Sequence record: OP617745.1
DNA length: 64,000 nucleotides
Strand: one strand, 5' to 3'
Shown: positions 1 to 64,000 of the stretch, piece by piece
Numbering within the stretch: the stretch's first letter is position 1
Layout of the letters: every line of letters begins with the position of its first letter
Made by a program: the position numbers and the translations under genes
The notes under the pieces: model-generated
What the model saw: only the letters and a program-made list of their open reading frames with translations
Told to the model about the DNA's origin: nothing
Databases searched by the model: none

Positions 1-666
1 CATCTTAATGGCGAAATCACCCGCCGCATCAGCAGCGGTACTTAGTAGTGGAACTACGGTAACGCCATCTTTAGCCAGCATTGGAACACCAGTAAGATCA
101 TCAATCAACAGACGACCTACTTCTTTTTCAGTACTTGGAACACCCTGGAAGGAACGAATGTTTTTATCAAATACATCAGCACGTTCGATCATAAAGGTAA
201 CAACAGTAGCAGCAGCGATTGAAGCAGTACCTACAGAAAGAACACCATTTGGTGCATTGGTAAAATCTTCAATAGCAACACCAGTAGGATTGCCAGCGAT
301 TTCAGAAGTACTCAGAATAACTGCACGTTGCTGGACGATATCAACAATACGTTGTAGATTCAGTTGAGCAGCATAGGCAGCATTGTAATCAGCTTCAAGT
401 GTCGCAACAACGAATGGAGTACCGTCAACGCGGATAATACCTTTTTCGTTAAGATAAGCAACGATTACTTCTGGTAGTTCAGTGTTTAGAAAACGTTGAA
501 CACCGACAAATGAACTAATTGCACCAGTAACCATAAAATCAACATTACCTAGTTTACTTACAGCGATTGATGCAAGGGCATTCTTACCATAGAAGTAGCC
601 AAGTACTTTATCATAAGAAAAGCCATTAATACGTTCAAATTCGGTATTAGTAGTATTAGTAGCCAT
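1..666 (-). CDS. Probable virion structural protein, paralogue of 682..1290; runs off the window start
   Basis: ATG at 666 opens a stop-free frame to position 1 (MATNTTNTEFERING...VQQRAVILSTS...TFMIERADVFDK...), with an RBS-like AGGGGA upstream. Not in the ORF track. Shares motifs with the neighbouring gene. Confidence 0.8.
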   Translation of the reverse strand, partial: MATNTTNTEFERINGFSYDKVLGYFYGKNALASIAVSKLGNVDFMVTGAISSFVGVQRFLNTELPEVIVAYLNEKGIIRVDGTPFVVATLEADYNAAYAAQLNLQRIVDIVQQRAVILSTSEIAGNPTGVAIEDFTNAPNGVLSVGTASIAAATVVTFMIERADVFDKNIRSFQGVPSTEKEVGRLLIDDLTGVPMLAKDGVTVVPLLSTAADAAGDFAIKM

Positions 667-681
667 AGTTAATTCCCCTTA

Positions 682-1290
682 TTATAGTTGTACTGGTAGA
701 GCAGCACGTACTTTAACAGCAGCAGCAGTAGCTGCACCAGCATTACCGCTTGCACCAGTACCACTTAGAGCATCGACAACGGCATCTTTAGTACGGAAAA
801 TACCAGCCTGTACCAGTGCTTTAGCTAGATCTTCTGCTGGGTTAACAGGGACGTCATAAGCAGCACCTGGACGTTTATCTTGTTTGTTGAATACGTCTTG
901 GCGTTCGATGATCCAAGTAATAGCAACAGAACCAGCACCACCAGCAACATCAACGCCGCTGGTTGCAAATGCAACTACATTAGCAGAAGCGGTTTTGAAA
1001 TTGGAAGGGATAACAACATCAGTATCAAATGCAATTGTAGAAGTAGTAACCAGTACTGCACGTTGACGTAGCAGTGAAGTAATTACGAACTGATTGTATT
1101 GAGCATTGGTTAGTGCAGTTTGAAGTGCCTGATCTTGTTCTTCAGAACCATCAGAAGTTACTTTGGTATGACCAACTTCAACATCAGTTGGTAGATCAAT
1201 TACTACGGTTACGAAACCGTTATTACCACCCCACCATTCGCGGCTATCAGCACTCATACCATAGTTGCGGTTAAAAGAGTTAAGACTCAT
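682..1290 (-). CDS. Probable virion structural protein (Ala/Val-rich)
   Basis: 202-aa ORF with GGAG RBS and an upstream TAAATA late-promoter-like motif (1342-1347, minus strand). Function is not recognised. Confidence 0.6.
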   Translation of the reverse strand: MSLNSFNRNYGMSADSREWWGGNNGFVTVVIDLPTDVEVGHTKVTSDGSEEQDQALQTALTNAQYNQFVITSLLRQRAVLVTTSTIAFDTDVVIPSNFKTASANVVAFATSGVDVAGGAGSVAITWIIERQDVFNKQDKRPGAAYDVPVNPAEDLAKALVQAGIFRTKDAVVDALSGTGASGNAGAATAAAVKVRAALPVQL

Positions 1291-1424
1291 AAAAAAATCT
1301 CCTTAGTCAATTTTGTTGTAAGTTTTCACCTTACTTAAAGTTATTTATCAAAATAAATCAGACCCCATTAAAATATAATAAAAAAGTCCAATTTTAACAT
1401 AATAATATTTATCTTTTAAATATT

Positions 1425-1453
1425 TGAACGAATTAAAATCTAAATGATATAAT
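1425..1453 (+). promoter_or_regulatory. Promoter TGAACG-N17-TATAAT (extended -10)
   Basis: TTTGAACG...TGATATAAT upstream of rnh; the motif recurs before several replication genes. Confidence 0.65.
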
Positions 1454-1489
1454 ATTATTGCTTATTATGAAATGAAACGGAGTTCATAA

Positions 1490-2961
<1,472 letters not shown>

Positions 2962-2996
2962 TTCAGGAGAAATGATAAGGATATCATTTTATTTTT

Positions 2997-6339
<3,343 letters not shown>

Positions 6340-6364
6340 ATATCTAAATAAAATACTAAAATAA

Positions 6365-7657
<1,293 letters not shown>

Positions 7658-7665
7658 ATAAAATC

Positions 7666-7774
7666 TGAACAAAAACTTGTAAGTTGATATAATGAATATT
7701 GTAAGGAGATGTACCTACAAATATAAAAAAGCAGTTAAATAATTTTGAACAAAAACACAAAAATGTTCTATAAT
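7666..7774 (+). promoter_or_regulatory. Two tandem TGAACA-N16/17-TATAAT promoters upstream of the SSB gene
   Basis: 7666-7693 and 7746-7774. Confidence 0.65.
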
Positions 7775-7867
7775 TATTTGGTAGGAAGGAAGAATGAATT
7801 TTCTTCTGATATTAGAGACAAAGAAAATATAAACAAAGATGCAATTAAACATAAAGGACTATAATAT

Positions 7868-8953
7868 ATGAAAACTCTAGCAGAAATTCGTGCAGAACTA
7901 AAAGCTCAAGCTGAAAAACAAGAAGCTCAAAAGAATGGTACATTTGTTGGTGAACGTAAACCAGATTCTTTCTTGGCTTTTTGGAATGTTGGTTTAAATG
8001 AAACTCTAAACCTGCGTTTTCTACCTGATGCAGATGAATCAAATCCATATTTCTGGCGTGAACGTGATATGATTAATCTTACCTTTAATGGTATTAAAGG
8101 TGTTAAACAAGAACGTGTAACTGTTCAAGTGCCATGTAATGAAATGTGGGTACCAAAAAGCTGCCCAGTATTGACTGAAGTTCGCAAATGGTTTGATGAA
8201 GCAAATAAAACCGGAAACGAGGAACTGAAAAAACTAGCATCCTCTTACTGGAAAAAGAAAACCTATCTGATGCAATGTTTTATTGCTCCAGACAGTGCAC
8301 CAGTTAAAGATGATATTGCTCCAGAAAACCCAATTCGTCGAATTCTAGCTAATAAAGATATCTTCGAAAAAGTAAAATCCATTCTACTTAATCCTGGTAT
8401 CAAAGAAATGCCAACTCACTTCGAATATGGTCGTGATTTTGGCATTACTAAAACTAAAAATGGTGGTGGGTATAACAATTATGATAGCTCACAATTTTCT
8501 ATGTCTGAACGTCCACTGAGTGCAGAAGAACGTGCAGCAATTGAAAAATATGGTCTGTATAATCTAAATGATTTTATGCCAAAACAACCAAACGCAGAAG
8601 AACTACAAGCAATCAAAGAAATGTTCGAAGCATCAGTAAAAGGTGAAGCTTATGATCCAGATCGTTGGGCTTTTGCTTACCGTCCAGCAGGTGTTCAAAA
8701 ACCACAAACTACATCTCCTGCTGATGTGATTGCTAGTGCAAATATTCAAACTCCATCTGTAAGTACTGAACCAACAACCCCTGTTGTAGAGAGTACCAGT
8801 ACTGCTGCATCAGACCTGCTAAATCGCCTGAAAACTAACAGTACTGCACCAGTACAGGAACCAGTAGTTGCATCAGCACCAGTTCCTGAAACTACCAAAA
8901 GTACTGCTTCAGCAGCAGATCTAATTGCCCGTCTGAAACAACAACAAAAATAA
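7868..8953 (+). CDS. ssb: Single-stranded DNA-binding protein (T4 gp32-like)
   Basis: LRFLPD, CPV, YWKKKTY, GRDFGITK and NYDSSQF motifs; lies directly upstream of uvsX. Confidence 0.85.
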   Translation: MKTLAEIRAELKAQAEKQEAQKNGTFVGERKPDSFLAFWNVGLNETLNLRFLPDADESNPYFWRERDMINLTFNGIKGVKQERVTVQVPCNEMWVPKSCPVLTEVRKWFDEANKTGNEELKKLASSYWKKKTYLMQCFIAPDSAPVKDDIAPENPIRRILANKDIFEKVKSILLNPGIKEMPTHFEYGRDFGITKTKNGGGYNNYDSSQFSMSERPLSAEERAAIEKYGLYNLNDFMPKQPNAEELQAIKEMFEASVKGEAYDPDRWAFAYRPAGVQKPQTTSPADVIASANIQTPSVSTEPTTPVVESTSTAASDLLNRLKTNSTAPVQEPVVASAPVPETTKSTASAADLIARLKQQQK

Positions 8954-8984
8954 TAAGTTTTTGGTACAATATAGAGTATATAAT

Positions 8985-9010
8985 AAAGGAGCTATGGATT
9001 AGCTCCTTTT
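8985..9010 (+). terminator. Intrinsic terminator
   Basis: AAAGGAGCTA-TGGAT-TAGCTCCTTTT. Confidence 0.75.
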
Positions 9011-9032
9011 CATTTCAAATGGAGAATTGAAT

Positions 9033-10145
9033 ATGAAACTTACAAGTGGTTTTGCTAATATTTTAAAAAATAGTACTGCATCAGTTAAAAAGAATACTGG
9101 TGTTAGCGTTGGATTCCATGATCCTGATACATGGATCAGTACTGGGAACTACGCATTGAATTATCGAATGACTACTGATTTTCACAAAGGGGTGCCCCTC
9201 GGCAAAGTCGCCATGCTATCAGGCCAAAGTGGTAGTGGAAAATCTTTTATTGCATCTGGTAATATTGTGCGAGAAGCACAGAAGCAAGGTATTTTTGTAG
9301 TACTAATTGATTCTGAAAATGCTCTTGATGAAGATTGGTTACATGCTTTGGGTGTAGATACTTCAGAAGATAAACTTCTAAAAGTTAACATGGGCATGAT
9401 AAACGATGTAGCCAAATTCACATATGAATTTATTGATGGCTATCGAAAAGAATATTCAGATGTTCCTCGTGAAGATCGTCAGAAAGTTCTGTTTGTTGTA
9501 GATAGCATTGGTTTCTTATCTGTACCAGCCGCCGTAGATCAATTTAAAACAGGTGATCTTAAAGGTGACATGGGGATAAAGGCTAAACAATTAAAGGCAT
9601 ATATTACACAATGTGTAAATTCATTCGGTGATTTAAATATTGGTATGGTTTGTGTTAATCACTCATATGAATCTCAAGATATGTTCAATCCAGATCCTAA
9701 GATCTCAGGAGGACAAGGGCTTGTCTATGCTTGTAGTATGGTGGTTGCTATGTCTCAACTAAAATTAAAAGAAGATACCGATGGAAATAAAACTTCCGAA
9801 GTAAATGGCATTCGTGCTATTTGTAAAGTGATGAAGTCTAGATATGCAAAACCTCATGAAACCGTGGAAATCAAAATTCCGTGGGATACTGGTATGAATC
9901 CTTACAGTGGATTAGTTGAAATGTTTGAAAAATATAATCTACTTACAAAATCAGGAAATCGTCTTACTTATACTGATATTGATACTGGTGAACAAATTAT
10001 CAAATATAGAAAAGCATGGCAATCAAATGAAGATCAGTGTTTGGATTTGATTATGAATCAATTTCACAGAAATCCATTGATTACCCCTGTTTCAGAAGAA
10101 GAAAAGGGTGATGAAAACTTTGGTGTAGAACAAGACACAGAATAA
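9033..10145 (+). CDS. uvsX: RecA/UvsX recombinase
   Basis: ISTGNYALN, Walker A GQSGSGKS, IDSENALD, VVDSIG and GGQG motifs. The ATG at 9033 fits the GGAG RBS. Confidence 0.93.
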   Translation: MKLTSGFANILKNSTASVKKNTGVSVGFHDPDTWISTGNYALNYRMTTDFHKGVPLGKVAMLSGQSGSGKSFIASGNIVREAQKQGIFVVLIDSENALDEDWLHALGVDTSEDKLLKVNMGMINDVAKFTYEFIDGYRKEYSDVPREDRQKVLFVVDSIGFLSVPAAVDQFKTGDLKGDMGIKAKQLKAYITQCVNSFGDLNIGMVCVNHSYESQDMFNPDPKISGGQGLVYACSMVVAMSQLKLKEDTDGNKTSEVNGIRAICKVMKSRYAKPHETVEIKIPWDTGMNPYSGLVEMFEKYNLLTKSGNRLTYTDIDTGEQIIKYRKAWQSNEDQCLDLIMNQFHRNPLITPVSEEEKGDENFGVEQDTE

Positions 10146-10152
10146 TTACATA

Positions 10153-10180
10153 AAAGTGGTTGATTTTAATCAACCACTTT
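10153..10180. repeat. Perfect 13-bp inverted repeat
   Basis: AAAGTGGTTGATT-TT-AATCAACCACTTT between uvsX and the endonuclease gene. Confidence 0.85.
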
Positions 10181-10221
10181 GTTGTGCTGAAAGTATGACA
10201 AATTTTAAGTTGAGATATAAA

Positions 10222-11355
10222 ATGGGTATTTTACATATAACACAGGAAGAAGCTGTAAATAAAGTTCAACTAAAATGTTTAGAAAAACAATACAAATTTA
10301 AAAAATTCGTTTACACCGGAACCAAAACATATATTGAGTTGATTTGCTATTGTGGACATGAATGGAAGACCAAATATGATAAATTTGTGAATGGTAACAG
10401 AGGATGCCCAAATTGTAATGGTGGAGTAAAATTAACGCAACAAGCAGCAGAATCTAATGTGAAACAAAAGTGTATTGAGAAAAAATATACATATAAGAAT
10501 TTTGTTTATACAAATAATAATACTAAAATTGTTTTAAATTGTCATTGTGGATATACATGGGAAGCTTCTTATAGAAGTCTTGTAAAAAATAATAGTGGTT
10601 GTCCTAAATGTGCTGGAAGAGCTACAATAACACAAAAAGATGCTGAGTATAATGTAAAAGAAAAATGTTTAGAATATAATTATACTTTTGGAACATTTGT
10701 TTATAAAAACAATAAAACAAAAATTCCATTAACATGTCATTGTGGATATAAATGGTATGTATCATACAGTAATTTTATCCATAGTGGAACTATTTGTCCA
10801 AAGTGTAATGGTGGTATAAAATTAACACAAGAAGAAGCAGAATACAATGTACAAAAGAAATGCATAGAAAGAAATTATATTTCTAAATCTTTTGTATATA
10901 TTAATAACATTACTAAAATTTCATTAATATGTAATTATGGTCATGAATGGTTATCAGCATATAATGATTTTGTTATTGGGAATAATGGGTGTCCATATTG
11001 TGCTGGAAAAAATCAGAAATACGCATATATTCACTCAATTATGGATGGTGATATACCTATTTCTTTAAAATATGGAATTGAAACGATATCCAATCACAGA
11101 CACAAAAAACAAAATAGAAAATCCGTTTATATAGTTAAACCATTATTATTATTTTATTTTGAATCAGTCAATGATTGTAAATCAGCAGAAAAAGAATGCA
11201 TTAAACTTTTTCAAAAAGAAAACAAAGAACTTTTTGGAAGAAAGGGTTATATAACTAAAGAAGAAATGAAGGATGGTTGGACGGAAACCACATCTGTTTC
11301 TAATATTGAAAAAATCATTTCTATCTATGAAAAATGGGGTGGAATTAAACAATAA
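10222..11355 (+). CDS. Putative free-standing homing endonuclease: four 65-aa zinc-ribbon repeats plus a GIY-YIG-like C-terminal domain
   Basis: Repeats CxCGHxW...GCPxC at about 10234-11013. The C-terminal YAYI...LKYGI...R...E pattern is GIY-YIG/T5orf172-like. The start codon is uncertain. Confidence 0.7.
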   Translation: MGILHITQEEAVNKVQLKCLEKQYKFKKFVYTGTKTYIELICYCGHEWKTKYDKFVNGNRGCPNCNGGVKLTQQAAESNVKQKCIEKKYTYKNFVYTNNNTKIVLNCHCGYTWEASYRSLVKNNSGCPKCAGRATITQKDAEYNVKEKCLEYNYTFGTFVYKNNKTKIPLTCHCGYKWYVSYSNFIHSGTICPKCNGGIKLTQEEAEYNVQKKCIERNYISKSFVYINNITKISLICNYGHEWLSAYNDFVIGNNGCPYCAGKNQKYAYIHSIMDGDIPISLKYGIETISNHRHKKQNRKSVYIVKPLLLFYFESVNDCKSAEKECIKLFQKENKELFGRKGYITKEEMKDGWTETTSVSNIEKIISIYEKWGGIKQ

Positions 11356-11819
11356 TGGCAAAACCGTGGCATTGGATAATTAAGGACGATAAAACTAAAC
11401 TTCTGGACTTGATTACATATTTCAGTACTGAAATTGATGAAGCAAAGAAAGAAGTTAAAAAGGTTGGGTCTGTTGAGAAATTGGCACAAGACTTACCGGG
11501 CTGGCATGAAACACGTTTGTCACAATTACAAGAGCTTGAAGCAGTACTGGAAACACTTGAAATAGAAATGAAACAAATACAGGCAGAAAAATTTAAATAC
11601 TATCTGGAATCATATCGACGTCAGCTATCCAGTTCAGACTGTAAGAAGTATGTTGATGGTGATAAAGATGTGTGTGATTTGGCTGAAGTTATTAACGAAG
11701 TTGCTTTTCTACGAAATCAATACACCAGTATTATTAAATCATTAGAAATGAAAGCATTCCAATTAAACAATATTGTTAAATTGCGATGTGCTGGCTTGGA
11801 AGACATTAGACTAGATTAG
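11355..11819 (+). CDS. uvsY: UvsY recombination mediator
   Basis: KYVDGD, FLRNQY...KSLEMKAFQLNNIVKLRCAG; lies between uvsX and uvsW. Confidence 0.85.
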   Translation: MAKPWHWIIKDDKTKLLDLITYFSTEIDEAKKEVKKVGSVEKLAQDLPGWHETRLSQLQELEAVLETLEIEMKQIQAEKFKYYLESYRRQLSSSDCKKYVDGDKDVCDLAEVINEVAFLRNQYTSIIKSLEMKAFQLNNIVKLRCAGLEDIRLD

Positions 11820-11820
11820 A

Positions 11821-11845
11821 AAAAAGGACGCTTATGCGTCCTTTT
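11821..11845 (+). terminator. Intrinsic terminator
   Basis: AAAAAGGACGC-TTAT-GCGTCCTTTT. Confidence 0.8.
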
Positions 11846-11864
11846 ATACGTTATAGGGAAATAT

Positions 11865-12686
11865 ATGACAAATAAACTTGAAGAATTTGTGAATTCTATT
11901 GCAGTACTGGATACTGAAACCAATGGTATTCTTGAAACCGATGAAATTATAGAATTTAGTATTTCATTTCCAGAATCATTGAATGATTCTATTGATAATA
12001 TTATGAATTACACCAATCGTTATAAACCACAAAAAGAAGTGCCAGCTATAGCAAGTTCAGTTCATTTTATTACAAATGAAGATTTGGAAAGTTGTGGAAC
12101 TTATGATTCTGAATTACCAACAATTGATGCATTAATGGGAAGTCGTCAATATTATGTTGGTCACAATGTACAATTTGATCGTAGAATGATGCGTCAATGT
12201 GAAGATAAATATCGCAGTGAACCTTCTCAATATCTATATGAAGATAATTGGATTTGCACTTTACGATTAGCCAAAAAACTTCATGCAGAAGATTCTGATT
12301 ACGATAATATGACTCTAAGTTACTTATGGTTTAAACTTGGGTGTTATAAGGGGCATCGTAAAGTAGAAGCACATAGTGCACGTGATGATGTTTTTATGTG
12401 TTACTCGGTGCTAATTAAATTAGTTGAAGAATGCATTTCACTTGGAATCATTGATCCAAATAATGACATTGGATCTCAAATTATTCAGTACTGTAATACT
12501 CCTATTATCTATAAAAAGGTGACATTTGGTAAACACAAAGGAATGGATTTTTCTGAATTACCAATGGATTACCTTATGTGGATGATTACAAATAGTGACA
12601 TTTTAAATACTGACAAAGAAGATTGTGATATGGATTTAGTCGCAACTTTCCAGTACGAATATAATAGAAGAACAGCAGGAATATAA
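11865..12686 (+). CDS. DEDDh 3'-5' exonuclease (DnaQ/ExoX-like)
   Basis: VLDTET, GHNVQFD, WICTLRLA and AHSARDD motifs; C-terminal TFGKHKG...P.DYL domain. Confidence 0.85.
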   Translation: MTNKLEEFVNSIAVLDTETNGILETDEIIEFSISFPESLNDSIDNIMNYTNRYKPQKEVPAIASSVHFITNEDLESCGTYDSELPTIDALMGSRQYYVGHNVQFDRRMMRQCEDKYRSEPSQYLYEDNWICTLRLAKKLHAEDSDYDNMTLSYLWFKLGCYKGHRKVEAHSARDDVFMCYSVLIKLVEECISLGIIDPNNDIGSQIIQYCNTPIIYKKVTFGKHKGMDFSELPMDYLMWMITNSDILNTDKEDCDMDLVATFQYEYNRRTAGI

Positions 12687-12701
12687 TAAAGGGACTCAAG
12701 G

Positions 12702-14237
12702 ATGGAAATACCAAAAGTAGGAACTGGAACGTTCCGACCAAAAGCAAGAAAAGGTACTTCATGTAAGTTAATTATTCAAGATGAAGTAAATTGTAAATTT
12801 GAAGGATTAGATCCTTCCTTACGTACATTATTAATGAAAGAGGTATCATATACCTTACCATATGCAAAATTCACTCCAGCAGGTAGATTGGGTCGCTGGA
12901 ATGGTGAAGTAAATTTTATGAATATGGGTGGTAGTACTTATCTTCATATGATGGATAAATTATTACCAATACTTGATGAATATGAAGTACAAATAGAATT
13001 AGAAGATCATAGGATTGATTATGGTTTTCAATTCGATCCGATTGATGAGAATATTTTCAGTGATGTAGTATTTCCAATTGGGCATCACATGGAAGGTAAG
13101 TCAATTGTTTTACGTGAACACCAAGTACAAGCAGTTAATTCTTGTTTATCTAATCCACATGGTATATTACTTGCTGCAACTGGAAGTGGGAAGTCATTAA
13201 TTACTGCCGCTTTGTCTAAATCAGTACAGAAATATGGACGAAGTGTTGTTATTGTGCCCAGTACTGATCTTGTTCAACAAACATATAATGATTATATTCT
13301 TTGTGGATTAGATACGGGAATGTTTTGTGGAACGCAAAAAGACTTTAATCATCAACACACTATAACAACTTGGCAATCATTTAATTCCTTATGGAAAAAA
13401 ACCAAGAAAGGTGAAATAGAATTAACAGAGCAAGATGTTCATGACTTCATTGATGGTGTAGTGGCTGTTGTAGTTGATGAGGTTCAGGGAGCACGCGGCT
13501 CGGCATTATCGGATTTATTATCAAAAGTAATGCAGAATGTGCCTTTGCGTTGGGGTTTAACTGGAACAATCCCAAAAGATCAAATTGAAGCAGCCAGAAT
13601 TAAATGTAATCTTGGTAATGTGATTTATACTGTTACATCAAAAGAATTACAAGATAAAAAGATACTAAGTACTTGTAACATTAGTTGTATAAAATTAAAA
13701 AGTTCAATGAAGTTTGAGAATTATTCCGAAGAATTAAAATTTCTAACAACTGATAGAGAAAGAATGTCATATGTTGCTAAGCTTATTCAAGCATTATCTG
13801 AATCAGGTAATACATTAGTATTGGTTGATAGAATTGAATGTGGTAATCTTTTATGTGAATTTTTAGGTTTACCAAAATCAGAATTTGTTAAAGGTGACAC
13901 AAAGAAAAAAGATCGTGAATCTTCTTATGGTGAAATTCGTTGGGCTGATAATAAAATTTTAATTGCTACATATGGTGTTGCTAGTACTGGAATTAGTATT
14001 TCCAGACTTTATAATGTGGTACTAGTTGAACCAGGAAAGAGTTTTATAAAAACAATCCAGAGTATAGGTCGTGGATTACGTGTGGCTGAAGACAAAGACC
14101 ATGTTGAAATCATTGATATCAGTAGTTCAACAAAATACAGTGCAAAACATCTCAGAGAGCGTTTGGTTTATTACAAGGAAGCAAAATATCCACACAATGT
14201 CATAGAAGTAAAAGACTGGCAAAATCTCTCAGACTAA
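12702..14237 (+). CDS. uvsW: UvsW SF2 DNA helicase
   Basis: LREHQ, ATGSGKS, VVDEVQ, GLTGT and QSIGRGLR motifs. Confidence 0.92.
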   Translation: MEIPKVGTGTFRPKARKGTSCKLIIQDEVNCKFEGLDPSLRTLLMKEVSYTLPYAKFTPAGRLGRWNGEVNFMNMGGSTYLHMMDKLLPILDEYEVQIELEDHRIDYGFQFDPIDENIFSDVVFPIGHHMEGKSIVLREHQVQAVNSCLSNPHGILLAATGSGKSLITAALSKSVQKYGRSVVIVPSTDLVQQTYNDYILCGLDTGMFCGTQKDFNHQHTITTWQSFNSLWKKTKKGEIELTEQDVHDFIDGVVAVVVDEVQGARGSALSDLLSKVMQNVPLRWGLTGTIPKDQIEAARIKCNLGNVIYTVTSKELQDKKILSTCNISCIKLKSSMKFENYSEELKFLTTDRERMSYVAKLIQALSESGNTLVLVDRIECGNLLCEFLGLPKSEFVKGDTKKKDRESSYGEIRWADNKILIATYGVASTGISISRLYNVVLVEPGKSFIKTIQSIGRGLRVAEDKDHVEIIDISSSTKYSAKHLRERLVYYKEAKYPHNVIEVKDWQNLSD

Positions 14238-14313
14238 AAAAATGGATTGAAGCTGAATGAAATTGAAAAAAATGATATAATTATTGTGTAAAATCAACAA
14301 GGAAGTAGAAATT

Positions 14314-14736
14314 ATGGAATTAAGAACTAGCATTTCTTTTATTGGTACTGAAGATGTACTATCTAAAATCGATTATCTAATCAATGAAGAATCTCTTATT
14401 GATGATATGGTTTATTCGCTGGATTTTATCTCTGAACTGGAAACAGAAGATACTTATGTTTATCGTTGTTACAGTACTGGTGATTCGTGGGTAAACATCT
14501 ATGATATTCATTCACGATTTTCTACAAATGGAATTGATAAATGTGATATCATTTACACCAGTACTGATTCAGAGACTTATGTTGATGTGATCAGTTTGAG
14601 TGGAAATTTTGATGCTTATGTTGATTGTGATCCTGAAAAAATTCAGGAAATTTGTGAAACATATGGGCTTGAATTTTTTGGTTCAGATGAACCAGAAGAA
14701 GAATACGACGACGACGAAGAAGAGGGATATTATTGA
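14314..14736 (+). CDS. Acidic hypothetical protein
   Basis: ORF with AAGGA RBS and a D/E-rich tail, downstream of a TGATATAAT promoter. Confidence 0.65.
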   Translation: MELRTSISFIGTEDVLSKIDYLINEESLIDDMVYSLDFISELETEDTYVYRCYSTGDSWVNIYDIHSRFSTNGIDKCDIIYTSTDSETYVDVISLSGNFDAYVDCDPEKIQEICETYGLEFFGSDEPEEEYDDDEEEGYY

Positions 14737-15233
14737 TGAATATTTTAACACCAGAAAATAACGCATTTGATATGGATTTGGTATCAGATTTAATTCCCGA
14801 AGAAATGTATTGCGTACTGGATTTAAGTCCAGGTGGAGATAGTGATTTTTATTTTCGTCATATTCTCAATACTATCACATTCAACAGCAATAGTGCTGAT
14901 ATTCAAATTGGTAATAAAGTACTACAAGTACCTCTAAACTGGCAAATTATGTTAGGTGATGAAGATACTGGAATGGTAGAAATGTGTACTATTGAAAACA
15001 TACTTAATATGAAAGAACCAAAAGCATATGTTTTCAATCCAATTCGTTCTATGTATCCACGTTTTGAACCAGTTAAAGTACTAAGAGCATTTACTCTACC
15101 TACTAAATGGCAAATTCCAATTGTACCAAAAAAGAATTTGCTATGTGTTCCATTACAACACGGTTCTAATCCACCTTGCGTATATTTCGCAGATGAAAAT
15201 GAGAAAATTCAGGATTTACATTTGGGGCTATAA
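14733..15233 (+). CDS. Hypothetical protein
   Basis: 166-aa ORF coupled to both neighbours. Confidence 0.7.
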   Translation: MMNILTPENNAFDMDLVSDLIPEEMYCVLDLSPGGDSDFYFRHILNTITFNSNSADIQIGNKVLQVPLNWQIMLGDEDTGMVEMCTIENILNMKEPKAYVFNPIRSMYPRFEPVKVLRAFTLPTKWQIPIVPKKNLLCVPLQHGSNPPCVYFADENEKIQDLHLGL

Positions 15234-16030
15234 TGTCTGATAAAAAAGAATTACAAATTCAGGATGTATTACATCATATTGATATTGCAGATTATAAGTA
15301 CTATGATACACTTAGTGACGAAGAAAAGAAAAGTTTCACGCCATATACTGTTTTGAGATGGGTAAGTGCGTTGGACGATTCGTTATTGGTTACTTATAAC
15401 GCAAAAGAGATTGAAAATGTATTCGGTAAATGGAAGGGTGGTGGTAAAGAAGCATTAAACGAGCTTGTATTAGAACTCCAGAAAGATGGAGTTGGGGTTT
15501 TGAATGTATCAAAATACTGCCATACCGAACCTTATGATTGGCGAATCAAATTTTCAGTTAAAGACAAAAATTCCAGCGAAAAATTGATTTCCACACTGAA
15601 GGATTTTGGAATTAAATCATATGAGATTCTCCAACTGGAAAATAGTGATGTACTAAAATATCAATTAATCTTTTTAAATGATATGGTTAACGATGGATTT
15701 TGGGAAATGAAAGACCATCCTGATTTAGTGTATCAATTGATGTGTTCGGTTCAGGATATGGTTGGTGCTGAACCTAAAGTACATAACTGGATCCCGTTTA
15801 CTAAAGGTTTGAAGAATGTTAGTACTGAATTATTCAATATCATTAAACAAACCCAACCCGAATTAACACGAGAAAATATAAACGAGCTTGAATATAAAAT
15901 TCTCCTTTTATCTTACTCTAAAGAATCTTTTAAAGAACTACTTGATGATTTTGGATATCAGGAGAATGAAGTTAAAAAATTATTAAAAACATTTAAAGAA
16001 GAATGTTCGAAATATGGCAAAGAGATCTAG
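15233..16030 (+). CDS. Hypothetical protein, possibly clamp-loader small subunit (gp62)-like
   Basis: FTPYTVLRWVS...LNDMVN...HNWIP is weakly reminiscent of gp62; this assignment is uncertain. Confidence 0.3.
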   Translation: MSDKKELQIQDVLHHIDIADYKYYDTLSDEEKKSFTPYTVLRWVSALDDSLLVTYNAKEIENVFGKWKGGGKEALNELVLELQKDGVGVLNVSKYCHTEPYDWRIKFSVKDKNSSEKLISTLKDFGIKSYEILQLENSDVLKYQLIFLNDMVNDGFWEMKDHPDLVYQLMCSVQDMVGAEPKVHNWIPFTKGLKNVSTELFNIIKQTQPELTRENINELEYKILLLSYSKESFKELLDDFGYQENEVKKLLKTFKEECSKYGKEI

Positions 16031-16760
16031 TACAGGGGTAAGAAAAACCCCTATCAAGAAAATTAAAAAAGAAGAATATGTATGTTATTTCTGTGATAAA
16101 AAATTTAAAAGAGAAAATACTATACTAACACATAAATGTGTTAAACGTGATCGATATAATAATCGAGAAAGTCGTTTAATGAGAGAAGCATTAAGAATAT
16201 ATCTTTTGTTTATGAAAATAAATCATTTGCCACTAAAGAAAGACGTTGAACCACTAATGTATTTTATCAAATCTTTGTATTTTAATGACTTCTATGATTT
16301 CGCTAATTACATTCTAAATAATGATATACTTGAAAAAGAAAGATTTTTGAATCACATTATGACTAGTGGTATGTCAGTGCAGAAATGGACTACTCATGCA
16401 GTACTTGAAGAGTGGGTTCTTCATGTATTAAAATATGAACATCCAGAACGTGGTGTAGAACGTTCTATTATGGCAATAGTCGAATGGTCTGAATTGACGT
16501 CAAACGAATGGACTACATTTTTTGATAATGTTTCTCCTGCTCGTTTTATTGCATGGGTAGAAAGTGGTAAAATATCTCCATGGTTATTATGGACTGTTCC
16601 ACCGGAAGTGCTTAGAAAAATAACAGACCGACTTAGTGATTCTGAGCTTGAATATATAGTCAAATATATTGATCCTACTTATTATCAAATAAAAAGTATA
16701 AATCCTTATCAAGTATCAGTGCAAAAATTAAAAACTATATTACAAGATTCGGGATTTTAA
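16014..16760 (+). CDS. Zinc-finger (CxxC...HxC) hypothetical protein
   Basis: YVCYFCDKKFKRENTILTHKC. Confidence 0.6.
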   Translation: MAKRSSTGVRKTPIKKIKKEEYVCYFCDKKFKRENTILTHKCVKRDRYNNRESRLMREALRIYLLFMKINHLPLKKDVEPLMYFIKSLYFNDFYDFANYILNNDILEKERFLNHIMTSGMSVQKWTTHAVLEEWVLHVLKYEHPERGVERSIMAIVEWSELTSNEWTTFFDNVSPARFIAWVESGKISPWLLWTVPPEVLRKITDRLSDSELEYIVKYIDPTYYQIKSINPYQVSVQKLKTILQDSGF

Positions 16761-16763
16761 AAT

Positions 16764-17129
16764 ATGAGTATATATAAAAAAACTATCAATGAAGGTAAAA
16801 TTGATAATCTCTATCACAGAAATGTAACTAAACCAGAAGTACAGAGTATTAAAAAATCATCTGAACTTAAATTGCTCAGAAGTGGAAGTGTAACTGAAAT
16901 AACACTGGATGATAAAACATTTCAGGTTTATGATGCACATAAGATTCATAATATTATTACGTTCGTTGAACGACATGAAGATAGTATATTCAATTTAAGA
17001 CAAGATAATAATAATCTTAAAAAACAAATACAAATACTATCAAAGAATATTCAAACATTACAAAGTACTGTTACAAAATTACAGGAACAATTAAAAAATG
17101 CAGGATTCAGTTCAAACAACTACTTATAA
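16764..17129 (+). CDS. Hypothetical coiled-coil protein
   Basis: 121-aa ORF with a heptad-like C-terminal half. Confidence 0.65.
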   Translation: MSIYKKTINEGKIDNLYHRNVTKPEVQSIKKSSELKLLRSGSVTEITLDDKTFQVYDAHKIHNIITFVERHEDSIFNLRQDNNNLKKQIQILSKNIQTLQSTVTKLQEQLKNAGFSSNNYL

Positions 17130-17739
17130 AAAAGCAAGAACCGACATTGACATTGATGTAAAAGATGCAAAAGAAGTAATAAGTATTATTCCTTGTACAA
17201 GGAGTACTGAAAAAATTAATGAAAGTGGGTTAATCGTTCATAATAGTGGAGTTCATTTTGATAATATTCCTGTTGATCCTGTTACTGGGTATAGTAGTAT
17301 TGAATATAAAAAAGCCGAACAATTAGGGTATCAAAAAGTTGATATCCTTTCTAATTCGGCTTATAAGTACGTGAGAGACCGAGAACATTTAATTGAACTC
17401 GTTAATAAAGAACCACAATGGGATTTATTGCTGATACCAGAAATAGTAGAAGAATTGTCACATATTAAAAAACACATTTCACTTCTTAATGTATGGAAAC
17501 CACAAAGCATAGATGAACTGGCAATGTTTATTGCCATGATTCGTCCGGGGAAATACAAATGCCAAAGTATGAATTCATGGGATGAAGTACGTAAAGAAAT
17601 ATGGGATTACAGTACAGTACCAGTGCAGGAAGATGGTAAAAAGGTAATGTATTTCAAAAAACCACATGCTTACGCGTATAGTTTTATGATTGTGGTGCAA
17701 TTGAACGCATTAGTTGAACACATTATGTCCTCTTCTTGA
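17098..17739 (+). CDS. dnaE: Minimal DnaE-like (family C polymerase) catalytic fragment
   Basis: TDIDID, HNSGV, GYQKVDIL, FIAMIRPG and FKKPHAYAY correspond to the DnaE motifs PDFDVD, HAGGV, GLVKFDFL, LVALFRPG and FNKSHSAAY. Confidence 0.8.
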   Translation: MQDSVQTTTYKKARTDIDIDVKDAKEVISIIPCTRSTEKINESGLIVHNSGVHFDNIPVDPVTGYSSIEYKKAEQLGYQKVDILSNSAYKYVRDREHLIELVNKEPQWDLLLIPEIVEELSHIKKHISLLNVWKPQSIDELAMFIAMIRPGKYKCQSMNSWDEVRKEIWDYSTVPVQEDGKKVMYFKKPHAYAYSFMIVVQLNALVEHIMSSS

Positions 17740-18079
17740 GGGCAACATTTCTTCGTTTAATTCGTTTTTGCGGTAAATCACTTAAAGATGTTTGTGGTCC
17801 ACTGATGAATTTAATTTGTGGTGTATCGAAACGCTTAGTATAGTTTTCAAATTTTTCCATTTCTTCCTGGAAAAATAAACATACTGGAATCAGCCTATTA
17901 CTCTGAAACCACCAGTCCTCTGCTAACTGGAGTATTTCCTCTCTTTCTTTTTTAGACATAAGATCCAAGCAATAGAGTGTTGTGTATTTGGTACTCTTTA
18001 TTTTAATTATCCCAATGTAGGTATTTTCGTTGTGGTCGAGTACTGTAATGTATTCGGGAAATGCTTGGTATTGATTCAT
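17723..18079 (-). CDS. Hypothetical protein
   Basis: 118-aa ORF with a TATAAATA motif upstream (18118-18125, minus strand). Confidence 0.7.
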   Translation of the reverse strand: MNQYQAFPEYITVLDHNENTYIGIIKIKSTKYTTLYCLDLMSKKEREEILQLAEDWWFQSNRLIPVCLFFQEEMEKFENYTKRFDTPQIKFISGPQTSLSDLPQKRIKRRNVALKKRT

Positions 18080-18139
18080 ATCACTTCCATAAATATTATA
18101 TAGGTTTTAGTATTAAGTATTTATAGAAGGAAAATATTA

Positions 18140-19117
18140 ATGTCTCATAGTGGCGTATATATGTACCCATATAATCAGGAAGTATCATTAGGAAATTTCA
18201 ATATGCCATTTCATAATGAGAAAATTGTTATATACAGAGGTGCGAATAATAATTTATCCTTTACAATCCATAATGCTGATGGAAAATATACAAAAATAAA
18301 AGACAATGAATATTTGACATTCATGATCTTCGATGCAAGAAATAATAGTATTTTATTTAATACTGTACTTGATAAACAAATTCCATCGTGGTTATCTGAG
18401 AGTGGTCAGGCACGACAATCACTTGGTAATAAAGAAAAAGTTTATTATGGTTGTGTTGTTCCTGCTGGTGTTATTCAGGATACTAGTCCGGGTTTAAAAT
18501 ATCGATGGAGTATTGTCAAAACTACTATTGATGGTTCTCTTCTTGAACCCACTCAATATTTGTATACTGGACTTGATTATGAAGCATATGGTGAATTACA
18601 AATTTCAGATAAAGCTGCACCTGTGTTTGTCCCCAGTACTGAAGTTTCTAAGGATAAAAATTCTTCATGGAAGTCTATCAAAGATAGTTACAGAGAAGTT
18701 ATCAGTGATTCTTTAAAAGGTGAATATGATGTAATGTGTACTTCTCCATTAGCAGCACAAATGCAATATGGGTTAGTTGATGGATTGAGTACAATTGCAC
18801 TTTATACTGATAATTTTATTGGAAGAATACAATTACAAGGTTCACTTGAAAATAATGTACCGTCTGATGAAGAGAATTACAAATGGTTTATTATTAAATT
18901 AGATTCAAGTGAATACATTCAAAATAGTATAGATGAAAATGGATTCATTATTCCTATGAATGGAATACAGACATTTAATTTCAAAGGCAATTATATGTGG
19001 TTAAGAGTTGTGGTATGTATTCCACCAATCGAGTATACTGTTCCTTATGATTATAATACTGTGCGTAAAGAATACGATCCATTAAAAACACTTCCAAAAA
19101 TATTGATTCGTCGATAA
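18140..19117 (+). CDS. Probable structural protein
   Basis: 325-aa beta-rich ORF with ATAAATA at 18089-18095 upstream. Confidence 0.55.
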   Translation: MSHSGVYMYPYNQEVSLGNFNMPFHNEKIVIYRGANNNLSFTIHNADGKYTKIKDNEYLTFMIFDARNNSILFNTVLDKQIPSWLSESGQARQSLGNKEKVYYGCVVPAGVIQDTSPGLKYRWSIVKTTIDGSLLEPTQYLYTGLDYEAYGELQISDKAAPVFVPSTEVSKDKNSSWKSIKDSYREVISDSLKGEYDVMCTSPLAAQMQYGLVDGLSTIALYTDNFIGRIQLQGSLENNVPSDEENYKWFIIKLDSSEYIQNSIDENGFIIPMNGIQTFNFKGNYMWLRVVVCIPPIEYTVPYDYNTVRKEYDPLKTLPKILIRR

Positions 19118-19120
19118 ATT

Positions 19121-19149
19121 TGAACGAAAATACCTTTTAGTGATAGAAT
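19121..19149 (+). promoter_or_regulatory. Promoter TGAACG-N17-TAGAAT
   Basis: Recurrent motif upstream of the primase gene. Confidence 0.55.
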
Positions 19150-19175
19150 GTTTTTATCAAAAGAAGGAAAACGAG

Positions 19176-20234
19176 ATGAATCAAGTTCAAAATATAGTAT
19201 CTCAAATTTTTAAAGACCCGGTGCCAGCGATAAACCAGTGGAAAAGACATAACTGTCCTGCTTGTGTTTTTCGTGGTCAGGGTCGCCCAGATACAAGAGG
19301 ACGTGGAAATCATATATTCAATGCTGATGGTGGTATTGCATATAACTGCTTTAACTGTCATTTAAAAGTGTCATGGGTTCCTGGTTTATATATGAGCAAA
19401 GATTTTAAATCTTTGCTTTCTTATTTTGGGGCTGATGAAAAAAGTATTGCATATTTAGATCTCTTCGTTAAAGAAATGGTCAATAATGAAGAATATAAAA
19501 AAGAAACACCATCCTCTAAACTATTTCAAAATTTACAAACAAGATCGTTGCCAGAGAATGCAAAAACATTTATAGAATGGGCTAATACTGAACAACCACC
19601 AAAGGAATTCATTTCAGTACTAAATTCCGTAAATTCAAGAAATCCATATATTCTGGATTTGGACTTATACTGGAGTCCATCTAAAGAGCATCAATTATAT
19701 AATCGATTTATTATACCTTATTATATGAATAATAAAATAATTGGTTATACTGCTCGTCATAAAGAACACAATCCCACCAAGTCATTGCGATATATAAACC
19801 AAGTCAGTACTAATATTTTATATAATTATGATTTATTAAATGATAACAGAATTAAAACGATTTTAGTTACCGAAGGACCAATTGATGCCGCATTGATGGG
19901 TGGTGTAAGTGCAAACAACTATTTTTTAACTTCTCCACAGATTGATTTATTAAAAGCAGCACAGGAACGTGGTAAGAAAATAGTCATTGTACCTGACAGG
20001 GATAAAAATGGATTGGAAGCAGTAAATCAGGCAATTGATAATGGGTTTAGTGTTTCATTACCAAATTTTGGAACTATTAAAGATCCAACCAAATTCGGAC
20101 ACAGACCAATAAAAGACTTCGATGAAGCATGTGTTATATATGGAAGAATATTTTGTTTACAATTAATACACGATTCAATACTAGATACTGAATTTTCAAT
20201 CAAAACAAGAATTGCAAATTCATGGGATATATAA
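19176..20234 (+). CDS. gp61: DNA primase (gp61/DnaG-like)
   Basis: Zinc finger CPAC...CFNC; TOPRIM motifs TEGPIDA and PDRD. Confidence 0.9.
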   Translation: MNQVQNIVSQIFKDPVPAINQWKRHNCPACVFRGQGRPDTRGRGNHIFNADGGIAYNCFNCHLKVSWVPGLYMSKDFKSLLSYFGADEKSIAYLDLFVKEMVNNEEYKKETPSSKLFQNLQTRSLPENAKTFIEWANTEQPPKEFISVLNSVNSRNPYILDLDLYWSPSKEHQLYNRFIIPYYMNNKIIGYTARHKEHNPTKSLRYINQVSTNILYNYDLLNDNRIKTILVTEGPIDAALMGGVSANNYFLTSPQIDLLKAAQERGKKIVIVPDRDKNGLEAVNQAIDNGFSVSLPNFGTIKDPTKFGHRPIKDFDEACVIYGRIFCLQLIHDSILDTEFSIKTRIANSWDI

Positions 20235-20248
20235 AATAAAGGAATATA

Positions 20249-21817
20249 ATGAACAAATCAATCACACCGGACGTGACTCAATATAGTATTAAAAATCAAG
20301 AATATCTTCTTTCTCAAATTTTTACAAATCCAGATTTGTATGTACGTTGTAAAAATATCTTAAAACCTGAATATTTTGATAAGATATTTCAAAACAGTAT
20401 TCAGTACGTTCATGAATACAGTAATAAGTACAACGGTGGTTTCCCAACTCTACTTGATATTGAAGTTAAAAGTGGATTTCAATACACTGAAATTAAAGTA
20501 TCTGAATTAAACAAACAAGCTGTATTAGATCATTGCGGTGAATTTTGTCGTCACAAAGCACTAGCACTTGCAGTTGAAAAGGGAATGGAATTAGTTCAAC
20601 AAAAAAAATATGGTGGTATTGAAGAATTAATCCGTGAAGCCATGCTTGTTACTGTACAAAATGAATTAGGTCTTGATGTATATGAAAACCCAGAGGAAAC
20701 AATCCAGTCACTTAAAGATATGCAGGGTTCGATGCGAAGTGGATGGGATACTCTTGATTTCAAATTATTTGGTGGTTTTGGTAAACAAGAACTTGAAATA
20801 TTCGCAGCGGCAAGTGGTGGTGGTAAATCGGTTGTACTACAAAATATCGCAGTTAACTTTTCCAAAATGGGATTAAATGGTGCATATATTTCACTGGAAC
20901 TTGCAGAAGAACTGGTTGCGGTTCGTATCTATGGTATGATGACTGATACTAAACTGAGTACAATCAAAAGCGATGCAAGTAACATTGGTATGAAAATCGC
21001 CATTGATGGTAAACAGTCTGGTTCACTGAGGATTAAGCGTTTACCAGAATCGATTACAACTTCTAATGATATCGAAAGTTACATTCGTGAATTACAAATA
21101 AAAACTGGGATTAAACTGGATTATATTTGTGTGGACTACTTAGACTTGATGACCTCGGAACGTAGTACTGATGCATCAAACGTGTTTGTTAAGGATAAAT
21201 TTGTATCAGAAGAATTACGTGCCTTAGCACATACTATGGACATGACTGTATTCACAGCCGCACAGTTTAACCGTAGTGGTATTAATGAAGAAAAGAAAAG
21301 TCAGGCACAAATTGCAGGTGGCATGTCAAAGATTTATACTGCTGATAACGTAATTTATATCGAAACTAATAAAGATAAAGGTGAACTTTGGTTTGACTTC
21401 CAGAAAACTCGTAACAGTTCTGCTGTAGGTTCAAAACTTCGTATGTCTTATAATATGGACTCTCTTCGAGTACTGGATCATGCACAAACAATTCAGGAGC
21501 TTGAGTGTAATAAGAGTGGTTTTAAGCTCACACAGAGTACTATGGGTGTTGGTGGAGGCTCAGTGACACAACCCCCTTCGACTATGACAAGTCTTCGCCA
21601 CAGCCTTTACAATGCAAATATGGGGCTATCTCAACCAGTTGAAGTTGAACACAATGTAGACAACACAAGTGTACTAAATACTGACAATGAGGATGTTTTA
21701 AATTCGCCAGTACAAGAAAATGAAACAATTGAAGAATTTGAAATTGTAGAATCGGTGCAGACAAAACTTTCTCCAAGTAAAATTAGTAATATGAGAGACT
21801 TTTTAGGGAAGAGATAG
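20249..21817 (+). CDS. gp41: Replicative DNA helicase (gp41/DnaB-like)
   Basis: Walker A ASGGGKS, ISLEL, VDYLDL, SEELRALA, AQFNRSG and KTRNS motifs; low-complexity C-terminal tail. Confidence 0.92.
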   Translation: MNKSITPDVTQYSIKNQEYLLSQIFTNPDLYVRCKNILKPEYFDKIFQNSIQYVHEYSNKYNGGFPTLLDIEVKSGFQYTEIKVSELNKQAVLDHCGEFCRHKALALAVEKGMELVQQKKYGGIEELIREAMLVTVQNELGLDVYENPEETIQSLKDMQGSMRSGWDTLDFKLFGGFGKQELEIFAAASGGGKSVVLQNIAVNFSKMGLNGAYISLELAEELVAVRIYGMMTDTKLSTIKSDASNIGMKIAIDGKQSGSLRIKRLPESITTSNDIESYIRELQIKTGIKLDYICVDYLDLMTSERSTDASNVFVKDKFVSEELRALAHTMDMTVFTAAQFNRSGINEEKKSQAQIAGGMSKIYTADNVIYIETNKDKGELWFDFQKTRNSSAVGSKLRMSYNMDSLRVLDHAQTIQELECNKSGFKLTQSTMGVGGGSVTQPPSTMTSLRHSLYNANMGLSQPVEVEHNVDNTSVLNTDNEDVLNSPVQENETIEEFEIVESVQTKLSPSKISNMRDFLGKR

Positions 21818-21828
21818 GAATAATGTGA

Positions 21829-22098
21829 ATGGACGCAAAAAACCAAAATCTATTAGATAGTATTTTTGAACACACATCCGAAAAAAGATCAATACAGCAT
21901 TTTAGTAATAGAGCAGATCACGCGATTAACTCTGTTATTAATTTACTTGAATATATAGAAACTGAATTTGATGCAGACGACGCTGAGGATTTAAAAAAGC
22001 GTTTATTTCTTAGTATAAAGAATAGAGACTATAAAAAGTTTCAAAAAGGATTGGAGAATATTGCACTCGATGAATCCAGAAAGAATAAGGATAATTGA
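21829..22098 (+). CDS. Hypothetical protein
   Basis: 89-aa ORF. Confidence 0.65.
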   Translation: MDAKNQNLLDSIFEHTSEKRSIQHFSNRADHAINSVINLLEYIETEFDADDAEDLKKRLFLSIKNRDYKKFQKGLENIALDESRKNKDN

Positions 22099-23726
22099 TG
22101 ATTTTTGACAAGTCCAAATTTGAAAAATTAACCAAACCACGCAAACTGAAATATATTCAGGAAAATGACTTTTTTGGATTCAATACGAAAAATGCAGTGA
22201 TGGTATTGTATTGTATAGAAAATGGTTTAACGGATGTTGTATATGCACCATGTGGGGCTGAATGTAAAATAACCTCAACTAAACCATCCAAGTATTGTAA
22301 TAGTTATAAAAACAGAAAGGAAGAAACTTGCCCTCTGTGTCATAATTATTATAAAAATACAATGCAAGAGAAGTACAAAGAAAGTTGTACCAAAAAATAT
22401 GGTGTAGAAAATCCAATGAAAAATGCTGAAATTAGGGAAATCTATAAACAGAATTTCATTGATAAAACAGGATATACAAATCCATTGTGCACAGGTACTG
22501 ATTCAAGAACAAAAAGAGATCAAACTTGTATTGTATTATTTGGTTCGGTATCTTCACAAAAAAACCGTACTGTTAGGGATAAAACCATAAAAACAAGTAC
22601 AGAAAAGTTTGGTACTGAACATCCTATGAAAAATAAAAATATTTCCACTAAAGCTGGAAATAACTTGAGTTTAGTTCTTAATAAAAAGAAAACAAAAAGA
22701 ATCTTAGAAAATTTATCCGATGGTATTACATTCATCGATGATGAAAAACTGAAATTCAATCAAGAATATGAATTTCGTTGTGATAAATGTAATAATATTT
22801 TTAAACACCATATATGGAATCTTGGAATTAAAAAAATAAATTGTCCTATTTGTTTTCCCATGAACAACAATTCAAGTATACAAGAAAATGAAATCAGAGA
22901 ATATATTGAAAGTTTTGGATTAAAAACAATTAGTACTAAAAATATTATACATCCTTATGAAATTGATATTTATATTCCTGAATTAAAAATAGGATTTGAA
23001 TATAATGGTAGCTACTGGCACAGCACTAAATTTGTTGATAAAAATTATCATTTGATGAAGCTTGAACTGGCAGAAAAATGTAATGTTCATTTGATTAATA
23101 TTCATGAAGTTGATTATCAAAACAATAAAGAAGTAATATTATCTAGAATTAAAAATGTTTTAGGTTTTTCTGAATCTACATATGCCCGTTCTTGTACTAT
23201 AAAAGAAGTTGGTTCAAAAGAAGAGAAGGAATTTCTTAATAAAAATCATTTACAAGGTTATGTTAATAGTAAACTGTGTTATGGATTATATCATGATGAT
23301 GTACTAATGGCTGTAATGTCTTTTGGTAAAACTCGATATGATAAGAATGATGATGGTGTATATGAATTACTAAGATATTGTTCATCTGGTACTGTAATCG
23401 GTGGAGCATCGAGATTACTAAAACATTTTGAAAAATACAATAAACCAAAACGACTAATTTCATATGCATCAAGAGACTGGACAAGTATTAATAATAATTT
23501 ATATAAAACGCTTGGATTTGAATTTGTGAAAAGTACTAAACCTAGTTATTTTTATGAAAAGAATAATACCAAATTCAGTAGATATCAATGTACTTTGAAA
23601 AAATTATATAAAAACGACCCATCACTTTTGCCTAATTTAACAGAAGATGATATAACTATCGGTTTGTATAAGTTCAATAAAATATACACTACTGGGAATT
23701 TGAAATATGAAAAAAACTATAAATGA
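22098..23726 (+). CDS. Putative homing endonuclease (Hef/Vsr-like PD-(D/E)XK) with KYG repeats and a C-terminal GNAT-like domain, copy 1
   Basis: KYGVENP repeats, a CxxC...CxxC ribbon, EIDIYIPELKIGFEYNGSYWHS, then FLNKNHLQG...YELLRY...GGASRLL...SYA. Confidence 0.75.
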   Translation: MIFDKSKFEKLTKPRKLKYIQENDFFGFNTKNAVMVLYCIENGLTDVVYAPCGAECKITSTKPSKYCNSYKNRKEETCPLCHNYYKNTMQEKYKESCTKKYGVENPMKNAEIREIYKQNFIDKTGYTNPLCTGTDSRTKRDQTCIVLFGSVSSQKNRTVRDKTIKTSTEKFGTEHPMKNKNISTKAGNNLSLVLNKKKTKRILENLSDGITFIDDEKLKFNQEYEFRCDKCNNIFKHHIWNLGIKKINCPICFPMNNNSSIQENEIREYIESFGLKTISTKNIIHPYEIDIYIPELKIGFEYNGSYWHSTKFVDKNYHLMKLELAEKCNVHLINIHEVDYQNNKEVILSRIKNVLGFSESTYARSCTIKEVGSKEEKEFLNKNHLQGYVNSKLCYGLYHDDVLMAVMSFGKTRYDKNDDGVYELLRYCSSGTVIGGASRLLKHFEKYNKPKRLISYASRDWTSINNNLYKTLGFEFVKSTKPSYFYEKNNTKFSRYQCTLKKLYKNDPSLLPNLTEDDITIGLYKFNKIYTTGNLKYEKNYK

Positions 23727-23862
23727 AAATGCCAGTTCTGGAAGTACATCATCTGGATCTATTGCTTCCAGTACCAACGGATTACATTATCCGCTAGTCA
23801 CCAGACTTCCCAAGACTAATTTCTTTGGAATGAAAGAATATAAAAAGAAGGATAAAAAATGA
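23707..23862 (+). CDS. 51-aa small protein missed by the ORF track
   Basis: MKKTINENASSGSTSSGSIASSTNGLHYPLVTRLPKTNFFGMKEYKKKDKK fills the gap; its stop overlaps the next ATG (ATGA). Confidence 0.6.
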   Translation: MKKTINENASSGSTSSGSIASSTNGLHYPLVTRLPKTNFFGMKEYKKKDKK

Positions 23863-24251
23863 AACCATATACTTTCTATACAATCAATACAGTTGTTGAT
23901 ATTGGTGATGGTAGTACTCCTACTATATCAAATGGAAAGTTCACTGGTGCTATGAATTTATCAAGGCTGGTAGAAACAATTACTATACATGATTATCCTA
24001 TGATGGTAAGTATTGTAAAAACTGAAGTAGATTTATCAAAAGATAGTAATGCTGAATTTTACAATTTACCATCTGTGTGGGGAAAATGTGTTGTGAGTAC
24101 TTTTAAGTTCGCATTAACAAATGATGTGACATTGAAAATTAATGGTGTTCCATTGGTATTGCCTACTGTAGTTAATAATACCAGAATTACTAAATTCCAG
24201 ACAATGAATACTAACAGGAATATCAGTATTATTAAGCAGACTTTTTATTAA
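23859..24251 (+). CDS. Hypothetical protein
   Basis: 130-aa ORF. Confidence 0.65.
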   Translation: MKPYTFYTINTVVDIGDGSTPTISNGKFTGAMNLSRLVETITIHDYPMMVSIVKTEVDLSKDSNAEFYNLPSVWGKCVVSTFKFALTNDVTLKINGVPLVLPTVVNNTRITKFQTMNTNRNISIIKQTFY

Positions 24252-24290
24252 AATAAATAATTGAAAGATCTTTTTACAAAAGGAATTAAA

Positions 24291-25262
24291 ATGGATATTC
24301 AACAAACATCACAAGAATTACAAAAATTTGCTGATTCTCAGGGAATGAATATTGATGTTTCTACTGTACTTGATAATATGGATGCTGGTGATTTCGTGGA
24401 ATTGAATTCGGCTATCGACTCTAACAATAATCAAGAAATTTTTAAAATTCTTCAAAAATATAAAGCACGTATGAGTGAAAGTTTTGAATATTTTAGTCCA
24501 ACATATGTACTTAAATACGTAACCGAAAATTCAAAACTAAAAGAAATTGATAATTATAGTATTAAAGAATTAAAAGAAGCGTATTCAAAATTCAGTACAT
24601 ATGGTGATATTTCAGAATTTAGTACTCAGGAATTAAAAGCATTAGTGTATGAAGATATAACACAGAATGCTACACAGCTTAATGCGTTAAAAACTAGTAA
24701 TATTGCACAACAAAATCTACAACAGCAACAACAACAAATTAATCCACAGACACAGGCTAAAGTTAAACAAGCAGAATTGCAAAAAGGTACGGGTAATATG
24801 AAAGTATCTGTTCCTGGTCAACAATCTGGTACAGATGAAATTGAACCCCTTGTTGGTATTGATGTTGGACAAACACCACAACAGACATTGGTTGTTACTA
24901 AAAGTGGTTCTAAACCAAATCAGGTTAATATATTTGGTCTAGATGACGTCACCCCAGTTCAGGAATCAAGAAAACTAATGGATGACATTGATAAGATCTG
25001 CACAGAAGAAAAATCTGTACAAGAGATTAATGCAGAAACTAAAAATGTTGCTCCGCCAGCACCTGAACAAAGTGGAACTCCATCACCAGTTACTTATACT
25101 GCTCCTGGTATGGGTGAGTTTATTCATTCAGTACAGGACGTTCCATTTGAAGATGATTTCAGTGGAGAAGAAAGCCCATTAGGAAATTCTAAATTTGAAC
25201 AGAATGATGAAATTGTTAACGATATAATTGATTTATGTAATCGAATGGATAATAGAAAATGA
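24291..25262 (+). CDS. Probable head-associated protein, Gln-rich
   Basis: TAAATA at 24254, AAGGA RBS, a poly-Q run and several hydrophobic-x-E motifs. Confidence 0.55.
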   Translation: MDIQQTSQELQKFADSQGMNIDVSTVLDNMDAGDFVELNSAIDSNNNQEIFKILQKYKARMSESFEYFSPTYVLKYVTENSKLKEIDNYSIKELKEAYSKFSTYGDISEFSTQELKALVYEDITQNATQLNALKTSNIAQQNLQQQQQQINPQTQAKVKQAELQKGTGNMKVSVPGQQSGTDEIEPLVGIDVGQTPQQTLVVTKSGSKPNQVNIFGLDDVTPVQESRKLMDDIDKICTEEKSVQEINAETKNVAPPAPEQSGTPSPVTYTAPGMGEFIHSVQDVPFEDDFSGEESPLGNSKFEQNDEIVNDIIDLCNRMDNRK

Positions 25263-25453
25263 GATCTATAAAAACCGACAATGGTTATAGTATTATCCTT
25301 AGTAATGAAGAGTACTCATTATATAGAAAAATTAAAGCTAGAAAAAAAATTCACGAAGAATCTCTTCCTGAATATTATCAAGAACTCGCCAATAAACTGG
25401 TATCAAGGGGCGTTCTTGATAAAACTGAAGATAATATATATACAGTAAAATAA
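25259..25453 (+). CDS. Small hypothetical protein
   Basis: 64-aa ORF overlapping the upstream stop codon. Confidence 0.6.
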   Translation: MRSIKTDNGYSIILSNEEYSLYRKIKARKKIHEESLPEYYQELANKLVSRGVLDKTEDNIYTVK

Positions 25454-25477
25454 TACAATGTAATTAAAGGAAGTTAT

Positions 25478-26131
25478 ATGAGTTATTATTCTGATGATTA
25501 TGAACAAAATAAGAAGGCTAAATCAGAAATTTCTGATTTACTTACTGACTTGTATGATATTGGTTTTTATGATAAAAATGATATCCCACCACCGGTAAGC
25601 ACAGCACCTGATTATGGTTATGATTATATTACAGAAGGTGTACAAGGTACTTATTCACTGGATGAAAATGGTATTCCAGTTAATGTAGTACAACCCACTA
25701 TCCCAGAACAGTACTATACTGAACCTGTTATTCAAAAACCAAAAAATACTAAAAAATGGGATTTAGTTGAAGATCACTATCCAGGTACTAAAAGTACTAA
25801 AGTCTATAGTATTAAATGTAATTCAAATGACCAAATTATTATGAATAACATTTTAATGCACGAAGCCGCTTTAACTTTAGTAAATCTTTTAAATGAAGGT
25901 AGAATGTTAACTGATCCAAAAATTCTTGGTATAATCAGCAGTGGTATTCAATTTACTTCAGTTATGAATGAGGTCATAAAAGTATCAAAAGAACGTCTTG
26001 TAGTACTAAATGAAGCTCGTTATGATGATGCAAAAGAATTGGATGTAAAAATTGCCGAAAAGAAAAATGAAGCATATAAACTGAAAAAACGTGTACTGGA
26101 TTTTCTAAAAACTGAAGGCTACATTAAATAG
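25478..26131 (+). CDS. Hypothetical, probably head-associated protein
   Basis: 217 aa with ITEG, LNEG and LNEA motifs. Confidence 0.55.
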   Translation: MSYYSDDYEQNKKAKSEISDLLTDLYDIGFYDKNDIPPPVSTAPDYGYDYITEGVQGTYSLDENGIPVNVVQPTIPEQYYTEPVIQKPKNTKKWDLVEDHYPGTKSTKVYSIKCNSNDQIIMNNILMHEAALTLVNLLNEGRMLTDPKILGIISSGIQFTSVMNEVIKVSKERLVVLNEARYDDAKELDVKIAEKKNEAYKLKKRVLDFLKTEGYIK

Positions 26132-26148
26132 TACTTCAAGGGAATGAA

Positions 26149-27882
26149 ATGAAAAAATATCTGAAAAATTTAGATACAGAAACAGAAAATCTATTTAATG
26201 AAATTCGTTCATTACTAAGTAACAAAAATAGTAAATCATGGCATACCTCAATAAATGCTTCTGGAAGGGAGCATTTAAAAAACGCGGTACTCAGAGTCTA
26301 TCCAAGTAGTGATTTTTTATTATCAGAAGCATTAAAACTGATTATCAATCAAGAAGAACCACCGTATGCAGTATGTGGTAGAAAATGTAAGTATTTTAAT
26401 GGTCAGTATGATAGATATTGTTCATTGGGTGTCAAACCCAATAAAAACACTTATTGTGAGAAGTGCAATAAACACTGGCGAGAAAAGAAAAACAAATCCA
26501 CAAAAGAAAACTGTCTAAATCAGTACAATGTTGAACACCCTTTTCAGCGAAATGATGTGAAAACAAAAGTACATGAAACTAAAATACGAAAATACGGTAC
26601 TAATTATAATAAAATAATTTCAAACAAATCATTCAGTACTTATTATAATAAAACTGGATATTCATGTCCATTGAGTAATCCAGATATACAACAAAAAATT
26701 AAAGAAACTAATATTAAAAATTATGGATATGAAAATCCCGGTTCATCTCCATTAATTGTACAAAAAAGAAAAAATACCCAGAAGAAATTATATGGTCATG
26801 AACATTCTATGCAGAATGGTGATATAAAACTAAAGGTATTGATTAAATCTGCCACACAGAGAATGGATAGTATAAATTCAAAACTTGAATTTACTAATTT
26901 TATTCCTTTGTTTGATATTAGTGATTTAATTGGTTTGGATACATATAACAAAATGCCATACTGGTGTAATACACATGGTTTATTTTATTCATGTAGTAAT
27001 TATAAAATTATATGTAATGAATGCACTCCCGTTCATATAAGCACACAACACAAAGAGATATTAAATTTTATAGAAAATCTTGGTATTGAATGTGTAACGA
27101 ATACACGCTCTGTTTTAAAAAGTACTATGGAATTGGATATTTTTATACCTGACTTGAATGTTGCAATAGAAATTAATGGTATGTACTGGCATAGTACTGA
27201 ATACAAAGAACGACTGTATCATCAAAACAAAATGCTGGAATGTAAAGAACATGGCATTCACTTAATACAGATATGGGAAGATGAATGGAATACCAAACAA
27301 GATTTGGTTAAATTTCGTTTGATGAATGTATTAAAATGCTCCAGTACTATATATGCAAGAAAATGTAAAATAAAAGAAATCAATAAAAAAGAATGTGATA
27401 ATTTTATTAATACATACCATATCCAAGGTTCTAGTTCATCATCTATTAGAATTGGTTTATATTACGAAAATGAATTATATGCAGTTATGACATTTGGAAA
27501 ATCCAGATTTGATAAAACTGTTCAGTATGAATTGATACGATATTGTTCAAAAAGTACAGTCGTTGGTGGTGCATCTAAATTATTAAAGTACTTTGAGAAG
27601 AAATACAAACCAGTGTCGTTGATTTCTTATGCAGATGCGTGTTGGAGTACTGGTGATTTATATATTAAACTTGGTTTTACATATAATGGATTAACTGAAC
27701 CTGGTTATTTTTATTACAAATCAAGTACTGGTAGAATTTCAAGGCATCAATGTCAAAAGAAAAAACTAGTCAATCAGGGATATGATGAAAATTTATCAGA
27801 ATATCAAATATGTACCACTGTACTTAAATATAACAAAATATTTGATTGTGGTAATTTTAAATTCACTAAATATTACATATAA
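26149..27882 (+). CDS. Putative Hef/Vsr-like homing endonuclease with GNAT-like C-domain, copy 2
   Basis: Same architecture as copy 1: YGxENP repeats, ELDIFIPDLNVAIEINGMYWHS, FINTYHIQG...YELIRY...GGASKLL...SYAD. Confidence 0.75.
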   Translation: MKKYLKNLDTETENLFNEIRSLLSNKNSKSWHTSINASGREHLKNAVLRVYPSSDFLLSEALKLIINQEEPPYAVCGRKCKYFNGQYDRYCSLGVKPNKNTYCEKCNKHWREKKNKSTKENCLNQYNVEHPFQRNDVKTKVHETKIRKYGTNYNKIISNKSFSTYYNKTGYSCPLSNPDIQQKIKETNIKNYGYENPGSSPLIVQKRKNTQKKLYGHEHSMQNGDIKLKVLIKSATQRMDSINSKLEFTNFIPLFDISDLIGLDTYNKMPYWCNTHGLFYSCSNYKIICNECTPVHISTQHKEILNFIENLGIECVTNTRSVLKSTMELDIFIPDLNVAIEINGMYWHSTEYKERLYHQNKMLECKEHGIHLIQIWEDEWNTKQDLVKFRLMNVLKCSSTIYARKCKIKEINKKECDNFINTYHIQGSSSSSIRIGLYYENELYAVMTFGKSRFDKTVQYELIRYCSKSTVVGGASKLLKYFEKKYKPVSLISYADACWSTGDLYIKLGFTYNGLTEPGYFYYKSSTGRISRHQCQKKKLVNQGYDENLSEYQICTTVLKYNKIFDCGNFKFTKYYI

Positions 27883-27901
27883 CTTATAAGGAATATATAA
27901 A

Positions 27902-28525
27902 ATGTCTGACATTAAAAAAATCATGGAAGCTGAAAATCGTGTAGAAGCACTGAAGTTCATGCAGATTAATGAAAGTAATATTGAAAAACTGGAAGTGGTT
28001 CTCGCAATCAAATCTGGTATTGCCGATAAACTACAACGTGCTTCTGAGCAGTTGATGAACTACAGCGTTGACGTTCTCGGTCCAATTGTTGATCGTATTA
28101 AAGCAGAAGAAGGTATTGAAGTGGCCGAAGAATTTCAGTCCAGAGTTAAAAACATCCTTCAACATGCAGCAGATGTAGTTATGGATGCTAAAGACCAGAT
28201 CACTAACGAAACTCTTAAACTTACTGGTGATGTAGCTGATAATCCAGATGTGGCTGATATCGGTATTGATGATGATCTAACCGTTGATGAGGAAACCCCA
28301 ACTTTTGATATGGAATCTGATGCTTCCTTTGATGATATTGAAGAACCTGTACCGGAAGATCGTGCAATGAAAGAATCTGTACAATATACCCAAGTTGGTA
28401 TCAAAATGGAAAGTACTAAAGGTACTATTGGTACAAAATATTTCAGTACTCATAAAGAAGCTGAAAAATGGCTCAAAGAAAATGAATCTAAAGTCAAAAA
28501 AGTACTTGGGTTCGAGAAAAAATAA
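27902..28525 (+). CDS. Probable prohead core/scaffold-like protein
   Basis: Helical N-terminal part, acidic linker, and INES/MKES protease-site-like motifs. The function is inferred. Confidence 0.45.
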   Translation: MSDIKKIMEAENRVEALKFMQINESNIEKLEVVLAIKSGIADKLQRASEQLMNYSVDVLGPIVDRIKAEEGIEVAEEFQSRVKNILQHAADVVMDAKDQITNETLKLTGDVADNPDVADIGIDDDLTVDEETPTFDMESDASFDDIEEPVPEDRAMKESVQYTQVGIKMESTKGTIGTKYFSTHKEAEKWLKENESKVKKVLGFEKK

Positions 28526-28533
28526 GGTTAATT

Positions 28534-28884
28534 ATGAAATTTCGTGATATTGTAAAAATCACAGAAGATGCACCACCAAAAGATATTCGCAATATGATCA
28601 CCAGTATTGCATTATCACTAGTTGCATCTGGTAGGGAAGAGGTTGGTATTCAGTCATTGGTTAATGAAATTAAGAAAAGGACTGGTATTGATGTTCCTTA
28701 TAATGTGATGATGGATATTTTAAATTCGTTGCCATTTGTTCAGGATGCAAATTCTGATAGAGTACAATTTTCAGGAACTGATACCAGTACTGACTTTAAG
28801 CAACCTAATTCAGAAGAAAGTTCTGAACAAAAAGTACAAGATATGGCTGGTAAAGCAGCCACCGACAGTATGAAATCACTATAA
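28534..28884 (+). CDS. Hypothetical, probably head-associated protein
   Basis: 116 aa starting MKFRDIVKITED. Confidence 0.55.
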   Translation: MKFRDIVKITEDAPPKDIRNMITSIALSLVASGREEVGIQSLVNEIKKRTGIDVPYNVMMDILNSLPFVQDANSDRVQFSGTDTSTDFKQPNSEESSEQKVQDMAGKAATDSMKSL

Positions 28885-28890
28885 AATTTT

Positions 28891-28919
28891 TGAACAAAAA
28901 GACAAAAATAAGCTATAAT
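28891..28919 (+). promoter_or_regulatory. Promoter TGAACA-N17-TATAAT
   Basis: Recurrent motif upstream of the exonuclease gene. Confidence 0.65.
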
Positions 28920-28936
28920 TATGGAGTAACAAGGGA

Positions 28937-29644
28937 ATGTTTGTTCCACCTATTATTAGCAGATATTCTTATGTTGATTATAAAAGAATTGAAGGCGGCT
29001 CTCAGGGTCGCCTTTATTCTACCCCAACCGGAAATCTGCCATCGGTAACTACAATTCTAAGTGCCACATCCAATGATGAAGGATTGAAAAAATGGCGTGA
29101 ATTTGTGGGAGAAGAAAAAGCCAATGCTATCACACTGGAAGCAACGACAATTGGTACCTTTATGCATGAAAATTTAGAAAATAGATTAAATTCTAAGCCA
29201 GATCATGAAGGTGGTATGCCAGTACGTGTATTAGCAAGAAAAATGGCTGATAAAATTCAAGAAGAAGCGTGGCCTAAAATTAATGAAGTATGGGGTCAGG
29301 AAGTACCACTGTACTATGAAGGTCTATGGGCTGGAACAACAGATTTGGTTGGAATTCATGACGGAATTCCAACCATCATGGATTACAAAAATTCTAGAAA
29401 AAAGAAAACATGGAATCATATTGAAAATTACCGTTTACAAATTGCCGCATATGCGTTGGCTCATAACTATATGTATGGAACTGATATACGACGTGGTGTA
29501 ATATTTGTTTGTGTAAGAGAAGATCCTCAAAATTTACAATATCAGGAATTTATAATTGAAGGTGGTGATTTTGATGAAGCCGTACAAATGTGGATTTCTA
29601 GAGTAGAGCAATATTATATAATGAATGGGCAAATTATAAATTAA
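28937..29644 (+). CDS. PD-(D/E)XK exonuclease (RecB/Cas4-like fold)
   Basis: PSVTTIL, GTFMH, EVPLY, AGTTDL, IMDYK and LQIAAYA motifs. Confidence 0.85.
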   Translation: MFVPPIISRYSYVDYKRIEGGSQGRLYSTPTGNLPSVTTILSATSNDEGLKKWREFVGEEKANAITLEATTIGTFMHENLENRLNSKPDHEGGMPVRVLARKMADKIQEEAWPKINEVWGQEVPLYYEGLWAGTTDLVGIHDGIPTIMDYKNSRKKKTWNHIENYRLQIAAYALAHNYMYGTDIRRGVIFVCVREDPQNLQYQEFIIEGGDFDEAVQMWISRVEQYYIMNGQIIN

Positions 29645-29664
29645 ATTAGCAAACTGGAGTAACA

Positions 29665-30201
29665 ATGAAAGACAACGTATACATTTATATTATTAAAGTA
29701 CTGGAAGGTAAAGGTTACGATATCAATGAAGTAATCAAGAAAAGCGATAATGAAATCAAGTCTCTTCCTCTATCTCGTCAGATTATTGAGGGTATTATTT
29801 CTTATAAAGAAAAAGGTTCTCCTAAACTGGAAGAAATCGAAAAAGAAATCTTCGATAAGCGATATAACCCAGACGTGGAAGTAAAAACTTCAGATATTAT
29901 CGAATATGTAAAAAACACCGATGAACAAAATGAAGTCCTGGATAATATTAAACAAGAACAACTTGAAGAAATTCCCGATGATGTAATTGTAATTAAACAT
30001 ACTACTCCAAACAAAGAAGATTTGGATATCATCAAAGATGCCCTTCAACAAAAAGAACTCCGTACAATTGCAAAATATGTTAAACACCTGAAAGACACCG
30101 TTCCTTCTGCTATTATGTCTGCTGTTGATAGTGTGACTATTAATGAGCTAATTAATGCACGAATTGCAGAAGTAAAATCAGCAGAAGAAAAAACTAAATA
30201 A
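29665..30201 (+). CDS. Hypothetical protein
   Basis: 178-aa ORF with GGAG RBS. Confidence 0.7.
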   Translation: MKDNVYIYIIKVLEGKGYDINEVIKKSDNEIKSLPLSRQIIEGIISYKEKGSPKLEEIEKEIFDKRYNPDVEVKTSDIIEYVKNTDEQNEVLDNIKQEQLEEIPDDVIVIKHTTPNKEDLDIIKDALQQKELRTIAKYVKHLKDTVPSAIMSAVDSVTINELINARIAEVKSAEEKTK

Positions 30202-30232
30202 TCCTATAACGAACTTTGATTAAGGGTTTAAT

Positions 30233-30808
30233 ATGGCTCAACAACAAATCGCTTTACAACAAATCAGAACAGGTAAACAGCGTGATTTACCGGATGCGTT
30301 GGAAAAAGGACAACTAGGATTCAGTACTGACGTAGGTCGTATGTTCGTTGGTTTACCATCCTCATCTGATCCTGCAAGTTTAGTAGCAGGTCGTAATTGG
30401 GACAATGCACCAAATAGTGGGAAAGAAAATGTAGAAATTATTACGGAGTTTACACCATGGCAGGTTGTTTCTAATATTGTAAACCGACCGTATGTATTCT
30501 CTGTACCGAAGGGTGGTAGTACGCAAATTTCAATTCAAAGTGATAATAGAGTGTTTCTTGATTATATGGCATATAACGATACTTCCAGTATTCTGGAAAG
30601 TGGTAATGTACAAATGTTGTGTAATGATTCAAAAACACTACTGGCACAATTTAATAATACAACTCAAGAAGAAGGTATCATTTCATTGACTTTCTCGGAT
30701 GCAACATTCGATGAAAGTACTAAATTGATGGTATTCACTATCACTAATAATGACACGGAAAGTGATTATAGTATAGAATTCGTATATAGAGGCTGGGATA
30801 AACCGTAA
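30233..30808 (+). CDS. Structural protein with an Mtd_N-like N-terminal motif
   Basis: QIRTG...LEKGQLGFSTDVGRMFVG; TAAATA at 30195. Confidence 0.6.
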   Translation: MAQQQIALQQIRTGKQRDLPDALEKGQLGFSTDVGRMFVGLPSSSDPASLVAGRNWDNAPNSGKENVEIITEFTPWQVVSNIVNRPYVFSVPKGGSTQISIQSDNRVFLDYMAYNDTSSILESGNVQMLCNDSKTLLAQFNNTTQEEGIISLTFSDATFDESTKLMVFTITNNDTESDYSIEFVYRGWDKP

Positions 30809-30827
30809 AAAGGCTCCCAGCCTTTTT
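30807..30827 (+). terminator. Intrinsic terminator
   Basis: AAAAAGGCT-CCC-AGCCTTTTT. Confidence 0.6.
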
Positions 30828-30876
30828 ATCCCCTAAAATAATTAAAAACAATAAAAAACACTTAAAAGGATGTAAA

Positions 30877-31752
30877 ATGATTAACGTTATTAAACGTGAT
30901 GGATCAAAAGAACCACTTGACCTTGATAAAATTCACCAGATTTTATTTTTTGCATGTGAAGGTATTTCTGGTGTGTCTGTGTCTGAAATTGAAATTCGTG
31001 CTAAATTGCAATTTCATGAAGGAATTAAAACTTCTGTAATTCATGATATCCTGATTAAAAGTTCATCAGAGCTTATTTCTGAAGATACTCCAAATTATCA
31101 ATACGTAGCGGGTCGTCTTTTGAATTATAGTATTCGTAAAGAAGTTTATGGTCAGTATGAACCAATTCCTTACGGAGAATATGTAAATAACATGGTTCAA
31201 AAAGGTATATACGATCCTATCATTCTGGAAAAATATAATTCAGCAGAAATCGAAGAACTTGGGAAATACATTAAACACAAGCGTGATGATAAATTTACTT
31301 TTGTTGCGATGAGTCAATGGCAAGGTAAGTATCTGTGTAAAAACCGTGTAACTAAAGAAATTTATGAAACACCACAAATGGCTTATATGACTATCGCTGC
31401 TACGATTTTCTCTGAATATAGTACTGAAATTCGTTTGTCATATGTTAAGAAGTTCTATGATGCTATTAGTACTTTTGATATTAGTTTACCAACTCCGATT
31501 ATGTCCGGTCTTCGCACTAATACACGTCAGTTCTCAAGTTGTGTAGTACTGAATGTTGGCGATAGTCTTGATAGTATTGGTTCCAGTAATCATGCAATCT
31601 TGCGTTATATTTCACGTAAAGCAGGGCTTGGTGTTAATATGGGACGTATTCGTGCAATTGATTCTGCAATTCGTGATGGTGATGCAGTACATACTGGTGT
31701 AGTACCATTCTTATCTGCATTAGCAAAAACAGTTAAAAGCTGTTCACAGGGT
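30877..31752 (+). CDS. nrdA: Ribonucleotide reductase class Ia alpha subunit, exon 1 (ATP cone to SCSQG)
   Basis: VIKRDG ATP cone, PTPIMSG, FSSCV, GLGV and KSCSQG motifs; followed directly by an in-frame TAA that is the start of the intron. Confidence 0.95.
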
Positions 31753-32416
31753 TAATAACATAGCCGTCCATATTAGTAATAATATGGAGTATGATCTCTT
31801 TAATTGCTGGGAAATCCTAAAGCCTAAATATAACTTTAATGAAGTGATGAACAAGTTTAGGATGATACAATGGATAATCAGCAGGTAAGTTTTATGAATC
31901 TCTTATCTATACCAAAACATACAGAATATTATACTGATGGTAATGGAAATATCATCAGTACTAAAAGAAATAAAATAAAAACTTTGACTCCGCATTTACA
32001 TTATGGAAGAAGTAAAAATCCATATATGAGAGTAAAAGTTTCAGGGAAACTATATTTGGTGCATAGATTGGTAGCATCAATATTAGTTGGAAGAGAATTA
32101 TATGAAAATGAATATGTAAATCATATTGATGGAAATACGCAAAATAATTCATTATCTAACTTAGAAATAGTAACTCATATTGAAAATGTTCAACACGCCG
32201 TGGAAAATAAATTATATTGCCAAGGCAACGAATGGTATAAAGCACGAAATTTATAAAAAAACTTCAACGACTAGCTCATAGGAGCGTAGCATCAAGTGAT
32301 GCGAAATGGGAGACACCCTACAAATGAGGGTGAAGATATAGTCTAGACTGTATAGAAATATACAGAAGTTCATAAGAGAACTGGTGGTATCTAACGAATA
32401 CCATTGAATATAGTCG
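31753..32416 (+). mobile_element. Group I intron (IA2-like) in nrdA, 664 nt
   Basis: 5' splice site after U and a terminal G. P AATTGCTGGGAA (31802), Q AATCAGCAG (31876), R TTCAACGACTA (32263), S AAGATATAGTCT (32333). P2 with a GTAA loop, P7.1/P7.2, P8 and P9 with a GAAA loop. Splicing gives SCSQG/GVRGGAAT. Confidence 0.93.
31894..32256 (+). CDS. Intron-encoded HNH homing endonuclease
   Basis: VHRLVA...VNHIDGNTQNNSLSNLEIVTHIENVQHA. It lies between the Q and R elements (P6 loop). The start is 31870 or 31894. Confidence 0.85.
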   Translation: MNLLSIPKHTEYYTDGNGNIISTKRNKIKTLTPHLHYGRSKNPYMRVKVSGKLYLVHRLVASILVGRELYENEYVNHIDGNTQNNSLSNLEIVTHIENVQHAVENKLYCQGNEWYKARNL

Positions 32417-33163
32417 GGTGTAAGAGGCGGTGCAGCAACCGCGTATTTCCCAATGTGGCATTTGGAATTTGAAAATATTGTAGTACTGAAAAATAATAAA
32501 GGAACTGAATTTAACCGAGTAAGACAACTGGACTATTGCTTCCAAATCAATAAGACATTATATCAACGATTGATTGATGGAAAAGACATTACATTCTTTA
32601 GCCCACATGATGTTCCTGATCTATATGATGCATTTTGTGCTAATCAAGAAGAATTTGAACGTCTGTATATTAAGTATGAACTCGATGAAACTATTCGTAG
32701 GAAAACTATGCCAGCGATTGAAGCATTTAGTCATCTAATACAAGAGCGTGCAGAAACTGGCCGCATTTATATTCAGAATATTGATAATGCCAATGAGCAT
32801 GGTTCATTTATTCCAGAAATTGCACCAATTGAGCAAAGTAATCTTTGTTGTGTAACTGGTGAAACATTGGTTACTGTATTACTTGATAATAATCAAATGC
32901 AATTACCGATTATTGAAATATTGGATTTGATTGAATCTGGTAAAAATATAAAAGCAATGTCATACAACACAGAAACTGATACATACTCATTTGAAAAAAT
33001 CACGAATGCAATTAAAACAAAATCAGTAACTGAATATTATGAAATTGAAGATGAAAAAGGTAATATTCTTCGTTGTACTGAAGATCATTTGATTTATACA
33101 AAAAATCGTGGATATGTACGTGCTGACGAATTACAAGAAGATGATGAAATAATTTCATTGTAA
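32417..33163 (+). CDS. nrdA: nrdA exon 2 plus the N-half of split intein 1 (end of polypeptide 1)
   Basis: GVRGGAAT, PMWHLE, GRIYIQN and QSNLC, then the intein N-half and a stop codon. Confidence 0.93.
   Translation, partial: GVRGGAATAYFPMWHLEFENIVVLKNNKGTEFNRVRQLDYCFQINKTLYQRLIDGKDITFFSPHDVPDLYDAFCANQEEFERLYIKYELDETIRRKTMPAIEAFSHLIQERAETGRIYIQNIDNANEHGSFIPEIAPIEQSNLCCVTGETLVTVLLDNNQMQLPIIEILDLIESGKNIKAMSYNTETDTYSFEKITNAIKTKSVTEYYEIEDEKGNILRCTEDHLIYTKNRGYVRADELQEDDEIISL
32849..33160 (+). mobile_element. Split intein 1, N-half (104 aa)
   Basis: Block A CVTGETLV and block B LRCTEDHLIYT, then GYVRADELQEDD and a stop; no C-terminal HN in this frame. Confidence 0.9.
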
Positions 33164-33168
33164 TCATA

Positions 33169-33209
33169 GGTAGTGTGATTTCTAATAAATAACATGAAAT
33201 CACACTACC
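33169..33209 (+). promoter_or_regulatory. 14-bp hairpin with TAAATA in the loop, upstream of the GIY-YIG gene
   Basis: GGTAGTGTGATTTC-TAATAAATAACAT-GAAATCACACTACC. Confidence 0.7.
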
Positions 33210-33224
33210 ATTGAGACAACAATA

Positions 33225-33938
33225 ATGAAACAATACGAAGTATATTGTCATACTAATACATTAAACAATAAATCATATATTGGTTATACATCACAGAGTA
33301 CGTTGACGCGTCTACAAAAGCATATTTTAAATGCTAATTATGGCATACAAAGTCATTTTTACCGTGCAATAAGAAAATATGGCATTGAAGTATTCAGTAC
33401 TAAAATATTGTTTAAAACAGATATTTTAGAAGAAGCACTTGAAATGGAAAAATATTATATTAAAGAATATGATTCTATTGTAAATGGATATAATATGACT
33501 TCTGGTGGAACTGGTGGAAATACCCAAATAGGTTTTGATGATGAAAAAATGGAACAATATTTAAATGATTTGTCAAACAGAACTTCATCAGAAAAGAATC
33601 CAAATCATTCAGGTAAAACAGATGATGAAATTGTTGATTTTTATTATAATTTATATATGGAAAATATGAACTGGCTTAGTAGACCTTTTATGCTTAAAGC
33701 AAAAGAAAATGGAATACCACAATCATTTTCTAAATGTAGATTTAATGGTTTAGGGTGGACTGAATTACGAAAACGAATTTTGGAAAAAGTTCAAATAACT
33801 AATCCAGAAATTAAAGAAATAAAATATATTAGAACGAAAGAACATATTGAAAAATTATCAGGTACTCAATTTAAAAAAGGAATTAAGTGGAATGAGCAAC
33901 CTCAAAATAAGAAAAGTAAAGGTGGAAACACCAATTGA
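33225..33938 (+). CDS. Free-standing GIY-YIG homing endonuclease inside split intein 1
   Basis: EVYCHTN...YIGYT...RLQKH...EKYYI...GYNMTSGG. Confidence 0.9.
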   Translation: MKQYEVYCHTNTLNNKSYIGYTSQSTLTRLQKHILNANYGIQSHFYRAIRKYGIEVFSTKILFKTDILEEALEMEKYYIKEYDSIVNGYNMTSGGTGGNTQIGFDDEKMEQYLNDLSNRTSSEKNPNHSGKTDDEIVDFYYNLYMENMNWLSRPFMLKAKENGIPQSFSKCRFNGLGWTELRKRILEKVQITNPEIKEIKYIRTKEHIEKLSGTQFKKGIKWNEQPQNKKSKGGNTN

Positions 33939-34002
33939 TGTTTATGATATCACGGTAGAAAATAATCATAATTTCTTCGCAGATGAAATTTTAGTTCATA
34001 AC
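33892..34002 (+). mobile_element. Split intein 1, C-half (37 aa)
   Basis: Block F VYDITVENNHNFFA and block G ILVHN, with Cys at +1. Confidence 0.92.
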
Positions 34003-34917
34003 TGTGAGATTGACTTACCAAGTTCTCCATTTGAAGATATTAATAATGGTGATGGTCTTATTAGTCTATGTACTTTGAGTGCTATTAACTGGGGTAATTT
34101 TGACAAACCCGAAGATATGGAAGAAGCGTGTGATTTGGCCGTTCGTGCATTAGATGCTATTCTTGATTATCAGGATTATCCAGTTGTTCACGCAGAACGA
34201 GCTACAAAGCTCTATAGGCCGCTTGGTGTTGGTATCATGAGTTTGGCTTACTTCCTTGCTAAACGTGGTTTAAAATACGATACAAACGCATTGAGCACTA
34301 TTAACGAATGGTCAGAAGCGTGGTCTTATTATTTGATTAAAGCATCGGTGAATCTTGCCAAAGAAAAAGGACGCTGTGATGGATTTAATAATACCAAGTA
34401 CTCACAAGGTTTATTCCCTCATGATACTTATAAATCAGATTCATATATTAATGAAGTTGCCCCGTATGAACTAAAACAAGATTGGGATGCACTACGTGAA
34501 GAAATGGTGGAGCATGGTATTCGAAATGCAACTCTACATGCTATTATGCCAGGCGAATGCCAATCGTGGGACAATAAACTAAACACAGTAGAATATGGAA
34601 ATATTGATTTTCATGAATTATGCGAAAAATATGGAATTAATTATGAAGATGTAGAACGTAATGGTATTCCAGATTCATATAATTTAGCACAACCATTAAA
34701 GATTAATACTGCTAATGGTGAAAAAGAAGCGACTCGACTTTATTATAATGGAAACTATGAAATTTATAAATTAACTTTTGATGATGGTAATGAATATTCA
34801 TTTACTGGTAATCATCAACTAAAAGTTATTGAAGATGGTGTTGAATTCTGGTGCAGAGTTGATATGTTAACAGAAAATATGGAAGTTGTTAATATAAATG
34901 AAAAGAATAAAGGATGA
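33892..34917 (+). CDS. nrdA: nrdA polypeptide 2: IntC1 - NrdA middle (185 aa) - IntN2
   Basis: MSNLKIRK...VYDITV...LVHN/CEIDLP, SLCTLSAINWG, RPLGVG, NATLHAIMPGE/CQSWD. The ATG at 33892 follows an AAGGA/GTGGA RBS. Confidence 0.92.
   Translation: MSNLKIRKVKVETPIDVYDITVENNHNFFADEILVHNCEIDLPSSPFEDINNGDGLISLCTLSAINWGNFDKPEDMEEACDLAVRALDAILDYQDYPVVHAERATKLYRPLGVGIMSLAYFLAKRGLKYDTNALSTINEWSEAWSYYLIKASVNLAKEKGRCDGFNNTKYSQGLFPHDTYKSDSYINEVAPYELKQDWDALREEMVEHGIRNATLHAIMPGECQSWDNKLNTVEYGNIDFHELCEKYGINYEDVERNGIPDSYNLAQPLKINTANGEKEATRLYYNGNYEIYKLTFDDGNEYSFTGNHQLKVIEDGVEFWCRVDMLTENMEVVNINEKNKG
34558..34914 (+). mobile_element. Split intein 2, N-half (119 aa)
   Basis: Begins CQSWDNKL after MPGE; block B SFTGNHQLKV, then WCRVDML and a stop. 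Confidence 0.88.
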
Positions 34918-35869
34918 ATTAAAATGTAATCAATATAATAGCCAAGAATTGTACTTGGCTATATTTGAATATTATAAGAATTTAAAAAATAAGCAAAGTA
35001 AAAAATTTAGAAAATATGTAGAAGAATCTAGATTATATAATATTGAATCTATGAAAAAGTTCTTTGCACTACAGGGTCATGGTATTGCTTATAAACCGGA
35101 ATATTATATGTATCTTCATTGTGTTGATGAAAAACAAGCTAATGAATATTTGAACATAATGATGGAAAATAAAAAAACCTCTAAAGAAAATTTTATTAAA
35201 AAGCATGGCATGGAAAAAGGTACATTATTGTGGAATGAATTTAAGAATAAAACATTAAATAAAACTCCAACTCGTGGAACTATGTATTTTACGGGTAATA
35301 ACGAACTTGATAAAATGCTATCATCATTATATAGAAAGATAACAAATAAAAGGTGTATAGAATATTATTTACACAATTATGATATTTCATATGAAAAAGC
35401 ATTAGAGTTGCAATTAAATTATCAAAAAGAAAATTCTGGTGTATTTGGAGAATATTATGAACTTAGAGATTTATCACATAAACCTAAATTTGATCATACG
35501 TTTGAAGTTACACAAGAATGCATACGTAAACGCCAAATATCAAAAAATAAACTTGGGAAATGTGTACATCCTGATGATAAAAAAGAATGGGAAAAATATA
35601 GAAATAAAGTATGTTCGTTAACAAGAAAAGAAATTTATATTTCTGAATTAGAAAATTATGATTTATATATAAAAAACCCAAACGAATGGCATCTGGATCA
35701 TATTGTATCTAAAATACATGGATTTTTAAACTCGGTACCACCGGAAATAATTGCTTCTATTCATAATTTACAGATTATTCCAGCTAAAGAGAATATAGCA
35801 AAAAACTATAGAAGTAATATGGACATTAATGATTTATTAAGGATATATAATGAAAATCGTAAAAATTGA
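34898..35869 (+). CDS. Free-standing HNH homing endonuclease inside split intein 2
   Basis: C-terminal HLDHIVS...HNLQIIPAKENIAKN; overlaps both flanking nrdA pieces by 20 nt. Confidence 0.8.
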   Translation: MKRIKDELKCNQYNSQELYLAIFEYYKNLKNKQSKKFRKYVEESRLYNIESMKKFFALQGHGIAYKPEYYMYLHCVDEKQANEYLNIMMENKKTSKENFIKKHGMEKGTLLWNEFKNKTLNKTPTRGTMYFTGNNELDKMLSSLYRKITNKRCIEYYLHNYDISYEKALELQLNYQKENSGVFGEYYELRDLSHKPKFDHTFEVTQECIRKRQISKNKLGKCVHPDDKKEWEKYRNKVCSLTRKEIYISELENYDLYIKNPNEWHLDHIVSKIHGFLNSVPPEIIASIHNLQIIPAKENIAKNYRSNMDINDLLRIYNENRKN

Positions 35870-35954
35870 AAAAAATGGAATAAAACCAACTTGGGATATT
35901 GAAGTCCCTGATGGAAATGAATATGTTCTTCCAAATGGTATTGTATCTCATAAT
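35850..35954 (+). mobile_element. Split intein 2, C-half (35 aa)
   Basis: Block F TWDIEVP and block G IVSHN, with Thr at +1. Confidence 0.92.
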
Positions 35955-36407
35955 ACATCATCACAAATTAGTAATAGTACTGCTGGTATTGAAAAGATTC
36001 GTTCTCTTGTAACAGTAAAAACTTCTAAAGATGGTGTTCTTAAACAAGTTGTACCTGAAATTTCAAAATTAAAGAACAAATATGACCTACTATGGGAACA
36101 ATCTGATAATATTGGTTATCTTCAGGTGTGTGGTGTTATGCAGAAATATATGGATCAAGGTATAAGTACTAATACGAGTTATAATCCTGAAAAGTTCCAA
36201 GATGGAAAAGTGCCAATGTCAGTACTGTTAACAGAACTCCTAATGGCTTATAAACTTAACGCGAAACAACTTTATTATCATAACGTGTTGGATAATGCTT
36301 CTGAAGTTGATATTGACAAATATATGGAAGAAAAAAATAAATTAACAAAAAATGATATTGTTTTGCCTGAGCTACCAGAAGATGATTGTGAGAGTTGTAA
36401 ATTGTAA
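35850..36407 (+). CDS. nrdA: nrdA polypeptide 3: IntC2 - NrdA C-terminus (150 aa)
   Basis: MKIVKIEK...TWDIEV...IVSHN/TSSQISNST, DQGISTN, LYY and the terminal CESCKL. Confidence 0.93.
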   Translation: MKIVKIEKNGIKPTWDIEVPDGNEYVLPNGIVSHNTSSQISNSTAGIEKIRSLVTVKTSKDGVLKQVVPEISKLKNKYDLLWEQSDNIGYLQVCGVMQKYMDQGISTNTSYNPEKFQDGKVPMSVLLTELLMAYKLNAKQLYYHNVLDNASEVDIDKYMEEKNKLTKNDIVLPELPEDDCESCKL

Positions 36408-36503
36408 TATATTAATTACTAAAAATATCACAAATTAATATCAATAGTAAAAAGCTAAACACCATATAACGGTTTTACTTTCAAATACAAATACTAATAT
36501 AAC

Positions 36504-36529
36504 AAATCCCACAATTACGTGGGATTTTT
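36504..36529 (+). terminator. Intrinsic terminator
   Basis: AAATCCCAC-AATTAC-GTGGGATTTTT. Confidence 0.7.
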
Positions 36530-36556
36530 ATTCTATAAAACAAAGGAATGTAACAA

Positions 36557-37681
36557 ATGTCAGTGTTTCAAAAAAATACAAAATCACATTTAGAAAAGAA
36601 TATGTTTTTTGATGAAGCGGTAGATATCCAACGCTTTGAAACTAATAAGTATTCTACCATTGAGAAATTAACCGAACAACAAAAAGGATTTTTCTGGAGT
36701 CCAGGTGAAGTTGATGTAAATAAAGACAAAATTGATTTTGCTAAATTATCCGAAGCGGAAAAGCATATTTTCACTTCCAACCTCAAACGTCAGATACTAC
36801 TTGATTCAGTACAGGGTCGTGGTCCAAACACAGTACTTCTACCACTGGCTTCGTTACCAGAAGTAGAAAATTTTATTGAAACTTGGGCGTTCTTTGAAGG
36901 TGCAATTCATAGTAAATCATATACTCATATTATTCGTAACATCTACACCAATCCATCTGAAGTGTTTGATACTATGCTTGATATTCCTGAAATTCTGGAT
37001 TGTGCCGTTGACGTATCTAAGTACTATGATGATTTAGAAGAATACGGTACTTGGTATCGTATGCTTGGTGTTGGTACACATACAATCAATGGCAAAGAAC
37101 TTGTTATTGACATGTATGAACTAAAAAAGAAACTATGGTTGTGCTTAAATTCCATTAACGTATTGGAGGGTATACGATTTTATGTCTCATTCTCTGCATC
37201 CTTTGCATTTGGTGAAAATAAAATCATGGAAGGTAGTGCCAAGATCATTAGACTAATTGCGAGGGATGAGTCTCTCCATTTAGCAGCAACTCAAATGATT
37301 CTTCGTTTGTTGAAAAAAGAAGATCCAGACTTTGTTAAAATTTCTGAAGAATGCTATGATGAAGTCCAGAGTATGTTCCTGGATGCTATTAAGCAAGAAG
37401 AAGACTGGGCTGATTATCTATTTAAAGATGGTTCTATTATCGGTCTTAATGCTGAAATACTAAAACAGTATGTTCGCTGGATTGGATCTAAACGTATGGC
37501 CGCAGTTGGAATTAAGTGTCCATATGCTGTAACAAAAAATAGCCCACTCCCATGGATGGAACATTGGATTAGTAGTGCGGGTGTGCAGGTTGCACCACAA
37601 GAAACTGAAATTAGTTCTTATGTAATTGGTGGAATTAAAGCAGATATTACAGAAAACACGTTCAGTTCATTTAAACTATAA
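36557..37681 (+). CDS. nrdB: Ribonucleotide reductase class Ia beta subunit
   Basis: FWSPGEV, LDSVQGR, IHSKSY, LEGIRFYVSF and RDESLH motifs and a PQETEISSY tail; uninterrupted. Confidence 0.96.
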   Translation: MSVFQKNTKSHLEKNMFFDEAVDIQRFETNKYSTIEKLTEQQKGFFWSPGEVDVNKDKIDFAKLSEAEKHIFTSNLKRQILLDSVQGRGPNTVLLPLASLPEVENFIETWAFFEGAIHSKSYTHIIRNIYTNPSEVFDTMLDIPEILDCAVDVSKYYDDLEEYGTWYRMLGVGTHTINGKELVIDMYELKKKLWLCLNSINVLEGIRFYVSFSASFAFGENKIMEGSAKIIRLIARDESLHLAATQMILRLLKKEDPDFVKISEECYDEVQSMFLDAIKQEEDWADYLFKDGSIIGLNAEILKQYVRWIGSKRMAAVGIKCPYAVTKNSPLPWMEHWISSAGVQVAPQETEISSYVIGGIKADITENTFSSFKL

Positions 37682-37686
37682 AATAC

Positions 37687-37720
37687 AAAATTCAGTACTT
37701 AATCAGTACTGAATTTTTTT
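37687..37720. terminator. Bidirectional terminator-like hairpin with two AGTACT sites
   Basis: AAAATTCAGTACT-TAATC-AGTACTGAATTTT. Confidence 0.75.
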
Positions 37721-37734
37721 ATAAGGTATAAATT

Positions 37735-37926
37735 ATGGATGAAATAAATCATATTACAAAAGATGTTTTTACTATTGATTACGGGGTTGAATACAAATTC
37801 GTAATGCAAGGTGGGTTTGAAATTTTAGGCACCGTTGTTGATGTGTTTGATAACGGGATTGAGCTATCAGATGGCACTCGACTGGTGCAGGAGCATATTC
37901 TTTTATTCAAAGCGATGAAACGATAA
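37735..37926 (+). CDS. Small hypothetical protein
   Basis: 63 aa with AAGG RBS. Confidence 0.55.
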   Translation: MDEINHITKDVFTIDYGVEYKFVMQGGFEILGTVVDVFDNGIELSDGTRLVQEHILLFKAMKR

Positions 37927-37932
37927 AATTTT

Positions 37933-37961
37933 TGAACAGACACAAATTCATGTGATATAAT
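37933..37961 (+). promoter_or_regulatory. Promoter TGAACA-N17-TATAAT (extended -10)
   Basis: Recurrent motif. Confidence 0.65.
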
Positions 37962-37998
37962 AAACTTGATAAAACACCAACACTAAGGAAACAAACAA

Positions 37999-38241
37999 AT
38001 GAACGAACTAAACAAAGAAGCTCTAAATGAAATGGTAGAAAACAACATCGAAGCAGCACAAGAAGAAATTGGTTATGAATTGTCAGAAGAAGATCTGGCA
38101 AAATCTCGTGATATCATTGCTCAACTGACTAAGTACTACAACATCAAAGATCAGAAACAAGAACATAACAAAAAGATCAAAGCACAACGCCGAGCTAAAA
38201 ATAAAGTACAACGTAATTCTCGTCGTATTAACCGAAAATAA
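37999..38241 (+). CDS. Hypothetical protein with a basic tail
   Basis: 80 aa with AAGGA RBS. Confidence 0.65.
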   Translation: MNELNKEALNEMVENNIEAAQEEIGYELSEEDLAKSRDIIAQLTKYYNIKDQKQEHNKKIKAQRRAKNKVQRNSRRINRK

Positions 38242-38256
38242 AAAGAGGTACCCAAG

Positions 38257-39374
<1,118 letters not shown>

Positions 39375-39379
39375 TAAAA

Positions 39380-39401
39380 AAGGAGGACTGTTGTCCTCCT
39401 T
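39380..39401. terminator. Bidirectional terminator between convergent genes
   Basis: AAGGAGGAC-TGTT-GTCCTCCTT. Confidence 0.75.
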
Positions 39402-40044
39402 ATAGTTTATTTAATTCAGTACCAATAAACTGCATTTGATCTTTGATTTTATTGACAAGTAATTCAACTTCGAATTTATTACAATGTTTATCAACTGTAA
39501 TCATTGTATATCCTACGATTTCATACCCGTTGGTGTCCAAAATAGGAATAGTGATAACAGTATCATATGTTACCCTTGTGCTTTTAACATAAGCACATGT
39601 GAAGTTTTTCGGATCATAATTTTGACTACATTCGTTGTTTGAAGTATAGATATTTTCAAAATGTACTTTGTTTAAAAGTAATTCTTGAAAAGTATTATTT
39701 TTCTTGTCAATCAAATACATATAATTACTTATCTTTCTTTCTGGATAACGGTTTTTAAATGCTATCCCCTCTTGTGATACTATTATTTTTGTATTTTTAT
39801 CTTTGTTAAATTTATATACAACTATATATTGTACTGAATCATCAAGATTTATAATTTCTTGCATATTGGTATCAATCCTGTTGATATGATAACTATATGG
39901 AAAAGCATTCTCTTGAATATGCGGAACTATTTGATTAACCAAAAAATCAGTTATTGTATCTTTATTGTAAATCATTAAAGAGAGTATAGTAACGAAAAAC
40001 GCTATAATACAAAGCTTTGATAGATCATGTTTTGTGCTGAGCAT
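39400..40044 (-). CDS. Single-TM protein with a GAF-like periplasmic domain (T4 holin T-like), paralogue 2
   Basis: N-terminal transmembrane segment, then IVVYKF...ITIPI...VGYTMI. Confidence 0.5.
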   Translation of the reverse strand: MLSTKHDLSKLCIIAFFVTILSLMIYNKDTITDFLVNQIVPHIQENAFPYSYHINRIDTNMQEIINLDDSVQYIVVYKFNKDKNTKIIVSQEGIAFKNRYPERKISNYMYLIDKKNNTFQELLLNKVHFENIYTSNNECSQNYDPKNFTCAYVKSTRVTYDTVITIPILDTNGYEIVGYTMITVDKHCNKFEVELLVNKIKDQMQFIGTELNKL

Positions 40045-40056
40045 AAGTTTACCTCC

Positions 40057-40779
40057 TTAATATTCCAAATAATAACCAACATCATTCGCAATATTTTGTG
40101 CTATGTTGTTGAATTGCTCAACTTCAGCTTCATCTTTAGGAACTCTTTTGAAATATACAGCAACATACCCAGTCATTGTTGCAAATTTAACAGGAGCAGA
40201 AACAAGATAAACATTTCCATCATTAACTAATGCAGGATAGTTAATCTGAGATGTATATTCGTTTCGTGTCTCGTTACTATCTTTCAAATACTCTGTGTAT
40301 ATTTTTTTTATTTCAACATAATATATGTGATTATTCCATAATTTATTAGTTTCTGCAAGAAATGAACTTAGTGGCAAGTTATCTAAATGGTAGACACTAA
40401 TATCGTCTTTATTTGGTGGATTAACCTTATAGGTAACTAAAATACGTCTTTCTGAAAATTGTGTATTTTCAGGAACATACTTATAAACTAATATCATAGA
40501 TATATCATTTGGATAAGCATTAATTGCTTTAGTTAACCCTTTATCAATAGCATCTTTATTTTCTTTCTTTATAGTATACTTCGTAGAATTTCCTAGTTCT
40601 TCATGTTTATTGGGATTGTTTAAGGTATTATTGATGTATAATGTCCAAGAATCAGATGTACTATATATAATAAAACCAATAACCAAGCAAAAAAACACTG
40701 TAATTATTTTAGAAGTCTTCCATTTCGTGATCATATCAAGGAGTTTATTAATATTTTCACTATCAAAATTGATATTCAT
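40057..40779 (-). CDS. Single-TM protein with a GAF-like periplasmic domain (T4 holin T-like), paralogue 1
   Basis: Transmembrane segment followed by YSTSDSW, ILVYKYVP, LVSAPV, TGYVAVYF and a terminal helix, matching T4 T topology by eye. TAAATA upstream (40811-40816, minus strand). Confidence 0.55.
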   Translation of the reverse strand: MNINFDSENINKLLDMITKWKTSKIITVFFCLVIGFIIYSTSDSWTLYINNTLNNPNKHEELGNSTKYTIKKENKDAIDKGLTKAINAYPNDISMILVYKYVPENTQFSERRILVTYKVNPPNKDDISVYHLDNLPLSSFLAETNKLWNNHIYYVEIKKIYTEYLKDSNETRNEYTSQINYPALVNDGNVYLVSAPVKFATMTGYVAVYFKRVPKDEAEVEQFNNIAQNIANDVGYYLEY

Positions 40780-40852
40780 ATCTCAATCCCCATGAGTAGA
40801 CTATATAGAGTATTTACCCCAAAACTAATTTTACCATGAGATAATTCTTAAT

Positions 40853-41201
40853 ATGATAATTTTATACTTTCTATGGATTAATATATTATTAGTACTGATA
40901 ACTTCAGGATTTAGTACTACTGCAATTGTTGTTTATATTTTAAGTTCAGTGTTTATGATTATGAGATCATTATCTATAATTTGTAGTACTGAATTAGCAA
41001 AAAAGAATAATGATTTTTATGTCTTTTTATCGGAACTTAAAGATGATAATCCAAAATTAACTAAAAGTAACATCGTGTGTTCCAATTTAATACATTTGAT
41101 ACTAATATTTGTATTTTTGCATAGTTATATTGCATTGGGCTTTGTATTATTTAATGTTATTATTAGACTTATCGAATCATATAAAATGGAGAAATTATTT
41201 A

Positions 41202-41209
<8 letters not shown>
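40853..41209 (+). CDS. Membrane protein
   Basis: 118 aa with several hydrophobic segments. Confidence 0.6.
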
Positions 41210-41722
<513 letters not shown>

Positions 41723-41726
<4 letters not shown>

Positions 41727-42307
41727 AGATAAAAGATATGGAAGTTCATTTATGTGAACGTAGTGAAATTTCTTCATTCATTGAAGAACATCATTATTCT
41801 AAAAATATTAATGGATGCATCACTGATTATTGTTTTAAATTAACATACAATAATGAAATAATTGGTGCTATGTTTTATGGAAAAATGGCTATGGCAAATC
41901 AATACAAAAGATTTGTTGATAAAGAAGAAGATTGCATTGAGTTGCGTAGGTTGTGTTGTATTGATGATACTCCAAAAAACACTGAAAGTTTTTTTATTGG
42001 AAAAACATTAAAATGGCTTAAAAAGAACACGCAAATAAAGGTGGTTGTTAGTTATGCAGATCAAGAATATGGTCATAGTGGTATAATTTATAAAGCATCT
42101 AATTTTGAATATAATGGATTTAAAAAAGGTGCTAAAGTTATAATCCACAATGGCAAACAATATCATGATAAAGCTATTAGAACTAAGTATAAAGGGAAGT
42201 TAAAACCATTTGCACAAAGATTAAAAGATGCATTAGACAGTGGTGATGCTTATTATAAACAAACTGCTGGAAAACATACTTACACTTACAAGTTAAGGAA
42301 AACTTAG
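41723..42307 (+). CDS. Mom-like GNAT protein (putative DNA-modification enzyme)
   Basis: FIEEHHYS, IELRRL, NTESFFIG, VSYAD...HSGIIYKASNF pattern of the Mu Mom family. Confidence 0.72.
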
Positions 42308-42330
42308 TATCATATACTCAAGGAAGAATA

Positions 42331-43689
42331 ATGTCAATAAAAAAAGAAACTACAAAATTAAAACCCACCGCAGATCAGAAAGTTATACTTGATGATTTTT
42401 TGGATAGAGTTGATAATTATCCAGGTAGGACTGAAGCTGTTCTTTCTGCACCTGCTGGTACTGGTAAAACGTTCACCACTGCTGAAATTATTAAATTACT
42501 TTATAAAGATTATAATATTGCGGTAACTTCTCCTACACACAAAGCAAATTCCGTAATTCAAAATATGCTTATCAACCAAGCAGGGATTACAAAAGAAGAT
42601 GCAAAGGTAAGTACTATTCATTCTTTTCTTGGGCTTAAATTGGTACAGGAAAAAAATCATCAAGTACTGAAGCACGATCCACATAGTAAATTATCAACAA
42701 CCAATGTTGATGTTCTTATCGTGGACGAATGTTCTATGATTTCAGAAGAATTATATTTCCATATACAGAATCAATTACATCGTGTACGAAGGGCAGTGTT
42801 ATACATTGGTGATAAATGTCAGTTACCACCAGTAGAAGCTGAAGTTATTGGTAAAGAAAAATTATCCCCAACCTTTGATGTTTCAGTACAGTATACATTA
42901 ACTGAAGTACTACGTCAGGCAATGGACAATCCAGTACTATCAGTCGCTACTGCTATCAGAGAATGCATCGGTACCAATAAAGATCCAATGCATATTATGG
43001 TCAATAACACAAAAGGCCATGATACTATCACACCCATTGATGATGAAGATTTATTTCTGAATGTATATAAGGATTTTATTATTGAAAACAAAGGTAATAG
43101 TAATAAAATTTTTGATTTCGTGAATGAAAATAAAATCCTTGCATATACGAATATGAGAGTTAATATTGCAAACATGTATATCAGAAATCAATTATATGAT
43201 GTACTTGATGAATTTGTAAAAGGGGAACCTATTGTATTTGAGAGTATTACCGAAAATAGTCCATATTCTGTTCAACAAATTATTCAGTGTCCAAGAGTGA
43301 GAAAAGAATCATTTATGGGTATTGATTGTTGGCAGTTTCAGTTACTTAATGGTAGTTTCATTTACGGTGTTGGGCCTTCATCACGTGCGGCAATGGAAGA
43401 TCATTTACAGGATATGGTAAGAAAGATTGAAAAGAAAGTTTTTAATCCATTGACAAAACGACCATATGTATGGCAGGATTATTATATCATTCGCAATAAA
43501 ATGCATATCATTAATTACCCATACGCAACAACTGTACACAAATCACAGGGTAGTACATTCGATAATATTTGGTTTGATACTGATTTCATTGAGAGAATCC
43601 CAAACAATGATATGAAATGTCGAATTCTTTATACTGCAATGACACGTCCCAGATATAGTGTAATGTTAAGACAGAATGATTACTATTAA
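42331..43689 (+). CDS. dda: Dda/RecD-like SF1B helicase
   Basis: APAGTGKT, SPTHKA, STIHSFLG, IVDECSMI, GDKCQLPPV and ATTVHKSQGSTF motifs. Confidence 0.9.
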   Translation: MSIKKETTKLKPTADQKVILDDFLDRVDNYPGRTEAVLSAPAGTGKTFTTAEIIKLLYKDYNIAVTSPTHKANSVIQNMLINQAGITKEDAKVSTIHSFLGLKLVQEKNHQVLKHDPHSKLSTTNVDVLIVDECSMISEELYFHIQNQLHRVRRAVLYIGDKCQLPPVEAEVIGKEKLSPTFDVSVQYTLTEVLRQAMDNPVLSVATAIRECIGTNKDPMHIMVNNTKGHDTITPIDDEDLFLNVYKDFIIENKGNSNKIFDFVNENKILAYTNMRVNIANMYIRNQLYDVLDEFVKGEPIVFESITENSPYSVQQIIQCPRVRKESFMGIDCWQFQLLNGSFIYGVGPSSRAAMEDHLQDMVRKIEKKVFNPLTKRPYVWQDYYIIRNKMHIINYPYATTVHKSQGSTFDNIWFDTDFIERIPNNDMKCRILYTAMTRPRYSVMLRQNDYY

Positions 43690-43728
43690 AATAAATAACA
43701 AAAAGAACTCTATGTTTTGGAGAACAAA

Positions 43729-44289
43729 ATGAATAACCAAATGCATGTTTTTAAAATTACAGTACCAGGTAAAGTACTGGATGATAAACTATATTATCAA
43801 TATACCGATTTCGAAGATGTAGTAGGTGATGCTACTAAACCACCAAGTGATGCACAAACTGTTGAGAAAAGTAAGGCGTATGTTCGTATGCGTTATTTCA
43901 ATATTCAACTGGCATCTCTAATGATTCCTGTGTATGCTACATTTGAACCAACTACTGCTGGTACTTGTGCTGTTATTCCAGATACACCAGTACTGCACAT
44001 TGGATACGTAAGTTATGAACCGTTCCTTAGTACTCTAAGTGATGCAGCACGTGCAGCCTTGGATACTGAAGACAAACGCACCGCCGCCGCCGCAAGTGTC
44101 ATTGAACAACTGCTAATCGACGCCCTGGCTAAAGATCTGGTTGGTGAACAAGTACAAGTTCAAAAAACTACAAATCGCACCACAAGTCCACTAACCACCA
44201 CCGAAGTTGATTACCGTGAGATCAGCATCGTGGAACTTGATGTTCCCGGAAGTGAAGTATTAGTTACTGTAGAATATGTAAAATTATAA
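43729..44289 (+). CDS. Hypothetical, probably structural protein
   Basis: TAAATA at 43692 and a GGAG RBS before the ATG at 43729. Confidence 0.6.
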   Translation: MNNQMHVFKITVPGKVLDDKLYYQYTDFEDVVGDATKPPSDAQTVEKSKAYVRMRYFNIQLASLMIPVYATFEPTTAGTCAVIPDTPVLHIGYVSYEPFLSTLSDAARAALDTEDKRTAAAASVIEQLLIDALAKDLVGEQVQVQKTTNRTTSPLTTTEVDYREISIVELDVPGSEVLVTVEYVKL

Positions 44290-44309
44290 TTTTCAATTGG
44301 AGTCTTGAC

Positions 44310-44498
44310 ATGCAGGATAAAAAATTCTATGATCGCATTATTGAAGATGAACAGTTCTTTGATAAAGTAATCTATGATATTGAGCATTTTATTGAAAATG
44401 CTCCAACGGTGAAAGCACGTCAACTGGGCTATGCAGTAAAACAAGGCTTAGTTGAAATCAAAAAAATTGCATCATATTATTCTGATGCTAAAAAATAA
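44310..44498 (+). CDS. Small hypothetical protein
   Basis: 62 aa with GGAG RBS. Confidence 0.6.
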   Translation: MQDKKFYDRIIEDEQFFDKVIYDIEHFIENAPTVKARQLGYAVKQGLVEIKKIASYYSDAKK

Positions 44499-44565
44499 TG
44501 CTTTACTAATGTTTTGAAATAACATATAATGCAATCTTACCAATAAAAACGGAGTAGTATAATAC

Positions 44566-45075
44566 ATGAAAGAAATTATTGCCAATGACAAAATTATTGC
44601 TAAAACTGTTCGTTTAGTAATGGATGGTTCTAGTGAAGTAATGGCAATTACTAAAGCACGTCAGGAAGCCGACAATTTGGGTCTTGATATTGTGGTTGTA
44701 AATAATGGGGATGTACCTGTAGTTAAAATTGTAGACCTTAACAAATACAAATACGAACTCAAACAATCAGAAAAAGCATCACTGAAAAAACAGCGTCAGA
44801 ATGTTATCAGTACAAAAGAAATTCAATTCACTTTTGGTACTCAGGATAATGATTTGACCGTTAAGGCTAAAGCTGCTACTAAGTTTTTATCAGAAGGTAA
44901 AAATGTATTAATTGTTATGAAAACCGTTGGTCGTGGAAATACACCTCAATTAGTTAAACAAAATATTGATGCGATGAATGCTTTTGTGAAACGTCTTGGT
45001 GAAGTAGACTTTATTCAAAAAGTCGAATATCAGGGCAAAAAAGTAACATGCACTGTCAAAAGTACTGTAAAATAA
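44566..45075 (+). CDS. infC: Translation initiation factor IF3 homologue
   Basis: ANDKI...VRLV, GLDIVVV, PVVKIVD..KYKYE, KEIQF, KFLSEGKNV and GR motifs; TTTACT-N17-TATAAT promoter at 44502-44530. Confidence 0.88.
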   Translation: MKEIIANDKIIAKTVRLVMDGSSEVMAITKARQEADNLGLDIVVVNNGDVPVVKIVDLNKYKYELKQSEKASLKKQRQNVISTKEIQFTFGTQDNDLTVKAKAATKFLSEGKNVLIVMKTVGRGNTPQLVKQNIDAMNAFVKRLGEVDFIQKVEYQGKKVTCTVKSTVK

Positions 45076-45630
<555 letters not shown>

Positions 45631-45634
45631 TAAT

Positions 45635-46255
<621 letters not shown>

Positions 46256-46267
46256 GGAGTAAATCCA

Positions 46268-47185
46268 ATGCCTAGTAAGAGTCAATCACAAGCACGATTA
46301 TTTGCAGCAATGGCACATGATCCAGAAATTGCAAAACAACATGGTGTTTCTATGAGTACAGCAAAAGAATGGAATAAATCAGATGCAGAAATGGGTAATC
46401 TAAATAAAAGTTCTAAACTACCAAAGCATGTAAAAAAAGAAAAGACTGAAGAAAGTTCTACGCGTGACATTCTTGATTATCTCAATAATCTTGAATTACA
46501 GGACGAAATAGAACAAGAAGAGAAAGCGGTACAGTACAGTACAGAACGCTCTAGAATGCATCAAGAAGGCTGTCAGTGCGACGATTGTTCCAATAATGAG
46601 CACCACTATTACCCTGATGTACAACACGCCCATGATTGCTCCTGTGATGATTGTGCTTCACATGTTGAGTTACAGGAAATGCCACAGAGATTTGATGCAT
46701 TTGCTGGACAAGACCGAGATGAATTCGTTGATAAAACCGCTGAAATGACAGGCAGACACAACATGGTTCCATTTGCTGAACATGCTGATTATACTGTGTA
46801 TAAAAATAAAAACGGTTCAGGGTTTATTGCTTATGGTAAAGATGGTAAACAGCTTGCAGTACTTAGTGGGTATGTGAGTGATAATGTAGTACATGGAGTA
46901 CCAAATGTATTTGTTGAAGAAGCAATTGCATCCAAGACTGGTACTAAGGGTGTAATTTATACTATTTTCACTGATCTGTTAAATGCAGGATATAAAATTT
47001 TAAGTGATGAATTACATTCAGATGATGCAATTGCTTTTTGGTCTAAATTGATTTCATCTCATCAGGTATATGTGGTTGGTGACGGTGAAGTACTGGCTCG
47101 TGCTAATACTCAAAAATTACACAAGTATTGGAGTTCAGATGAAACAAGTCCAAGTGCAGAATTACGTTTATTACTAGTAAAATAA
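46268..47185 (+). CDS. Hypothetical late protein with a Cys/His-rich linker and a GNAT-like C-domain
   Basis: Two HxxCxCDDC motifs; C-terminal ILSDELHSDDAIAFWSKL. Confidence 0.5.
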   Translation: MPSKSQSQARLFAAMAHDPEIAKQHGVSMSTAKEWNKSDAEMGNLNKSSKLPKHVKKEKTEESSTRDILDYLNNLELQDEIEQEEKAVQYSTERSRMHQEGCQCDDCSNNEHHYYPDVQHAHDCSCDDCASHVELQEMPQRFDAFAGQDRDEFVDKTAEMTGRHNMVPFAEHADYTVYKNKNGSGFIAYGKDGKQLAVLSGYVSDNVVHGVPNVFVEEAIASKTGTKGVIYTIFTDLLNAGYKILSDELHSDDAIAFWSKLISSHQVYVVGDGEVLARANTQKLHKYWSSDETSPSAELRLLLVK

Positions 47186-47188
47186 AAA

Positions 47189-47208
47189 ATGGGAGCTTAT
47201 GCTCCCAT
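47189..47208 (+). terminator. Terminator-like hairpin
   Basis: ATGGGAGC-TTAT-GCTCCCAT; weak U-tract. Confidence 0.55.
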
Positions 47209-47217
47209 AAATATTTT

Positions 47218-47246
47218 TGAACAAAAACATTAAAATCAACTATAAT
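47218..47246 (+). promoter_or_regulatory. Promoter TGAACA-N17-TATAAT
   Basis: Recurrent motif upstream of the topoisomerase gene. Confidence 0.65.
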
Positions 47247-47282
47247 TTATACGTTATAACAAAGATACAAAAGGATTTAATA

Positions 47283-49250
47283 ATGGCTAAGAAACAAGAA
47301 AGTTCAGTACTTCAAGAACATGATGTACAACGCCTTAATGATTATCAACATGCTCGTCTACGCAGTGAAATGTACTTAGGTTCAAGAAGTATCCATGAAA
47401 GTCAAGTTCTCATTTTTGGGGAAAATTCATACCAAGTTACTAACATGGAATGGGTGCCTGCATTACTCACTGCATGTCGTGAATTATGGGATAATTCACT
47501 TGATGAGTTTAAAAAAGCCGGTACTAAAGAACCGGTACTTAAAATTGAATTTGATGAAAATGAATTAACATTCAGTTGTATTGATAATGGACGAGGTATT
47601 CCGATTGATTATGTTCCAGATTTCAATACTAATCTCTGTACTATGGTAATGACTGAAACAAAGACTGGCAGAAACTTTGATGATTCAAAGCGTGATGAAA
47701 CTATTGGTCAAAATGGTCTTGGTGGATCCGTGGCAATGCTTGTAAGTTCTAAAGCTGAAATGGAAATACATCGAAAAGGTCGTCCATATAAAACATCAGC
47801 GTCCAATGATTCATATGATGGATTTTATAAATTCAGTCAAAATTTTAAAGAAGGTACTGAATTTATTCCAGAAATTCAAATTTCTGAACCAGTAATTAGA
47901 AAAATTAGTTCTGATAAAACAGGAACAAGTATTCGTCTAACATTCAGTCCCTCTGTATTTCCTAACAGAAAGTTGCCAATTGAACTGTTGTACAGTATTC
48001 TAAAAGAAATGGCATCAGCAAATCCAACATATAAAATCTTTTTGAATAATAAGCGAATTAATGTTAAACCAACTCCAGAAAAAACATTATTCAATGCATC
48101 TAAACTAATGCAACTAAATGTTAACGATGAATCTTTTAACTTTAACAGCACTTTTTATATTATTCCGAATGCTGTTAATAATATGAATACTAATTTTCAT
48201 ATGCATGGTTTAGTTAATAATGCACCAGCGTTCGATGGTGGTACTCATCTAGATACATTCAAGAAACATTTTTCACTTGGTATTGCTAATGCTCTTGAAA
48301 AAGAAGCGAAGAAGCGTAAGATGAAACCAAACCGTTCAGATATTGAAGAAGGGCTTCTGATTTATAATGTAACTACAATGAAAGCACCTTCATTCAATTC
48401 ACAAATTAAATCCAAATTAACTAACGAAAATGTAGTTAAACCAATTCAACAAGCAATGAGTACTGAATGGTTCGAAGAATTAGTTAAAAAGAATAAAGAT
48501 TGGGTTGATGAAATATTTGAACGTTGTGCTGCACGTACAAATAAAAAAGATGCAGAAGAAGATCGTCGTCTTGCTAAAAAACTTCTTAAAGGTAAAGTTG
48601 CCAAACTACTTGATTCAGTTGGTACTGATCGTTCCAAATGTATTCTAATGTTGGCAGAAGGTGATTCTGCTATTTCTAACATGGCTAGTGCTCGTGATCC
48701 TAATATTCATGGTATCTTACCTTTACGTGGTAAAATTATGAATGTGAGTGGTGAAGAGAAAACAAAAGAATTAATGGATTCTGATGCATTGCATGATATC
48801 ATGGCTAGTATTAACCTAGTTCCAGGTGTGAAGGCAAATCGTGATGAATTGAGTTTTGGTAAATTATACATAGCAACGGATGAAGATACTGACGGCCTTA
48901 ATATAGCCGCATTGATTTGTAATTTTCTTTATAAATTCTGGCCTGAATTATTTCAGGATGCCGATAATCCGTTTGTGTATGTATTCAAAACTCCATTTAT
49001 TATTCTGGAGAAAGGGAAAGAATCAAAATACTTCTATGGTTATAATGTTTCTGAATACAATCCTGAAGATTGGAAGGGTTGGAAAGCCACACGTGCAAAA
49101 GGATTAGGAACATTGGAAAAGAGTAATTTCAGAGACGCATTCACCAATAGTGTAGCGGTTGCAATTACCGATGATGGTAATTTAGGTGAAACACTGGATT
49201 TGATATTCAATAAAAAGAGAGCAGATGATCGTAAAGCATGGATGGCTTAG
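47283..49250 (+). CDS. gp39: Type IIA topoisomerase ATPase/TOPRIM subunit (gp39+gp60 in one ORF)
   Basis: ELWDNSLDE, DNGRGIP, GRNF, GQNGLG, EGDSA, PLRGKIMNV, DEDTDG and KGLG motifs. Confidence 0.93.
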   Translation: MAKKQESSVLQEHDVQRLNDYQHARLRSEMYLGSRSIHESQVLIFGENSYQVTNMEWVPALLTACRELWDNSLDEFKKAGTKEPVLKIEFDENELTFSCIDNGRGIPIDYVPDFNTNLCTMVMTETKTGRNFDDSKRDETIGQNGLGGSVAMLVSSKAEMEIHRKGRPYKTSASNDSYDGFYKFSQNFKEGTEFIPEIQISEPVIRKISSDKTGTSIRLTFSPSVFPNRKLPIELLYSILKEMASANPTYKIFLNNKRINVKPTPEKTLFNASKLMQLNVNDESFNFNSTFYIIPNAVNNMNTNFHMHGLVNNAPAFDGGTHLDTFKKHFSLGIANALEKEAKKRKMKPNRSDIEEGLLIYNVTTMKAPSFNSQIKSKLTNENVVKPIQQAMSTEWFEELVKKNKDWVDEIFERCAARTNKKDAEEDRRLAKKLLKGKVAKLLDSVGTDRSKCILMLAEGDSAISNMASARDPNIHGILPLRGKIMNVSGEEKTKELMDSDALHDIMASINLVPGVKANRDELSFGKLYIATDEDTDGLNIAALICNFLYKFWPELFQDADNPFVYVFKTPFIILEKGKESKYFYGYNVSEYNPEDWKGWKATRAKGLGTLEKSNFRDAFTNSVAVAITDDGNLGETLDLIFNKKRADDRKAWMA

Positions 49251-49253
49251 GAT

Positions 49254-50963
49254 ATGAAACATGATGAAGTAGTTAGTATAATTAAAAAATTTGCCAATGA
49301 AGTCAAGTCCAATGGGGAATCAGTACTAAAGCAAATTAAAAAGATGGATAGATATGAAGAAGTTATTTCATATCTAAAAAGCTATTATGGTGACTATGAT
49401 ATTAAAGTTCTAATTGGTTCAGTACTAAATGATTTAGATACCATTCCCATTGCTGCTTGTGGGAATGTATGTAGATTTGATGGATTAAAATTGAGGTACG
49501 TATGTGCCTCATATAAAATGAACAAAGAAGAAACATGTCCTGAGTGTCATATTAAATTAAAAGAAATAATGAACAACAACAGAATGCAATCTGTGGAAAT
49601 GAAGTACGGTACTCCATATATATCTAAAGTTCCAGAATTTAGAGAGAAAGCAAAAAATACAATGTTTAATGAGTATGGTGTATATAATATTTCTAATTTG
49701 GATTCTGTGAAAAAGAAAAAAAGTGATAATTATCACAATAAAAGTTTAGAAGAAAAAGAACGTATTAAAGAAAAAAATAAGAAAAAAGTAATACAGACAT
49801 ATGGTGTTGATAACGTATCTAAATCTGAAATTGTAAAACAAAAGAAACTTGGTAATAAAAATCCATTCAATAATAGTACTTTTAAAATTAAAAATATCAT
49901 TAATACAACCAAACGAAGATATAATAGCATAACAGACTATTTAAAAACCAATGATAAACCATATACACTAACTTACATGCCATTTGCATATAAAGATGAC
50001 CATGTATTTCAATGTAAGTGTGGTGAAATTATAAGTTGTAAAATACAATCGTTTGATACAATACGTTGTTATAAATGTTTCCCATTGGAAGTAAGTTCTG
50101 GTGAACTTTGGTTGAGACAAGAAATTGAAAATATTATAAGTAATACATCAACAAGTACTGAAATGTTATTAAATCAAAGGTATGATTTTATTGATAACAG
50201 AGAAATTGATATATACTTACCTGAATTGAAAATAGGTTTTGAATTCAATGGTTCGTACTGGCATAATGATGAACACAAAGATAAGTACTATCATCAGAAG
50301 AAATCGATTTCTGCAAAAAACAATGGTATCAATTTAATACATATCCATGAATCTGATTATAATAAAATAAAAGATAAAATTGTAATGAGATTAAAACATG
50401 TATTAAACAAAAATGATAAAACAATTTATGCAAGAAAATGTATTGTAAAAGAAGTATCATTTAAAGAAAGTGAAGTATTTTTGGATGAATATCATTTTCA
50501 ACAATCATGTGTATCAGGTATAAGAATTGGATTATATTATGATAATGAATTAGTAGCATTGGCTACGTATGGAAAATCCAGATATGACAAAAAATATGAA
50601 TATGAATTATTGAGATTCTGTACCAAGTATTCGGTACCGGGTGGATTTAGTAAAATAATGAAATACTTTGAGCAAACATACAACCCCAAATCATTGATGA
50701 CATATGCCGATCTGGACTGGAGTAATGGTAATGTTTATGAAAAAAATGGGTTTGAGTTTGTGAAATACACCGAACCAAGTTACTTTTACGTGGATAAATA
50801 TCAAAATAAAATTTCAAGATATGATTGTCGTAAAACTGAATTATTAAAACTATATGATTGGGCTACCAATGATATGACGGAAACTGAAATCTGTAAAAAA
50901 TTAAATTACAATAAAATATATTCATCTGGAAATATAGTTTATCGTAAAATATATAACAAATAA
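49254..50963 (+). CDS. Putative Hef/Vsr-like homing endonuclease with GNAT-like C-domain, copy 3
   Basis: YGV repeats, EIDIYLPELKIGFEFNGSYWH, FLDEYHFQ...YELLRF...GGFSKI...TYAD; inserted between the topoisomerase subunit genes. Confidence 0.75.
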   Translation: MKHDEVVSIIKKFANEVKSNGESVLKQIKKMDRYEEVISYLKSYYGDYDIKVLIGSVLNDLDTIPIAACGNVCRFDGLKLRYVCASYKMNKEETCPECHIKLKEIMNNNRMQSVEMKYGTPYISKVPEFREKAKNTMFNEYGVYNISNLDSVKKKKSDNYHNKSLEEKERIKEKNKKKVIQTYGVDNVSKSEIVKQKKLGNKNPFNNSTFKIKNIINTTKRRYNSITDYLKTNDKPYTLTYMPFAYKDDHVFQCKCGEIISCKIQSFDTIRCYKCFPLEVSSGELWLRQEIENIISNTSTSTEMLLNQRYDFIDNREIDIYLPELKIGFEFNGSYWHNDEHKDKYYHQKKSISAKNNGINLIHIHESDYNKIKDKIVMRLKHVLNKNDKTIYARKCIVKEVSFKESEVFLDEYHFQQSCVSGIRIGLYYDNELVALATYGKSRYDKKYEYELLRFCTKYSVPGGFSKIMKYFEQTYNPKSLMTYADLDWSNGNVYEKNGFEFVKYTEPSYFYVDKYQNKISRYDCRKTELLKLYDWATNDMTETEICKKLNYNKIYSSGNIVYRKIYNK

Positions 50964-50978
50964 CAAAGAGGCAATGGA

Positions 50979-52385
50979 ATGGCTAAAAAAGAAAAAACTC
51001 AAGGTATTGATAATGCAACATTAACGCTATTAGATTACAACAGTTCTGAATATTTGAATAGCACTTCACTAGAATATTCAATGTATACATTAGATCGTGC
51101 TATTCCCGGAATTGATGGTCTAAAGAGTTCACAACGAAAAGCAATTTTTACGCTAAGTAAAATATCAGGTGAAATTAAAACAGTATCATGTGCTGGTCGC
51201 ATGATTAGTGATGGTATCTATTTACATGGTGATTCATCTGCAAGTGGTACACTACAACAACTGGCATCACCTGTAGCAAACAATTATCCACTCATTGGTA
51301 AACGTGGTGGTTTTGGTACACAGGTAAACAGTACACCAGCATCACCTCGATATACATATGTGAAGAAGAACAAAAGTACCGAAGAATTAATTCTTCGTGA
51401 TATGGAAATTATTCCAATGCAAGAAAACTATGATGGTACCACTATGGAACCAACACATTTTCTTCCAATCATTCCATTATCGTTGTTTGGTAATGACAGT
51501 ATGTCGGTTGGTTATAAGAGTACAATTCTTCCTTATAAAATTAAAGATATTATTGATAACTGTATCCGTGTTATTGATAAAACTGAACTAAGAGAAATGA
51601 TCCCATATTATGTATCAGTTGGTGCAAGCGAAACTGTAACTAAACTTGATGAAAACAAATATGAGTTCTATGGAACAGCAGAAGTTATTGATGCCAGTAC
51701 CGTAAAAGTTACTGGATTGCCACCCAACTATAGCGTTGAAAAATTTGTTGAAAAATTAATTAAGATGGGTGATGATGGTGAAATTCGTGATTATGATAAT
51801 GGTAGTACTGATACCATTGATATAACGATAAAATTACCACGTGGTACATCAAGCAAATGGACTGAAAAGGATGTGATTGATTATTTTGGTCTATCCAAGA
51901 AAATTACACAAATTCTTACAGTACTCGATGCGAATGGTCGTGTTCGTGTATATGATAACACTTCTGACCTAATTAAAGATTTCGTCGAATTTCGTTTTGG
52001 CTATTACATTAAACGTTATGAGAAAAAAGTTAAAGATTGTACTGAAGAAGTTATATATAAAATTCTAATTAAAGAATGCTTTGATAATGATATGATTGGC
52101 AAAGTTAAATCATTTAAGAATCGTGCTGAGTTAGTTGATTTTGTAACTAAACTCAATATTGATATTGGGGCAAGTGAAGATAATATTCAAAGCATAGTTA
52201 ATTATCCTTCTTATCGCTGGACACAAGAAAACTATAATGCAGTATTGAAAGATATTCAGGATAATATGGATTTAATTGATAAGTACAACGATTTACTTAA
52301 TAATAAAAATAAAATTTGGGATATCTACAAAGAAGAACTTAAAGAGCTTCGTAAGATTGATTTTACACCAAAACAAGAAAACTAA
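50979..52385 (+). CDS. gp52: Type IIA topoisomerase breakage-reunion subunit (gp52)
   Basis: DRAIPGIDGLKSSQRK, YLHGD, catalytic ASPRYT and EPTHFLP motifs. Confidence 0.93.
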   Translation: MAKKEKTQGIDNATLTLLDYNSSEYLNSTSLEYSMYTLDRAIPGIDGLKSSQRKAIFTLSKISGEIKTVSCAGRMISDGIYLHGDSSASGTLQQLASPVANNYPLIGKRGGFGTQVNSTPASPRYTYVKKNKSTEELILRDMEIIPMQENYDGTTMEPTHFLPIIPLSLFGNDSMSVGYKSTILPYKIKDIIDNCIRVIDKTELREMIPYYVSVGASETVTKLDENKYEFYGTAEVIDASTVKVTGLPPNYSVEKFVEKLIKMGDDGEIRDYDNGSTDTIDITIKLPRGTSSKWTEKDVIDYFGLSKKITQILTVLDANGRVRVYDNTSDLIKDFVEFRFGYYIKRYEKKVKDCTEEVIYKILIKECFDNDMIGKVKSFKNRAELVDFVTKLNIDIGASEDNIQSIVNYPSYRWTQENYNAVLKDIQDNMDLIDKYNDLLNNKNKIWDIYKEELKELRKIDFTPKQEN

Positions 52386-52396
52386 TAATAAAGTCT

Positions 52397-52423
52397 GGAG
52401 CACATATAATAGTGCTCCTTTTT
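52397..52423 (+). terminator. Intrinsic terminator followed by TAAATA
   Basis: GGAGCAC-ATATAATA-GTGCTCCTTTTT; TAAATA at about 52426. Confidence 0.7.
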
Positions 52424-52458
52424 AGTAAATACCCTATATAAAACGGGAGAAAAGAAGA

Positions 52459-54786
52459 ATGGAAAATTTTACTCCTTTATGGGATATAAAATCGGAATCT
52501 GAATTTATTCAAGAGAGTGCTGACATATTAGTAACAACAAATATTAATAAAGATCCAGATGATAAAAACACTTCGTATGTTCTCAAGGACGGGGAATATA
52601 TACTAATTCAGTTTCTAATAGAAACAAAAAATAAAGATGATACCAGTTTTGTGGCAGAAGACCATTATACGTTGTATGCCGGTGAAGATGTTAATAATTT
52701 GAAAAACATAACCACTGGTATTACTAAAAATAAATCAATCACAGGAAATCACTATGCTAAATTAACAAAAGAGCAATTTGATTTAATTGATGAAAATACA
52801 TCACCCATCTGGTATTTCAAATTACATTGTAAAAATAACGGAACATTTGATAGTATTGAAATTACTACATTTACAATAGTGAGTGTAACTCGCGTTTCTC
52901 CATCTGATAGCATTACCATTGGTACAATTACAACCAGTTCACAATCTATCACTTATAACAGTACTGAATTTTGGGTAACTCCCGGTGTAGTTGTTGGTGA
53001 TGATAACAATAATTATTGTATAGGTGATATTAGTTTCGGTAATGATAGTACTCTGTTTGTACAGGCGTTTGGTCGTAAAGTACCAGGAACCACACCGAGA
53101 GTATTTTATCCAATTTATCGTTTAATGTCTATTACAGAAGATGAATTACCACAAACTGATATTACTGGAAAGAGAGCAATTCTTTTTCCACAAAAAGAAG
53201 AATTCCCAATTACTGGCAATAACAAAGAAGTGAAAGTGAACATTCTTGATGAAACAACAAAAACCTATGATACAGGTTTGGTGTTCAATCCAAATGGACA
53301 ATTCTTACAAGCATTTTTATATGATTCATCACCATATGATTTGTATTTTAAAGTTCAAATACAAGATATAGAAAGTTCGTATACTAATGATAGTGAGCGT
53401 TATGCAATTTCACAAAGTTTTAAATCCGGTCAGATGTTTTTATGTCCAAGTGAATTTGATTTCATTTATTCAAACGATGTTCCAGTCGCTAATCATTTAT
53501 ATCAGTTGAAATCTGGTGTTACTTACCCATATGTTGTTGACAGTGATACAGAAGACGGTTTGGAAAAACCCGTATTTAATAGTGATGACTGGGTTGATCT
53601 TGGTTTGTATGATAAAACACTGGGTACAGGGATTATTGGTGAAACAAAAATATTCAGAATGCTTGCAAACTCTGGTACTTCTGGTAAAATTAGTTTTATT
53701 ACTGATAGTGATTTGGGTACTATTCATGTAGGTGAATATTTTGGTCACAGTACTTATCCTGTTATTGAAACAGATTCTGAATTTAACGTATCTTTTAAAA
53801 TAGTATCAGGTTCTGATATTACAAAATATGGACTTGAATTAAAACCAAATGGTTATTTATGTGGTACTGCGTATGCTAAAAGTACTGATTTCACTGCAAA
53901 TGATGATATCCCACTCGAATTTGAAGTTGAGGCTTATGATACTTCTGGTCTGAGAAATACAAAAACATTCCAATTAAGAATTATTCGTGGATTTGGAGAA
54001 AACTATATAAGTTCACATTTAGTACCATCTGTACAATTCGAAAGAGAATGGTTTAAATGTATTAGTTCTACGATATTTGGTAATCAGCAATTATTCAGAA
54101 TTTCTGACGAACGATATGGGTTACAAAAAGTTCCGCGTATTCTATTAAAAGAGAATTATGTTTCACAGGATTATAATTATAATACACTAAAAGAACTAAA
54201 AAGAGTACTAAGGAAAAATATTATTGATGAAAATAATATCCCACAAGGTACTTTCAATTTAGTAATGGGTAATTACAAAGTACTATCATGTCTTGACAAT
54301 TTAGGAAATTTACAGTACGATTTATTATTCAGAGAAGTACACCCATCTGGTTCTATTATTTCAGTAAGTAATAATCCAAGAAGTTATTCGATTAAAAATT
54401 ATACTTCTTTGACTGAAGTTTTTGGTTTAAGACAAAATTTGTTCAATGCTATTGGAGAAGACACTACCAATCTCATAACAGATCCAGATGATTTGAATAA
54501 CAGGGGGTTATATGTAACGGGTTTGGACAGTTCACAAATGCTCGATACCGTTCCTCGTTTCATGAATCATCCATATGAAGGTGATGGTCTTAGTTCTGAA
54601 TTCATGGTATTAATACCGGTTGCTTACTGTTTGCCGGGTAAAGGCGATGATTTGTTCTATAATCTCTATCAAAACAATGAGCACAAACTTATGGTAGGTA
54701 CTGAATTTGAAGTTCCAGCAGTTGAATTTATTACTCATGTTGGCTATATGAAGGAAAAATTTCAAATTATTTTACAAAAATCTTAA
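52459..54786 (+). CDS. Large structural protein (baseplate/tail-like, Ig-like beta modules)
   Basis: 775 aa, beta-rich, with GLELKPNGYLCG...FEVEAYD Ig-like segments and a late-promoter motif upstream. Confidence 0.55.
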   Translation: MENFTPLWDIKSESEFIQESADILVTTNINKDPDDKNTSYVLKDGEYILIQFLIETKNKDDTSFVAEDHYTLYAGEDVNNLKNITTGITKNKSITGNHYAKLTKEQFDLIDENTSPIWYFKLHCKNNGTFDSIEITTFTIVSVTRVSPSDSITIGTITTSSQSITYNSTEFWVTPGVVVGDDNNNYCIGDISFGNDSTLFVQAFGRKVPGTTPRVFYPIYRLMSITEDELPQTDITGKRAILFPQKEEFPITGNNKEVKVNILDETTKTYDTGLVFNPNGQFLQAFLYDSSPYDLYFKVQIQDIESSYTNDSERYAISQSFKSGQMFLCPSEFDFIYSNDVPVANHLYQLKSGVTYPYVVDSDTEDGLEKPVFNSDDWVDLGLYDKTLGTGIIGETKIFRMLANSGTSGKISFITDSDLGTIHVGEYFGHSTYPVIETDSEFNVSFKIVSGSDITKYGLELKPNGYLCGTAYAKSTDFTANDDIPLEFEVEAYDTSGLRNTKTFQLRIIRGFGENYISSHLVPSVQFEREWFKCISSTIFGNQQLFRISDERYGLQKVPRILLKENYVSQDYNYNTLKELKRVLRKNIIDENNIPQGTFNLVMGNYKVLSCLDNLGNLQYDLLFREVHPSGSIISVSNNPRSYSIKNYTSLTEVFGLRQNLFNAIGEDTTNLITDPDDLNNRGLYVTGLDSSQMLDTVPRFMNHPYEGDGLSSEFMVLIPVAYCLPGKGDDLFYNLYQNNEHKLMVGTEFEVPAVEFITHVGYMKEKFQIILQKS

Positions 54787-54799
54787 AAAGGAGTGTATA

Positions 54800-55108
54800 A
54801 TGTCTCATCCATTATTTGATGCCAGTGATTTTACAGATAAGGAATTATATGCTAAAATTAATGAGCAAATTTTACGTATAGCAAAAGCACGCTCGATTGG
54901 TATGAGTGAATCAGTAATTAGTCAAATGCAGATGCTTTTGGATTCTTATTATACAGAAATTGAAAACAGATCAACCAAAAAGGTTATAAGTAAAATGGAA
55001 GATTCAGATCCTTGTGTGTTTGATTTGAGTTCATATCTGGAAGACAATGACGGTGTGAAGAAGAAAAATGAAAGTACAGGGAAACAGATATATAAGTCCC
55101 AATGGTGA
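54800..55108 (+). CDS. Hypothetical protein
   Basis: 102 aa with AAGGAG RBS. Confidence 0.7.
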   Translation: MSHPLFDASDFTDKELYAKINEQILRIAKARSIGMSESVISQMQMLLDSYYTEIENRSTKKVISKMEDSDPCVFDLSSYLEDNDGVKKKNESTGKQIYKSQW

Positions 55109-55586
55109 TGTTAAATGTAATCTAAATGCAGTAGTTTATGCCATTAATTGTGGTGCTGATATTCAGTACTTACAATTAATGGATTTAGATGAAAGAGAAA
55201 GATTACTTTTCAATGATAACTGTAAGAAGTTTGGTTTAGAACAACGAATGTTAGACTACACAATAGATCATGAACGTAATCATGAATTATGGTGTTATGA
55301 TCCATTCTATGATAAAATAAACCTCAAAGAATTCTTTTTGGGTAAATGTGAAACACCAGAAGCACGAGAACGAGTTCTTTATGAACTGGAATTGTATGAA
55401 TTTTACAATATGTCAAAATTACTTCGTTGCATGATTTGGTTGGTTGATTACTTTGAGGAAAATAATATCTTTTGGGGTTTGGGTCGTGGTAGTTCGGTAT
55501 CATCTTATTGTTTATTTTTGATTGGATTACATTTGGTGGATTCCTTGAAATACGATTTAGATGTTAATGAATTTTTGAAATATTGA
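55068..55586 (+). CDS. dnaE: DnaE-like N-terminal fragment carrying the GRGS motif
   Basis: RERVLYEL..., WGLGRGSSVSSYCLFLIGLHLVDSLKYDL..NEFL corresponds to DnaE GPGRGSGAGSLVAYAL.IT..DPL.FDLLFERFL. Confidence 0.8.
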   Translation: MKVQGNRYISPNGDVKCNLNAVVYAINCGADIQYLQLMDLDERERLLFNDNCKKFGLEQRMLDYTIDHERNHELWCYDPFYDKINLKEFFLGKCETPEARERVLYELELYEFYNMSKLLRCMIWLVDYFEENNIFWGLGRGSSVSSYCLFLIGLHLVDSLKYDLDVNEFLKY

Positions 55587-55590
55587 TTTT

Positions 55591-55618
55591 TGAACAAAAA
55601 TCACAAAAATGATATAAT
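55591..55618 (+). promoter_or_regulatory. Promoter TGAACA-N16-TATAAT (extended -10)
   Basis: Recurrent motif. Confidence 0.6.
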
Positions 55619-55650
55619 AAAGAAAACAGTTAATAAAAAGGATTTTTAAA

Positions 55651-56010
55651 ATGGTAAAGCACGTATCTTATCGTGGTAAAGTTGTTGATATGGAATTACT
55701 TAAATCACAAAACCAATATAAAGCTGCAATTGGTAATGCACAACTAAATGCTCGCGGCGATAAAATTGGTCGAGGTGGTACGGTCATTAAAACGCGTGAA
55801 CAATTGATGCAAGAACGTGAAGCTGCATTACAGGTTCCTGATTTTATTCCAGTACAGAATTCTTCCAGTACTGAATATTCAACTGAATGGGATGATTCAC
55901 AATTTAATGCATTTCCTGACATTACGGAATCACCACAAGAAGCACCAGCAGAAGTTCAGACGAAAAAAGCTGCACCACGTAGGACAAAAAAGGGTTCAAG
56001 TAATGAGTGA
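55651..56010 (+). CDS. Hypothetical protein
   Basis: 119 aa with AAGGA RBS. Confidence 0.7.
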   Translation: MVKHVSYRGKVVDMELLKSQNQYKAAIGNAQLNARGDKIGRGGTVIKTREQLMQEREAALQVPDFIPVQNSSSTEYSTEWDDSQFNAFPDITESPQEAPAEVQTKKAAPRRTKKGSSNE

Positions 56011-56335
56011 TAAAGTATTGAAAGCATGTAGAGGTAAAGTACTCGTAACTGATTTGGAAGTAGGTGAGCGAGTAACAAATGGTGGTATTGTTTTAACTAA
56101 TGACAACGGTCGCAGTCGAGGCATTCGTTCCCGATGGGCTAAAGTTTATTCAATTGGTGAAGGTGTAACTGGTATTGAAGAAGGTCAATGGATTTTAATT
56201 GATCATGGTCGATGGAGCCGCACTATTGAAGTTGACGGTATTAAACTAAATCTGGTTGATTATCCAGCTTCGGTAATGTTAGTGTCAGATGACGACCCAC
56301 GCCAGCGTTGCACTTCATTTGGTTATTTTTCTTAA
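56003..56335 (+). CDS. groES: GroES/gp31-like co-chaperonin
   Basis: LKA...KVLV...E.VTNGGIVL...AKVYSIGEGV...GQWIL; the ATG at 56003 overlaps the upstream stop. Confidence 0.82.
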   Translation: MSDKVLKACRGKVLVTDLEVGERVTNGGIVLTNDNGRSRGIRSRWAKVYSIGEGVTGIEEGQWILIDHGRWSRTIEVDGIKLNLVDYPASVMLVSDDDPRQRCTSFGYFS

Positions 56336-56343
56336 TATTATTA

Positions 56344-56367
56344 AAAGTCCAGAATATTCTGGACTTT
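56344..56367. terminator. Perfect 24-bp palindrome, probable terminator
   Basis: AAAGTCCAGAATATTCTGGACTTT followed by ATTTTT. Confidence 0.7.
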
Positions 56368-56386
56368 ATTTTTTAATGAGGAAAAT

Positions 56387-56656
56387 ATGATAACACCAGA
56401 AGGACAATTCAGCTTCAAAGATATTATATTAGTGTCAAAGAATAATAGATTTATGCTGGAAGACAGAAAAAGAAAAAACAAAGTATATGAAGTACAACAC
56501 GATACTTTTAAAACTATGTTAGTACTTGCTGCACAAGCAAAGGGGAGAGGATTTACTAAAAAAGTAAATTCATTTGAGTTTTTATATAACCAATTGGAAG
56601 TTACAGAAGATTTATTTACTGCATTAATGTATGATTTTACTGATTGGACTGATTAA
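56387..56656 (+). CDS. Hypothetical protein
   Basis: 89 aa with GAGG RBS. Confidence 0.65.
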   Translation: MITPEGQFSFKDIILVSKNNRFMLEDRKRKNKVYEVQHDTFKTMLVLAAQAKGRGFTKKVNSFEFLYNQLEVTEDLFTALMYDFTDWTD

Positions 56657-56667
56657 AGGAAAAATAA

Positions 56668-57627
56668 ATGAGTAGTAGTACTTTATGGACAGAAAAATAT
56701 CGCCCACTTACTATGGATGATTATGTTTCAAAAAATGACGCCCTTCGTCAAAAAATGGAAGAATGGATCCGTACTGGTGATATTCCCCATATTGGTTTTT
56801 TTGGTCCAGCAGGAACTGGTAAAACGAGTGCGATTGGTGTTTTACTCAATGGGTTGGAACAAAACGGTCACATTGATATGGGTGATGTGACTATTCTCAA
56901 TATGAGTTCAGAAGGTATGGACGCCATTCGTGAAAAAATCGAAAGCACAGCACAGTTATCATGTTATGGAAGATACAGAATTTTTGTTCTCGAAGAGTTT
57001 GAAACTACTTCACAGCGTTCACAAGGTTCAATGAAACGTATTATGGAAGATTATCATGAAACTTCTCGTTTCATCATTACCAGTAATGAACCACATAAAA
57101 TCCAAAAACCTATCATCTCCAGATTACAAGTAATTAATATCGAAAAACACGATATTGATCAATTCATGACACGAGTACTTGATATCCTTATTAAAGAAGG
57201 TGTTGAGCTTGATACAGAAGAAAGTATCAATACAGTACAGGAATACATCAAAGCATCATACCCAGATTTTCGTAAAACACTAAATGTATTGCAACAAAAT
57301 GTCATTAATGGTAAACTTGTCCACATGGAAGATAGTATTGAATCTTCTGCAACGTACAGAACCGAGATAGTAGAAGCACTGAAAAACGGTACTATTCGTG
57401 CAATGCGTGAAAAAATTGTACAAAGTATTCCAGAAGATGAGATGGATGCATTCTTTTCTTATCTGTACCGCAATGCTGAAATGTTCAGTACTGAACCTGT
57501 TACTCTGATGAAAATCAAAGTAAAAATTCGTGATGCAGTTGTTAAACAAGCTACTGTATCAGACCGAGAAATGAATCTAAGTGCTTTACTTTGTGAAATA
57601 GATTTGATCTGTTCAGGAAATATGTAA
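56668..57627 (+). CDS. gp44: Sliding-clamp loader large subunit (gp44/RFC AAA+)
   Basis: WTEKYRP, GPAGTGKTS, VLEEFE (Walker B), ISRL and PDFRK motifs. Confidence 0.92.
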   Translation: MSSSTLWTEKYRPLTMDDYVSKNDALRQKMEEWIRTGDIPHIGFFGPAGTGKTSAIGVLLNGLEQNGHIDMGDVTILNMSSEGMDAIREKIESTAQLSCYGRYRIFVLEEFETTSQRSQGSMKRIMEDYHETSRFIITSNEPHKIQKPIISRLQVINIEKHDIDQFMTRVLDILIKEGVELDTEESINTVQEYIKASYPDFRKTLNVLQQNVINGKLVHMEDSIESSATYRTEIVEALKNGTIRAMREKIVQSIPEDEMDAFFSYLYRNAEMFSTEPVTLMKIKVKIRDAVVKQATVSDREMNLSALLCEIDLICSGNM

Positions 57628-57629
57628 AA

Positions 57630-58253
57630 ATGAATAAACAAGATTGTCTTGTATTTGATTGTGATGAAGTTCTTCTTAACCACTTAGGGGCTTTTCGCTC
57701 CTTTGTTTTTGAACATTACAATATCACACCGAATACTGAATACCCCGTTGAATATAATTTGGGATCGTGGTTTGATGTTTCTAACACTGAAATTAATGAA
57801 ATGATCAAACACTTCAATGAACGTTCTTATCAATTCGGATTACTAGAACCATTACAGCACAATACAGTAGAAGTAATGCATGAATTGCGAAGAGAATTCC
57901 CTAATAATAAAATTGTAGTATTAACTAAATCAGGCACTGGTGGTCATGGTGAAGTACTTAGAAAAGTAAATTTAATTAATGTCTTCGGGTATATATTCGA
58001 TGACATTATTATAATTGAAATGTATGAATCCAAAAAAGGTGCACTATATCAATTACAACAAAAATATAATGTAAAATTTTTAGTTGATGATTATATTAAA
58101 AATATCAAGGATGCTATGCAATTGGGAATTCGTGGTATTATGCTTAAATCCACATATAATGAAATTTACAGTTCAAGTACTGAATTTGATTATGTAAATA
58201 ACTGGAGTGAGCTTAGATTAAAAATATACGAAATTTTGAACAGTAGTAAATAG
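57630..58253 (+). CDS. HAD-superfamily 5'(3')-nucleotidase-like protein
   Basis: VFDCDEVL, VLTKS, K and LVDD motifs. Confidence 0.75.
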   Translation: MNKQDCLVFDCDEVLLNHLGAFRSFVFEHYNITPNTEYPVEYNLGSWFDVSNTEINEMIKHFNERSYQFGLLEPLQHNTVEVMHELRREFPNNKIVVLTKSGTGGHGEVLRKVNLINVFGYIFDDIIIIEMYESKKGALYQLQQKYNVKFLVDDYIKNIKDAMQLGIRGIMLKSTYNEIYSSSTEFDYVNNWSELRLKIYEILNSSK

Positions 58254-58290
58254 TATATATGATTGTAGATTTATAAAGGAATATAAAATT

Positions 58291-58836
58291 ATGCAAAACC
58301 CACAATCTACTATACAACAGTTATACGATAATCAGGGAATGTTGGATATTCTTATTGCTATTGAAAAATATTTTGAAGATAATGATTTATATGCATATAA
58401 AGATATTCAAAGTGGTGAGATAGTTGAAGGCCCAAATATTGAAAAATACTGGGTAGAAATTGTACTGAAATATTATCGTGAAAATTTTCCAGATCCTGCT
58501 GCATTTAAAATTCTGGAACGTCATGGTACTAAAGTTAAAGTTAAAGGTGATTATGAAATTCGCCCAATTGAACACCCACGTTCCCGTAGAGATATGGAGC
58601 AAGTTCCTGCACAAAATGGTACTGTTTCTATGCCTAAAGAAGAACGAGTACCAGTACTTTTAGTTAGAGTTCAAATTCCACGAAGTGTTATTAATCCAGA
58701 AAGCTTTGATGAATACAAACTAAGTATTGCTGAATTAAATAAATCTCAAATTCAGGATGTATCAGAATTTGAATCTGATGTGGAACAAGATGCTCCTGTG
58801 TCAGATGATGAGCAATCAAATGCTGGGGGGATGTAA
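58291..58836 (+). CDS. Hypothetical protein
   Basis: 181-aa ORF. Confidence 0.7.
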   Translation: MQNPQSTIQQLYDNQGMLDILIAIEKYFEDNDLYAYKDIQSGEIVEGPNIEKYWVEIVLKYYRENFPDPAAFKILERHGTKVKVKGDYEIRPIEHPRSRRDMEQVPAQNGTVSMPKEERVPVLLVRVQIPRSVINPESFDEYKLSIAELNKSQIQDVSEFESDVEQDAPVSDDEQSNAGGM

Positions 58837-59513
58837 TGAAAGAACAACTAAATGAACAAGGACTGCGACCAAATATTCTTCATGATTTGGTATATCCGAT
58901 TATTAGTATAGATGAATATGAACCTAAAATTAATCAAGATAATATAGTGGTTATGTTTCAGGTATTGAATAATTATGATGCAGCATATGATTTATCTTCT
59001 TTTATAGAGAAGACAAGCAAAAATGCCATTGATACTGAAGCAGCGGAAACTCCTAATCTTGATGGTCGTTATACTGTATTTGTCGAGATGCCGAGAAATG
59101 TTGAATTTCCAGAAGCATTATATGATATGATCGTCAATATTCAAAATCTGTGTCCAGATCCTAGTTGGAAATTACAGTTATATGGGGTTAATGATCCAAT
59201 TGATTTGGATGTAAAGGAAATCACCAAACTGATTAATTTGAGTTCACCTGAGAGTATTAAAGAATTTTTAGATGTAGAAGACGTAAAAATACTAAATGAG
59301 GGTGTTTTACAAATTTCAGTACACAATAAGGATTTGTATTATAGTACTGCATCTGCATTTGGTTCGGAAGATTATGTAAAAAAACTTCTTTCCGAGAATG
59401 TTGATATTGATAACACACCTTTATCTAATTATCTGAGTACTGATTTTACTGTTGTTAGAAGTAATGACAAGTACATTGTTGAAAAGAATGGGAAATATTT
59501 AATACTTAAATAG
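58836..59513 (+). CDS. Hypothetical, probably head-associated protein
   Basis: 225 aa with LNEQ, LNEG and LSEN motifs. Confidence 0.6.
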   Translation: MKEQLNEQGLRPNILHDLVYPIISIDEYEPKINQDNIVVMFQVLNNYDAAYDLSSFIEKTSKNAIDTEAAETPNLDGRYTVFVEMPRNVEFPEALYDMIVNIQNLCPDPSWKLQLYGVNDPIDLDVKEITKLINLSSPESIKEFLDVEDVKILNEGVLQISVHNKDLYYSTASAFGSEDYVKKLLSENVDIDNTPLSNYLSTDFTVVRSNDKYIVEKNGKYLILK

Positions 59514-59524
59514 GGATTTATTGT

Positions 59525-60340
59525 ATGAGAGTATTGAAATATGTACAAGCATTACACCAGAATACTAAAATTGATGAATTCAAAAAAGAAAACGTCAAGA
59601 AACATGACAACAAAGATATAGCTATTAGGATGTATCTTCGTCGATTTGAGGTTAATCGAATTGGAAAAAATTGGAGTGGTGAAGTAAGAGAAGATTTGGA
59701 TACTGATGCAATACTAAAATCATATCTAGCCCGAAAAATTTACATCAACGAAAAGAGAATTTATATAGATCACTATCGTGAAATGGAAGAAAAGTTCACC
59801 GCTGGGTTATGGAAAATCTGGAGTATTGAACAATTTGGACACGAAGTACCTGAATTGAATGTACCAACTACATTCGAAGAATTATATAATATTTTAGTTA
59901 ACAAAAATATTCATGATAAATTTTCTTTGAAAGATACTATAGATTTAGCATTGACACACAGTATGCTACATGGATACAATGGTTTCTTCGAAACGTTTGA
60001 TGAATTCGATTTACTATGTGCACTACCAGGAGAGAAAAGTTGGACTTTGAGTCAAACATTTTCACAAAAAAGCGATAACCGAAAACTGAGTCCACAACGC
60101 TGTATTCAAGTTGCTATTGCTATGTATAAACTGGACTATCTGAATTGTTCAGAACCATATCCACACTTCTGGAAGCAAAAAGCAATGGAATGTATGAACT
60201 ATGCTTTGTGTAATATGGAAAAAAGTTATGAAATAAAATTCAGGAACGCAACTGTATACGACAATCCTGAAATTTGTGAGAACCCAGACAGATACCCTCC
60301 ACCAAAACCAATAGCTGAATACATCAAAAAAAGGACGTGA
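59525..60340 (+). CDS. Hypothetical protein
   Basis: 271-aa ORF. Confidence 0.65.
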   Translation: MRVLKYVQALHQNTKIDEFKKENVKKHDNKDIAIRMYLRRFEVNRIGKNWSGEVREDLDTDAILKSYLARKIYINEKRIYIDHYREMEEKFTAGLWKIWSIEQFGHEVPELNVPTTFEELYNILVNKNIHDKFSLKDTIDLALTHSMLHGYNGFFETFDEFDLLCALPGEKSWTLSQTFSQKSDNRKLSPQRCIQVAIAMYKLDYLNCSEPYPHFWKQKAMECMNYALCNMEKSYEIKFRNATVYDNPEICENPDRYPPPKPIAEYIKKRT

Positions 60341-60354
60341 AAACGTCCTTTTTT
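60326..60354 (+). terminator. Intrinsic terminator
   Basis: AAAAAAAGGACGT-GAAA-ACGTCCTTTTTT. Confidence 0.8.
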
Positions 60355-60356
60355 AT

Positions 60357-60385
60357 TTGACAAATCATTTCAAAAGAGTTATAGT
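60357..60385 (+). promoter_or_regulatory. Sigma70-type promoter TTGACA-N17-TATAGT
   Basis: Canonical -35 box, near-consensus -10 box and 17-nt spacing. Confidence 0.7.
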
Positions 60386-60423
60386 ACTGAAAATGTTTAA
60401 TTGAATAGGACGGATAAACCCAA

Positions 60424-61539
60424 ATGAAAGGTAAATTTTTCTTCAAAGAAAAAGGTAAAGAAATCGAAATCCAGGAGTTTGATTTCGAATACGTTCTTAA
60501 TTCTTTGTGTAAAGAATATAATCGCCATTCCAACAAAGAGTATTGCTATACTGTGATTGTTAGTAGAACTTATAATTCTCTTGGGGAACCAGTTTTTGAT
60601 GTTCGCACATTAAATTTAAAAGAAATTTATTACGACAATGTTCGTTTGTGTGTATACGATCTCATGATGGACAAAATTGCATTTCGCCGTCCAGAAATCA
60701 AAAACTTACCAGTTCCTGCATTACAGAAAGAATACCAGGAATGGAAAGAAGGTAAAGTTAAAAAATCGAGTACGCCAGTTGTTGTCGATATTCCTTTTAA
60801 AGAACTAAAACGTACTGAAATCTCCAGTAACGATCATCGTATTCCAGATATTATGTCACAATTTAATGTGGATAGTTCTAAAGCATTAAAAGTACTGGAC
60901 TGGATTGTTAATCTTCCAGTATGTACACAAGAAGTGACAATTAAAGTTCAAAACATCAGTACAAGACAACTGGAACTCAATGATGCATTACAACAACACA
61001 GTGAATATATTCATAAACTAATGAATAACTTAACATCTGCGTTAGAAACATTATTTCCATTAAAGCCAACATTTACTCAGAAGTTATTTGGTAAACAACC
61101 AGTTATTAAAATAGAACAATCTGATTTAAAAAATGTGATGGATACATTGAAGAAAGCAGTACAGTATGACACCACTAAGTTTAATGGTATTGATACTATG
61201 TTTTCTTCTTTAATTAGTGATATTCGTGCAATGCAGGATGAATTTGGTACAGCAGAAAATGCATGTGATTTTGCTATCAGTACATTAGAAGATAACTTTG
61301 AATTTGAATTAATGAAAAATCGCATTCTGAAAATGTCGATTACTAATACATCATCAGAAGCTGCACTAATTGGGTTCAATAAGAAATACAGAATAGATGT
61401 GGATCAAATGGTTGATATTCAAACAACAACGATTCCATGGATTATCATGCGTTTGCAGAATCAGGTAGGACAAACTGTTGATTCTGAAACAGTTGATATT
61501 CTTAAAAATTTGGCATACGGTAAAAAAGATGACAAATAA
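60424..61539 (+). CDS. Hypothetical protein; C-terminal helical part possibly TelA-like
   Basis: Coiled-coil pattern and TQKLFG segment resemble the downstream TelA-like protein. Confidence 0.45.
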   Translation: MKGKFFFKEKGKEIEIQEFDFEYVLNSLCKEYNRHSNKEYCYTVIVSRTYNSLGEPVFDVRTLNLKEIYYDNVRLCVYDLMMDKIAFRRPEIKNLPVPALQKEYQEWKEGKVKKSSTPVVVDIPFKELKRTEISSNDHRIPDIMSQFNVDSSKALKVLDWIVNLPVCTQEVTIKVQNISTRQLELNDALQQHSEYIHKLMNNLTSALETLFPLKPTFTQKLFGKQPVIKIEQSDLKNVMDTLKKAVQYDTTKFNGIDTMFSSLISDIRAMQDEFGTAENACDFAISTLEDNFEFELMKNRILKMSITNTSSEAALIGFNKKYRIDVDQMVDIQTTTIPWIIMRLQNQVGQTVDSETVDILKNLAYGKKDDK

Positions 61540-61542
61540 CGG

Positions 61543-61598
61543 TTGACACAGTAACAGAGTGCTGTATAATCTTTTATATCGAAACAACATACAGCACT
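61543..61598 (+). promoter_or_regulatory. Sigma70 promoter TTGACA-N16-TATAAT overlapped by a 10-bp inverted repeat
   Basis: -35 at 61543 and -10 at 61565; AGTGCTGTAT (61558) / ATACAGCACT (61589). Confidence 0.7.
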
Positions 61599-61631
61599 TA
61601 AAACTTTTAATTCACCGAAGGAAACATTACA

Positions 61632-62759
61632 ATGTCCGAGAAAGAAATTAATCCCACTAAAGCAGCCAAGAAAACTAACACTAAAACACGTAAAGCTCTA
61701 GCTATGGATGATTCTATCCTGGAAACTCCAAAAAAGAATCTACCGTCAAATGTTGCTTTGCGTGATACAAAAGGTACTCAACTCGCATTAACTATTGAAA
61801 ACATCAATAGTATTGGTACTGTAACTGGTACTAAAGTTGCTGCATTAAGCAATGACATTCTGACTAAAGTAAATGCAAGTGATACCAGCACTGAATTTGG
61901 TAAATCAGTATCAACTATTCTGAATCTTACTCGTTCAGTTGATATTGAATCACTTGTACAGGATAAAAGTCTTATCGGTTGGTTGCGTTCTAAATTTGTT
62001 GATGTTAAACAAAAAGTAGGCGATCAGTACAAAAATAGTAAAGAACAAATTGATGAAATTCTTGCAACTATGGAACGCGGTATTATCCGCCAACAAGGTG
62101 AGCAGACGTGGCTTGAAAATTCTTATAATGAAAGTAAGAACTATCTCTTTGAATTACGTGATTCACTTGATAATTTGCTTGAAGTAACTGCTGAACAACA
62201 ATCTATTCTTACTGAATACCAGAAAGATGAAAATGTTGATGTATATGTTATTCAAGATCAAAAAGCAATCGTGGATGCATTGGAACGTCAGGTTGATACC
62301 GTCCGTCGACTGATTCTGATGGTGGAAATTAATATTCCACAGATCGCGGCGATGAAGAAAGTTAATCTCAGTACTATCTCAAAATTCCATGATATGAAAA
62401 CTATCATGATTCCGAGTTGGACTACTACTCTTAGTCAGAACTTGATCAGTGACCGTCAGAAAAAAGATCAAGAACTTACTGAATTGTTGGCTAATGAAAC
62501 AAACCGTATGTTGCGTGTGGGAAGTGAAATGGTTGGTAAGAATATGATCGCAGCAGCTAAAGCAGCAGGTCGAGGTGTAGTTGATGTTGAAACTCTTCGT
62601 ATTGCACAGAAAAACATCGTCGATGGTATGACTCAAGTTATTCATGAAGAGAAGAAACTGAAAGAAGAACGTGCTAATGCTGCAATTGAAATGAGTAAAA
62701 TGTCACTTGAGTTAAAAGAAACTCTTCGTGATATTGCAGAGAAATCCGGTAAAATCTAA
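61632..62759 (+). CDS. telA: Toxic anion resistance protein TelA/KlaB-like
   Basis: Long helical protein with SIGT..G...AALSNDIL, GW....., QIDEI and IPSW patterns typical of TelA. Confidence 0.7.
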   Translation: MSEKEINPTKAAKKTNTKTRKALAMDDSILETPKKNLPSNVALRDTKGTQLALTIENINSIGTVTGTKVAALSNDILTKVNASDTSTEFGKSVSTILNLTRSVDIESLVQDKSLIGWLRSKFVDVKQKVGDQYKNSKEQIDEILATMERGIIRQQGEQTWLENSYNESKNYLFELRDSLDNLLEVTAEQQSILTEYQKDENVDVYVIQDQKAIVDALERQVDTVRRLILMVEINIPQIAAMKKVNLSTISKFHDMKTIMIPSWTTTLSQNLISDRQKKDQELTELLANETNRMLRVGSEMVGKNMIAAAKAAGRGVVDVETLRIAQKNIVDGMTQVIHEEKKLKEERANAAIEMSKMSLELKETLRDIAEKSGKI

Positions 62760-62780
62760 TACACAATCATACTCACAGTT

Positions 62781-62810
62781 AAAAAGGTTCCACTTCTGGA
62801 ACCTTTTTTT
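62781..62810 (+). terminator. Intrinsic terminator
   Basis: AAAAAGGTTCCA-CTTC-TGGAACCTTTTTTT. Confidence 0.8.
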
Positions 62811-62827
62811 AATATTGGAGGTTATTA

Positions 62828-63508
62828 ATGACAAAGTTGTTATCACTTGATATTGAATCATTTGGTGTACCTGAACGTTCTGGGTATAATATCGTAGTAC
62901 CAAATTATGCGGTTGTGCTTATCCCAGATAATCCCATGCATTTAATTGAATCTTTTTCGTATGTAAAACTACCATTTCAACCACAAGTGGAAAATGGATT
63001 AAAAGTTGATGCAGGTTCGATGGATTTTTGGTTCAATGAATGTAGGAAGTATTACCCAAATGCACTAAATGAAGTTACAAGTACTTTCAATTTAAAAGAA
63101 CCTGAAGTTTATCAAGTAACAAAATCTTCTAGATTTAAATCCAATGATGTTATTTCTATGTGGAAAGACCTCAGATATAATATCTATGGTGAAGAAGAAT
63201 CGTTGGAAATTTGGGGCAATGGTTGTAACTTTGATTGTAGTATTTTACAAGCAAATCATTTACTTCAATTCAATAAAGGTGACTTGTGGAATTATGCTTC
63301 ACCACAAAACGCCCGTTCTTTAAAACGATTGTTAAGTGCTGAAGAGCGTGAAGAAATGGATGAAATTGTTAAAAAACAGTTATTAAAATTCACTGACTTT
63401 GCAGCAGGGCATGGTTTTAACGCACTGGAACTGCATCACCCATTATATGATGCGGCACGAGAAGCCATTCAGATTTCTTATTGCTTGAATAAAAAATCAT
63501 CAAAATAA
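62828..63508 (+). CDS. DEDD 3'-5' exonuclease (DexA-like)
   Basis: SLDIES, IWGNGCNFD and HHPLYDA motifs. Confidence 0.78.
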   Translation: MTKLLSLDIESFGVPERSGYNIVVPNYAVVLIPDNPMHLIESFSYVKLPFQPQVENGLKVDAGSMDFWFNECRKYYPNALNEVTSTFNLKEPEVYQVTKSSRFKSNDVISMWKDLRYNIYGEEESLEIWGNGCNFDCSILQANHLLQFNKGDLWNYASPQNARSLKRLLSAEEREEMDEIVKKQLLKFTDFAAGHGFNALELHHPLYDAAREAIQISYCLNKKSSK

Positions 63509-63573
63509 AAGTTGAAAAAATTTTGAATACAGGATATACTAGTTATATCCTTTTTAATTTAAGAGATGATCAA

Positions 63574-64000
63574 ATGTTAAGTTATGTCATTTTGTTACTA
63601 CCTGCACTTATTGTTATGTTTGTGATGAAATACATTTATAACAAAGAAATTAGTACCAAAGAATTTTTGATTCATGGGGCTATTTGTATTATTAGTGCAA
63701 CTGTTGTATTGGCACTTTCTTATGCAATAAATTACGCTTCATTGACTGATACCCAGATTTTAAATGGTAAAGTACTAAGTAAGAACAAACACGTTGAGAC
63801 TTGTACTCAATATAGCTCGTGTGAGCATTATTATGTAAAAGAAAAATGTCATTATTACACAGATAGTAAAGGAAAACGTCACAAAAGTTGTGAAACATAT
63901 AAAGTGTTTGATTATCCGTATGAAGTTGACTGGTATGTCAATACCAGTGTGGGTGACTTCAAAATTAAACGAGTCAACCGACAAGGTACTACAACACCAA
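63574..64000 (+). CDS. Membrane protein, partial (runs off the window end)
   Basis: Open frame MLSYVILLLPALIV...DTQILNGKV...CEHYY... with two transmembrane segments and no stop. Not in the ORF track. Confidence 0.75.
   Translation, partial: MLSYVILLLPALIVMFVMKYIYNKEISTKEFLIHGAICIISATVVLALSYAINYASLTDTQILNGKVLSKNKHVETCTQYSSCEHYYVKEKCHYYTDSKGKRHKSCETYKVFDYPYEVDWYVNTSVGDFKIKRVNRQGTTTP

Follow-up and report, generated by a model that had tools for sequence, protein, structure and literature searches.

Two distant genes of a RaK2-like jumbo phage encode complementary halves of a minimal DNA polymerase III alpha core

We analyzed a 64,000-nt stretch of record OP617745.1 (hereafter, the window), which belongs to Klebsiella phage KP13-7, a RaK2-like jumbo phage (Alcyoneusvirus), and found that two of its ORFs encode complementary halves of one palm-plus-fingers core of a C-family DNA polymerase, with conserved catalytic residues in the two proteins and with co-occurrence of the two halves. 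The first, piece A, is a 172-aa ORF at positions 55068..55586 (+) and represents the N-terminal half of a split minimal DNA polymerase III alpha subunit (Pol III alpha); the second, piece B, is a 213-aa ORF at positions 17098..17739 (+) and represents the C-terminal half, with the catalytic palm strands and abbreviated fingers. The ORF starts lie 37,970 nt apart and the two products total 385 aa, in agreement with a preliminary description of this DNA, which had placed two ORFs of together about 385 aa some 38 kb from each other. We consider it probable that the two proteins are the halves of a split minimal Pol III alpha which pair non-covalently and act as an accessory polymerase of low processivity beside a family-B replicase.

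A two-gene split minimal Pol III alpha has been known since 2021, when Iyer, Anantharaman, Krishnan, Burroughs, and Aravind (2021, Viruses 13:63; PMC7824862) described it from sequence in the group 2.2 jumbo phages, noted that the enzyme accompanies a family-B polymerase, and suggested a role in the synthesis of one strand or in repair. A 172-aa "truncated" Pol III alpha had been noted earlier in the genome paper of phage CBB (PMC5259590). Our literature search found no paper on the split Pol III alpha later than 2021, and no experiment on it from any year. The halves are annotated as "DNA polymerase" in RefSeq and as "DNA polymerase III alpha subunit" in other records, which bears out the earlier remark that annotated fragments of this kind occur in related jumbo phages.

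Results

Piece A corresponds to the N-terminal part of the palm

The assignment of piece A rests on profile and structural comparisons that place its C-terminal part on the same region of DnaE. In Pfam, profile positions 17-95 of PF07733 (DNA_pol3_alpha) aligned to residues 93-171 with an E-value of 3.8e-8, above the gathering score, and the protein belongs to PHROG 11127, "DNA polymerase" (E 1.8e-85). With hhalign, residues 98-172 matched E. coli DnaE 320-396 (E 6.8e-6), and a profile search of solved structures placed residues 100-171 on E. coli DnaE 321-392, ending at FERFL. Both HMMER and hhalign aligned the GRGSS motif of piece A (aa 139-143; 55482..55496, +) to the GRGS of E. coli (G361-R-G-S364), which forms the triphosphate-binding glycine-serine (GS) loop of the nucleotidyltransferase fold. 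The C-terminal sequence of piece A (...GLGRGSSVSS...DLDVNEFLKY) stops two residues past the FL of the FERFL equivalent, where the hhalign columns put E168, a Glu that is nearly invariant in the phage family, at the position of E. coli R390.

An AlphaFold2 model of piece A, built on an alignment of 59 homologues, had a pLDDT of 85.6. Residues 72-172 superposed on E. coli DnaE 276-394 with Z 9.6-9.8 and an rmsd of 2.7-2.8 (next unrelated chain, Z 3.4), which identifies them as the N-terminal part of the Pol-beta-like palm, while residues 1-71, a short N-terminal region specific to the family, have no DnaE counterpart in the superposition. The residues W75, R102, E106, L119, G137, G139-R-G-S-S143, S146, L149, L151, H155, L164, and F169 are invariant in the 59 homologues. 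Pfam, hhalign, and superposition thus agree that piece A ends at the equivalent of DnaE GRGS...FERFL, as had been claimed from the letters of the sequence.

Piece B carries the catalytic aspartates and abbreviated fingers

By sequence, piece B matches known polymerases weakly. The Pfam Pol III finger domain was found with a sub-threshold E-value of 0.023, and the best PDB profile match (E 0.44) was weak but collinear, running through the MPDIDIDF, KMDFLG...RPGP, and FNKSHAAGY segments of M. tuberculosis DnaE1. The protein is also a full-length member of PHROG 11778, "DNA polymerase" (E 1.8e-103).

For comparison, the motifs of E. coli DnaE start at residues 361 (GRGS), 388 (FERFL), 401 (DFDVD), 553 (KFDFL), 638 (FRPGP), and 757 (NKSH). 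Near the N-terminus of piece B (MQDSVQTTTYKKARTDIDID), the DIDID motif (aa 16-20; 17143..17157, +), aligned to MPDIDIDF of M. tuberculosis DnaE1, corresponds to E. coli D401-F-D403-V-D405, so that D16 and D18 are the equivalents of the catalytic metal ligands D401 and D403, and D20 is the equivalent of D405. The KVDIL motif (aa 80-84; 17335..17349, +) occupies the hhalign columns of E. coli K553-F-D555-F-L, with K80 at K553 and with D82, the third catalytic Asp, at D555. Two finger motifs follow: RPG (R149-P150-G151; 17542..17550, +), placed on E. coli R639-P-G by the hhalign and HMMER alignments, and KKPHAYAY (aa 187-194, with K188-P-H190-A-Y-A-Y194; 17656..17679, +), aligned to FNKSHAAGY of M. 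tuberculosis DnaE1 and equivalent to E. coli N757-K-S-H-S-A-A-Y, that is, to the (N)KSHxxAY motif.

The AlphaFold2 model of piece B, built on an alignment of 64 homologues, reached a pLDDT of 93.7. Its residues 8-212 superposed on E. coli DnaE 394-784, Taq 456-838, and PolC 966-1296 with Z 9.8 over about 200 aligned residues, compared with Z 3.5 for the next unrelated chain. The top Foldseek matches of both pieces were exclusively DnaE or PolC, with a probability of up to 1.00 for piece B. Among the 64 homologues, which reach down to about 40% identity, D16, D18, D20, H48, G51, P58, D82, Y89, W108, P135, A142, R149, P150, K152, W169, H190, Y194, Q201, and N203 are invariant, and K80 is nearly so. 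Piece B had been described as carrying all three catalytic Asp equivalents, in DIDID and KVDIL, and D16, D18, and D82 are indeed both equivalent to E. coli D401, D403, and D555 and invariant.

The two pieces meet within the palm and lack most of the remaining DnaE domains

In the superpositions, piece A ends and piece B starts at the same DnaE residue, 394. This seam cuts through the Pol-beta-like palm, leaving the GS loop and the FERFL helix on one side and the DxD strand on the other. The palm features of the C family, namely the GS loop and the three catalytic acidic residues (E. coli G363/S364, D401, D403, and D555), are all present, but only across the two chains.

The spacing of motifs shows how much of DnaE is missing. 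The distance between DxD and the KHAGG equivalent is 32 residues, compared with 109 in E. coli, a deletion of 77 residues. This gap before the KHAGG-equivalent strand we take to be the thumb, following the domain limits of Lamers 2006; no thumb domain is seen in the model, which has at its place just one helix and a beta-hairpin. Both finger motifs are retained, and the structural alignment extends as far as DnaE 784; the fingers are shortened by about 80 residues between RPG and KSH, and everything past DnaE 784 is absent, so that the tail of piece B beyond the KSH-equivalent motif has 27 residues compared with 404 in E. coli. Searches of both ORFs with Pfam at E <= 1 detected no PHP (PF02811), OB, HhH, or intein/Hint domain. 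The pair thus has neither the N-terminal PHP domain of DnaE nor its clamp-binding motif, OB fold, and tau-binding C-terminus. The earlier statement that no PHP active site, OB fold, or clamp-binding region can be recognized and that intein halves are lacking is accordingly sustained by the empty Pfam result, by the motif spacing, and by ends at the junction that have no residues to spare.

This last point bears on whether the two products could be joined into one chain, by a split intein or by RNA trans-splicing. A split-intein DnaE does exist in cyanobacteria. Here, however, neither an N-intein ending the first half nor a C-intein opening the second was found, and no intein/Hint domain was detected even at E <= 1. 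There is no room for intein halves, since piece A stops two residues past FL and some piece B homologues start one residue ahead of DIDID; in all 80 loci sampled, the stop of piece A lies 0-9 residues past EFLK, its last DnaE-like motif. Furthermore, the gene for the C-terminal half lies upstream of the gene for the N-terminal half, and each has its own start codon and purine-rich upstream stretch. We therefore regard a joined chain as highly improbable.

Both genes are under strong purifying selection

The preliminary description had named dN/dS and co-occurrence across related phages as checks on its reading. A comparison of the window with its relatives by the Nei-Gojobori method gave pN of about 0.16 and pS of 0.77-0.89 (saturated) for both genes, and closer pairs gave dN/dS values of 0.023 for piece B (loci L006-L007) and 0.038 for piece A (loci L086-L087). 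These values show strong purifying selection on the two genes and exclude neutral decay. That the ORFs are what is left of a host dnaE, captured and now decaying, could be argued from the earlier genome paper, which called the 172-aa protein a truncated Pol III alpha (PMC5259590), but this idea is refuted by the selection analysis (dN/dS 0.02-0.04, with synonymous sites saturated), and both ORFs are intact in hundreds of viral contigs with their catalytic residues invariant. We give it practically no credence.

The genes lie in replication and recombination neighborhoods

The window holds homologues of gp44, gp41, gp61, UvsW, UvsX, and UvsY, and over positions 16000-19000 it is 99.5% identical to phage RaK2. 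Piece B lies in a neighborhood of conserved order (UvsX, UvsY, DnaQ-like exonuclease, UvsW, ..., piece B, ..., gp61 primase, gp41 helicase), in which the genes for the gp61 primase and the gp41 helicase start two genes downstream of it. Piece A is flanked by topoisomerase II genes on one side and by the gp44 clamp loader on the other. The latter gene, at window positions 56668-57627, is the gp44-type clamp loader from which a family-B replicase had been presumed at the outset. In line with that presumption, a single 1003-codon frame (1003 aa) of RaK2 encodes a complete family-B polymerase that includes its own exonuclease domain, and no Pol A was found in the RaK2 genome. The family-B polymerase gene lies outside the window, and its presence in KP13-7 is deduced from the near-identical RaK2. 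A PHP domain was found nowhere in the RaK2 genome at E <= 1.

A DnaQ/RNase T-type exonuclease is encoded between UvsY and UvsW (window positions 11865-12686, +; PF00929, E 7e-12; phrog_192, "DNA polymerase exonuclease subunit"), although the family-B polymerase of RaK2 carries an exonuclease domain of its own. We considered this protein as a linked proofreader, but it occupies the same position in just 2 of the 42 loci that extend far enough upstream, both from close relatives, and synteny gives the idea no support.

Several small genes accompany the two halves. A convergent 118-aa ORF (phrog_11637; window positions 17723-18079, -) overlaps the last 17 nt of piece B and directly follows it in 78 of 80 diverse viral loci; G23, Y36, W56, W57, N61, R62, P65, and G94 are invariant in it, and it has a basic KRIKRR tail. 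A terminator-like hairpin with a T-rich tail (17726-17744, +) falls on the stop codon of piece B, within the overlap of the convergent ORFs, and a sequence resembling a T4 late promoter, TATAAATA, lies at 18118-18125 (-), 39 nt ahead of the ATG of the 118-aa ORF. The TATAAATA motif is rare in the window, with 3 occurrences observed and 14.9 expected. Upstream of piece A, a 102-aa gene (phrog_15348; window positions 54800-55108, +) overlaps its start by 41 nt and is kept in 77 of 80 loci, and a 119-aa gene downstream (phrog_14844; 55651-56010, +) is kept in 75 of 80; the conservation of these genes flanking piece A may reflect general synteny. The small neighbors were also considered as the missing thumb or DNA-binding subunits, and this was rejected: profiles of the 118-aa and 102-aa ORFs gave no PDB-sequence or Pfam match, with Atlas leads at noise level. 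For the 119-aa gene, no family or structure match was found.

The halves co-occur and remain split across viral genomes

Tblastn detected piece B in 96 and piece A in 93 deposited phage records, with almost identical counts per genus, so the second of the proposed checks also came out in favor of a pair. A gap of 30-44 kb separates the halves in RaK2, 121Q, CBB, PA5oct, and a Vibrio phage; in Salicola phage SCTP-2 it is 116 kb. In IMG/VR, at least 585 and at least 583 contigs carry the respective halves, and both halves are present in four of the five genomes rated 100% complete by CheckV (G002, G003, G009, and G011).

The split itself persists throughout. Piece A was not found within 10 kb of piece B in any of 80 piece B loci, and the reciprocal search of 80 piece A loci likewise gave none. 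With 20 loci from metagenome-assembled genomes (MAGs) added, no fused or adjacent halves occurred among 180 loci, and the statement that the halves are never fused refers to these loci together with a length-limited word search. Piece B stands by itself as an open frame in all sampled loci, with a length of 185-246 codons. A search of 185,579 species genomes found it in only 20, all of them MAGs (L181-L200) and none an isolate genome; their assignments are scattered over unrelated phyla and include Pacearchaeota and Natrialbaceae. The contigs, some of them 283-335 kb in length, look like jumbo-phage contigs that were mis-binned into cellular MAGs.

One apparently complete phage genome departs from the pattern. 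The IMG/VR contig behind locus L147 (G010; 202,272 bp, with direct terminal repeats and rated 100% complete by CheckV) encodes an intact piece A at 97656-98132 (-; E 1.7e-50), and no piece B was found in it by unfiltered hmmsearch, by PHROG 11778, or by phmmer with E. coli DnaE and with a 565-aa phage DnaE. This genome with piece A alone could be taken to mean that the halves do not form one enzyme and that each, by itself or with another partner, is a non-catalytic component of the replisome or a regulator, as could the facts that the genes always lie far apart in different gene strings and that each half has its own tightly conserved small neighbors. Against such separate roles stand the near-perfect co-occurrence in deposited phage genomes and an invariance that falls on catalytic residues which are meaningful only jointly, GRGSS in piece A and DxDxD plus D82 in piece B. 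In addition, the C-terminal 40 residues of piece A are predicted to be mostly without secondary structure when alone. Separate roles thus seem distinctly improbable, and we retain the reading of the two proteins as halves of one polymerase core.

Discussion

Taken together, the profile matches, the superpositions with a shared seam, and the invariant catalytic motifs uphold the reading, put forward in the preliminary description, of a two-gene, intein-free minimal DnaE core beside a family-B replicase. We infer that the two proteins form a heterodimer with nucleotidyl-transfer activity. Since neither protein has a complete active site for both metals and triphosphate, they must associate if they are to work as an enzyme. 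Piece A would contribute the palm helices and the triphosphate-binding GRGS loop, and piece B the beta-strands with the three metal-binding aspartates and the shortened fingers; non-covalent pairing, without an intein, would rebuild one palm at the interface. The resulting enzyme would have about 300 DnaE-like residues, without PHP domain, thumb, distal fingers, clamp motif, or OB fold, and would most likely act as a low-processivity accessory DNA polymerase next to the family-B replicase. Gap filling, repair, or recombination-associated synthesis could be its specific role, which is speculative.

The loss of the thumb, the presence of E168 at the R390 position, and the G010 genome that has piece A with no detectable piece B count against this explanation. 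A search of sequencing runs for signs of expression turned up wastewater total-nucleic-acid libraries only, none of them recorded as RNA. With the thumb, about 80 finger residues, and the region past DnaE 784 missing, DNA binding may need other partners, or the substrate may be something other than a normal primer-template.

In another reading, the heterodimer is active as a nucleotidyltransferase and not as a templated polymerase, for instance in making or extending primers, as a terminal transferase, or in adding or modifying nucleotides on DNA. The thumb and distal fingers with which DnaE grips the primer-template are absent, the Pol-beta-like fold is common to many non-templated transferases (PMC11646218), and the primase and helicase genes are found two genes downstream of piece B. 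However, the retained RPG and KxHxxAY finger motifs are invariant, and in DnaE they are part of the domain that Iyer et al. assigned to template-DNA binding (PMC7824862); moreover, every one of the closest structures is a replicative polymerase of the C family, and all others lie at Z 3.5 or below. A non-templated transferase is therefore unlikely in our view, and an accessory templated polymerase made of the two halves remains our preferred reading.

It is conceivable, if doubtful, that the split is a requirement and not an accident. Under this proposal, the enzyme would be a thumbless two-chain member of the C family whose active site exists only at the interface and whose halves, across well over a thousand viral contigs, have been kept free of fusion and linkage; its assembly, or alternative pairing of the N-terminal half, would be a regulated step when jumbo phages replicate. 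Hints of such alternative pairing come from the complete-looking phage that has the N-terminal half alone and from the conserved small genes beside each half.

If active, the pair would be by far the smallest C-family polymerase, with about 300 homologous residues in two chains, and it could offer a natural model for what the bacterial replicase minimally needs for catalysis and, as argued by Iyer et al. (PMC7824862), possibly for the ancestral replicase. It would then also have to be asked why a second polymerase is retained by T4-like jumbo phages whose family-B replisome is complete.

Comparison with known systems

Bacterial DnaE and PolC are the only strong structural matches of the two pieces and share with them the Pol-beta-like palm, the GS loop, the three Asp, and the RPG and KSHxAAY motifs. 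The bacterial enzymes are single chains of about 1,160 aa, whereas the phage version has two chains that total 385 aa and lacks the PHP domain, the thumb (77 aa), about 80 aa of the fingers, the HhH region, the clamp motif, the OB fold, and the tau-binding region.

A compact single-chain relative was seen in one of the MAGs, where a 565-aa DnaE without a PHP domain (L198:17640-19334:-, on MAG contig PBLX01000009.1; PF07733, E 1e-41; finger domain, E 2.5e-13) is encoded about 7 kb from a split piece B, with a split piece A on another contig of the same MAG. A single phage thus seems to have the split version in addition to a compact single-chain C-family polymerase. The search for fused or adjacent halves gave no other long match than this protein. 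Unlike the split pair, the 565-aa protein is one chain and is much closer to cellular DnaE, and on visual inspection it retains an insert of the size of a thumb and, at its C-terminus, an OB-like region.

In cyanobacteria, dnaE is likewise present as two distant genes, DnaE-n and DnaE-c, which carry intein halves and whose products are trans-spliced to full-length DnaE, with the split site elsewhere in the protein. The phage halves, in contrast, have no intein, and the cut inside the palm separates the GS loop from DxD.

African swine fever virus Pol X is a member of the X family and consists of a single 174-aa chain. It provides an example of a viral polymerase with only palm and fingers that works in repair (PMC11646218). 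It belongs to another family than the phage pair (X and C, respectively), and there is no evidence for common descent beyond the fold.

The closest known system is the split Pol III alpha of Iyer et al. (PMC7824862), from which the pair described here differs in nothing essential. In both, the two halves are stand-alone products of genes that lie far apart, an NTP-binding half from the N-terminal side is combined with a C-terminal half that binds Mg2+ and template, no other Pol III domains are present, and a T4-type family-B polymerase and replisome are found in the same phage; PHROG families 11127 and 11778 correspond to the two halves. KP13-7 has the distant stand-alone genes, and the company of a family-B polymerase is deduced for it from RaK2. 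The concept itself is already published, and its remaining value lies in the biochemistry. Beyond that description, our analysis adds the position of the seam at DnaE residue 394, the deletion of the thumb, statistics on selection, the finding that the split holds in all of 180 loci, and a genome with an orphan piece A.

Follow-up and report, generated by a model that had tools for sequence, protein, structure and literature searches.

A group I intron and two split inteins interrupt the nrdA gene of Klebsiella jumbo phage KP13-7

Genes broken by a split intein together with a free-standing endonuclease gene were described from metagenomes by Dassa et al. (2009, PMC2677866), for the gp41, IMPDH, NrdA-1 to NrdA-7 and NrdJ-1/2 loci. 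In these fractured genes, spacers of 27-51 nt, often with a hairpin, precede the endonuclease gene, and the insertion point of NrdJ-1 was defined in the same study (PMC2677866). Campylobacter phages have related nrdA genes, and that of CPt10 was called a degenerating pseudogene (PMC3653736). In print such genes stand as decaying pseudogenes or two-intein genes, not as trans-spliced ones. Here, we analysed a window of 64,000 nt from the Klebsiella jumbo phage KP13-7 (OP617745.1), in which nrdA is cut by an intron and two split inteins, so that NrdA must be stitched from three polypeptides. A reading of the window made from sequence only had proposed this arrangement, and had rightly pointed to metagenomes as the source of known single fractured genes (Dassa et al. 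2009, PMC2677866).

The nrdA gene of RaK2, a relative of KP13-7, is uninterrupted (2316 nt, 771 codons). When it was aligned by blastn with positions 30877-36407 of the window, four collinear blocks separated by three gaps were found. The gaps (664, 1154 and 1397 nt) add up to 3215 nt, which is exactly 5531 minus 2316, and they represent three exact insertions relative to RaK2: the group I intron (664 nt), split-intein cassette 1 at 32849-34002 (1154 nt) and split-intein cassette 2 at 34558-35954 (1397 nt). The open reading frames, lengths and junctions given in the sequence-only reading were confirmed to the base, both by reading the junctions directly and by the RaK2 alignment. Its 771-aa product, spliced in silico, was reproduced as well: removing the three insertions restored the frame, and the exteins (292 + 144 + 185 + 150 = 771 aa) had the same length as RaK2 NrdA. 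Both free-standing endonuclease genes that it had claimed are present, but a third nuclease gene was missed, so that the KP13-7 gene holds an HNH_3 gene in the intron, a GIY-YIG gene and a 323-aa HNH-like gene. The layout is real, and it is a discrete architecture rather than a statistical pattern (table 1). Most of the nrdA pieces are annotated as hypothetical proteins in the GenBank record.

Table 1. Features of the interrupted nrdA gene and of the adjacent nrdB gene (positions in the window)
Feature	Position	Strand	Description
nrdA exon 1	30877..31752	+	292 codons: ATP-cone, all-alpha domain, barrel start, C225 equivalent
Group I intron	31753..32416	+	664 nt; Rfam match, RaK2 alignment, homologous introns
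P1	31750-54/31761-65	+	intron helix
P2	31768-75/31780-87	+	intron helix
P3	31795-800/32308-13	+	intron helix
P6	31853-58/32259-64	+	intron helix; HNH_3 ORF within P6 loop
Intron-encoded HNH_3 homing endonuclease ORF	31870..32256	+	128 aa; Pfam HNH_3 6.2e-12; PHROG HNH endonuclease 8e-28
P7	32269-73/32339-43	+	intron helix
P8	32314-19/32327-32	+	intron helix
P9	32348-54/32359-65	+	intron helix
nrdA exon 2 (N-extein, second part)	32417..32848	+	144 codons, ends QSNLC; N437 and C439 equivalents
IntN1	32849..33163	+	104 aa + stop; Cys1, block B TEDH; Pfam Intein_splicing 38.2 bits
Hairpin, perfect 14-bp	33169..33209	+	in 61-nt spacer from IntN1 stop to GIY-YIG start; -28.5 kcal/mol with flanks
Free-standing GIY-YIG homing endonuclease gene	33225..33938	+	237 aa; 3' end overlaps chain 2 start
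IntC1	33892..34002	+	37 aa, ends ...ILVHN; AAGGA at 33877-81
Middle extein	34003..34557	+	185 codons; E441 and C462 equivalents
IntN2	34558..34917	+	119 aa + stop; Cys1, block B TGNH
323-aa endonuclease-like gene, free-standing	34898..35869	+	20-nt overlap with each of IntN2 and IntC2
IntC2	35850..35954	+	35 aa, ends ...IVSHN; AAGGA 7 nt upstream of ATG
C-extein	35955..36407	+	150 codons + stop; +1 Thr, YY pair, C-terminal CESC
nrdB, small subunit	36557..37681	+	intact; operon context

The possibility that sequencing or assembly errors introduced stops or frameshifts, which falsely split contiguous inteins, is negligible. Nothing specific speaks for it beyond the listing of most pieces as hypothetical proteins, and what separates the halves is in each case an entire nuclease gene (0.7-1.0 kb) rather than a single stop. 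Moreover, two independent records support the layout: phage phiKp_21, which was sequenced independently, has cassette 2 at 99.9% identity, and chain 2, the middle polypeptide, is 100% identical to a protein cluster (P0001) from independent Logan assemblies. The layout also recurs in unrelated assemblies.

The proposed group I intron was supported by several lines of evidence. Its junctions are ...TCACAGGGT/TAATAAC...TAGTCG/GGTGTAAGA; the last base of exon 1 is U (A in RaK2), the intron starts with an in-frame TAA, and its terminal base is G. Besides this terminal G, it shows further hallmarks of group I introns, namely the U of the 5' splice site, which is paired with G in P1, and the conserved core helices P3-P9. 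The Rfam model Intron_gpI (RF00028) matched with an E value of 1.3e-8 and 43.3 bits, under the gathering threshold of 50, and its alignment is disrupted because the ORF sits in the P6 loop. Two metagenomic phage contigs, L011 and L012, carry a homologous intron at the same codon. That of L011 has no ORF and reached 79.1 bits with the same model, while that of L012 contains a homologue of the HNH_3 ORF. Comparison of the three homologous introns revealed compensatory changes in P1, P2, P3, P8, P9 and P9.x, and the 3' core is similar to annotated phage group I introns. The intron would be spliced from the RNA.

In both intein cassettes, the N-terminal host part runs in frame into IntN, which ends at a stop (...ISL* and ...KNKG*). 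The residues of class 1 inteins are present in each: C1, TEDH, HN and +1 C in intein 1, and C1, TGNH, HN and +1 T in intein 2. IntN1 and IntN2 are only 25% identical (E 0.02); both are acidic, with a net charge of -11 each, and the N-termini of IntC1 and IntC2 are Lys-rich. A Shine-Dalgarno sequence precedes each of the three chains, namely AAGGA 8 nt upstream of the ATG of chain 1, and AAGGA before the IntC starts at ATG 33892 and ATG 35850, where it is located inside the nuclease gene. Protein splicing, the absence of cross-reaction between the two inteins, and the activity and targets of the nucleases are inferred.

Intein 1 has the junctions ...QSNLC/CVTGETLV...ILVHN/CEIDLP. IntN1 scored above the Pfam Intein_splicing cut-off of 35.8 bits, and its residues 12-102 matched the NrdJ-1 intein (PDB 8ubs) with an E value of 1.1e-17, which places intein 1 in the NrdJ-1 family of split inteins. 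It occupies the NrdJ-1 position, directly C-terminal to the thiyl-radical Cys (NLC/C...HN/CEI), and in its relatives in the metagenomic contigs L004 and L005 the site is one residue upstream. Its host is not a class II NrdJ but a class Ia NrdA, which has an ATP-cone and whose gene lies next to nrdB. Since the +1 residue is Cys where RaK2 has Gln, the predicted product of splicing at this site would have two adjacent Cys at the radical site, compared with Cys-Gln in RaK2, a point that speaks against the splicing scheme. The likely start of IntC1 and of chain 2 is ATG 33892, and the start pattern M-x-LKI is common to the homologues. Other in-frame starts for chain 2 are GTG 33886 and TTG 33847. 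The GIY-YIG gene that had been assigned to this cassette was corroborated by Pfam (30.6 bits; cut-off 22.6) and by a PHROG homing endonuclease family (3.3e-25), and homologues occupy the same place in L004 and L005. The hairpin ahead of it had been overlooked. A 'mir-23' match on both strands at the hairpin was spurious.

Intein 2 has the junctions ...IMPGE/CQSWDNKL...IVSHN/TSSQIS. Its halves matched Pfam weakly (E 0.014 and 0.005, under the cut-off), and intein 2 alone found no match in the PDB. Nevertheless, the claim of a second split intein held, based on contiguous homologues at the same site (P0002, P0017 and Campylobacter phage CP220); the profile of these contiguous relatives matched about 25 inteins below 1e-3 in addition to the Pho RadA intein (1.1e-8). 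The intein 2 family comprised 204 representative clusters. Among the best 150 of the 204, about 110 end in IntN2 and are therefore split, and about 27 are contiguous. As far as these clusters indicate, the family is mostly split, with contiguous members that match solved inteins. The gene between the halves had been called an HNH nuclease, an assignment that we keep tentatively. On the one hand, the 323-aa protein has a C-terminal HNH-like motif (LDH...NL..IP..EN), relatives in PHROG (5104 at 2.1e-14; 'endonuclease VII' at 2.6e-4) and, in an AF2 model of low confidence (pLDDT 64.6), a beta-beta-alpha element at residues 264-307. On the other hand, it had no match in Pfam, where one relative hit HNH at a weak E of 0.12, and Foldseek and a PDB profile search gave nothing. 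Homologues of this gene take the same position in L004, L005, L011, L012 and Campylobacter phage vB_CjeM_WX1.

The Pfam ATP-cone and barrel domains, the catalytic residues and the adjacent nrdB indicate that KP13-7 nrdA encodes a class Ia alpha subunit. Catalytic residues were mapped through the alignment of RaK2 NrdA with E. coli R1 (E 8.7e-276); the exteins of the window are collinear with RaK2. The mapping bore out that the catalytic elements are spread over three chains. Chain 1 contains C222, N434 and C436 (C225, N437 and C439 in E. coli R1), chain 2 contains E438 and C459 (E441 and C462), and chain 3 contains the YY pair (Y730/Y731) and the C-terminal CESC. Both inteins are located inside active-site motifs, intein 1 separating the thiyl-radical Cys from Glu441 and intein 2 interrupting the conserved PxETSSQIS motif. 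It is quite improbable that the three chains join non-covalently and are active without peptide ligation, the intein halves serving as docking domains. Indeed, the two chains encoded by Aeh1 nrdA, which mobE splits, form an active enzyme (cited in PMC2677866 and PMC3045599). In addition, some metagenomic chains start with an acidic leader before the C462 region and without IntC1, a hint that splits without inteins occur in the nrdA family as well. However, an intein of about 140 aa would then stay between Cys439 and Glu441. Furthermore, Cys1, TxxH, the terminal HN and the +1 Cys/Thr are invariant in homologues that are just 41-54% identical, the Gln codon at +1 has become a Cys codon, which is just what splicing needs, and NrdJ-1, the homologue of intein 1, is used as a trans-splicing tool.

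The gene had been labelled essential, which was overstated. In T4, the reductase of the host keeps nrd mutants viable, and the phage nrd genes are dispensable. Selection on the KP13-7 gene could likewise be relaxed by the reductases of the host, and this counts against a working gene. The gene might then be a decaying pseudogene full of selfish elements in a phage that relies on host reductases, as was read into the degenerating nrdA of CPt10 (PMC3653736). We consider this unlikely, because the frames are intact, all catalytic residues are present, every chain has a ribosome-binding site and nrdB is intact. The dN/dS values of 0.02-0.25 across the exteins indicated purifying selection in every one of them, and the architecture has been kept in lineages with exteins that share no more than 31-61% identity with RaK2 NrdA. 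The middle extein differed from RaK2 at 63 positions (dS 0.53, dN/dS 0.08), compared with a dS of 0.05-0.09 elsewhere in the KP13-7 exteins; its 5' 393 nt occurred in KP13-7 only, and the 150 nt at its 3' end were also present in phiKp_21. The nrdA of phiKp_21 has cassette 2 only, with flanking exons 96-98% identical to the window, and unoccupied alleles were found at 96-98% identity. Judged by its divergence, the middle extein is of foreign origin, which fits what co-conversion during homing would produce.

KP13-7 nrdA is most likely a working gene with three independent homing elements, whose product would be a 771-aa NrdA made by splicing. The nrdA-nrdB region would be one transcription unit, from which the group I intron would excise itself and join codons 292 and 293; on unspliced RNA, translation would end at the first intron codon. 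Translation would then start at three Shine-Dalgarno sites and yield one chain from each: chain 1 with 436 aa of extein and IntN1, chain 2 with IntC1, 185 aa and IntN2, and chain 3 with IntC2 and 150 aa. IntN1 would pair with IntC1 and IntN2 with IntC2, and trans-splicing by each pair would yield the ligated NrdA of 771 aa (~87 kDa) with the junctions NLC-CEI and PGE-TSS. The three nuclease genes may carry the elements into empty nrdA alleles during co-infection, with flanking exon sequence dragged along.

The sequence-only reading had regarded the combination as unusual and perhaps undescribed. In fact, our literature searches found no paper on natural tandem trans-splicing or on this nrdA layout, but the layout is not a one-off. 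A search of related phage genomes, which had been suggested, recovered it in Campylobacter phage vB_CjeM_WX1 and in metagenomic contigs, and the double fracture was present in at least 20-27 metagenomic protein clusters. WX1, L004 and L005, the lineages with the diverged exteins mentioned above, share the double fracture and have homologous nucleases in the corresponding slots.

Taken with the known systems, KP13-7 nrdA is a variant of the fractured gene arrangement, and probably a functional one. As in the loci of Dassa et al., the host N-part is followed by IntN and a stop, in cassette 1 by a hairpin spacer, and by a same-strand endonuclease gene overlapping, with its 3' end, the gene piece of IntC plus the C-part; the GIY-YIG type is among the two kinds of nuclease reported there, and IntN is acidic and IntC basic, as in NrdJ-1 and NrdA-2 (PMC2677866). 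However, those loci have one fracture per gene and came from short assembled reads of uncultured sources, whereas KP13-7 is a cultured phage with two fractures and an intron, and its intein 1 resides in a class Ia NrdA instead of a class II NrdJ. The spacer of cassette 1 is 61 nt long with a 14-bp hairpin. Cassette 2 differs from the described loci in that it has no non-coding spacer, its ORF overlapping IntN2 by 20 nt, and in that it carries a nuclease belonging to neither the GIY-YIG nor the Vsr-like type. In Aeromonas phage Aeh1, too, a class Ia nrdA is broken near its active-site region into separately translated chains, there through mobE, a homing endonuclease gene that is likewise free-standing (Friedrich et al. 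2007; Crona et al. 2010, PMC3045599). No intein is present in Aeh1 and the chains remain unligated, whereas the breaks of KP13-7 are flanked by complete intein halves. A reductase gene of Trichodesmium erythraeum contains four inteins and several introns. In Bacillus phage SPbeta, bnrdE combines an intron and an intein at conserved motifs (Lazarevic et al. 1998). The inteins of these two genes are contiguous and cis-splicing, so that one polypeptide is made, while the KP13-7 protein would be joined from three. The Campylobacter phages CP220, CPt10, vB_CcoM-IBB_35, CP21 and vB_CjeM_WX1 have homologues of both inteins at the same two sites: intein 1 is split and intein 2 contiguous in CPt10 and IBB_35, intein 2 is split in CP21, and both are split in WX1, where the nuclease domain in slot 2 resembles the 323-aa gene. 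They differ from KP13-7 in having other ORFs in slot 1, and their nrdA genes showed no group I intron at codon 292, although IBB_35 has a 507-nt insert nearby. Finally, a laboratory design for tandem protein trans-splicing (e.g., PMC12707363) likewise joins three segments by two orthogonal split inteins, which must not cross-react, and its middle segment has an N-terminal IntC and a C-terminal IntN; KP13-7 nrdA appears to be a natural counterpart of this engineered system.

KP13-7 (OP617745.1; 357,701 bp) is a RaK2-like jumbo phage of the genus Alcyoneusvirus, and its nrdA region is labeled in GenBank as nrdA_1, five hypothetical proteins, and nrdA_2. The pieces of nrdA were searched and compared separately, one by one, and every piece named in the sequence-only reading was found again in the ORF list. 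Megablast of 30877-36407 against the phage collection returned uninterrupted 2316-nt nrdA genes with ~96% identity in RaK2, K64-1, Muenster, RCIP0023, and OU509535; the gene of phiKp_21, with only the second of the two intein cassettes, represents an intermediate state between these intact relatives and KP13-7. By blastn, the RaK2 gene fell into four blocks (1-875, 877-1308, 1312-1863, and 1864-2316) collinear with the KP13-7 region, and the 664, 1154, and 1397 extra bases between them sum exactly to 5531 - 2316. Reading the junctions directly, we found that the exteins comprise 292 + 144 + 185 + 150 = 771 codons, which is the length of RaK2 NrdA and agrees with the 771 aa proposed earlier, and the insertions are exact by blastn. 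RaK2 NrdA aligned with E. coli R1 (E 8.7e-276), and the KP13-7 exteins aligned with RaK2 ungapped. These alignments confirmed that the catalytic residues are spread over three chains: the equivalents of C225, N437, and C439 lie in chain 1 (exons 1 and 2 plus IntN1, the N-terminal half of intein 1), those of E441 and C462 in chain 2 (IntC1, middle extein, and IntN2), and chain 3 (IntC2 and C-extein) has the Tyr-Tyr pair and, at its end, CESC. Counting the intron ORF, which the first reading had left out, the gene contains three nuclease genes. Promoter-like sites were not enriched (57 vs. 47 +/- 9 in shuffled sequence). The neighboring nrdB is intact in KP13-7 and RaK2. Between nrdA and nrdB, both strands have a GC-containing hairpin of 9-10 bp with a T run after it (36504-36527), which resembles a terminator and could modulate the read-through that reaches nrdB. 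The nrdB of phiKp_21 (LC768485.1 50158-52368) consists of 231-aa and 149-aa parts separated by a 248-aa ORF with weak zinc-finger-like matches, and neither an Rfam intron nor an intein domain was found on searching it.

Features of the KP13-7 nrdA region, with positions in the window
Feature	Position	Characteristics	Matches or context
Group I intron	31753-32416	In-frame TAA at start, G at end	Last base of exon 1 is U
HNH_3 endonuclease ORF, 128 aa	31870-32256	In P6 loop	Pfam 6.2e-12; PHROG 8e-28
Split intein 1	32849-34002	IntN1 104 aa, IntC1 37 aa; Cys1, TEDH, ILVHN end	
14-bp perfect hairpin	33169-33209		In spacer just upstream of GIY-YIG start codon
Split intein 2	34558-35954	IntN2 119 aa (Cys1, TGNH), IntC2 35 aa (IVSHN end)	+1 Thr

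The intron scored 43.3 bits against the Rfam Intron_gpI model (E 1.3e-8), short of the 50 set as gathering score, and its alignment with the model is disturbed because of the inserted ORF, which has AGGA 8 nt upstream. P1, P2, P3, P6, P7, P7.1/7.2, P8, P9, and P9.x could be located by direct complementarity, and the 3' core is like that of annotated group I introns from Twort-like and T4-like phages. The same intron family occupies the same codon (...CAGGGT/T[AG]A...) in two metagenomic contigs, L011 (no ORF, 79.1 bits) and L012 (HNH_3 ORF, 42.3 bits), and compensatory changes among the three introns were found in P1, P2, P3, P8, P9, and P9.x. Considering the Rfam match, the helices, the same-codon relatives, and these changes together, the group I assignment was upheld. 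In RaK2 the base equivalent to the last one of exon 1 is a synonymous A, and 9 of the 22 differences from RaK2 in exons 1 and 2 lie within ~30 nt of the intron site, a clustering that is the footprint to be expected if the intron had homed there.

Split intein 1 and the GIY-YIG gene between its halves were also found as proposed: IntN1 is above the Pfam Intein_splicing cut-off, and among solved inteins it matched the NrdJ-1 split intein (E 1.1e-17). The insertion site, NLC/C, is immediately C-terminal to the thiyl-radical cysteine, the position defined for NrdJ-1 by Dassa et al. (PMC2677866), and the +1 residue is Cys, vs. Gln in RaK2, all three codon bases being changed. Insertion before the thiyl Cys, with an intein starting CCVTGE, was rejected: residue 440 would be lost, leaving N-L-C-E and a product of 770 aa, and the alignment of the intein N-terminus with its relatives starts at the second Cys. 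The retrieved chains show two registers that differ by a single residue, NL/C..HN/CxE (71 chains; metagenomic contigs L004 and L005) and NLC/C..HN/CE (41 chains; KP13-7 and Campylobacter phage WX1). In the former register, the +1 Cys and the catalytic thiyl Cys are one and the same; in the latter, they are different residues (window 32846-32851 / 34003-34005). The interior of the cassette consists of a 61-nt spacer containing the hairpin, then the GIY-YIG gene, within whose 3' end the AAGGA and ATG of chain 2 sit. Rfam hits to mir-23 and mir-71 on both strands at 33152-33225 were spurious, being this hairpin and not microRNAs, and an internal terminator-like site (32852-32874) falls within the IntN1 coding sequence. 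A nucleotide search of the phage collection for a donor of cassette 1 matched KP13-7 itself only.

The halves of intein 2 have weak Pfam scores themselves (E 0.014 and 0.005), and IntN2 alone returned nothing significant from PDB in a single-sequence search, so the case was built on relatives. A full HMMER search with IntN2 gave 204 representative clusters. Among the best 150, the match reached the protein C-terminus, that is, the intein is split, in ~110, and was internal and followed by ...SHN/[TS], that is, contiguous, in ~27. The contiguous relatives include proteins P0002 and P0017 and the annotated intein in nrdA of Campylobacter phage CP220, and a nine-member contiguous profile matched the solved inteins Pho RadA (1.1e-8), Spl DnaX, VidaL, DnaB, Mxe GyrA, and Npu/Ssp DnaE. 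All splicing residues are present, and the second split intein of the sequence-only reading is supported. Its site, E621/T622 (E. coli E623/T624), lies within the conserved PxETSSQIS motif. Nine metagenomic NrdA chains (P0044, P0062, P0092, P0098, P0101, P0103, P0106, P0111, and P0114) start with an acidic leader immediately ahead of the C462 region, lack IntC1, and have IntN2 at the end; in these, split intein 2 may be combined with an intein-less split of the Aeh1 kind.

The gene between these halves, encoding 323 aa and overlapping IntN2 and IntC2 by 20 nt each, had been called HNH. An ORF is indeed there, but its type was less certain: no Pfam match was obtained up to E 10, a PDB profile search gave nothing, and the AlphaFold2 model (9 sequences) reached a pLDDT of 64.6, with a strand-strand-helix element across the conserved C-terminal motif LDH...G[FY].N..P.E.I...NL..IP..EN..K and no Foldseek match in PDB below E = 8. 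Weak matches were to PHROG 5104 (2.1e-14) and "endonuclease VII" (2.6e-4), and relatives in T4-like phages are variously annotated as homing, HNH, or restriction endonucleases. An HNH nuclease is therefore plausible but not established. The IPA-HNH family (PMC10448857) was excluded, since it combines an N-terminal HNH with an AP2 domain. Protein P0127, a relative, has N-terminal helical modules in common with the 323-aa protein, but in place of LDH...EN it terminates with a weak DUF559/Vsr-like domain (E 0.003), a hint that nuclease domains have been swapped on a shared DNA-binding part.

Cassette 2 is 99.9% identical in KP13-7 and phiKp_21, the only phage that a nucleotide search of the phage collection yielded for it, whereas the flanking exons differ by 2-4%. 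Compared with RaK2, 63 of the 555 positions of the middle extein (34003-34557) are changed (dS 0.53, dN/dS 0.08), against a dS of 0.05-0.09 in the other exteins. Its first 393 nt (34003-34395) are unique to KP13-7 and show 41 differences from phiKp_21; its last ~150 nt (34406-34554) match phiKp_21 exactly, with 21 differences from RaK2. The high dS and the mosaic pattern indicate that the whole segment between the inteins was derived from nrdA genes that are more distant. Two co-conversion tracts may meet near 34400; alternatively, intein 1, extein, and intein 2 may have arrived together as one block that later gave cassette 2 to a phiKp_21-like phage. The three-state series from RaK2 through phiKp_21 to KP13-7, with its foreign middle extein, would represent homing that rewrites the active-site segment of an enzyme.

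With chain 2 as query, 1055 proteins were retrieved; in the top 120 clusters, at least 27 had the same IntC1...IntN2 architecture at 41-54% identity, 46 had IntC1 and an empty site 2, and a few had IntC1 and a contiguous intein 2. The contigs L004 (79.6 kb) and L005 (151.7 kb) contain, without the intron, the N-chain, GIY-YIG gene, middle chain, 323-aa-like ORF, C-chain, and nrdB; L011 and L012 (the latter 311.5 kb) have the intron and split intein 2 with site 1 empty. Homologs of the 323-aa gene fill the same slot in all four contigs, and its C-terminal domain is there in Campylobacter phage vB_CjeM_WX1 (OP654737.1 153519-158676). In WX1, which after KP13-7 is the second phage in culture to show double fracture of nrdA, both inteins are split (chains of 534, 324, and 166 aa; junctions NLC/C...HN/CEISVP and AGN/C...SHN/SSKP), and GenBank lists three separate "alpha subunit" CDSs. 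CPt10 and IBB_35 have split intein 1 and a contiguous intein 2, CP21 has split intein 2, and CP220 has the contiguous intein 2 only. The CPt10 gene was taken as a degenerating pseudogene (Dwivedi et al. 2013, PMC3653736), a reading that is also a rival for KP13-7; judged by sequence, the nrdA genes of CPt10 and IBB_35 look like intact fractured genes with other ORFs inside split intein 1. IBB_35 has an extra 507-nt insert at about RaK2 residue 298-300, near the intron site. All three elements together were found in KP13-7 as the sole record.

Considering these results, the KP13-7 nrdA is most likely a functional gene whose expression would involve RNA splicing once and protein trans-splicing twice, rather than a pseudogene, an artefact, or a set of chains that assemble non-covalently. 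What argues for this reading is that all splicing residues are conserved and Gln was changed to Cys at +1, that each chain has a ribosome-binding site, that the exteins are under purifying selection, and that the layout persists across very distant hosts. The finding is real, and the first interpretation was essentially right. IntN1 and IntN2 share only 25% identity (E 0.02), and both are acidic (net -11), while the N-termini of IntC1 and IntC2 are both Lys-rich; this pattern fits specific intein pairing but does not prove it. The middle chain bears an IntC and an IntN at opposite ends, so cross-reaction would cyclize or mis-join it. We lean, with some reserve, toward natural tandem trans-splicing, in which two unrelated, non-cross-reacting split inteins would join a three-piece enzyme in one cell, recurring in distant lineages (Klebsiella jumbo phages, Campylobacter myoviruses, and many uncultured phages) while being unrecognized or taken as decay. 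If so, the element at site 2 would represent a new intein family, split in most members, that is coupled to an uncharacterized nuclease family. Since KP13-7 is cultured and the sites are empty or half-filled in close relatives, direct tests of splicing, orthogonality, homing, and co-conversion are possible, and the phage would offer a system, open to genetic comparison, in which to study the natural ligation of a protein from three pieces. Engineered tandem trans-splicing requires non-cross-reacting split intein pairs; selection may have made one here, and hundreds of natural variants are available for protein engineering. Moreover, such genes are now filed as hypothetical proteins, duplicate "nrdA_1/nrdA_2" entries, or pseudogenes, and counts of functional phage reductases are biased as a result.

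In the literature, tandem trans-splicing appeared as an engineered method only, and, within incomplete journal coverage, we found no description of this arrangement in work on natural double or jumbo-phage split inteins, KP13-7, or WX1. Nor was a natural protein needing two different trans-splicing reactions plus RNA splicing found described, although its building blocks are each known. The earlier view that the combination may be undescribed agrees with these searches. Double fracture is widespread yet unrecognized, and each type of element is already established. Two inteins were noted in IBB_35 nrdA (Carvalho et al. 2012), and 26 singly fractured loci were described on short assemblies (Dassa et al. 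2009, PMC2677866). Cassette 1 follows the "fractured gene" layout that Dassa et al. described, and its hairpin is similar to those that they reported upstream of fractured-gene endonucleases.

Follow-up and report, generated by a model that had tools for sequence, protein, structure and literature searches.

Description of the nrdA locus

The window is a stretch of 64,000 nt from record OP617745.1, Klebsiella phage KP13-7, a jumbo phage. nrdA is interrupted by a group I intron, by split intein 1 with a nuclease gene and by split intein 2. nrdB is intact downstream. The nrdA exons total 2316 nt, the length of nrdA in phage RaK2. The pieces are labelled 'hypothetical protein'. G + C content is 26–29% in the cassette vs 33–40% in the exons. 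The features are as follows.

31753–32416, plus strand: group I intron with HNH_3 endonuclease ORF (31870–32256); gap in alignment with RaK2 and phiKp_21; Pfam HNH_3.
32416–32848, plus strand: nrdA exon 2, N-extein of intein 1; Pfam Ribonuc_red_lgC and RaK2 nrdA alignment.
32849–33163, plus strand: IntN of split intein 1, 104 codons and TAA stop (33161–33163); Pfam Intein_splicing profile positions 1–93.
33169–33209, plus strand: perfect 14-bp stem with 13-nt loop, between IntN stop and nuclease start.
33225–33938, plus strand: free-standing GIY-YIG homing-endonuclease gene, 237 aa, pI 9.1; Pfam GIY-YIG.
33877–33881, plus strand: AAGGA Shine-Dalgarno sequence for IntC, inside the nuclease ORF, 10 nt before ATG 33892.
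33892–34002, plus strand: IntC of split intein 1, 37 aa; Pfam Intein_splicing profile positions 120–155.
34003–34557, plus strand: nrdA exon 3, C-extein of intein 1; first codon TGT = Cys+1.
34558–35954, plus strand: split intein 2 (IntN2 34558–34917; IntC2 35850–35954; Thr at +1); gap against RaK2, present in phiKp_21.
34898–35869, plus strand: 323-aa nuclease-like ORF in intein 2; phrog_5104, weak endonuclease VII match.

The upstream intron scores 43.3 bits with Rfam RF00028 (E = 1.3e-9), under the gathering score of 50, and is recovered only by Rfam search on short stretches. A search over 31500–36600 at E ≤ 0.1 misses it and returns only spurious miRNA matches on the hairpin. A scan for sigma-70 promoters is uninformative in this AT-rich DNA (45 sites vs 41.5 expected). 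The 323-aa ORF of intein 2 overlaps each intein half by 20 nt. IntN1 and IntN2 share only 25% identity; intein 2 is, judged by sequence, unrelated to intein 1.

Split intein 1

IntN and IntC lie on separate ORFs, and IntN, nuclease and IntC occupy three different frames (2, 0 and 1). The coding part of IntN (32849–33160) is acidic, with net charge −11 and pI 4.35, as originally described for this 104-aa half. Block A begins with Cys1 in CVTGETLV and aligns with the C-[LV]-x-G-[DE]-[TS] pattern of the homologues and of 100+ database relatives. Block B contains T-E-D-H within R-C-T-E-D-H, aligned to CTPDH of NrdJ-1 and homologues. The C-terminal end is ...DELQEDDEIISL. The best match to a solved structure is the NrdJ-1 intein 8ubs (E = 1e-17).

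IntC starts with MSNLKIRKVKVE, carries block F as VYDITVENNHNFFA and ends in block G, ...ILVHN. Blocks F and G with the +1 nucleophile read VYDITVENNHNFFADEILVHN|C, with the terminal H-N present. Several solved inteins, Spl DnaX, NrdJ-1 and gp41-1 among them, match IntC at their C-terminal ends. Its start at ATG 33892 is also the CDS start in GenBank. TTG 33847 was rejected as the start codon: it is without a Shine-Dalgarno sequence, and in an alignment with six homologous IntC sequences the homologous starts match the position of ATG 33892.

Pfam Intein_splicing scores are 35.8 bits for IntN, equal to the cut-off, and 39.3 bits for IntC, above it. The splice-critical residues are all kept (Cys1, TxxH, block F, HN and Cys+1). 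The break lies between blocks B and F, in the canonical loop for endonuclease insertion; P0149, a contiguous relative, has a short linker at the aligned position. Intein 1 is by these signatures a class 1 split intein (HINT fold) that is predicted to splice.

The first 12 residues of IntC have charge +3, in agreement with the basic N-terminus described before for this 37-aa half, although IntC as a whole has net charge −2, so that basic character is confined to the N-terminus. The halves had been described as charge-complementary. This holds locally, between the acidic IntN and the basic first ~12 residues of IntC. The N-termini of IntC are acidic in the homologous loci L006, L007 and L009, so complementarity is not conserved family-wide. 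The likeness drawn to gp41-1 does not extend to charge: the N part of gp41-1 is positive and the C part negative, the opposite polarity (PMC2677866). The polarity found in KP13-7 intein 1 is the one reported for NrdA-2, NrdJ-1 and IMPDH-1 (Dassa et al. 2009, PMC2677866).

GIY-YIG nuclease

The nuclease scores 30.6 with Pfam GIY-YIG (cut-off 22.6) and also matches phrog_314 and others, annotated 'homing endonuclease'. Residues 1–95 form the catalytic domain. The family profile matches the I-TevI catalytic domain 1mk0 with E = 4e-8. The AF2 model (pLDDT 84) is matched by Foldseek to 1mk0 with TM 0.83, rmsd 1.7 Å and 31% identity. In a 26-member alignment E75 and N90 never vary and R29 and H33 hardly do; the Y..Y and YIG motifs are invariant or nearly so, and the catalytic Arg, His, Glu and Asn align with those of I-TevI.

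Residues ~100–220 form a confidently modelled helical C-terminal region, presumed to bind DNA; model confidence is low from residue 221 onward. No PDB match (model search) and no Pfam NUMOD match were found for the C-terminal 140 aa. The family motifs KNPNHSG and PQSFSKxRF are conserved in this part. Compared with homologues, the nuclease has a shorter, diverged C-terminal tail exactly at the IntC overlap, so the enzyme could be impaired. The ORF is out of frame with IntC (frame 0 vs 1) and overlaps it by 47 nt, both as described before.

Hairpin and translation signals

The hairpin upstream of the nuclease start has an MFE of −28.5 kcal/mol (z = −8.2), and none of 200 shuffles is as stable. 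No T-run follows it. An outer 9-bp helix is predicted between the last IntN codons (33153–33161) and 33222–33230, including the nuclease ATG. Hairpins occur at the same position in L005, L007, L010, L011 and L019, and in 15 of 16 fractured loci described earlier (Dassa 2009, PMC2677866). By analogy with I-TevI and mobE the hairpin may have a regulatory role. A late promoter of the T4/Aeh1 type (TATAAATA) was sought in the loop and rejected, the loop having only AATAAATA; the window as a whole has fewer copies of the motif than expected (3 vs 14.9).

No AAGGA Shine-Dalgarno sequence stands before the nuclease start. IntC takes its ribosome-binding site from the nuclease gene, as the original prediction had it: both AAGGA 33877–33881 and the start codon lie inside the nuclease ORF. 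AAGG(A) is found at 8–11 nt also before nrdA, IntC2, nrdB, orf45 (AAGG only) and orf46.

Insertion point and imported flank

DNA alignment of KP13-7 nrdA with that of RaK2 (L003) and phiKp_21 (L002) gives a gap of exactly 32849–34002 (1154 bp). Exon 2 ends in ...IEQSNLC. Its last codon, TGT at 32846–32848, corresponds to C439 of E. coli R1, the thiyl-radical cysteine, in an ungapped alignment of the RaK2 segment that also covers L440 and E441. The alignments thus bear out an insertion directly after the radical cysteine (SNLC) with cysteine at +1. The element stands between the C439 equivalent and position 440. Codon 34003–34005 is TGT, Cys+1, and RaK2 has CAG; position 440 is thereby changed from Gln to Cys. 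Cysteine at this position, adjoining the radical cysteine, might affect ribonucleotide reductase (RNR) activity, although the NLC-C..N-CEI junction is also present in L007, L009, L017, L019 and CPt10.

Exon 3 diverges from RaK2 by 10.7–13.0% (about 11%) vs 1.5–2.1% in exons 1, 2 and 4. Codons −2 (Leu) and +1 are both altered. Positions 34003–34395 are unique to KP13-7, and 34396–34557 are common to phiKp_21. Divergence so far above that of the other exons marks exon 3 as a co-conversion tract. Donor exon DNA, including the Cys+1 codon that replaces Gln, arrived with the cassette. The databases searched for a donor of the exon 3 tract gave nothing closer than RaK2-type phages.

Relatives without the cassette and homologous loci

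RaK2-type relatives, ~96% identical to KP13-7, are without inteins altogether. The site is empty in all eight other Alcyoneusvirus records: seven have an insertion-free nrdA, and phiKp_21 has intein 2 only.

Seven other phage contigs have a homologous GIY-YIG gene between homologous nrdA IntN and IntC halves, with an identical break point. These are all six of the contexts checked for full-length nuclease homologues, and L019, found through IntN. The nuclease family thus recurs at the nrdA break in eight loci including KP13-7. IntN identity between KP13-7 and the seven contigs is only 26–48%. Among the best 150 database relatives of IntN, 114 end within 6 residues of the KP13-7 end point; these are C-terminal ends of fragments, nearly all at RNR NL^C, NLC^C or NP^C. 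Spacing between IntN and nuclease varies (2 nt in L006, 4-nt overlap in L009, 61 nt non-coding in KP13-7). Contigs L007 and L009 have a further nrdA break with non-intein tails. The same break point is occupied by HNH genes in Yersinia phage TG1 and L017 and by ORFs without assigned function in CPt10. P0149 and P0175 are contiguous relatives at the same site.

L015, a metagenomic contig (ENA) of a KP13-7-like phage, is 99.07% identical over 2.2 kb; ORFs are called across the matched region, and its nuclease is 100% identical. P0002, 76% identical, is a short contig (L016) that matches KP13-7 by 99.5% over 392 bp, after which there is no match to the window. Scans of IMG/VR with back-translated patterns gave one relative with IntN and zero with nuclease; the nuclease and IntN homologues came from protein databases.

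Origin of the split

Since the relatives are intein-free and seven contigs share the split arrangement, the cassette, on sequence grounds, entered KP13-7 whole, already split and recently. The same break point at only 26–48% IntN identity makes the split far older than this insertion. The proposal that the intein was split by an invading nuclease gene is therefore not supported for KP13-7. For the distant origin of the family, nuclease invasion of a contiguous mini-intein is the standing model (Dassa 2009, PMC2677866).

Comparison with contiguous inteins at the site, suggested earlier as a check, is possible with P0149 and P0175, but the IntN tree (125 rows, 105 columns) gives no direction. 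KP13-7 is without a supported sister group, and the labels split, contiguous, site-a and site-b are scattered over unresolved forks.

Proposed function and alternative explanations

The segment 32849–34002 is very probably a composite selfish 'fractured gene' element, a class 1 split intein flanking a GIY-YIG gene and inserted in nrdA. Trans-splicing and nuclease cleavage in KP13-7 are predicted. The nrdA region would be transcribed as one message. The N-extein–IntN fragment would terminate at TAA, and the IntC–extein fragment would be translated from its own strong AAGGA site within the nuclease ORF. The acidic IntN would associate with the basic N-terminal part of IntC, and trans-splicing would join ...SNLC to CEIDLP..., restoring the N-x-C-x-E active-site loop. 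Three polypeptides would yield full-length NrdA (771 aa) via intein 1, intein 2 and the upstream group I intron. The nuclease would be poorly translated, because it has no consensus Shine-Dalgarno sequence and its start codon lies beside or inside a stable hairpin. In mixed infections it would cut intein-less nrdA alleles near the active-site codons, and repair from the KP13-7 allele would copy the cassette with its flanks. Signs of such homing are indirect: the diverged flank beside the insertion and the recurrence of the association at this site in 8 loci.

Decay of the element is an unlikely alternative, in which the halves no longer splice, nrdA is inactive, and the host RNR or other phage genes are used. 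The CPt10 equivalent is annotated as a pseudogene, the tail of the KP13-7 nuclease has diverged, and a recent arrival has left little time for selection; intact ORFs in KP13-7 alone are for this reason weak evidence of function. However, the four nrdA pieces all have open frames and consensus Shine-Dalgarno sequences, no catalytic intein residue is lost, nrdB downstream is intact, and L015 keeps the same nuclease protein sequence at 99.07% identity. That blocks A, B, F and G are kept throughout the family, with IntN copies 26–67% identical, argues for purifying selection. Non-covalent assembly of the NrdA fragments, with the intein halves as a docking module only, has a precedent in Aeromonas phage Aeh1, where nrdA is split by mobE (Friedrich 2007; Crona 2011), and the additional non-intein breaks of L007 and L009 agree with it. 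It is nevertheless very improbable here: the break falls inside the N-x-C-x-E catalytic loop, and docking alone would not need Cys1, Cys+1 and the terminal Asn, which are all kept.

Two further readings concern how the nuclease gene came to lie between the halves. There is little to recommend the view that a contiguous mini-intein was already present in nrdA of the KP13-7 lineage and was split there by an invading GIY-YIG gene. Contiguous mini-inteins of the same family do occur at the site (P0149, P0175), and the differing nuclease types at one break point (HNH in TG1 and L017, the ORFs of CPt10) mean that invasions or replacements there do happen; such an event also fits the general model of Dassa 2009 (PMC2677866). 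Against it stand the eight Alcyoneusvirus records without an intein at the site, the break point shared with seven contigs at 26–48% IntN identity and the donor-derived flank. That the nuclease ORF resides in a group I intron interrupting a contiguous intein gene, with RNA splicing restoring the ORF, is barely credible. GIY-YIG genes are typical intron passengers and a genuine group I intron lies 1.1 kb upstream, yet 33100–33960 gives no RF00028 signal at settings that detect that intron (43.3 bits), only 61 nt are non-coding, and IntC has its own ATG and Shine-Dalgarno sequence. The 2-nt gap in L006 and the 4-nt overlap in L009 leave no room for an intron core.

A wider reading of the fractured nrdA element is tentative and somewhat doubtful. 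It holds that KP13-7 NrdA is made in three pieces via two split inteins and the intron, that ~32843–35969 (3.1 kb) is a single import from an unsampled relative diverged by ~11%, and that insertion registers or hosts were switched. If true, the insertion point with its change of Gln to Cys shows that the intein–nuclease family has switched from one to the other of the NL^C and NLC^C registers, or of the hosts NrdJ and NrdA; RaK2 and K64-1, which are cultured and have the empty site, would give a tractable system for homing of a split-intein cassette; and a new orthogonal split-intein pair could be supplied, inteins 1 and 2 being unrelated and so probably orthogonal.

Significance

Fractured genes were defined in 2009 from ocean metagenome fragments, and their mobility model, nuclease-driven homing of split inteins, is mostly inferred. 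KP13-7 is a cultured Klebsiella jumbo phage used in phage-therapy work. Its empty-site relatives and the phiKp_21 intermediate make homing of the cassette directly testable, and the same relatives serve for co-conversion of the flank and for the cost of Cys 440. Of modest interest are a class Ia NrdA broken at the 'NrdJ' insertion point, and an intron and second split intein that make nrdA a three-polypeptide gene. Annotation is corrected for the 'hypothetical protein' pieces of KP13-7 and the 'pseudogene' of CPt10. Protein engineering gains one more NrdJ-1-like split intein, which has Cys+1, and an unrelated, possibly orthogonal second one. The conceptual advance over Dassa et al. 2009 is small.

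Comparison with known systems

This kind of locus is already known. In NAR 2009 (PMC2677866) Dassa, London, Stoddard, Schueler-Furman and Pietrokovski described NrdA (NrdA-1 to NrdA-7) and NrdJ 'fractured genes' whose hairpins, overlaps and charge pattern are the same. As in KP13-7, a split intein interrupts the large subunit of a phage-type class I RNR at the thiyl-radical site, a free-standing homing endonuclease (theirs GIY-YIG or Vsr-like) lies between the halves, and a hairpin stands 5′ of the nuclease start. The 3′ end of the nuclease overlaps the start of IntC by 6–69 bp in fractured genes and by 47 in KP13-7. NrdA-2 shares the interface of negative IntN and positive IntC. The NrdA loci of Dassa are inserted at NL^C, with the catalytic Cys at +1; KP13-7 is inserted one codon later, at NLC^C, with the new Cys 440. 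Those loci are ocean metagenome fragments, compared here by their published description, whereas KP13-7 is cultured and has sequenced empty-site relatives.

Yersinia phage vB_YenM_TG1 and Campylobacter phage CPt10 have the same intein family at the same nrdA break point, with IntN identity to KP13-7 of ~27–33%. CPt10 also shares the NLC^C...HN^CEI junction and differs by two ORFs without assigned function between the halves and by its annotation as a pseudogene. TG1 differs by an NL^C site and an HNH nuclease.

Phage Aeh1 resembles KP13-7 in that a homing-endonuclease gene inside nrdA leaves the gene in pieces and overlaps the downstream fragment. Its mobE encodes an HNH nuclease whose translation is restrained by a hairpin, according to Friedrich et al. 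2007 and Gibb and Edgell 2007. Aeh1 differs in being without an intein, in non-covalent assembly and in the position within nrdA. I-TevI, the GIY-YIG endonuclease of the T4 td intron, shares the fold and residues of the catalytic domain; it differs in being intron-encoded and in its DNA-binding region of Zn finger, minor-groove helix and HTH, which is undetectable in the KP13-7 nuclease.

gp41-1 (PDB 6qaz) is likewise a natural split intein of phage origin; it has a small IntC and derives from a fractured gene. Its match to KP13-7 IntC is weak (E = 0.008), and with IntN there is no similarity at E ≤ 1. It differs further in its helicase host gene and in the reversed polarity of the interface (N positive, C negative). 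NrdJ-1 (PDB 8ubs/9omb) also comes from a fractured locus, with the same charge polarity and with insertion after the radical cysteine, one residue C-terminal of the NrdA point; ...TKNRGYVRADEL..DDE.. is nearly identical in IntN. It differs in its class II NrdJ host, against class Ia NrdA in KP13-7, and IntN identity is only moderate. Its +1 residue is Ser, vs Cys in KP13-7. The kinetics of NrdJ-1 were reportedly characterised by Carvajal-Vallejos et al. in 2012.

Organization of the nrdA locus

Klebsiella phage KP13-7 (OP617745.1) is a member of the genus Alcyoneusvirus with a genome of 357.7 kb. Window coordinates coincide with the numbering of the record. GenBank annotates the gene as two pieces named 'nrdA' plus six 'hypothetical proteins'. 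The following layout was derived from the ORF listing and Pfam; IntN and IntC are the halves of split intein 1, IntN2 and IntC2 those of split intein 2.

Features of the KP13-7 nrdA locus
30877-31752, exon 1 (ATP-cone, RNR N-domain, barrel start)
31753-32416, first insertion, group I intron with an HNH_3 ORF inside
32453-33163, ORF, exon 2-IntN fusion
33225-33938, GIY-YIG ORF
33892-34917, IntC-exon 3-IntN2
34898-35869, 323-aa ORF
35850-36407, IntC2-exon 4
36557-37681, nrdB

The exons total 2316 nt (771 codons and stop), as in phage RaK2. nrdA is free of insertions in seven RaK2-type phage records, with exons 96% identical to those of KP13-7; phage phiKp_21 has the last insertion (intein 2) only. 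Gaps in the three-way DNA alignment lie at 31752-32415, 32849-34002 and 34558-35954, the middle one matching the predicted insertion coordinates exactly. Judged from the sequence, KP13-7 nrdA would need one RNA splicing and two protein trans-splicing steps. In phiKp_21 an extra 232-aa ORF (L002:5429-6124), absent from RaK2 and KP13-7, separates nrdA from nrdB and may be another free-standing mobile gene.

The group I intron is inserted at CSQG^G, with exon 1 ending in ...CAGGGT and the intron in ...GTCG. Its HNH_3 endonuclease ORF occupies 31870-32256. Rfam RF00028 recognizes it in the short-stretch search only, with 43.3 bits (E = 1.3e-9) against a gathering score of 50. The intron is missing from RaK2 and phiKp_21, and short diverged flanks lie on either side of the insertion. 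In a metagenomic nrdA (L007:1869-3956) a contiguous mini-intein occupies KSC^SQGG, which is two codons away from the KP13-7 intron site; the CSQGG region is a hot spot for two kinds of mobile element.

Split intein 2 (34558-35954) is inserted at MPGE^TSS, with Cys1 and Thr+1. The 323-aa ORF overlaps IntN2 and IntC2 by 20 nt each, has an HNH-like H..N..N motif and matches phrog_5104; Pfam gave no match. phiKp_21 has intein 2 as well, and L009 (a locus with split nrdA) and the database protein P0149 carry a homologous intein at this site. IntN2 is only 25% identical to IntN.

Split intein 1

IntN is acidic as predicted (104 aa, net charge -11, pI 4.35). IntC is indeed 37 aa long from ATG 33892 with a basic beginning (+3 over the first 12 residues), but its overall charge is -2. 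IntN, nuclease and IntC lie in frames 2, 0 and 1. The nuclease ORF is out of frame with IntC and overlaps it by 47 nt, both in agreement with the original prediction. Pfam Intein_splicing matches IntN at the gathering score and IntC above it. The NrdJ-1 intein (8ubs) is the best solved relative of IntN (E = 1e-17); IntC matches several solved inteins at their C termini, among them Spl DnaX, NrdJ-1 and gp41-1. Cys1, T-E-D-H, block F, terminal H-N and Cys+1 are all present.

In an ungapped alignment of the RaK2 segment with E. coli R1, S-N-L-C-Q-E-I falls on S436...C439-L440-E441-I442, and intein 1 is therefore placed between C439 and residue 440, right after the thiyl-radical cysteine, where it had been predicted. 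The predicted Cys+1 is likewise present: the mature junction would be SNLC-CEI, with N-x-C-x-E spacing retained. At position 440 the KP13-7 Cys codon and the RaK2 Gln codon differ in 3/3 bases.

GIY-YIG nuclease and expression signals

The nuclease has a GIY-YIG domain (Pfam) and matches PHROG 'homing endonuclease' families. At E = 4e-8, the profile of its family (26 members) matches the catalytic domain of I-TevI; R29, H33, E75 and N90 are conserved. The AlphaFold model (pLDDT 84) superposes on 1mk0 with a TM of 0.83 and an rmsd of 1.7 A; its helical C-terminal 140 residues matched nothing among solved structures.

AAGG(A) lies 8-11 nt upstream of the ATG of nrdA, IntC2, nrdB, orf45 (AAGG only) and orf46; AGGA precedes the intron HNH ORF at similar spacing. 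The nuclease gene does supply the IntC ribosome-binding site, AAGGA inside its ORF 10 nt before the IntC ATG. AAGG(A) was absent before both nucleases situated between intein halves. A perfect 14-bp hairpin (33169-33209; -28.5 kcal/mol, z = -8.2) separates the IntN stop from the nuclease ATG. It lacks a T-run and is therefore not a canonical terminator. In a predicted outer helix the nuclease start codon pairs with the end of IntN. Hairpins of different sequence occur at the equivalent position in L005, L007, L010, L011 and L019 (loci with homologous split nrdA). By analogy with mobE and I-TevI, the hairpin may limit nuclease translation. Over the whole window, matches to the T4-type late promoter octamer TATAAATA are scarcer than expected (3 observed, 14.9 +/- 3.7 expected).

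Relatives of the cassette

Full-length nuclease homologues are 32-47% identical. In 6/6 loci reached through them (L005, L006, L007, L009, L010, L011) the nuclease lies between an IntN-ending and an IntC-starting nrdA fragment. L019, reached through IntN, is arranged in the same way; its GIY-YIG is 36% identical, the overlap measures 35 nt and a hairpin is present. A search with IntN against 1.84 billion representatives gave 1027 matches. Among the best 150, 114 stop within 6 residues of the IntN end, and nearly all follow SNL, SNLC or NP, the RNR active site. The break point is identical across all aligned IntN and IntC copies. KP13-7 IntN has its closest relative, at 48% identity, in L017:2013-7178, where nrdA is in at least three pieces separated by ORFs of 280 and 311 aa (the longer one with an HNH-like motif), not by GIY-YIG.

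Two registers occur. The catalytic Cys is +1 (NL^C) in L005, L006, L010, L011 and the cultured Yersinia phage vB_YenM_TG1 (L012), whose split intein of this family is associated with an HNH nuclease; the TG1 annotation gives two RNR genes on either side of an HNH homing endonuclease. Insertion is one codon later (NLC^C...HN^CEI) in KP13-7, L007, L009, L017, L019, the cultured Campylobacter phage CPt10, P0114, P0178, P0187 and P0246. The CPt10 intein (L013, FN667789.1 117773-121840) has two ORFs of unknown function between its halves; the gene is annotated 'pseudogene disrupted by two CDS', and the halves are intact (CLAGDT... and ...VHN|CEI). A phylogenetic comparison with contiguous inteins had been proposed: contiguous mini-inteins were found at NLC^C (P0149, P0175), but the IntN tree was without resolution.

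A further nrdA break lies about 20 codons past the intein, after ..DDAG, in L007:4747-6059, L009:4795-6161 and P0175. About 50 aa are appended to the upstream piece and 12 aa precede the downstream piece, both extensions being free of intein motifs; in L007 the pieces adjoin with no gene between. A docking split like that of Aeh1 and the remnant of an intein are possible explanations.

The nuclease might instead sit in a group I intron interrupting a contiguous intein. The Rfam setting that gave 43.3 bits on the upstream intron found nothing in 33100-33960, and there are just 61 non-coding nt here and 2 nt or a 4-nt overlap in homologous loci; an intron is excluded as far as sequence allows. 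Intact nucleophiles, consensus Shine-Dalgarno sequences and family-wide conservation disfavour both decay into halves that no longer splice and non-covalent assembly of the NrdA fragments.

History of the insertion

Exons 1, 2 and 4 of KP13-7 differ from those of RaK2 by 1.5%, 2.1% and 2.0%, but exon 3 differs by 10.7% (34003-34395) and 13.0% (34396-34557). phiKp_21 has KP13-7 sequence in 34396-34557 (162 bp) and RaK2 sequence in 34003-34395. Exon 3 as a whole is therefore of donor type, with a divergence of about 11%. Its changes are mostly synonymous (63 nt and 14 aa differences in 185 codons). Upstream of intein 1, the sole differences are the Leu codon at -2 (TTG to CTT) and site 32642. 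GC content is 26-29% in the cassettes and 33-40% in the exons. The pattern would fit separate arrival of inteins 1 and 2, each with its own tract; it would also fit a single import of an intein 1-exon 3-intein 2 block (3.1 kb), with phiKp_21 a recombinant. No donor was found in the databases searched. Creation of the split by nuclease invasion, as originally proposed, does not hold for the KP13-7 genome.

Metagenomic contig L015 is 99.07% identical over 33126-35369. ENA contigs L015 and L016 both start (1-11) with primer-like GTTTCCCAGTCACGATA, joined at the same phage position 33126. It resembles a SISPA random-amplification primer; if it is one, this is adapter carry-over in public assemblies.

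Comparison with known fractured genes

Modest interest lies in the cultured, near-isogenic empty-site partners, in the evidence for co-conversion, to which the forced replacement of Gln by Cys at position 440 belongs, and in an nrdA predicted to require both RNA splicing and two protein trans-splicing steps.

The cassette belongs to an already described arrangement. Dassa et al. 2009 (PMC2677866) listed 26 'fractured gene' loci, NrdA-1 to NrdA-7 and NrdJ-1/2 among them, in which split intein halves flank a free-standing nuclease of GIY-YIG or Vsr-like type, with hairpins 5' of the nuclease in 15/16 cases and overlaps with the downstream half of 6-69 bp (15 loci). In their model the stop, start and control signals come from the invading nuclease. 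Local interface charges are opposite: in NrdA-2, NrdJ-1 and IMPDH-1 the N part is negative and the C part positive, and in gp41-1 and gp41-8 the polarity is reversed (PMC2677866). Their NrdA insertion point is immediately N-terminal of the thiyl Cys (PMC2677866), whereas that of KP13-7 follows it; KP13-7 thus represents a class Ia NrdA at the 'NrdJ' point, a junction also present in at least 10 other sequences of this analysis.

Follow-up and report, generated by a model that had tools for sequence, protein, structure and literature searches.

A three-chain ribonucleotide reductase predicted in Klebsiella phage KP13-7, with two split inteins in one gene

Introduction

Why would a phage make a polypeptide that begins with the C-terminal half (IntC) of one intein and ends with the N-terminal half (IntN) of another? 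The same module order is used in SICLOPPS, an engineered IntC-target-IntN fusion with cognate halves that cyclises its target. The polypeptide in question is specified at positions 33892-34917, on the plus strand, of the window that we analysed (64,000 nucleotides of record OP617745.1; all coordinates refer to this stretch). The record belongs to the Klebsiella jumbo phage KP13-7. The ORF has an ATG start, encodes 341 amino acids, corresponds to CDS DIDNDMLP_00041 and is annotated as a hypothetical protein. Note that natural split inteins occur in fractured genes, where a free-standing homing-endonuclease gene lies between the intein halves. The loci NrdA-1 to NrdA-7, NrdJ-1 and NrdJ-2 are examples (Dassa et al. 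2009, PMC2677866).

Results

NrdA of KP13-7 is encoded as three separate proteins

The anatomy of the region, together with profile matches, identifies three separate proteins that make up the large ribonucleotide reductase (RNR) subunit, NrdA. Three elements interrupt the gene: a probable group I intron that carries an HNH gene, split intein 1 with its GIY-YIG gene, and split intein 2, whose gap holds an HNH-like gene. The reductase parts are as follows.

30877-31752, plus strand: nrdA exon 1, 292 codons, encoding the ATP-cone, the all-alpha domain and the start of the barrel (PF03477, PF00317, PF02867); ends ..SCSQG
32417-32848, plus strand: nrdA exon 2, the remaining N-extein, 144 codons; ends ..QSNLC (NF006578 positions 308-440, E 7e-62)
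34003-34557, plus strand: middle extein, 185 aa, from CEIDLP to IMPGE; matches residues 437-621 of NrdA from phage RaK2
35955-36407, plus strand: C-extein, 150 aa and a stop codon; starts TSSQIS (NF006578 positions 620-751, E 7e-50)
36557-37681, plus strand: intact nrdB, for the small subunit (PF00268, E 2e-46), the predicted partner of spliced NrdA

Every nrdA piece is an open frame, and all lie in order on a single strand. The four extein pieces total 771 aa, exactly the length of the uninterrupted RaK2 protein, and align to its residues 1-291, 293-436, 438-621 and 622-771 respectively. Exon 1 shares 98.5% nucleotide identity with positions 1-875 of RaK2 nrdA. The last residue of exon 2, the thiyl-radical cysteine, is the -1 residue of intein 1.

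The middle chain comprises IntC1 (37 aa), an NrdA extein (185 aa) and IntN2 (119 aa), in that order. Residues 38-231 match positions 440-633 of NF006578 (E 6e-62). When a model of the chain was compared with the PDB using Foldseek, RNR R1 structures alone were returned, the best being E. coli R1, with no match for the intein parts. A preliminary description had proposed a 341-aa ORF with IntC1 at its start, IntN2 at its end and 185 extein residues. This anatomy is borne out by the profiles, by empty sites in RaK2 and by conserved residues. A promoter scan found 51 candidates, with 46 expected; there was no enrichment and no sign of separate promoters.

The first interruption is a probable group I intron

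31753-32416, plus strand: probable group I intron, 664 nt, with an HNH_3 homing-endonuclease ORF inside it (31870-32256)

The intron matches Rfam RF00028 at 32153-32365 (43.3 bits, E 1e-8, below the gathering score of 50). A U precedes the 5' splice site and the last intron base is G. Reading the junction from the sequence, intron removal would give SCSQG/GVRGGAAT, exactly as in uninterrupted RaK2. The ORF matches PF13392 (E 6e-12) and PHROG HNH endonuclease families.

Split intein 1 is related to NrdJ-1

32849-33163, plus strand: IntN1, the N-half of split intein 1, 104 aa (32849-33160) and a stop codon at 33161; starts CVTGE, block B TEDH
33153-33230, plus strand: RNA hairpin in the 61-nt spacer; inner stem of 14 perfect pairs, 33169-33182 with 33196-33209
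33225-33938, plus strand: free-standing GIY-YIG homing-endonuclease gene, 237 aa, between the intein halves; overlaps the middle-chain start by 47 nt
33892-34002, plus strand: IntC1, the C-half of split intein 1, 37 aa; ends ..LVHN, followed by Cys

IntN1 scores 31.5 bits with TIGR01445 (cut-off 24.5) and 35.8 bits with PF14890, which is at the cut-off. IntC1, residues 1-37 of the middle chain, scores 33.9 bits with TIGR01443 (cut-off 15.6) and matches PF14890 positions 120-155 (E 7e-10). The halves are on separate chains, with a stop codon at 33161 and a new ATG at 33892. The insertion site is empty in RaK2 and in phage phiKp_21, which both read SNLC/QEIDLP. In KP13-7, the +1 Cys of the middle extein stands where RaK2 has Gln437. 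At the sequence level, the N-terminal and C-terminal features of a split intein, and an empty counterpart site, are all present. IntN1 aligns with the NrdJ-1 intein (PDB 8UBS; E 1e-17 over 91 residues), with approximately 40% identity as counted from the printed alignment. This identifies intein 1 as a relative of the ultrafast split intein NrdJ-1.

Two other placements were rejected. A TTG start for the middle chain, at 33847, does not agree with homologues, which begin at a Met giving an IntC of 33-37 aa. Placing the first junction at SNL/CC would shorten the stretch from the thiyl Cys to the catalytic Glu by one residue, and disrupt the usual block A register.

The GIY-YIG gene is assigned by PF01541 (E 4e-7), TIGR01453 (E 2e-11) and PHROG 314 (E 3e-25). 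In the outer stem of the spacer hairpin, the end of the chain-1 ORF is paired with the GIY-YIG start codon (33225). The hairpin has a minimum free energy of -28.5 kcal/mol (z = -8.1) and none of 200 shuffles was equally stable. Rfam also reports mir-23 at 33152-33225 on either strand; these spurious matches are caused by this structure. Hairpins 5' of endonuclease genes in fractured genes have been reported (Dassa 2009, PMC2677866).

Split intein 2 surrounds a putative homing-endonuclease gene

34558-34917, plus strand: IntN2, the N-half of split intein 2, 119 aa (34558-34914) and a stop codon; starts CQSWDN, block B TGNH
34898-35869, plus strand: free-standing 323-aa ORF between the intein halves; overlaps both neighbouring ORFs by 20 nt
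35850-35954, plus strand: IntC2, the C-half of split intein 2, 35 aa; ends ..VSHN, followed by Thr+1, and starts the next NrdA chain

IntN2 is a weaker profile match. Residues 233-310 of the middle chain score 15.6 bits with TIGR01445, under the 24.5 cut-off, and have no Pfam match. A PDB search gave no close solved relative of intein 2. However, we assign the C-terminal 119 aa as IntN2 because several features coincide. Compared with RaK2 NrdA, the segment is inserted exactly and in frame at MPGE/TSSQIS. Its Cys1, and the Thr and His of block B, are invariant (see below). Contiguous versions of intein 2 exist, in P0002, P0017 and phage CP220, with Hint and intein signatures. Finally, the cognate IntC2 is on the next chain and scores 19.7 bits with TIGR01443 (cut-off 15.6). 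In an AlphaFold2 (AF2) model of the middle chain, IntN2 is a beta-rich domain (pLDDT 72-90). Judged by its sequence, split intein 2 has the C-terminal His-Asn and nucleophile, halves on separate chains and an empty counterpart site. The sequence AAGGA lies 7 nt upstream of the IntC2 ATG.

The 323-aa ORF matches PHROG 5104 (E 2e-14) and the endonuclease VII family (E 3e-4), with no match in Pfam, NCBIfam or the PDB. Homologous ORFs occupy the same position in metagenome phage contigs L004 and L005 (E 3e-17 and 3e-21). We consider the product a putative HNH-like (His-Me finger) homing endonuclease.

Close relatives record the insertions one by one

Phages RaK2, K64-1 and Muenster have an uninterrupted nrdA with 96.7% nucleotide identity to that of KP13-7. 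Of the two inteins, phiKp_21 carries split intein 2 alone, and so has a two-chain NrdA. Across intein 2 and its ORF, KP13-7 and phiKp_21 differ at one of 1397 nt, and they have in common a 153-nt co-conversion tract at this site. In the KP13-7 lineage the insertions are recent. Since phiKp_21 has intein 2 alone, with the same tract, the two inteins either entered this lineage separately or can move separately. The middle extein is 89.1% identical to RaK2 at the nucleotide level, compared with 98% for the other exteins, and we read this lower identity as co-conversion tracts. RaK2 has no insertion, phiKp_21 one and KP13-7 three, and every insertion has a co-conversion tract of its own. This is an unusually clean record of stepwise breakage, in which homing elements appear to break the gene without killing it.

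IntC-extein-IntN chains recur in diverged phages

We sorted the 120 closest protein clusters, defined at 90% identity, according to domain layout. Note that classification by regular expression missed several true middle chains and was completed by eye. At least 35 clusters are IntC1-extein-IntN2 chains, with 41-54% identity. In 32 of them, Asp19, Asn37, Cys38, Cys223, Thr305 and His308 are invariant; Cys223 is Cys1 of IntN2, and Thr305 and His308 belong to its block B. For splicing and RNR active-site residues to be invariant at 41-54% identity, purifying selection is required.

The gene context also recurs. The five-gene order of KP13-7 is found in L004 and L005, where the intein 1 site is before the thiyl Cys, rather than after it as in KP13-7. 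In L018 and L019 there is a double split without endonuclease genes, and the middle chain is in two overlapping frames. In L006, no endonuclease gene lies in split 1. In some metagenome chains, IntN2 occurs together with an N-terminus that is acidic and not an intein. The same three NrdA chains are found in the cultured Campylobacter phage vB_CjeM_WX1, and both inteins have relatives in Campylobacter phages, inserted at the same two sites. We also scanned IMG/VR with the middle-chain alignment. Uninterrupted nrdA was found at 66 of 80 loci, in a scan that ranks by extein similarity and so is not an unbiased frequency estimate. Among uncultured phages, the KP13-7 layout is common.

The two inteins belong to different families

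If IntC1 and IntN2 were to pair, the middle chain would yield a cyclic 185-aa product; pairing of IntN1 with IntC2 would yield a chain 1-chain 3 product that skips the middle of the enzyme. This reasoning, made in the preliminary description, is sound. Its further proposal that the two halves on the middle chain are non-cognate agrees with our comparisons: IntN1 and IntN2 are 25% identical, IntC1 and IntC2 are 26% identical, and intein 1 is NrdJ-1-like while intein 2 has no close solved relative. The label 'SICLOPPS-like' is correct for topology. It does not extend to cognate halves, since IntC1 goes with IntN1 and IntN2 with IntC2.

As a rule, split inteins of different families are reported not to cross-react (PMC7090010; bioRxiv 10.64898/2026.03.03.709324). 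In one study, 15 of 16 split inteins, NrdJ-1 included, were mutually orthogonal, apart from some cross-reaction in special cases where the split site was atypical (Pinto et al., PMC7090010). The AF2 models are consistent with this rule, but are a weak test, being of a single chain with a shallow alignment. In the middle chain, IntC1 is unplaced (pLDDT <50) while IntN2 is folded. In the control P0002, equally a weak test, the cognate C-half of intein 2 is placed confidently (76-94) and IntC1 is again unplaced. Net charge has the same polarity in both pairs, with -4 in the last 30 residues of each IntN and +3 in the first 15 of each IntC. Hence, electrostatic steering would not separate them, and some non-cognate encounter complexes are conceivable.

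Orthogonality is very likely, because the inteins are of different families and because the same chain is widespread with the splicing residues of both inteins invariant. Recurrence in many diverged phages, with those residues retained, argues that the pair works together. Whether the pair was 'co-selected', as had been suggested, is doubtful. The occurrence of intein 2 alone in phiKp_21 speaks against it, as does the weak correlation between distances among IntC1 sequences and distances among IntN2 sequences (rho 0.18). Because this lineage acquired the two inteins separately, orthogonality probably did not arise by co-selection but is what unrelated inteins show by default.

Discussion

Our data make it highly probable that the ORF at 33892-34917 encodes the central polypeptide of a three-chain NrdA, joined by two independent protein trans-splicing reactions. 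Read this way, the locus is a natural form of tandem trans-splicing. From the observed anatomy, empty sites, intein families, residue conservation and recurrence, we infer splicing and its order as follows. The nrdA-nrdB region would be transcribed and the group I intron would remove itself, so that exons 1 and 2 specify chain 1 (a 436-aa N-extein and IntN1). The middle chain, and chain 3 (IntC2 and the 150-aa C-extein), would each be translated from a separate start codon that overlaps the end of an endonuclease gene. IntN1 would pair with IntC1, and IntN2 with IntC2, each pair rebuilding a HINT domain. Class-1 splicing would then proceed via a Cys1 thioester, attack by Cys+1 (intein 1) or Thr+1 (intein 2), and cyclisation of the terminal Asn. 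The expected product is a 771-aa NrdA that differs from the RaK2 protein at residue 437 (Gln to Cys) and within co-conversion tracts. Cyclisation of the middle extein, and the chain 1-chain 3 skip, would be avoided because inteins of different families should not complement each other. From what is known of E. coli R1, both insertion points are presumably at the active site: one directly after the thiyl-radical Cys and the other in the PGE-TSS substrate loop. Therefore, no single chain or half-spliced intermediate should be active.

Three other explanations deserve consideration. It is conceivable, though very unlikely, that nrdA is decaying: successive homing-endonuclease invasions would have broken it, its pieces would stay unjoined, the host RNR would be used, and the middle ORF would be a functionless by-product. 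The insertions are recent, in a gene still close to that of RaK2, and a dead phage copy might be tolerated for a while since the host has its own RNR. The nrdA of phage CPt10, which is interrupted in the same way, carries a pseudogene annotation, and Dwivedi et al. 2013 see Campylobacter phage nrdA genes as degenerating (PMC3653736). The middle chain in two overlapping frames, in L018 and L019, would also fit. However, decay does not predict open, ordered, same-strand pieces that sum to exactly 771 aa, or an intact nrdB alongside. Nor does it explain why splicing and active-site residues are invariant in 32 chains of just 41-54% identity, or why the layout persists in L006, L018 and L019 with no endonuclease gene in the gap.

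The same conserved residues bear on a second idea, which we regard as highly improbable: that the intein halves are docking modules and three unspliced chains form an active complex. The precedent is Aeh1 NrdA-a/NrdA-b, a fragmented NrdA that works without ligation (PMC3045599, as described in PMC2677866), and the metagenome chains with an acidic, non-intein N-terminus suggest that intein-free splits exist near site 1. Yet docking alone would not need Cys1, the block B Thr and His, the terminal His-Asn and the +1 nucleophiles, which are strictly conserved, and at site 1 a Gln to Cys change made the +1 nucleophile. Furthermore, going by E. coli R1, intein domains of approximately 140-155 aa at the active site would be in the way. 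An appreciable cross-reaction, making cyclic middle extein or chain 1-chain 3 product in real amounts, is very unlikely too. Such products might be waste, or have a role of their own, for instance as a dominant-negative RNR regulator. Both inteins are HINT domains with the canonical split, their motifs in blocks F and G are similar, they share charge polarity, and Pinto et al. do report cross-reaction in their special cases (PMC7090010). Against this are the low identity between the families, the published matrices that make inter-family orthogonality the rule (PMC7090010; bioRxiv 10.64898/2026.03.03.709324), the undocked IntC1 in the AF2 model, and persistence of the intein pair across long evolutionary distances. 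Trans-splicing of three chains by two inteins accounts best for these observations.

On balance, we lean towards a broader proposal. The NrdJ-1-like and 'CQS' inteins would be a widespread natural tandem trans-splicing system, and NrdA the first described cellular or viral protein made from three polypeptides via two orthogonal split inteins. Dozens of compatible, diverged pairs would be present in metagenomes, and intein 2 would represent a new, efficient family with Thr or Ser at +1. This matters since few split inteins are fast, mutually orthogonal and tolerant of their junctions, which limits three-fragment ligation. Nature offers intein pairs that already go together in a single protein, and does so in numerous sequence variants. 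One partner here is related to NrdJ-1, among the best current tools, and the other is from an uncharacterised family with a native Thr at +1. In addition, the labels 'hypothetical' and 'pseudogene' in Klebsiella and Campylobacter phages probably hide functional RNR genes.

How does the locus compare with known systems? SICLOPPS shares the module order on one polypeptide. However, the KP13-7 system is natural and its halves are non-cognate, so linear ligation of three pieces is expected rather than cyclisation. Engineered tandem trans-splicing has an identical middle-fragment design, and likewise demands inteins that do not cross-react (PMC7090010; PMC12707363). Those systems were assembled by hand from inteins of unrelated genes, whereas the KP13-7 pair is in its native gene, with native junctions and many diverged versions.

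Intein 1 resembles NrdJ-1 (PDB 8UBS, 9OMB) in its position relative to the thiyl-radical Cys, its canonical split site and its acidic IntN tail. Insertion after this Cys corresponds to the NrdJ site of Dassa et al. 2009 (PMC2677866). It differs in being another, uncharacterised family member, in a class Ia NrdA rather than a class II NrdJ, and in having Cys at +1, where NrdJ-1 has an obligate Ser (bioRxiv 10.64898/2026.03.03.709324).

Multiply interrupted phage RNR genes have been reviewed (PMC3653736) and include SPbeta nrdE, with an intron and an intein, Brochothrix A9, and Campylobacter CPt10, CP21, IBB_35 and WX1. As in KP13-7, introns, inteins and endonuclease genes pile up in one RNR gene. 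In SPbeta and A9 the inteins are contiguous, unlike those of KP13-7, and for Campylobacter phages the literature consulted describes nrdA as disrupted or degenerating, not as a three-chain trans-splicing system. In the case of Aeh1 NrdA-a/NrdA-b, too, a homing-endonuclease gene (mobE) splits a phage nrdA, and the parts are translated as separate chains. The Aeh1 chains have no intein and assemble non-covalently, whereas the KP13-7 breaks are flanked by intein halves with intact catalytic residues. Our search of the open-access literature turned up no account of two split inteins in one natural gene, which is not proof of absence.

The nearest parallel is the fractured genes of Dassa et al. Both KP13-7 breaks have the same arrangement of N-part with IntN, endonuclease gene, and IntC with C-part, on one strand of a phage nucleotide-metabolism gene, and break 1 has a GIY-YIG gene with a hairpin in the spacer before it. 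In contrast, the Dassa loci have one break per gene, while KP13-7 has two, giving an internal chain flanked by different intein halves. The ORF in break 2 is HNH-like, rather than GIY-YIG or Vsr-like. On present evidence, we rate KP13-7 nrdA as a variant of the fractured-gene arrangement, in which two split inteins in one natural gene are the new part.

Organization of the interrupted nrdA gene

The sequence matches Klebsiella phage KP13-7 (OP617745.1, Alcyoneusvirus, 357.7 kb) at 100% identity, and record coordinates are those of the window. In that record, the ORFs lying between 'nrdA_1' and 'nrdA_2' are annotated as hypothetical proteins. Compared with RaK2, K64-1 and Muenster, which encode an unbroken NrdA of 771 aa (96.7% nucleotide identity), KP13-7 nrdA has three interruptions: a probable group I intron, split intein 1 and split intein 2. 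Key features are listed below.

From after SCSQG (31752): probable group I intron, 664 nt (Rfam 43.3 bits, E 1e-8, under the gathering score)
After the thiyl-radical Cys (..SNLC, 32848): IntN1, 104 aa
33892-34917, + strand: middle chain ORF, 341 aa

The intron contains an HNH_3 ORF and its boundaries give back SCSQG/GVRGG, an exact match to RaK2. This site (window 31752/31753) recurs; the unrelated metagenome ORFs P0003 and P0016 start exactly at the exon-2 boundary. This suggests that the same nrdA position holds introns in other phages. Downstream of IntN1 come, in order, a 61-nt spacer, a GIY-YIG endonuclease gene and IntC1. The spacer holds a very stable hairpin (z = -8.1) whose outer stem takes in the next start codon. 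At the third interruption, after MPGE, the order is IntN2, a 323-aa HNH-like ORF and IntC2. The four extein pieces correspond to RaK2 residues 1-291, 293-436, 438-621 and 622-771, totalling 771 aa. KP13-7 has Cys in place of the RaK2 Gln at residue 437, and this Cys is the +1 nucleophile of intein 1. Separately, a hairpin of 9-10 bp followed by a T-run, readable on either strand, lies at 36504-36527, in the gap that separates nrdA (end 36407) from nrdB (36557). We regard this as a putative intra-operon element, terminator-like or attenuator-like.

The middle chain carries non-cognate intein halves

Residues 1-37 of the middle chain are an intein C-terminal splicing region (TIGR01443 33.9 bits, cut-off 15.6; PF14890 E 7e-10) and residues 38-231 match class Ia NrdA profile positions 440-633 (E 6e-62). 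The C-terminal part matches an N-terminal intein profile weakly (15.6 bits, cut-off 24.5). Despite this score, comparison supports its identification as IntN2. The last 119 residues are an exact in-frame insert at MPGE/TSSQIS of uninterrupted NrdA, and the next NrdA chain (35850) begins with the cognate C-half, ending SHN, then Thr. The IntC-extein-IntN layout of the preliminary description, with its 185-aa extein, is thus borne out. Its comparison with SICLOPPS holds for topology alone, since the halves on this chain are not cognate: IntN1 and IntN2 are 25% identical, IntC1 and IntC2 26%. Intein 1 resembles the NrdJ-1 split intein (PDB 8UBS; IntN1 E 1e-17, IntC1 E 0.0035), and no solved relative of intein 2 had an E better than 0.05. 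Judged by sequence, the inteins belong to different families.

Dassa et al. (PMC2677866) placed the NrdJ insertion point one residue beyond their NrdA site. KP13-7 intein 1, inserted after the thiyl-radical Cys, occupies the NrdJ site (SNLC/C..HN/CE), as do loci L006 and L090 and Campylobacter phage vB_CjeM_WX1. Metagenome contigs L004 and L005 use the NrdA site, before this Cys (SNL/C..HN/CxE). The insertion site has moved by one residue between family members. In two IMG/VR loci (L029 and L016, positions ~4440-4500), unbroken nrdA reads SNLCCEI, with the +1 Cys and no intein. Such alleles are either a pre-adapted homing site or the scar of precise intein loss.

The interruptions were probably acquired separately

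Of the two split inteins, phiKp_21 nrdA has only intein 2. Its extein differs from RaK2 at 3 scattered positions in nt 1-1710 and at 21 within the 153 nt directly upstream of the intein 2 insertion. Within this 153-nt tract KP13-7 and phiKp_21 do not differ, and over intein 2 and its ORF they differ at 1/1397 nt. Two further sets of differences are confined to KP13-7: 41 form a tract at extein nt 1261-1710, which surrounds the intein 1 site and extends downstream of it, and 9 flank the intron site. We read these tracts as the co-conversion expected from homing. They reveal three separate elements. Either intein 1 joined a phage already carrying intein 2, or a later transfer involved intein 2 alone. 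Hence, the proposal of a co-selected pair finds no support in this lineage. In phiKp_21 (L002, 5353-7563), nrdB is broken at GENKIMEG/NAKIIRL by an insert of ~1 kb, whose 248-aa ORF has many CxxC pairs. This insert is probably also an intron carrying an endonuclease gene; nrdB is intact in KP13-7 and RaK2.

The ORF within intein 2 (34898-35869) and its counterparts in L004 (7063-8178) and L005 (7025-7891) belong to one family, conserved at 25-27% identity, and share the motif LDH...NL..IP..EN near the C-terminus. No match was found in Pfam, NCBIfam or PDB. Fractured genes may thus house a third homing endonuclease type, for which this family is a candidate, beside GIY-YIG and Vsr-like.

The layout is widespread

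When protein clusters (90% identity) were searched with the middle chain, IntC1-extein-IntN2 chains (319-349 aa, 41-54% identity) made up at least 35 of the best 120. The block-F Asp, terminal Asn, Cys+1, IntN2 Cys1, and block-B Thr and His are invariant in 32 aligned chains. The five-gene order of KP13-7 recurs in L004 and L005, L006 has no endonuclease gene at split 1, and in the doubly split L018 and L019 both gaps lack one. In these last two contigs, from related samples, the middle chain (L018 4465-5704, L019 4371-5610) lies in two overlapping frames, identical in both; the frameshift is either real or an assembly error. Cultured phage vB_CjeM_WX1 also has the three-chain layout, and single or contiguous occurrences of either intein are found in P0002, P0017, P0061, CP220, CPt10 and CP21. 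Pairwise divergences of IntN2 and the extein are correlated (rho 0.57, Mantel p 0.001), those of IntC1 and IntN2 only weakly so (rho 0.18). This pattern is consistent with inteins that are long-standing residents and whose histories are largely independent. Nine further chains (P0044, P0062, P0092, P0098, P0101, P0103, P0106, P0111 and P0114; ~310-318 aa) have IntN2 at the end and a very acidic, non-intein N-terminus ~20 residues past the thiyl Cys. These chains apparently combine split intein 2 with an intein-free break of NrdA near site 1, resembling Aeh1.

Proposed tandem trans-splicing and orthogonality

We propose that natural tandem trans-splicing would rebuild the 771-aa NrdA. Gene decay, non-covalent assembly of the chains and leaky cross-splicing are less likely, because the splicing residues are invariant and the extein arithmetic is exact. 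Tandem trans-splicing requires the two inteins to be functionally orthogonal, as the preliminary description rightly argued. In published matrices, 15/16 split inteins, including NrdJ-1, were mutually orthogonal (PMC7090010), and, according to a recent NrdJ-1 study, different families do not cross-react (bioRxiv 10.64898/2026.03.03.709324). In the AF2 model of the middle chain, IntN2 is folded and IntC1 has pLDDT < 50. In the control, P0002, the cognate intein 2 C-half reaches pLDDT 76-94, and IntC1 is again not modelled with confidence. From family difference, the published matrices, natural persistence with conserved catalytic residues, and these models, we infer that orthogonality is favoured. 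Note that IntN tails are acidic and IntC heads basic in both inteins. Charge therefore cannot discriminate between pairs, and low-level mispairing may occur.

Comparison with known systems

We found no description of a natural gene with two split inteins in the open-access literature. The nearest hint of a natural double split is the truncated DnaE-1 locus (Dassa et al., PMC2677866), and Campylobacter phage cases have been interpreted as degenerating genes (PMC3653736). The main value of such loci is a supply of naturally matched intein pairs. We regard KP13-7 nrdA as a variant of the known fractured-gene arrangement.

Follow-up and report, generated by a model that had tools for sequence, protein, structure and literature searches.

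In Klebsiella phage KP13-7 (Alcyoneusvirus, a jumbo phage) the ribonucleotide reductase gene nrdA lies in four pieces, and one of its interruptions separates a conserved loop of the enzyme, MPGE/TSS, by more than a kilobase of DNA. We asked what this DNA is and how it reached the gene. The window, i.e. the whole stretch of DNA that was analysed, covers 64,000 nucleotides of sequence record OP617745.1, and the interruption occupies its positions 34558–35954. This segment is very probably a composite selfish element, a class-1 mini-intein whose coding sequence is interrupted, at the loop where endonucleases are usually inserted, by a free-standing gene that resembles those of homing endonucleases.

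The extent of the element was determined by blastn against the uninterrupted nrdA of phage RaK2, in which MPGE and TSSQ are contiguous. KP13-7 shows an exact gain of 1397 nt, and the insertion is also exact in comparison with five further Alcyoneusvirus genomes with intact nrdA. This agrees with a preliminary description of the locus, made from the sequence alone, which had placed the insertion between the same residues. Its borders were also read correctly there: IntN2 starts with CQSWDNKL at 34558, IntC2 ends with SHN, and the codon after 35954 is the Thr of TSSQ. The extein upstream of the element is part of the middle NrdA polypeptide (ORF 33847/33892–34917), which has IntC1 and IntN2 at its opposite ends. 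Between the two intein halves is a 323-aa ORF that had been described as overlapping both of them by 20 nt, and it does so (34898–34917 with IntN2, 35850–35869 with IntC2). The IntN2 stop codon (34915–34917) and its last ~5 residues are located inside the first overlap.

Table 1 Features of the intein 2 cassette and its flanks in KP13-7 nrdA (positions in the window).
Feature	Position	Strand	Evidence
NrdA extein between intein 1 and intein 2, ends ...IMPGE	34003..34557	+	Pfam Ribonuc_red_lgC 8e-41; collinear with RaK2 NrdA 437-624
Co-conversion tract upstream of the insertion point	34406..34554	+	phiKp_21/RaK2 substitutions
IntN2, 119 aa, Cys1, block B TGNH	34558..34914	+	Sequence reading; family profile; contiguous relative
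Free-standing 323-aa ORF, putative homing endonuclease	34898..35869	+	phrog_5104, phrog_1035; homologues likewise placed in further fractured nrdA loci
RNA hairpin, 9 bp, 40 nt into the nuclease ORF, 21 nt past the IntN2 stop	34938..34962	+	MFE -13.6 kcal/mol, z -3.8 vs shuffles
C-terminal nuclease-like domain, ...WHLDHIVS...GF.N..PPE...NLQIIP..EN..K	35567..35866	+	Motif, relatives, model
Shine-Dalgarno-like AAGGA, 6 nt upstream of the IntC2 ATG, within the nuclease ORF 3' end	35839..35843	+	Sequence reading
IntC2, 35 aa, WDIEV (block F), ...IVSHN (block G)	35850..35954	+	Contiguous relative; phrog_18112 1e-6
C-extein, the NrdA C-terminal 150 aa, starts with Thr+1 (TSSQISNSTAG...)	35955..36407	+	Collinear with RaK2 NrdA 625-771; Pfam Ribonuc_red_lgC

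Compared with each other, the two 20-nt overlaps agree at 14 of their 20 bases, a similarity with P ~8e-4 relative to random 20-mers drawn from the cassette. A target-site duplication was considered for them and rejected, since six of the 14 matches belong to the invariable start (ATG) and stop (TGA) codons and Met-Lys begins both proteins. A search of Rfam (E ≤ 0.1) identified no group I intron and no match within the cassette; the sole Rfam matches, to mir-23 on a hairpin at 33152–33225, are spurious. The number of sites found in a sigma-70 promoter scan (45) is close to that in shuffled sequences (41.5 expected). The only sign of expression is given by contigs in one RNA library, and these may be DNA carry-over.

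Related phages hold the locus in different states. The allele is empty in RaK2, K64-1 and Muenster, while phiKp_21 represents a single-cassette intermediate whose cassette is identical to that of KP13-7 at 1396 of 1397 positions. Just before the insertion site lies a tract of ~150 bp (Table 1) with 21 substitutions between phiKp_21 and RaK2; all of 34006–34557 has only one more, and KP13-7 is the same as phiKp_21 throughout the tract. Over 34396–36130 a single position distinguishes KP13-7 from phiKp_21, whereas the remaining extein DNA that was compared has 36 differences in 1837 positions (Fisher p 2.7e-8, a value that counts the 1397-nt element itself at one difference). The locus thus combines a precise presence/absence polymorphism with co-conversion of the flank, the pattern by which homing elements are recognized. 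The presence of this cassette alone in phiKp_21, its near identity and the co-conversion tract point to recent homing of a unit that was already split. Judged from these alignments, the fracture is older than the arrival of the cassette: because the gain relative to RaK2 is precisely 1397 nt, the whole IntN-nuclease-IntC unit would have entered the empty KP13-7 site in its split form. In wastewater run X7 the depth of the cassette is ~9 and that of the exteins ~30–40, which is consistent with mixed alleles. Some copies of the cassette may be decaying, as one wastewater contig has a 1-nt deletion in the nuclease ORF.

The 323-aa ORF consists of an N-terminal helical module of ~220 aa, a putative DNA-binding part, and a C-terminal nuclease-like domain. 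It matches phrog_5104 (2e-14) and phrog_1035, annotated as endonuclease VII (2.6e-4). The nuclease-like domain has relatives in 5006 clusters (50% level) at E ≤ 1e-3, and eight residues (D44, H45, S48, G52, N67, L68, N76 and K79 in domain numbering) are invariant in 40 of them. In the structural model of the ORF, residues ~230–320 have a pLDDT of ~84–94 and form a strand-strand-helix core. The predicted arrangement is that of an HNH-type catalytic site, with D267-H268 on strand 264–268, N290 at the start of strand 291–295 and N299 on helix 296–302, and these residues are invariant among the relatives.

The preliminary description had called this an HNH gene within a split intein at MPGE/TSS. 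The split intein and the nuclease-like gene between its halves stand, but the HNH label finds no support in any curated profile. The ORF had no match in Pfam and NCBIfam, and the Pfam HNH models (PF01844, PF13392 and related) matched neither it nor any of the 40 domain relatives at E ≤ 0.1; of the 7–10 relatives scanned per set, a single one matched Pfam HNH, at E 0.12. Sequence searches of the PDB with nuclease profiles A4, A5 and A7 returned nothing relevant. The best structural match of the domain, the Gme HNH nicking endonuclease, is weak (Z 4.7, below the tool's confidence range), as are those to Cas9 HNH, GVE2 HNH, BrxU and Vvn (Z 2.9–3.5), and Foldseek gave E values of 0.68 or worse. 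We therefore considered that the ORF encodes a DNA-binding or regulatory passenger that is not a nuclease, and that the cassette spread by general recombination only. The missing profile matches and the weakness of the structural ones fit this reading, but we regard it as unlikely. The invariant DH..N..N..K residues are on the confidently modelled core, and the structural matches, weak as they are, all belong to HNH or beta-beta-alpha-Me nucleases. Relatives of the ORF carry NUMOD3 or HTH modules, which are typical of homing endonucleases. In a paralogue at the same position a Vsr/DUF559-type nuclease replaces the DH..N..N domain, the same family also splits rnlA in phage Acj133, and presence/absence with co-conversion is a homing signature. 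By its DH...N...N..K motif and weak fold matches the C-terminal domain appears HNH-like; the nuclease activity of the 323-aa protein and its target are inferred.

The two halves that flank this gene are on separate ORFs of the same strand, N-half first, and correspond to residues 1–118 (IntN2) and 118–151 (IntC2) of a contiguous relative, with 59% and 71% identity, respectively. The intein nucleophile Cys1 (codon 34558–34560) directly follows MPGE, and the block B Thr-x-x-His is TGNH (IntN2 residues 83–86), with T/S-x-N-H in all 10 aligned family members. The terminal His-Asn precedes Thr+1 (35955), and all 36 related IntC leaders end with SHN, followed by Thr in 33 and Ser in three. A profile of the family gave 52 matches in the PDB at E up to 1, nearly all of them inteins or HINT domains (best 4.6e-7), and PF14890 matches eight of eight intein family members at E ≤ 1 (best 3e-9). 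IntN2 alone had no match in Pfam at E ≤ 0.1, and reached E 0.007 with TIGR01445, below the cut-off of that model. The net charge of the first 14 IntC2 residues is +3 and that of the IntN2 tail –3, opposite charges that would favour contact of one half with the other.

The fold was examined on the contiguous metagenomic relative L015:5661-6113 in place of the two KP13-7 halves. Its AF2 model (pLDDT 94.8, pTM 0.86) has a HINT fold. Foldseek found 64 matches at E ≤ 1e-3, all inteins among the matches listed, and VIA aligned 147 of 151 residues to the TvoVMA intein with Z 18.9; 86 chains had Z ≥ 8, and the best 50 of these 86 are inteins or other HINT domains. An extra segment of about 35 aa after block A had been described in IntN2, which had been called an atypical N-half. 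Neither view was upheld: the segment is conserved in all relatives, and IntN2 is ordinary for the family of inteins that are allelic at this loop of RNR, with an end-to-end fit to TvoVMA/RadA/GyrA-type inteins. In the L015 model the segment comprises the usual helix (18–24), one additional short helix (29–35) and a long strand. Because 147 of 151 residues align on TvoVMA and only 123–128 on gp41-1 and Npu DnaE, the family exceeds the smallest inteins by ~14–20 aa. The TvoVMA, Pho RadA and Mxe GyrA mini-inteins (PDB 4o1s, 4e2t, 1am2) match the model with Z 17.8–18.9 over 138–147 of 151 residues, including the supposedly extra segment, although they are only 17–20% identical, contiguous and located in other host proteins.

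Alternatively, the halves may have ceased to splice and now be no more than interaction tails, through which two NrdA chains stay in non-covalent contact. NrdA-a/NrdA-b of phage Aeh1 is such a case, where the split enzyme is functional without splicing and the tails are essential (PMC3045599). For KP13-7 we consider this very improbable. Cys1, the TxxH motif, the terminal HN and Thr or Ser at +1 are conserved in 36 of 36 IntC leaders and 10 of 10 IntN sequences that are only 30–60% identical, a pattern that one would expect solely from selection on the chemistry of splicing. We infer from this conservation that IntN2 and IntC2 splice in trans. That nrdA of KP13-7, being in four pieces, is a decaying, non-functional gene full of selfish elements in a phage that uses the host RNR has the slightest chance of all, given that its extein segments are complete, ordered and collinear with RaK2 NrdA, without stop or frameshift, that 42 of 60 extein differences from RaK2 in the tracts are at third codon positions, and that phiKp_21 and a 126-kb wastewater contig share the KP13-7-like arrangement.

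IntN2 and IntN1, and likewise IntC2 and IntC1, are only 25–26% identical, and the nucleases are unrelated, with GIY-YIG in intein 1 and the DH..N..N domain in intein 2; the difference in endonuclease family had been recognized before. From it an independent fracture event had been proposed. Independence from intein 1 holds, also because phiKp_21 nrdA contains cassette 2 alone, without the intron and without intein 1, but the fracture did not occur in this phage, as the exact gain relative to RaK2 indicates. Since the middle chain carries both IntC1 and IntN2, the two intein pairs of this one enzyme must be orthogonal in vivo.

The intein family at this loop exists in contiguous and split forms. 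Campylobacter phages CP220 and PC14 and one metagenomic relative have the contiguous form. The split form is that of CP21 and of at least 36 protein clusters from metagenomes, which carry the same 34–36-aa leader on the NrdA C-fragment. The KP13-7 break falls exactly at the short linker of the contiguous members, and in the intein tree the KP13-7 intein pairs with a contiguous relative. L015 was rejected as a donor, having only ~70% DNA identity, and loci L009 and L010 (a high-GC contig, found in the IntN2-only search) were discarded as chance matches. ORFs homologous to the 323-aa ORF lie between intein halves in L008, L017, L018, L019 and L020, with a degenerate copy in CP21; in L008, L017, L019, L020 and CP21 the intein family and the loop occupied by the nuclease family are those of KP13-7. 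At its 3' end the nuclease ORF overlaps the start of IntC by 20 nt in KP13-7, and equally in L017, L019 and L020. The flanks of the inteins of CP220 and CP21 are 97.5% identical, and in CP21 a 1118-nt insert replaces 25 nt of the intein; the pair resembles a before-and-after example of fracture.

One may tentatively suppose, with somewhat more doubt than belief, that the nuclease is a specialist of this intein family that homes into empty nrdA and likewise into the loop of mini-intein alleles that have no HEG, from which recurrent fracture would follow. It would then be a member of a very large, undescribed clade of DH..N..N phage nucleases that characteristically fractures genes and gives the downstream piece its start codon via a conserved short overlap.

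In 2009 Dassa et al. described fractured genes, in which the two parts of a split intein flank a free-standing endonuclease gene, with NrdA-2, NrdJ-1 and gp41-1 among them (PMC2677866), and the KP13-7 cassette is a genuine, recently acquired case of this arrangement. It shares with those loci the order N-extein-IntN, endonuclease ORF and IntC-C-extein on one strand, a phage-type host gene of nucleotide metabolism, the break at the endonuclease-insertion loop, and the endonuclease 3' end lying over the IntC start (by 6–69 bp there and 20 nt in KP13-7). It differs in several respects. The nucleases found in 2009 were GIY-YIG and Vsr-like only, fracture by HNH being merely predicted; the NrdA site was the thiyl-radical cysteine, which is the site of KP13-7 intein 1, whereas intein 2 is at the MPxE/TSS loop; and the loci were metagenomic fragments (PMC2677866), while KP13-7 is a cultured phage with empty and intermediate alleles in sequenced sisters. 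Campylobacter phages CP220, PC14/NCTC12673 and IBB_35 have in their NrdA a mini-intein (PMC3653736, PMC3322345) that belongs to the same family, with ~32% identity to IntN2, tblastn E values down to 4e-13 and the same additional helix segment, but is contiguous. That of PC14 occupies the same loop (APTA/TSG), and that of CP220 is one residue later, past the Thr equivalent, with Ser at +1; CP21 is a split derivative with a degenerate copy of the nuclease family of the KP13-7 cassette.

Two further systems are comparable in part. Friedrich reportedly found in 2007 that nrdA of phage Aeh1 is split by the HNH gene mobE. There, as with the KP13-7 cassette, a free-standing gene of HNH type divides nrdA, and the resulting chains are translated separately from a single operon (Crona 2010, PMC3045599); however, Aeh1 has no intein and another split position, and its function relies on non-covalent tails instead of splicing. 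Another jumbo phage has a split intein with an intervening ORF annotated as an HNH homing endonuclease, but in a different host gene and intein family, with Ser1 and without reported empty-allele or co-conversion evidence.

In the mechanism that we propose, the nrdA region would give rise to separate polypeptides, of which the middle NrdA chain ends with IntN2 and the last begins with IntC2, and these two intein halves would pair. Trans-splicing by Cys1, the TGNH block, the terminal Asn and Thr+1 would then join ...MPGE to TSSQ... and rebuild the conserved NrdA loop. The 323-aa protein, with its helical DNA-binding part and C-terminal HNH-like nuclease, would cleave cassette-free nrdA alleles of co-infecting phages, and repair would copy the entire IntN-nuclease-IntC unit plus flanking extein DNA. 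The nuclease gene may also serve both halves, its 5' end providing the IntN2 tail and stop codon and its 3' end the ribosome-binding site and ATG of IntC2.

The KP13-7 cassette thus belongs to a known kind of arrangement, the fractured gene, and with it a natural split intein and its putative homing nuclease are now placed in a cultured phage. Because sequenced sisters hold empty and single-cassette alleles, ordinary phage crosses and co-expression can test homing, co-conversion and trans-splicing. Orthogonal intein pairs are of practical interest for protein ligation, and the intein 2 pair is of the Cys1/Thr+1 type. The nuclease domain represents a large phage family without a curated profile, and CP220 and CP21 offer a direct before-and-after view of an endonuclease gene breaking an intein, a step only inferred in the 2009 model.

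Klebsiella phage KP13-7 (OP617745.1), of which the window is nt 1-64000, is a jumbo phage of the RaK2 type (genus Alcyoneusvirus). Its nrdA annotation comprises four protein pieces with three small ORFs lying between them. The gene is uninterrupted (771 aa) in RaK2, K64-1, Muenster, RCIP0023 and one further record, and blastn comparison with RaK2 delimits three insertions in KP13-7. At the third, RaK2 reads contiguously ...NMPGE/TSSQISN..., while KP13-7 reads ...IMPGE, then an N-half running from Cys to a stop, an ORF and a C-half running from Met to SHN, then TSSQISN. This insertion coincides with the cassette of the preliminary description, which had also correctly placed the IntN2 start (CQSWDNKL), the IntC2 end (SHN with Thr at +1) and the 20-nt overlaps of the nuclease ORF with both intein halves.

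Features of the KP13-7 nrdA region (window positions)
Feature	Coordinates	Content or position
Insertion 1	31752-32416 (~665 nt)	HNH_3 ORF inside; between ...SCSQG and GVRGGAAT...
HNH_3 ORF	31870-32256	128 aa (Pfam 6e-12)
Insertion 2, intein 1 cassette	~32849-34005	GIY-YIG ORF inside
Palindromic hairpin	33152-33225	between IntN1 stop and GIY-YIG start codons
Middle NrdA chain	33847/33892-34917	IntC1 at N-terminus, IntN2 at C-terminus
Tract downstream of intein 1 site	34008-34395	
Near-identical segment, KP13-7 and phiKp_21	34396-36130	
Tract upstream of intein 2 site	34406-34554	
Insertion 3, intein 2 cassette	34558-35954 (exact)	
IntN2	34558-34914	
Nuclease-like ORF	34898-35869	323 aa
IntC2	35850-35954	

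Insertion 1, absent in RaK2, is presumably a group I intron; Rfam found no intron model in it at E<=0.1. At the equivalent nrdA site the Alcyoneus-like contig L015, from a metagenome, has only ~270 nt inserted, without the ORF. The strong hairpin in the intein 1 cassette resembles those drawn upstream of endonuclease genes in PMC2677866, and its Rfam match to mir-23, on both strands, is spurious. As IntC1 and IntN2 lie on one NrdA chain, the two inteins must not cross-react; each half is only 25-26% identical to its counterpart. In L015, intein 1 is split by a spacer of just 60 nt without a nuclease gene, and nrdB is likewise split (6673-8695; two ORFs ~960 nt apart).

IntN2 has Cys1 and a block B TGNH, and IntC2 carries WDIEV and the terminal SHN. 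Profile searches with the single sequence gave no Pfam match and a weak score to TIGR01445 (E 0.007). By tblastn, NrdA-internal relatives were found in Campylobacter phages (~32% identity, E down to 4e-13); those of CP220 and PC14 are contiguous mini-inteins of 146-153 aa in the same NrdA loop, and such mini-inteins have already been noted in the literature (PMC3653736, PMC3322345). The profile of the aligned family matched 52 chains of solved structures with E no higher than 1, the best at 4.6e-7; almost every one of them is an intein or a HINT domain. PF14890 matched 8/8 family members at E<=1. L015 encodes a contiguous 151-aa intein, 59% identical to IntN2 and 71% to IntC2. Its AlphaFold2 model (pLDDT 94.8, pTM 0.86) gave 64 Foldseek matches at E<=1e-3, all of those listed being inteins, and VIA-align superposed 147/151 residues on the TvoVMA intein (Z 18.9). 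Intein 2 is thus an intein with a HINT fold predicted by close homology, since the model was made on the contiguous relative. Its halves would splice in trans.

The N-half had been called atypical and credited with an extra segment of about 35 aa after block A. This segment is found in every family member aligned, and in the L015 model it consists of the standard helix (18-24), an additional short helix (29-35) and a long strand. Inteins of the TvoVMA, RadA and GyrA types span it (138-147 residues aligned by VIA-align); compact DnaE and gp41-1 inteins align over just 123-128. The excess is therefore ~14-20 aa, and the segment is a family trait that is not unusual among inteins.

IntN2 and IntC2 align with residues 1-118 and 118-151 of the L015 intein, which places the break in the loop where inteins normally house their endonuclease. 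Net charge is +3 over IntC2 residues 1-14 and -3 over the IntN2 tail, fitting the electrostatic pairing reported for NrdA-2, NrdJ-1 and IMPDH-1 (PMC2677866). Family inteins occupy two positions one residue apart in this NrdA loop: after the Glu-equivalent residue with Thr at +1 (KP13-7, PC14, most metagenomic copies), or one residue later with Ser at +1 (CP220/CP21, L008, P0090).

The ORF between the halves, described earlier as an HNH gene, had no match in Pfam or NCBIfam; in PHROGs it matched phrog_5104 (unknown function, 2e-14) and endonuclease VII (2.6e-4). Its C-terminal domain of ~100 aa has invariant D-H, S, G, N-L, N and K. The full domain profile search returned 5006 clusters at E<=1e-3; the 150 best of these, as listed, are proteins of 78-455 aa with the domain at the C-terminus, and N-termini of relatives often carry NUMOD3 or HTH modules. 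In the AF2 model (pLDDT ~84-94 over residues ~230-320), H268, N290 and N299 lie on a strand-strand-helix core. Structural matches were weak (Gme HNH nicking endonuclease, Z 4.7; Cas9 HNH, GVE2 HNH, BrxU and Vvn, Z 2.9-3.5; Foldseek E 0.68 or worse), but all were HNH or beta-beta-alpha-Me nucleases. Given these matches and the invariant residues on a confidently modelled core, the domain is quite likely HNH-like; the earlier label holds in that sense, not as membership of a Pfam HNH family. We infer both nuclease activity and cleavage target of the ORF product.

Relatives in T4-like phages have the tail sheath gene on one side and the tail tube gene on the other. In Acinetobacter phage 133 (L022, 369-2446), the homologue Acj133p227 splits the annotated rnlA-A and rnlA-B, with overlaps of 35 nt and 14 nt. 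T4 RnlA (~374 aa) is only ~60 aa shorter than both pieces combined, a margin that would probably not accommodate a split intein. Insertion between genes and gene splitting with overlaps are typical of free-standing homing endonucleases.

A leader of 34-36 aa ending in SHN is fused to the NrdA C-terminus in 36 of the 120 best clusters found with the 185-aa C-piece, each of these 36 being a free-standing gene (+1 Thr in 33, Ser in 3). In all contexts examined (L008, L013, L014, L017-L020, the P0007 contig and CP21), IntN follows MP(S/A/G)E or lies one residue later. The intervening content is a homologue of the KP13-7 ORF in L008, L017 (44% identity), L019 and L020, a nuclease-only version (101 aa) in L018, the same N-terminal module with a Vsr/DUF559-type nuclease in P0007, an unrelated 176-aa ORF in L013 and a 187-nt spacer without an ORF in L014. 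The nuclease ORF overlaps the IntC start by 20 nt in KP13-7, L017, L019 and L020, by 14 nt in L018 and by 11 nt in L008. In CP21 the region matches the nuclease profile collinearly over four frames, so its gene is a degenerate copy. CP21 and CP220 have flanks 97.5% identical, and a 1118-nt insert (L005 3315-4432) replaces 25 nt (L004 3315-3339) of the contiguous mini-intein; judged by sequence, CP220 directly shows the state before intein fracture and CP21 the state after it. The intein tree pairs CP21 with CP220 (100/100) and KP13-7 with contiguous L015 (88/91), indicating that nuclease presence toggles among close inteins. Tree and family loci together argue that the cassette was already split on reaching the Alcyoneusvirus lineage. 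The suggested independent fracture therefore stands with respect to intein 1, but was not an event in KP13-7.

Phage phiKp_21 carries only the intein 2 cassette (1396/1397 identical), without the intron and intein 1. It differs from RaK2 by 21 substitutions in the tract directly upstream of the site and by one other in the 552-nt extein segment; from KP13-7 it differs at 1 position over the near-identical segment and by ~2% elsewhere (Fisher p 2.7e-8). This pattern is characteristic of recent homing in which flanking DNA was co-converted, the donor being ~86% identical in the tract. The second tract, which follows closely downstream of the intein 1 site, contains 38 differences between KP13-7 and phiKp_21 and reflects co-conversion when intein 1 was acquired, a separate event. 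At the intein 1 site the +1 residue is altered from Gln (RaK2) to Cys. Wastewater and surface metagenomes of about ten studies contain near-identical cassette copies. In run X7, cassette contigs have a depth of ~9 and extein contigs of ~30-40, consistent with mixed alleles, and loose ends in X7 and X19 include a junction without intein 1. A wastewater contig of X7 (depth 9) misses one base in the nuclease ORF at 35183, which may reflect decay of that copy or a fault in the assembly. RNA-library contigs span parts of the nuclease ORF and the IntC junction, which in itself does not prove transcription.

Dassa et al. 2009 (PMC2677866) described fractured genes with the architecture of this cassette; the nucleases seen there were GIY-YIG and Vsr-like only, and the NrdA cases all lay at the thiyl-cysteine site. 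PolB of phage MIJ3 is a fractured case with an HNH-annotated ORF, and a 2025 preprint describes endonuclease-VII-like genes lying out of frame within actinophage inteins. In the literature searched, with most subscription journals outside its scope, no report was found of split inteins at the MPxE/TSS loop, the 323-aa nuclease family or the KP13-7/phiKp_21 cassette. Intein 2 is a real, well-supported fractured-gene split intein of an architecture already known, and it is useful because empty, single-cassette and fully loaded nrdA alleles are all available in cultured phages.
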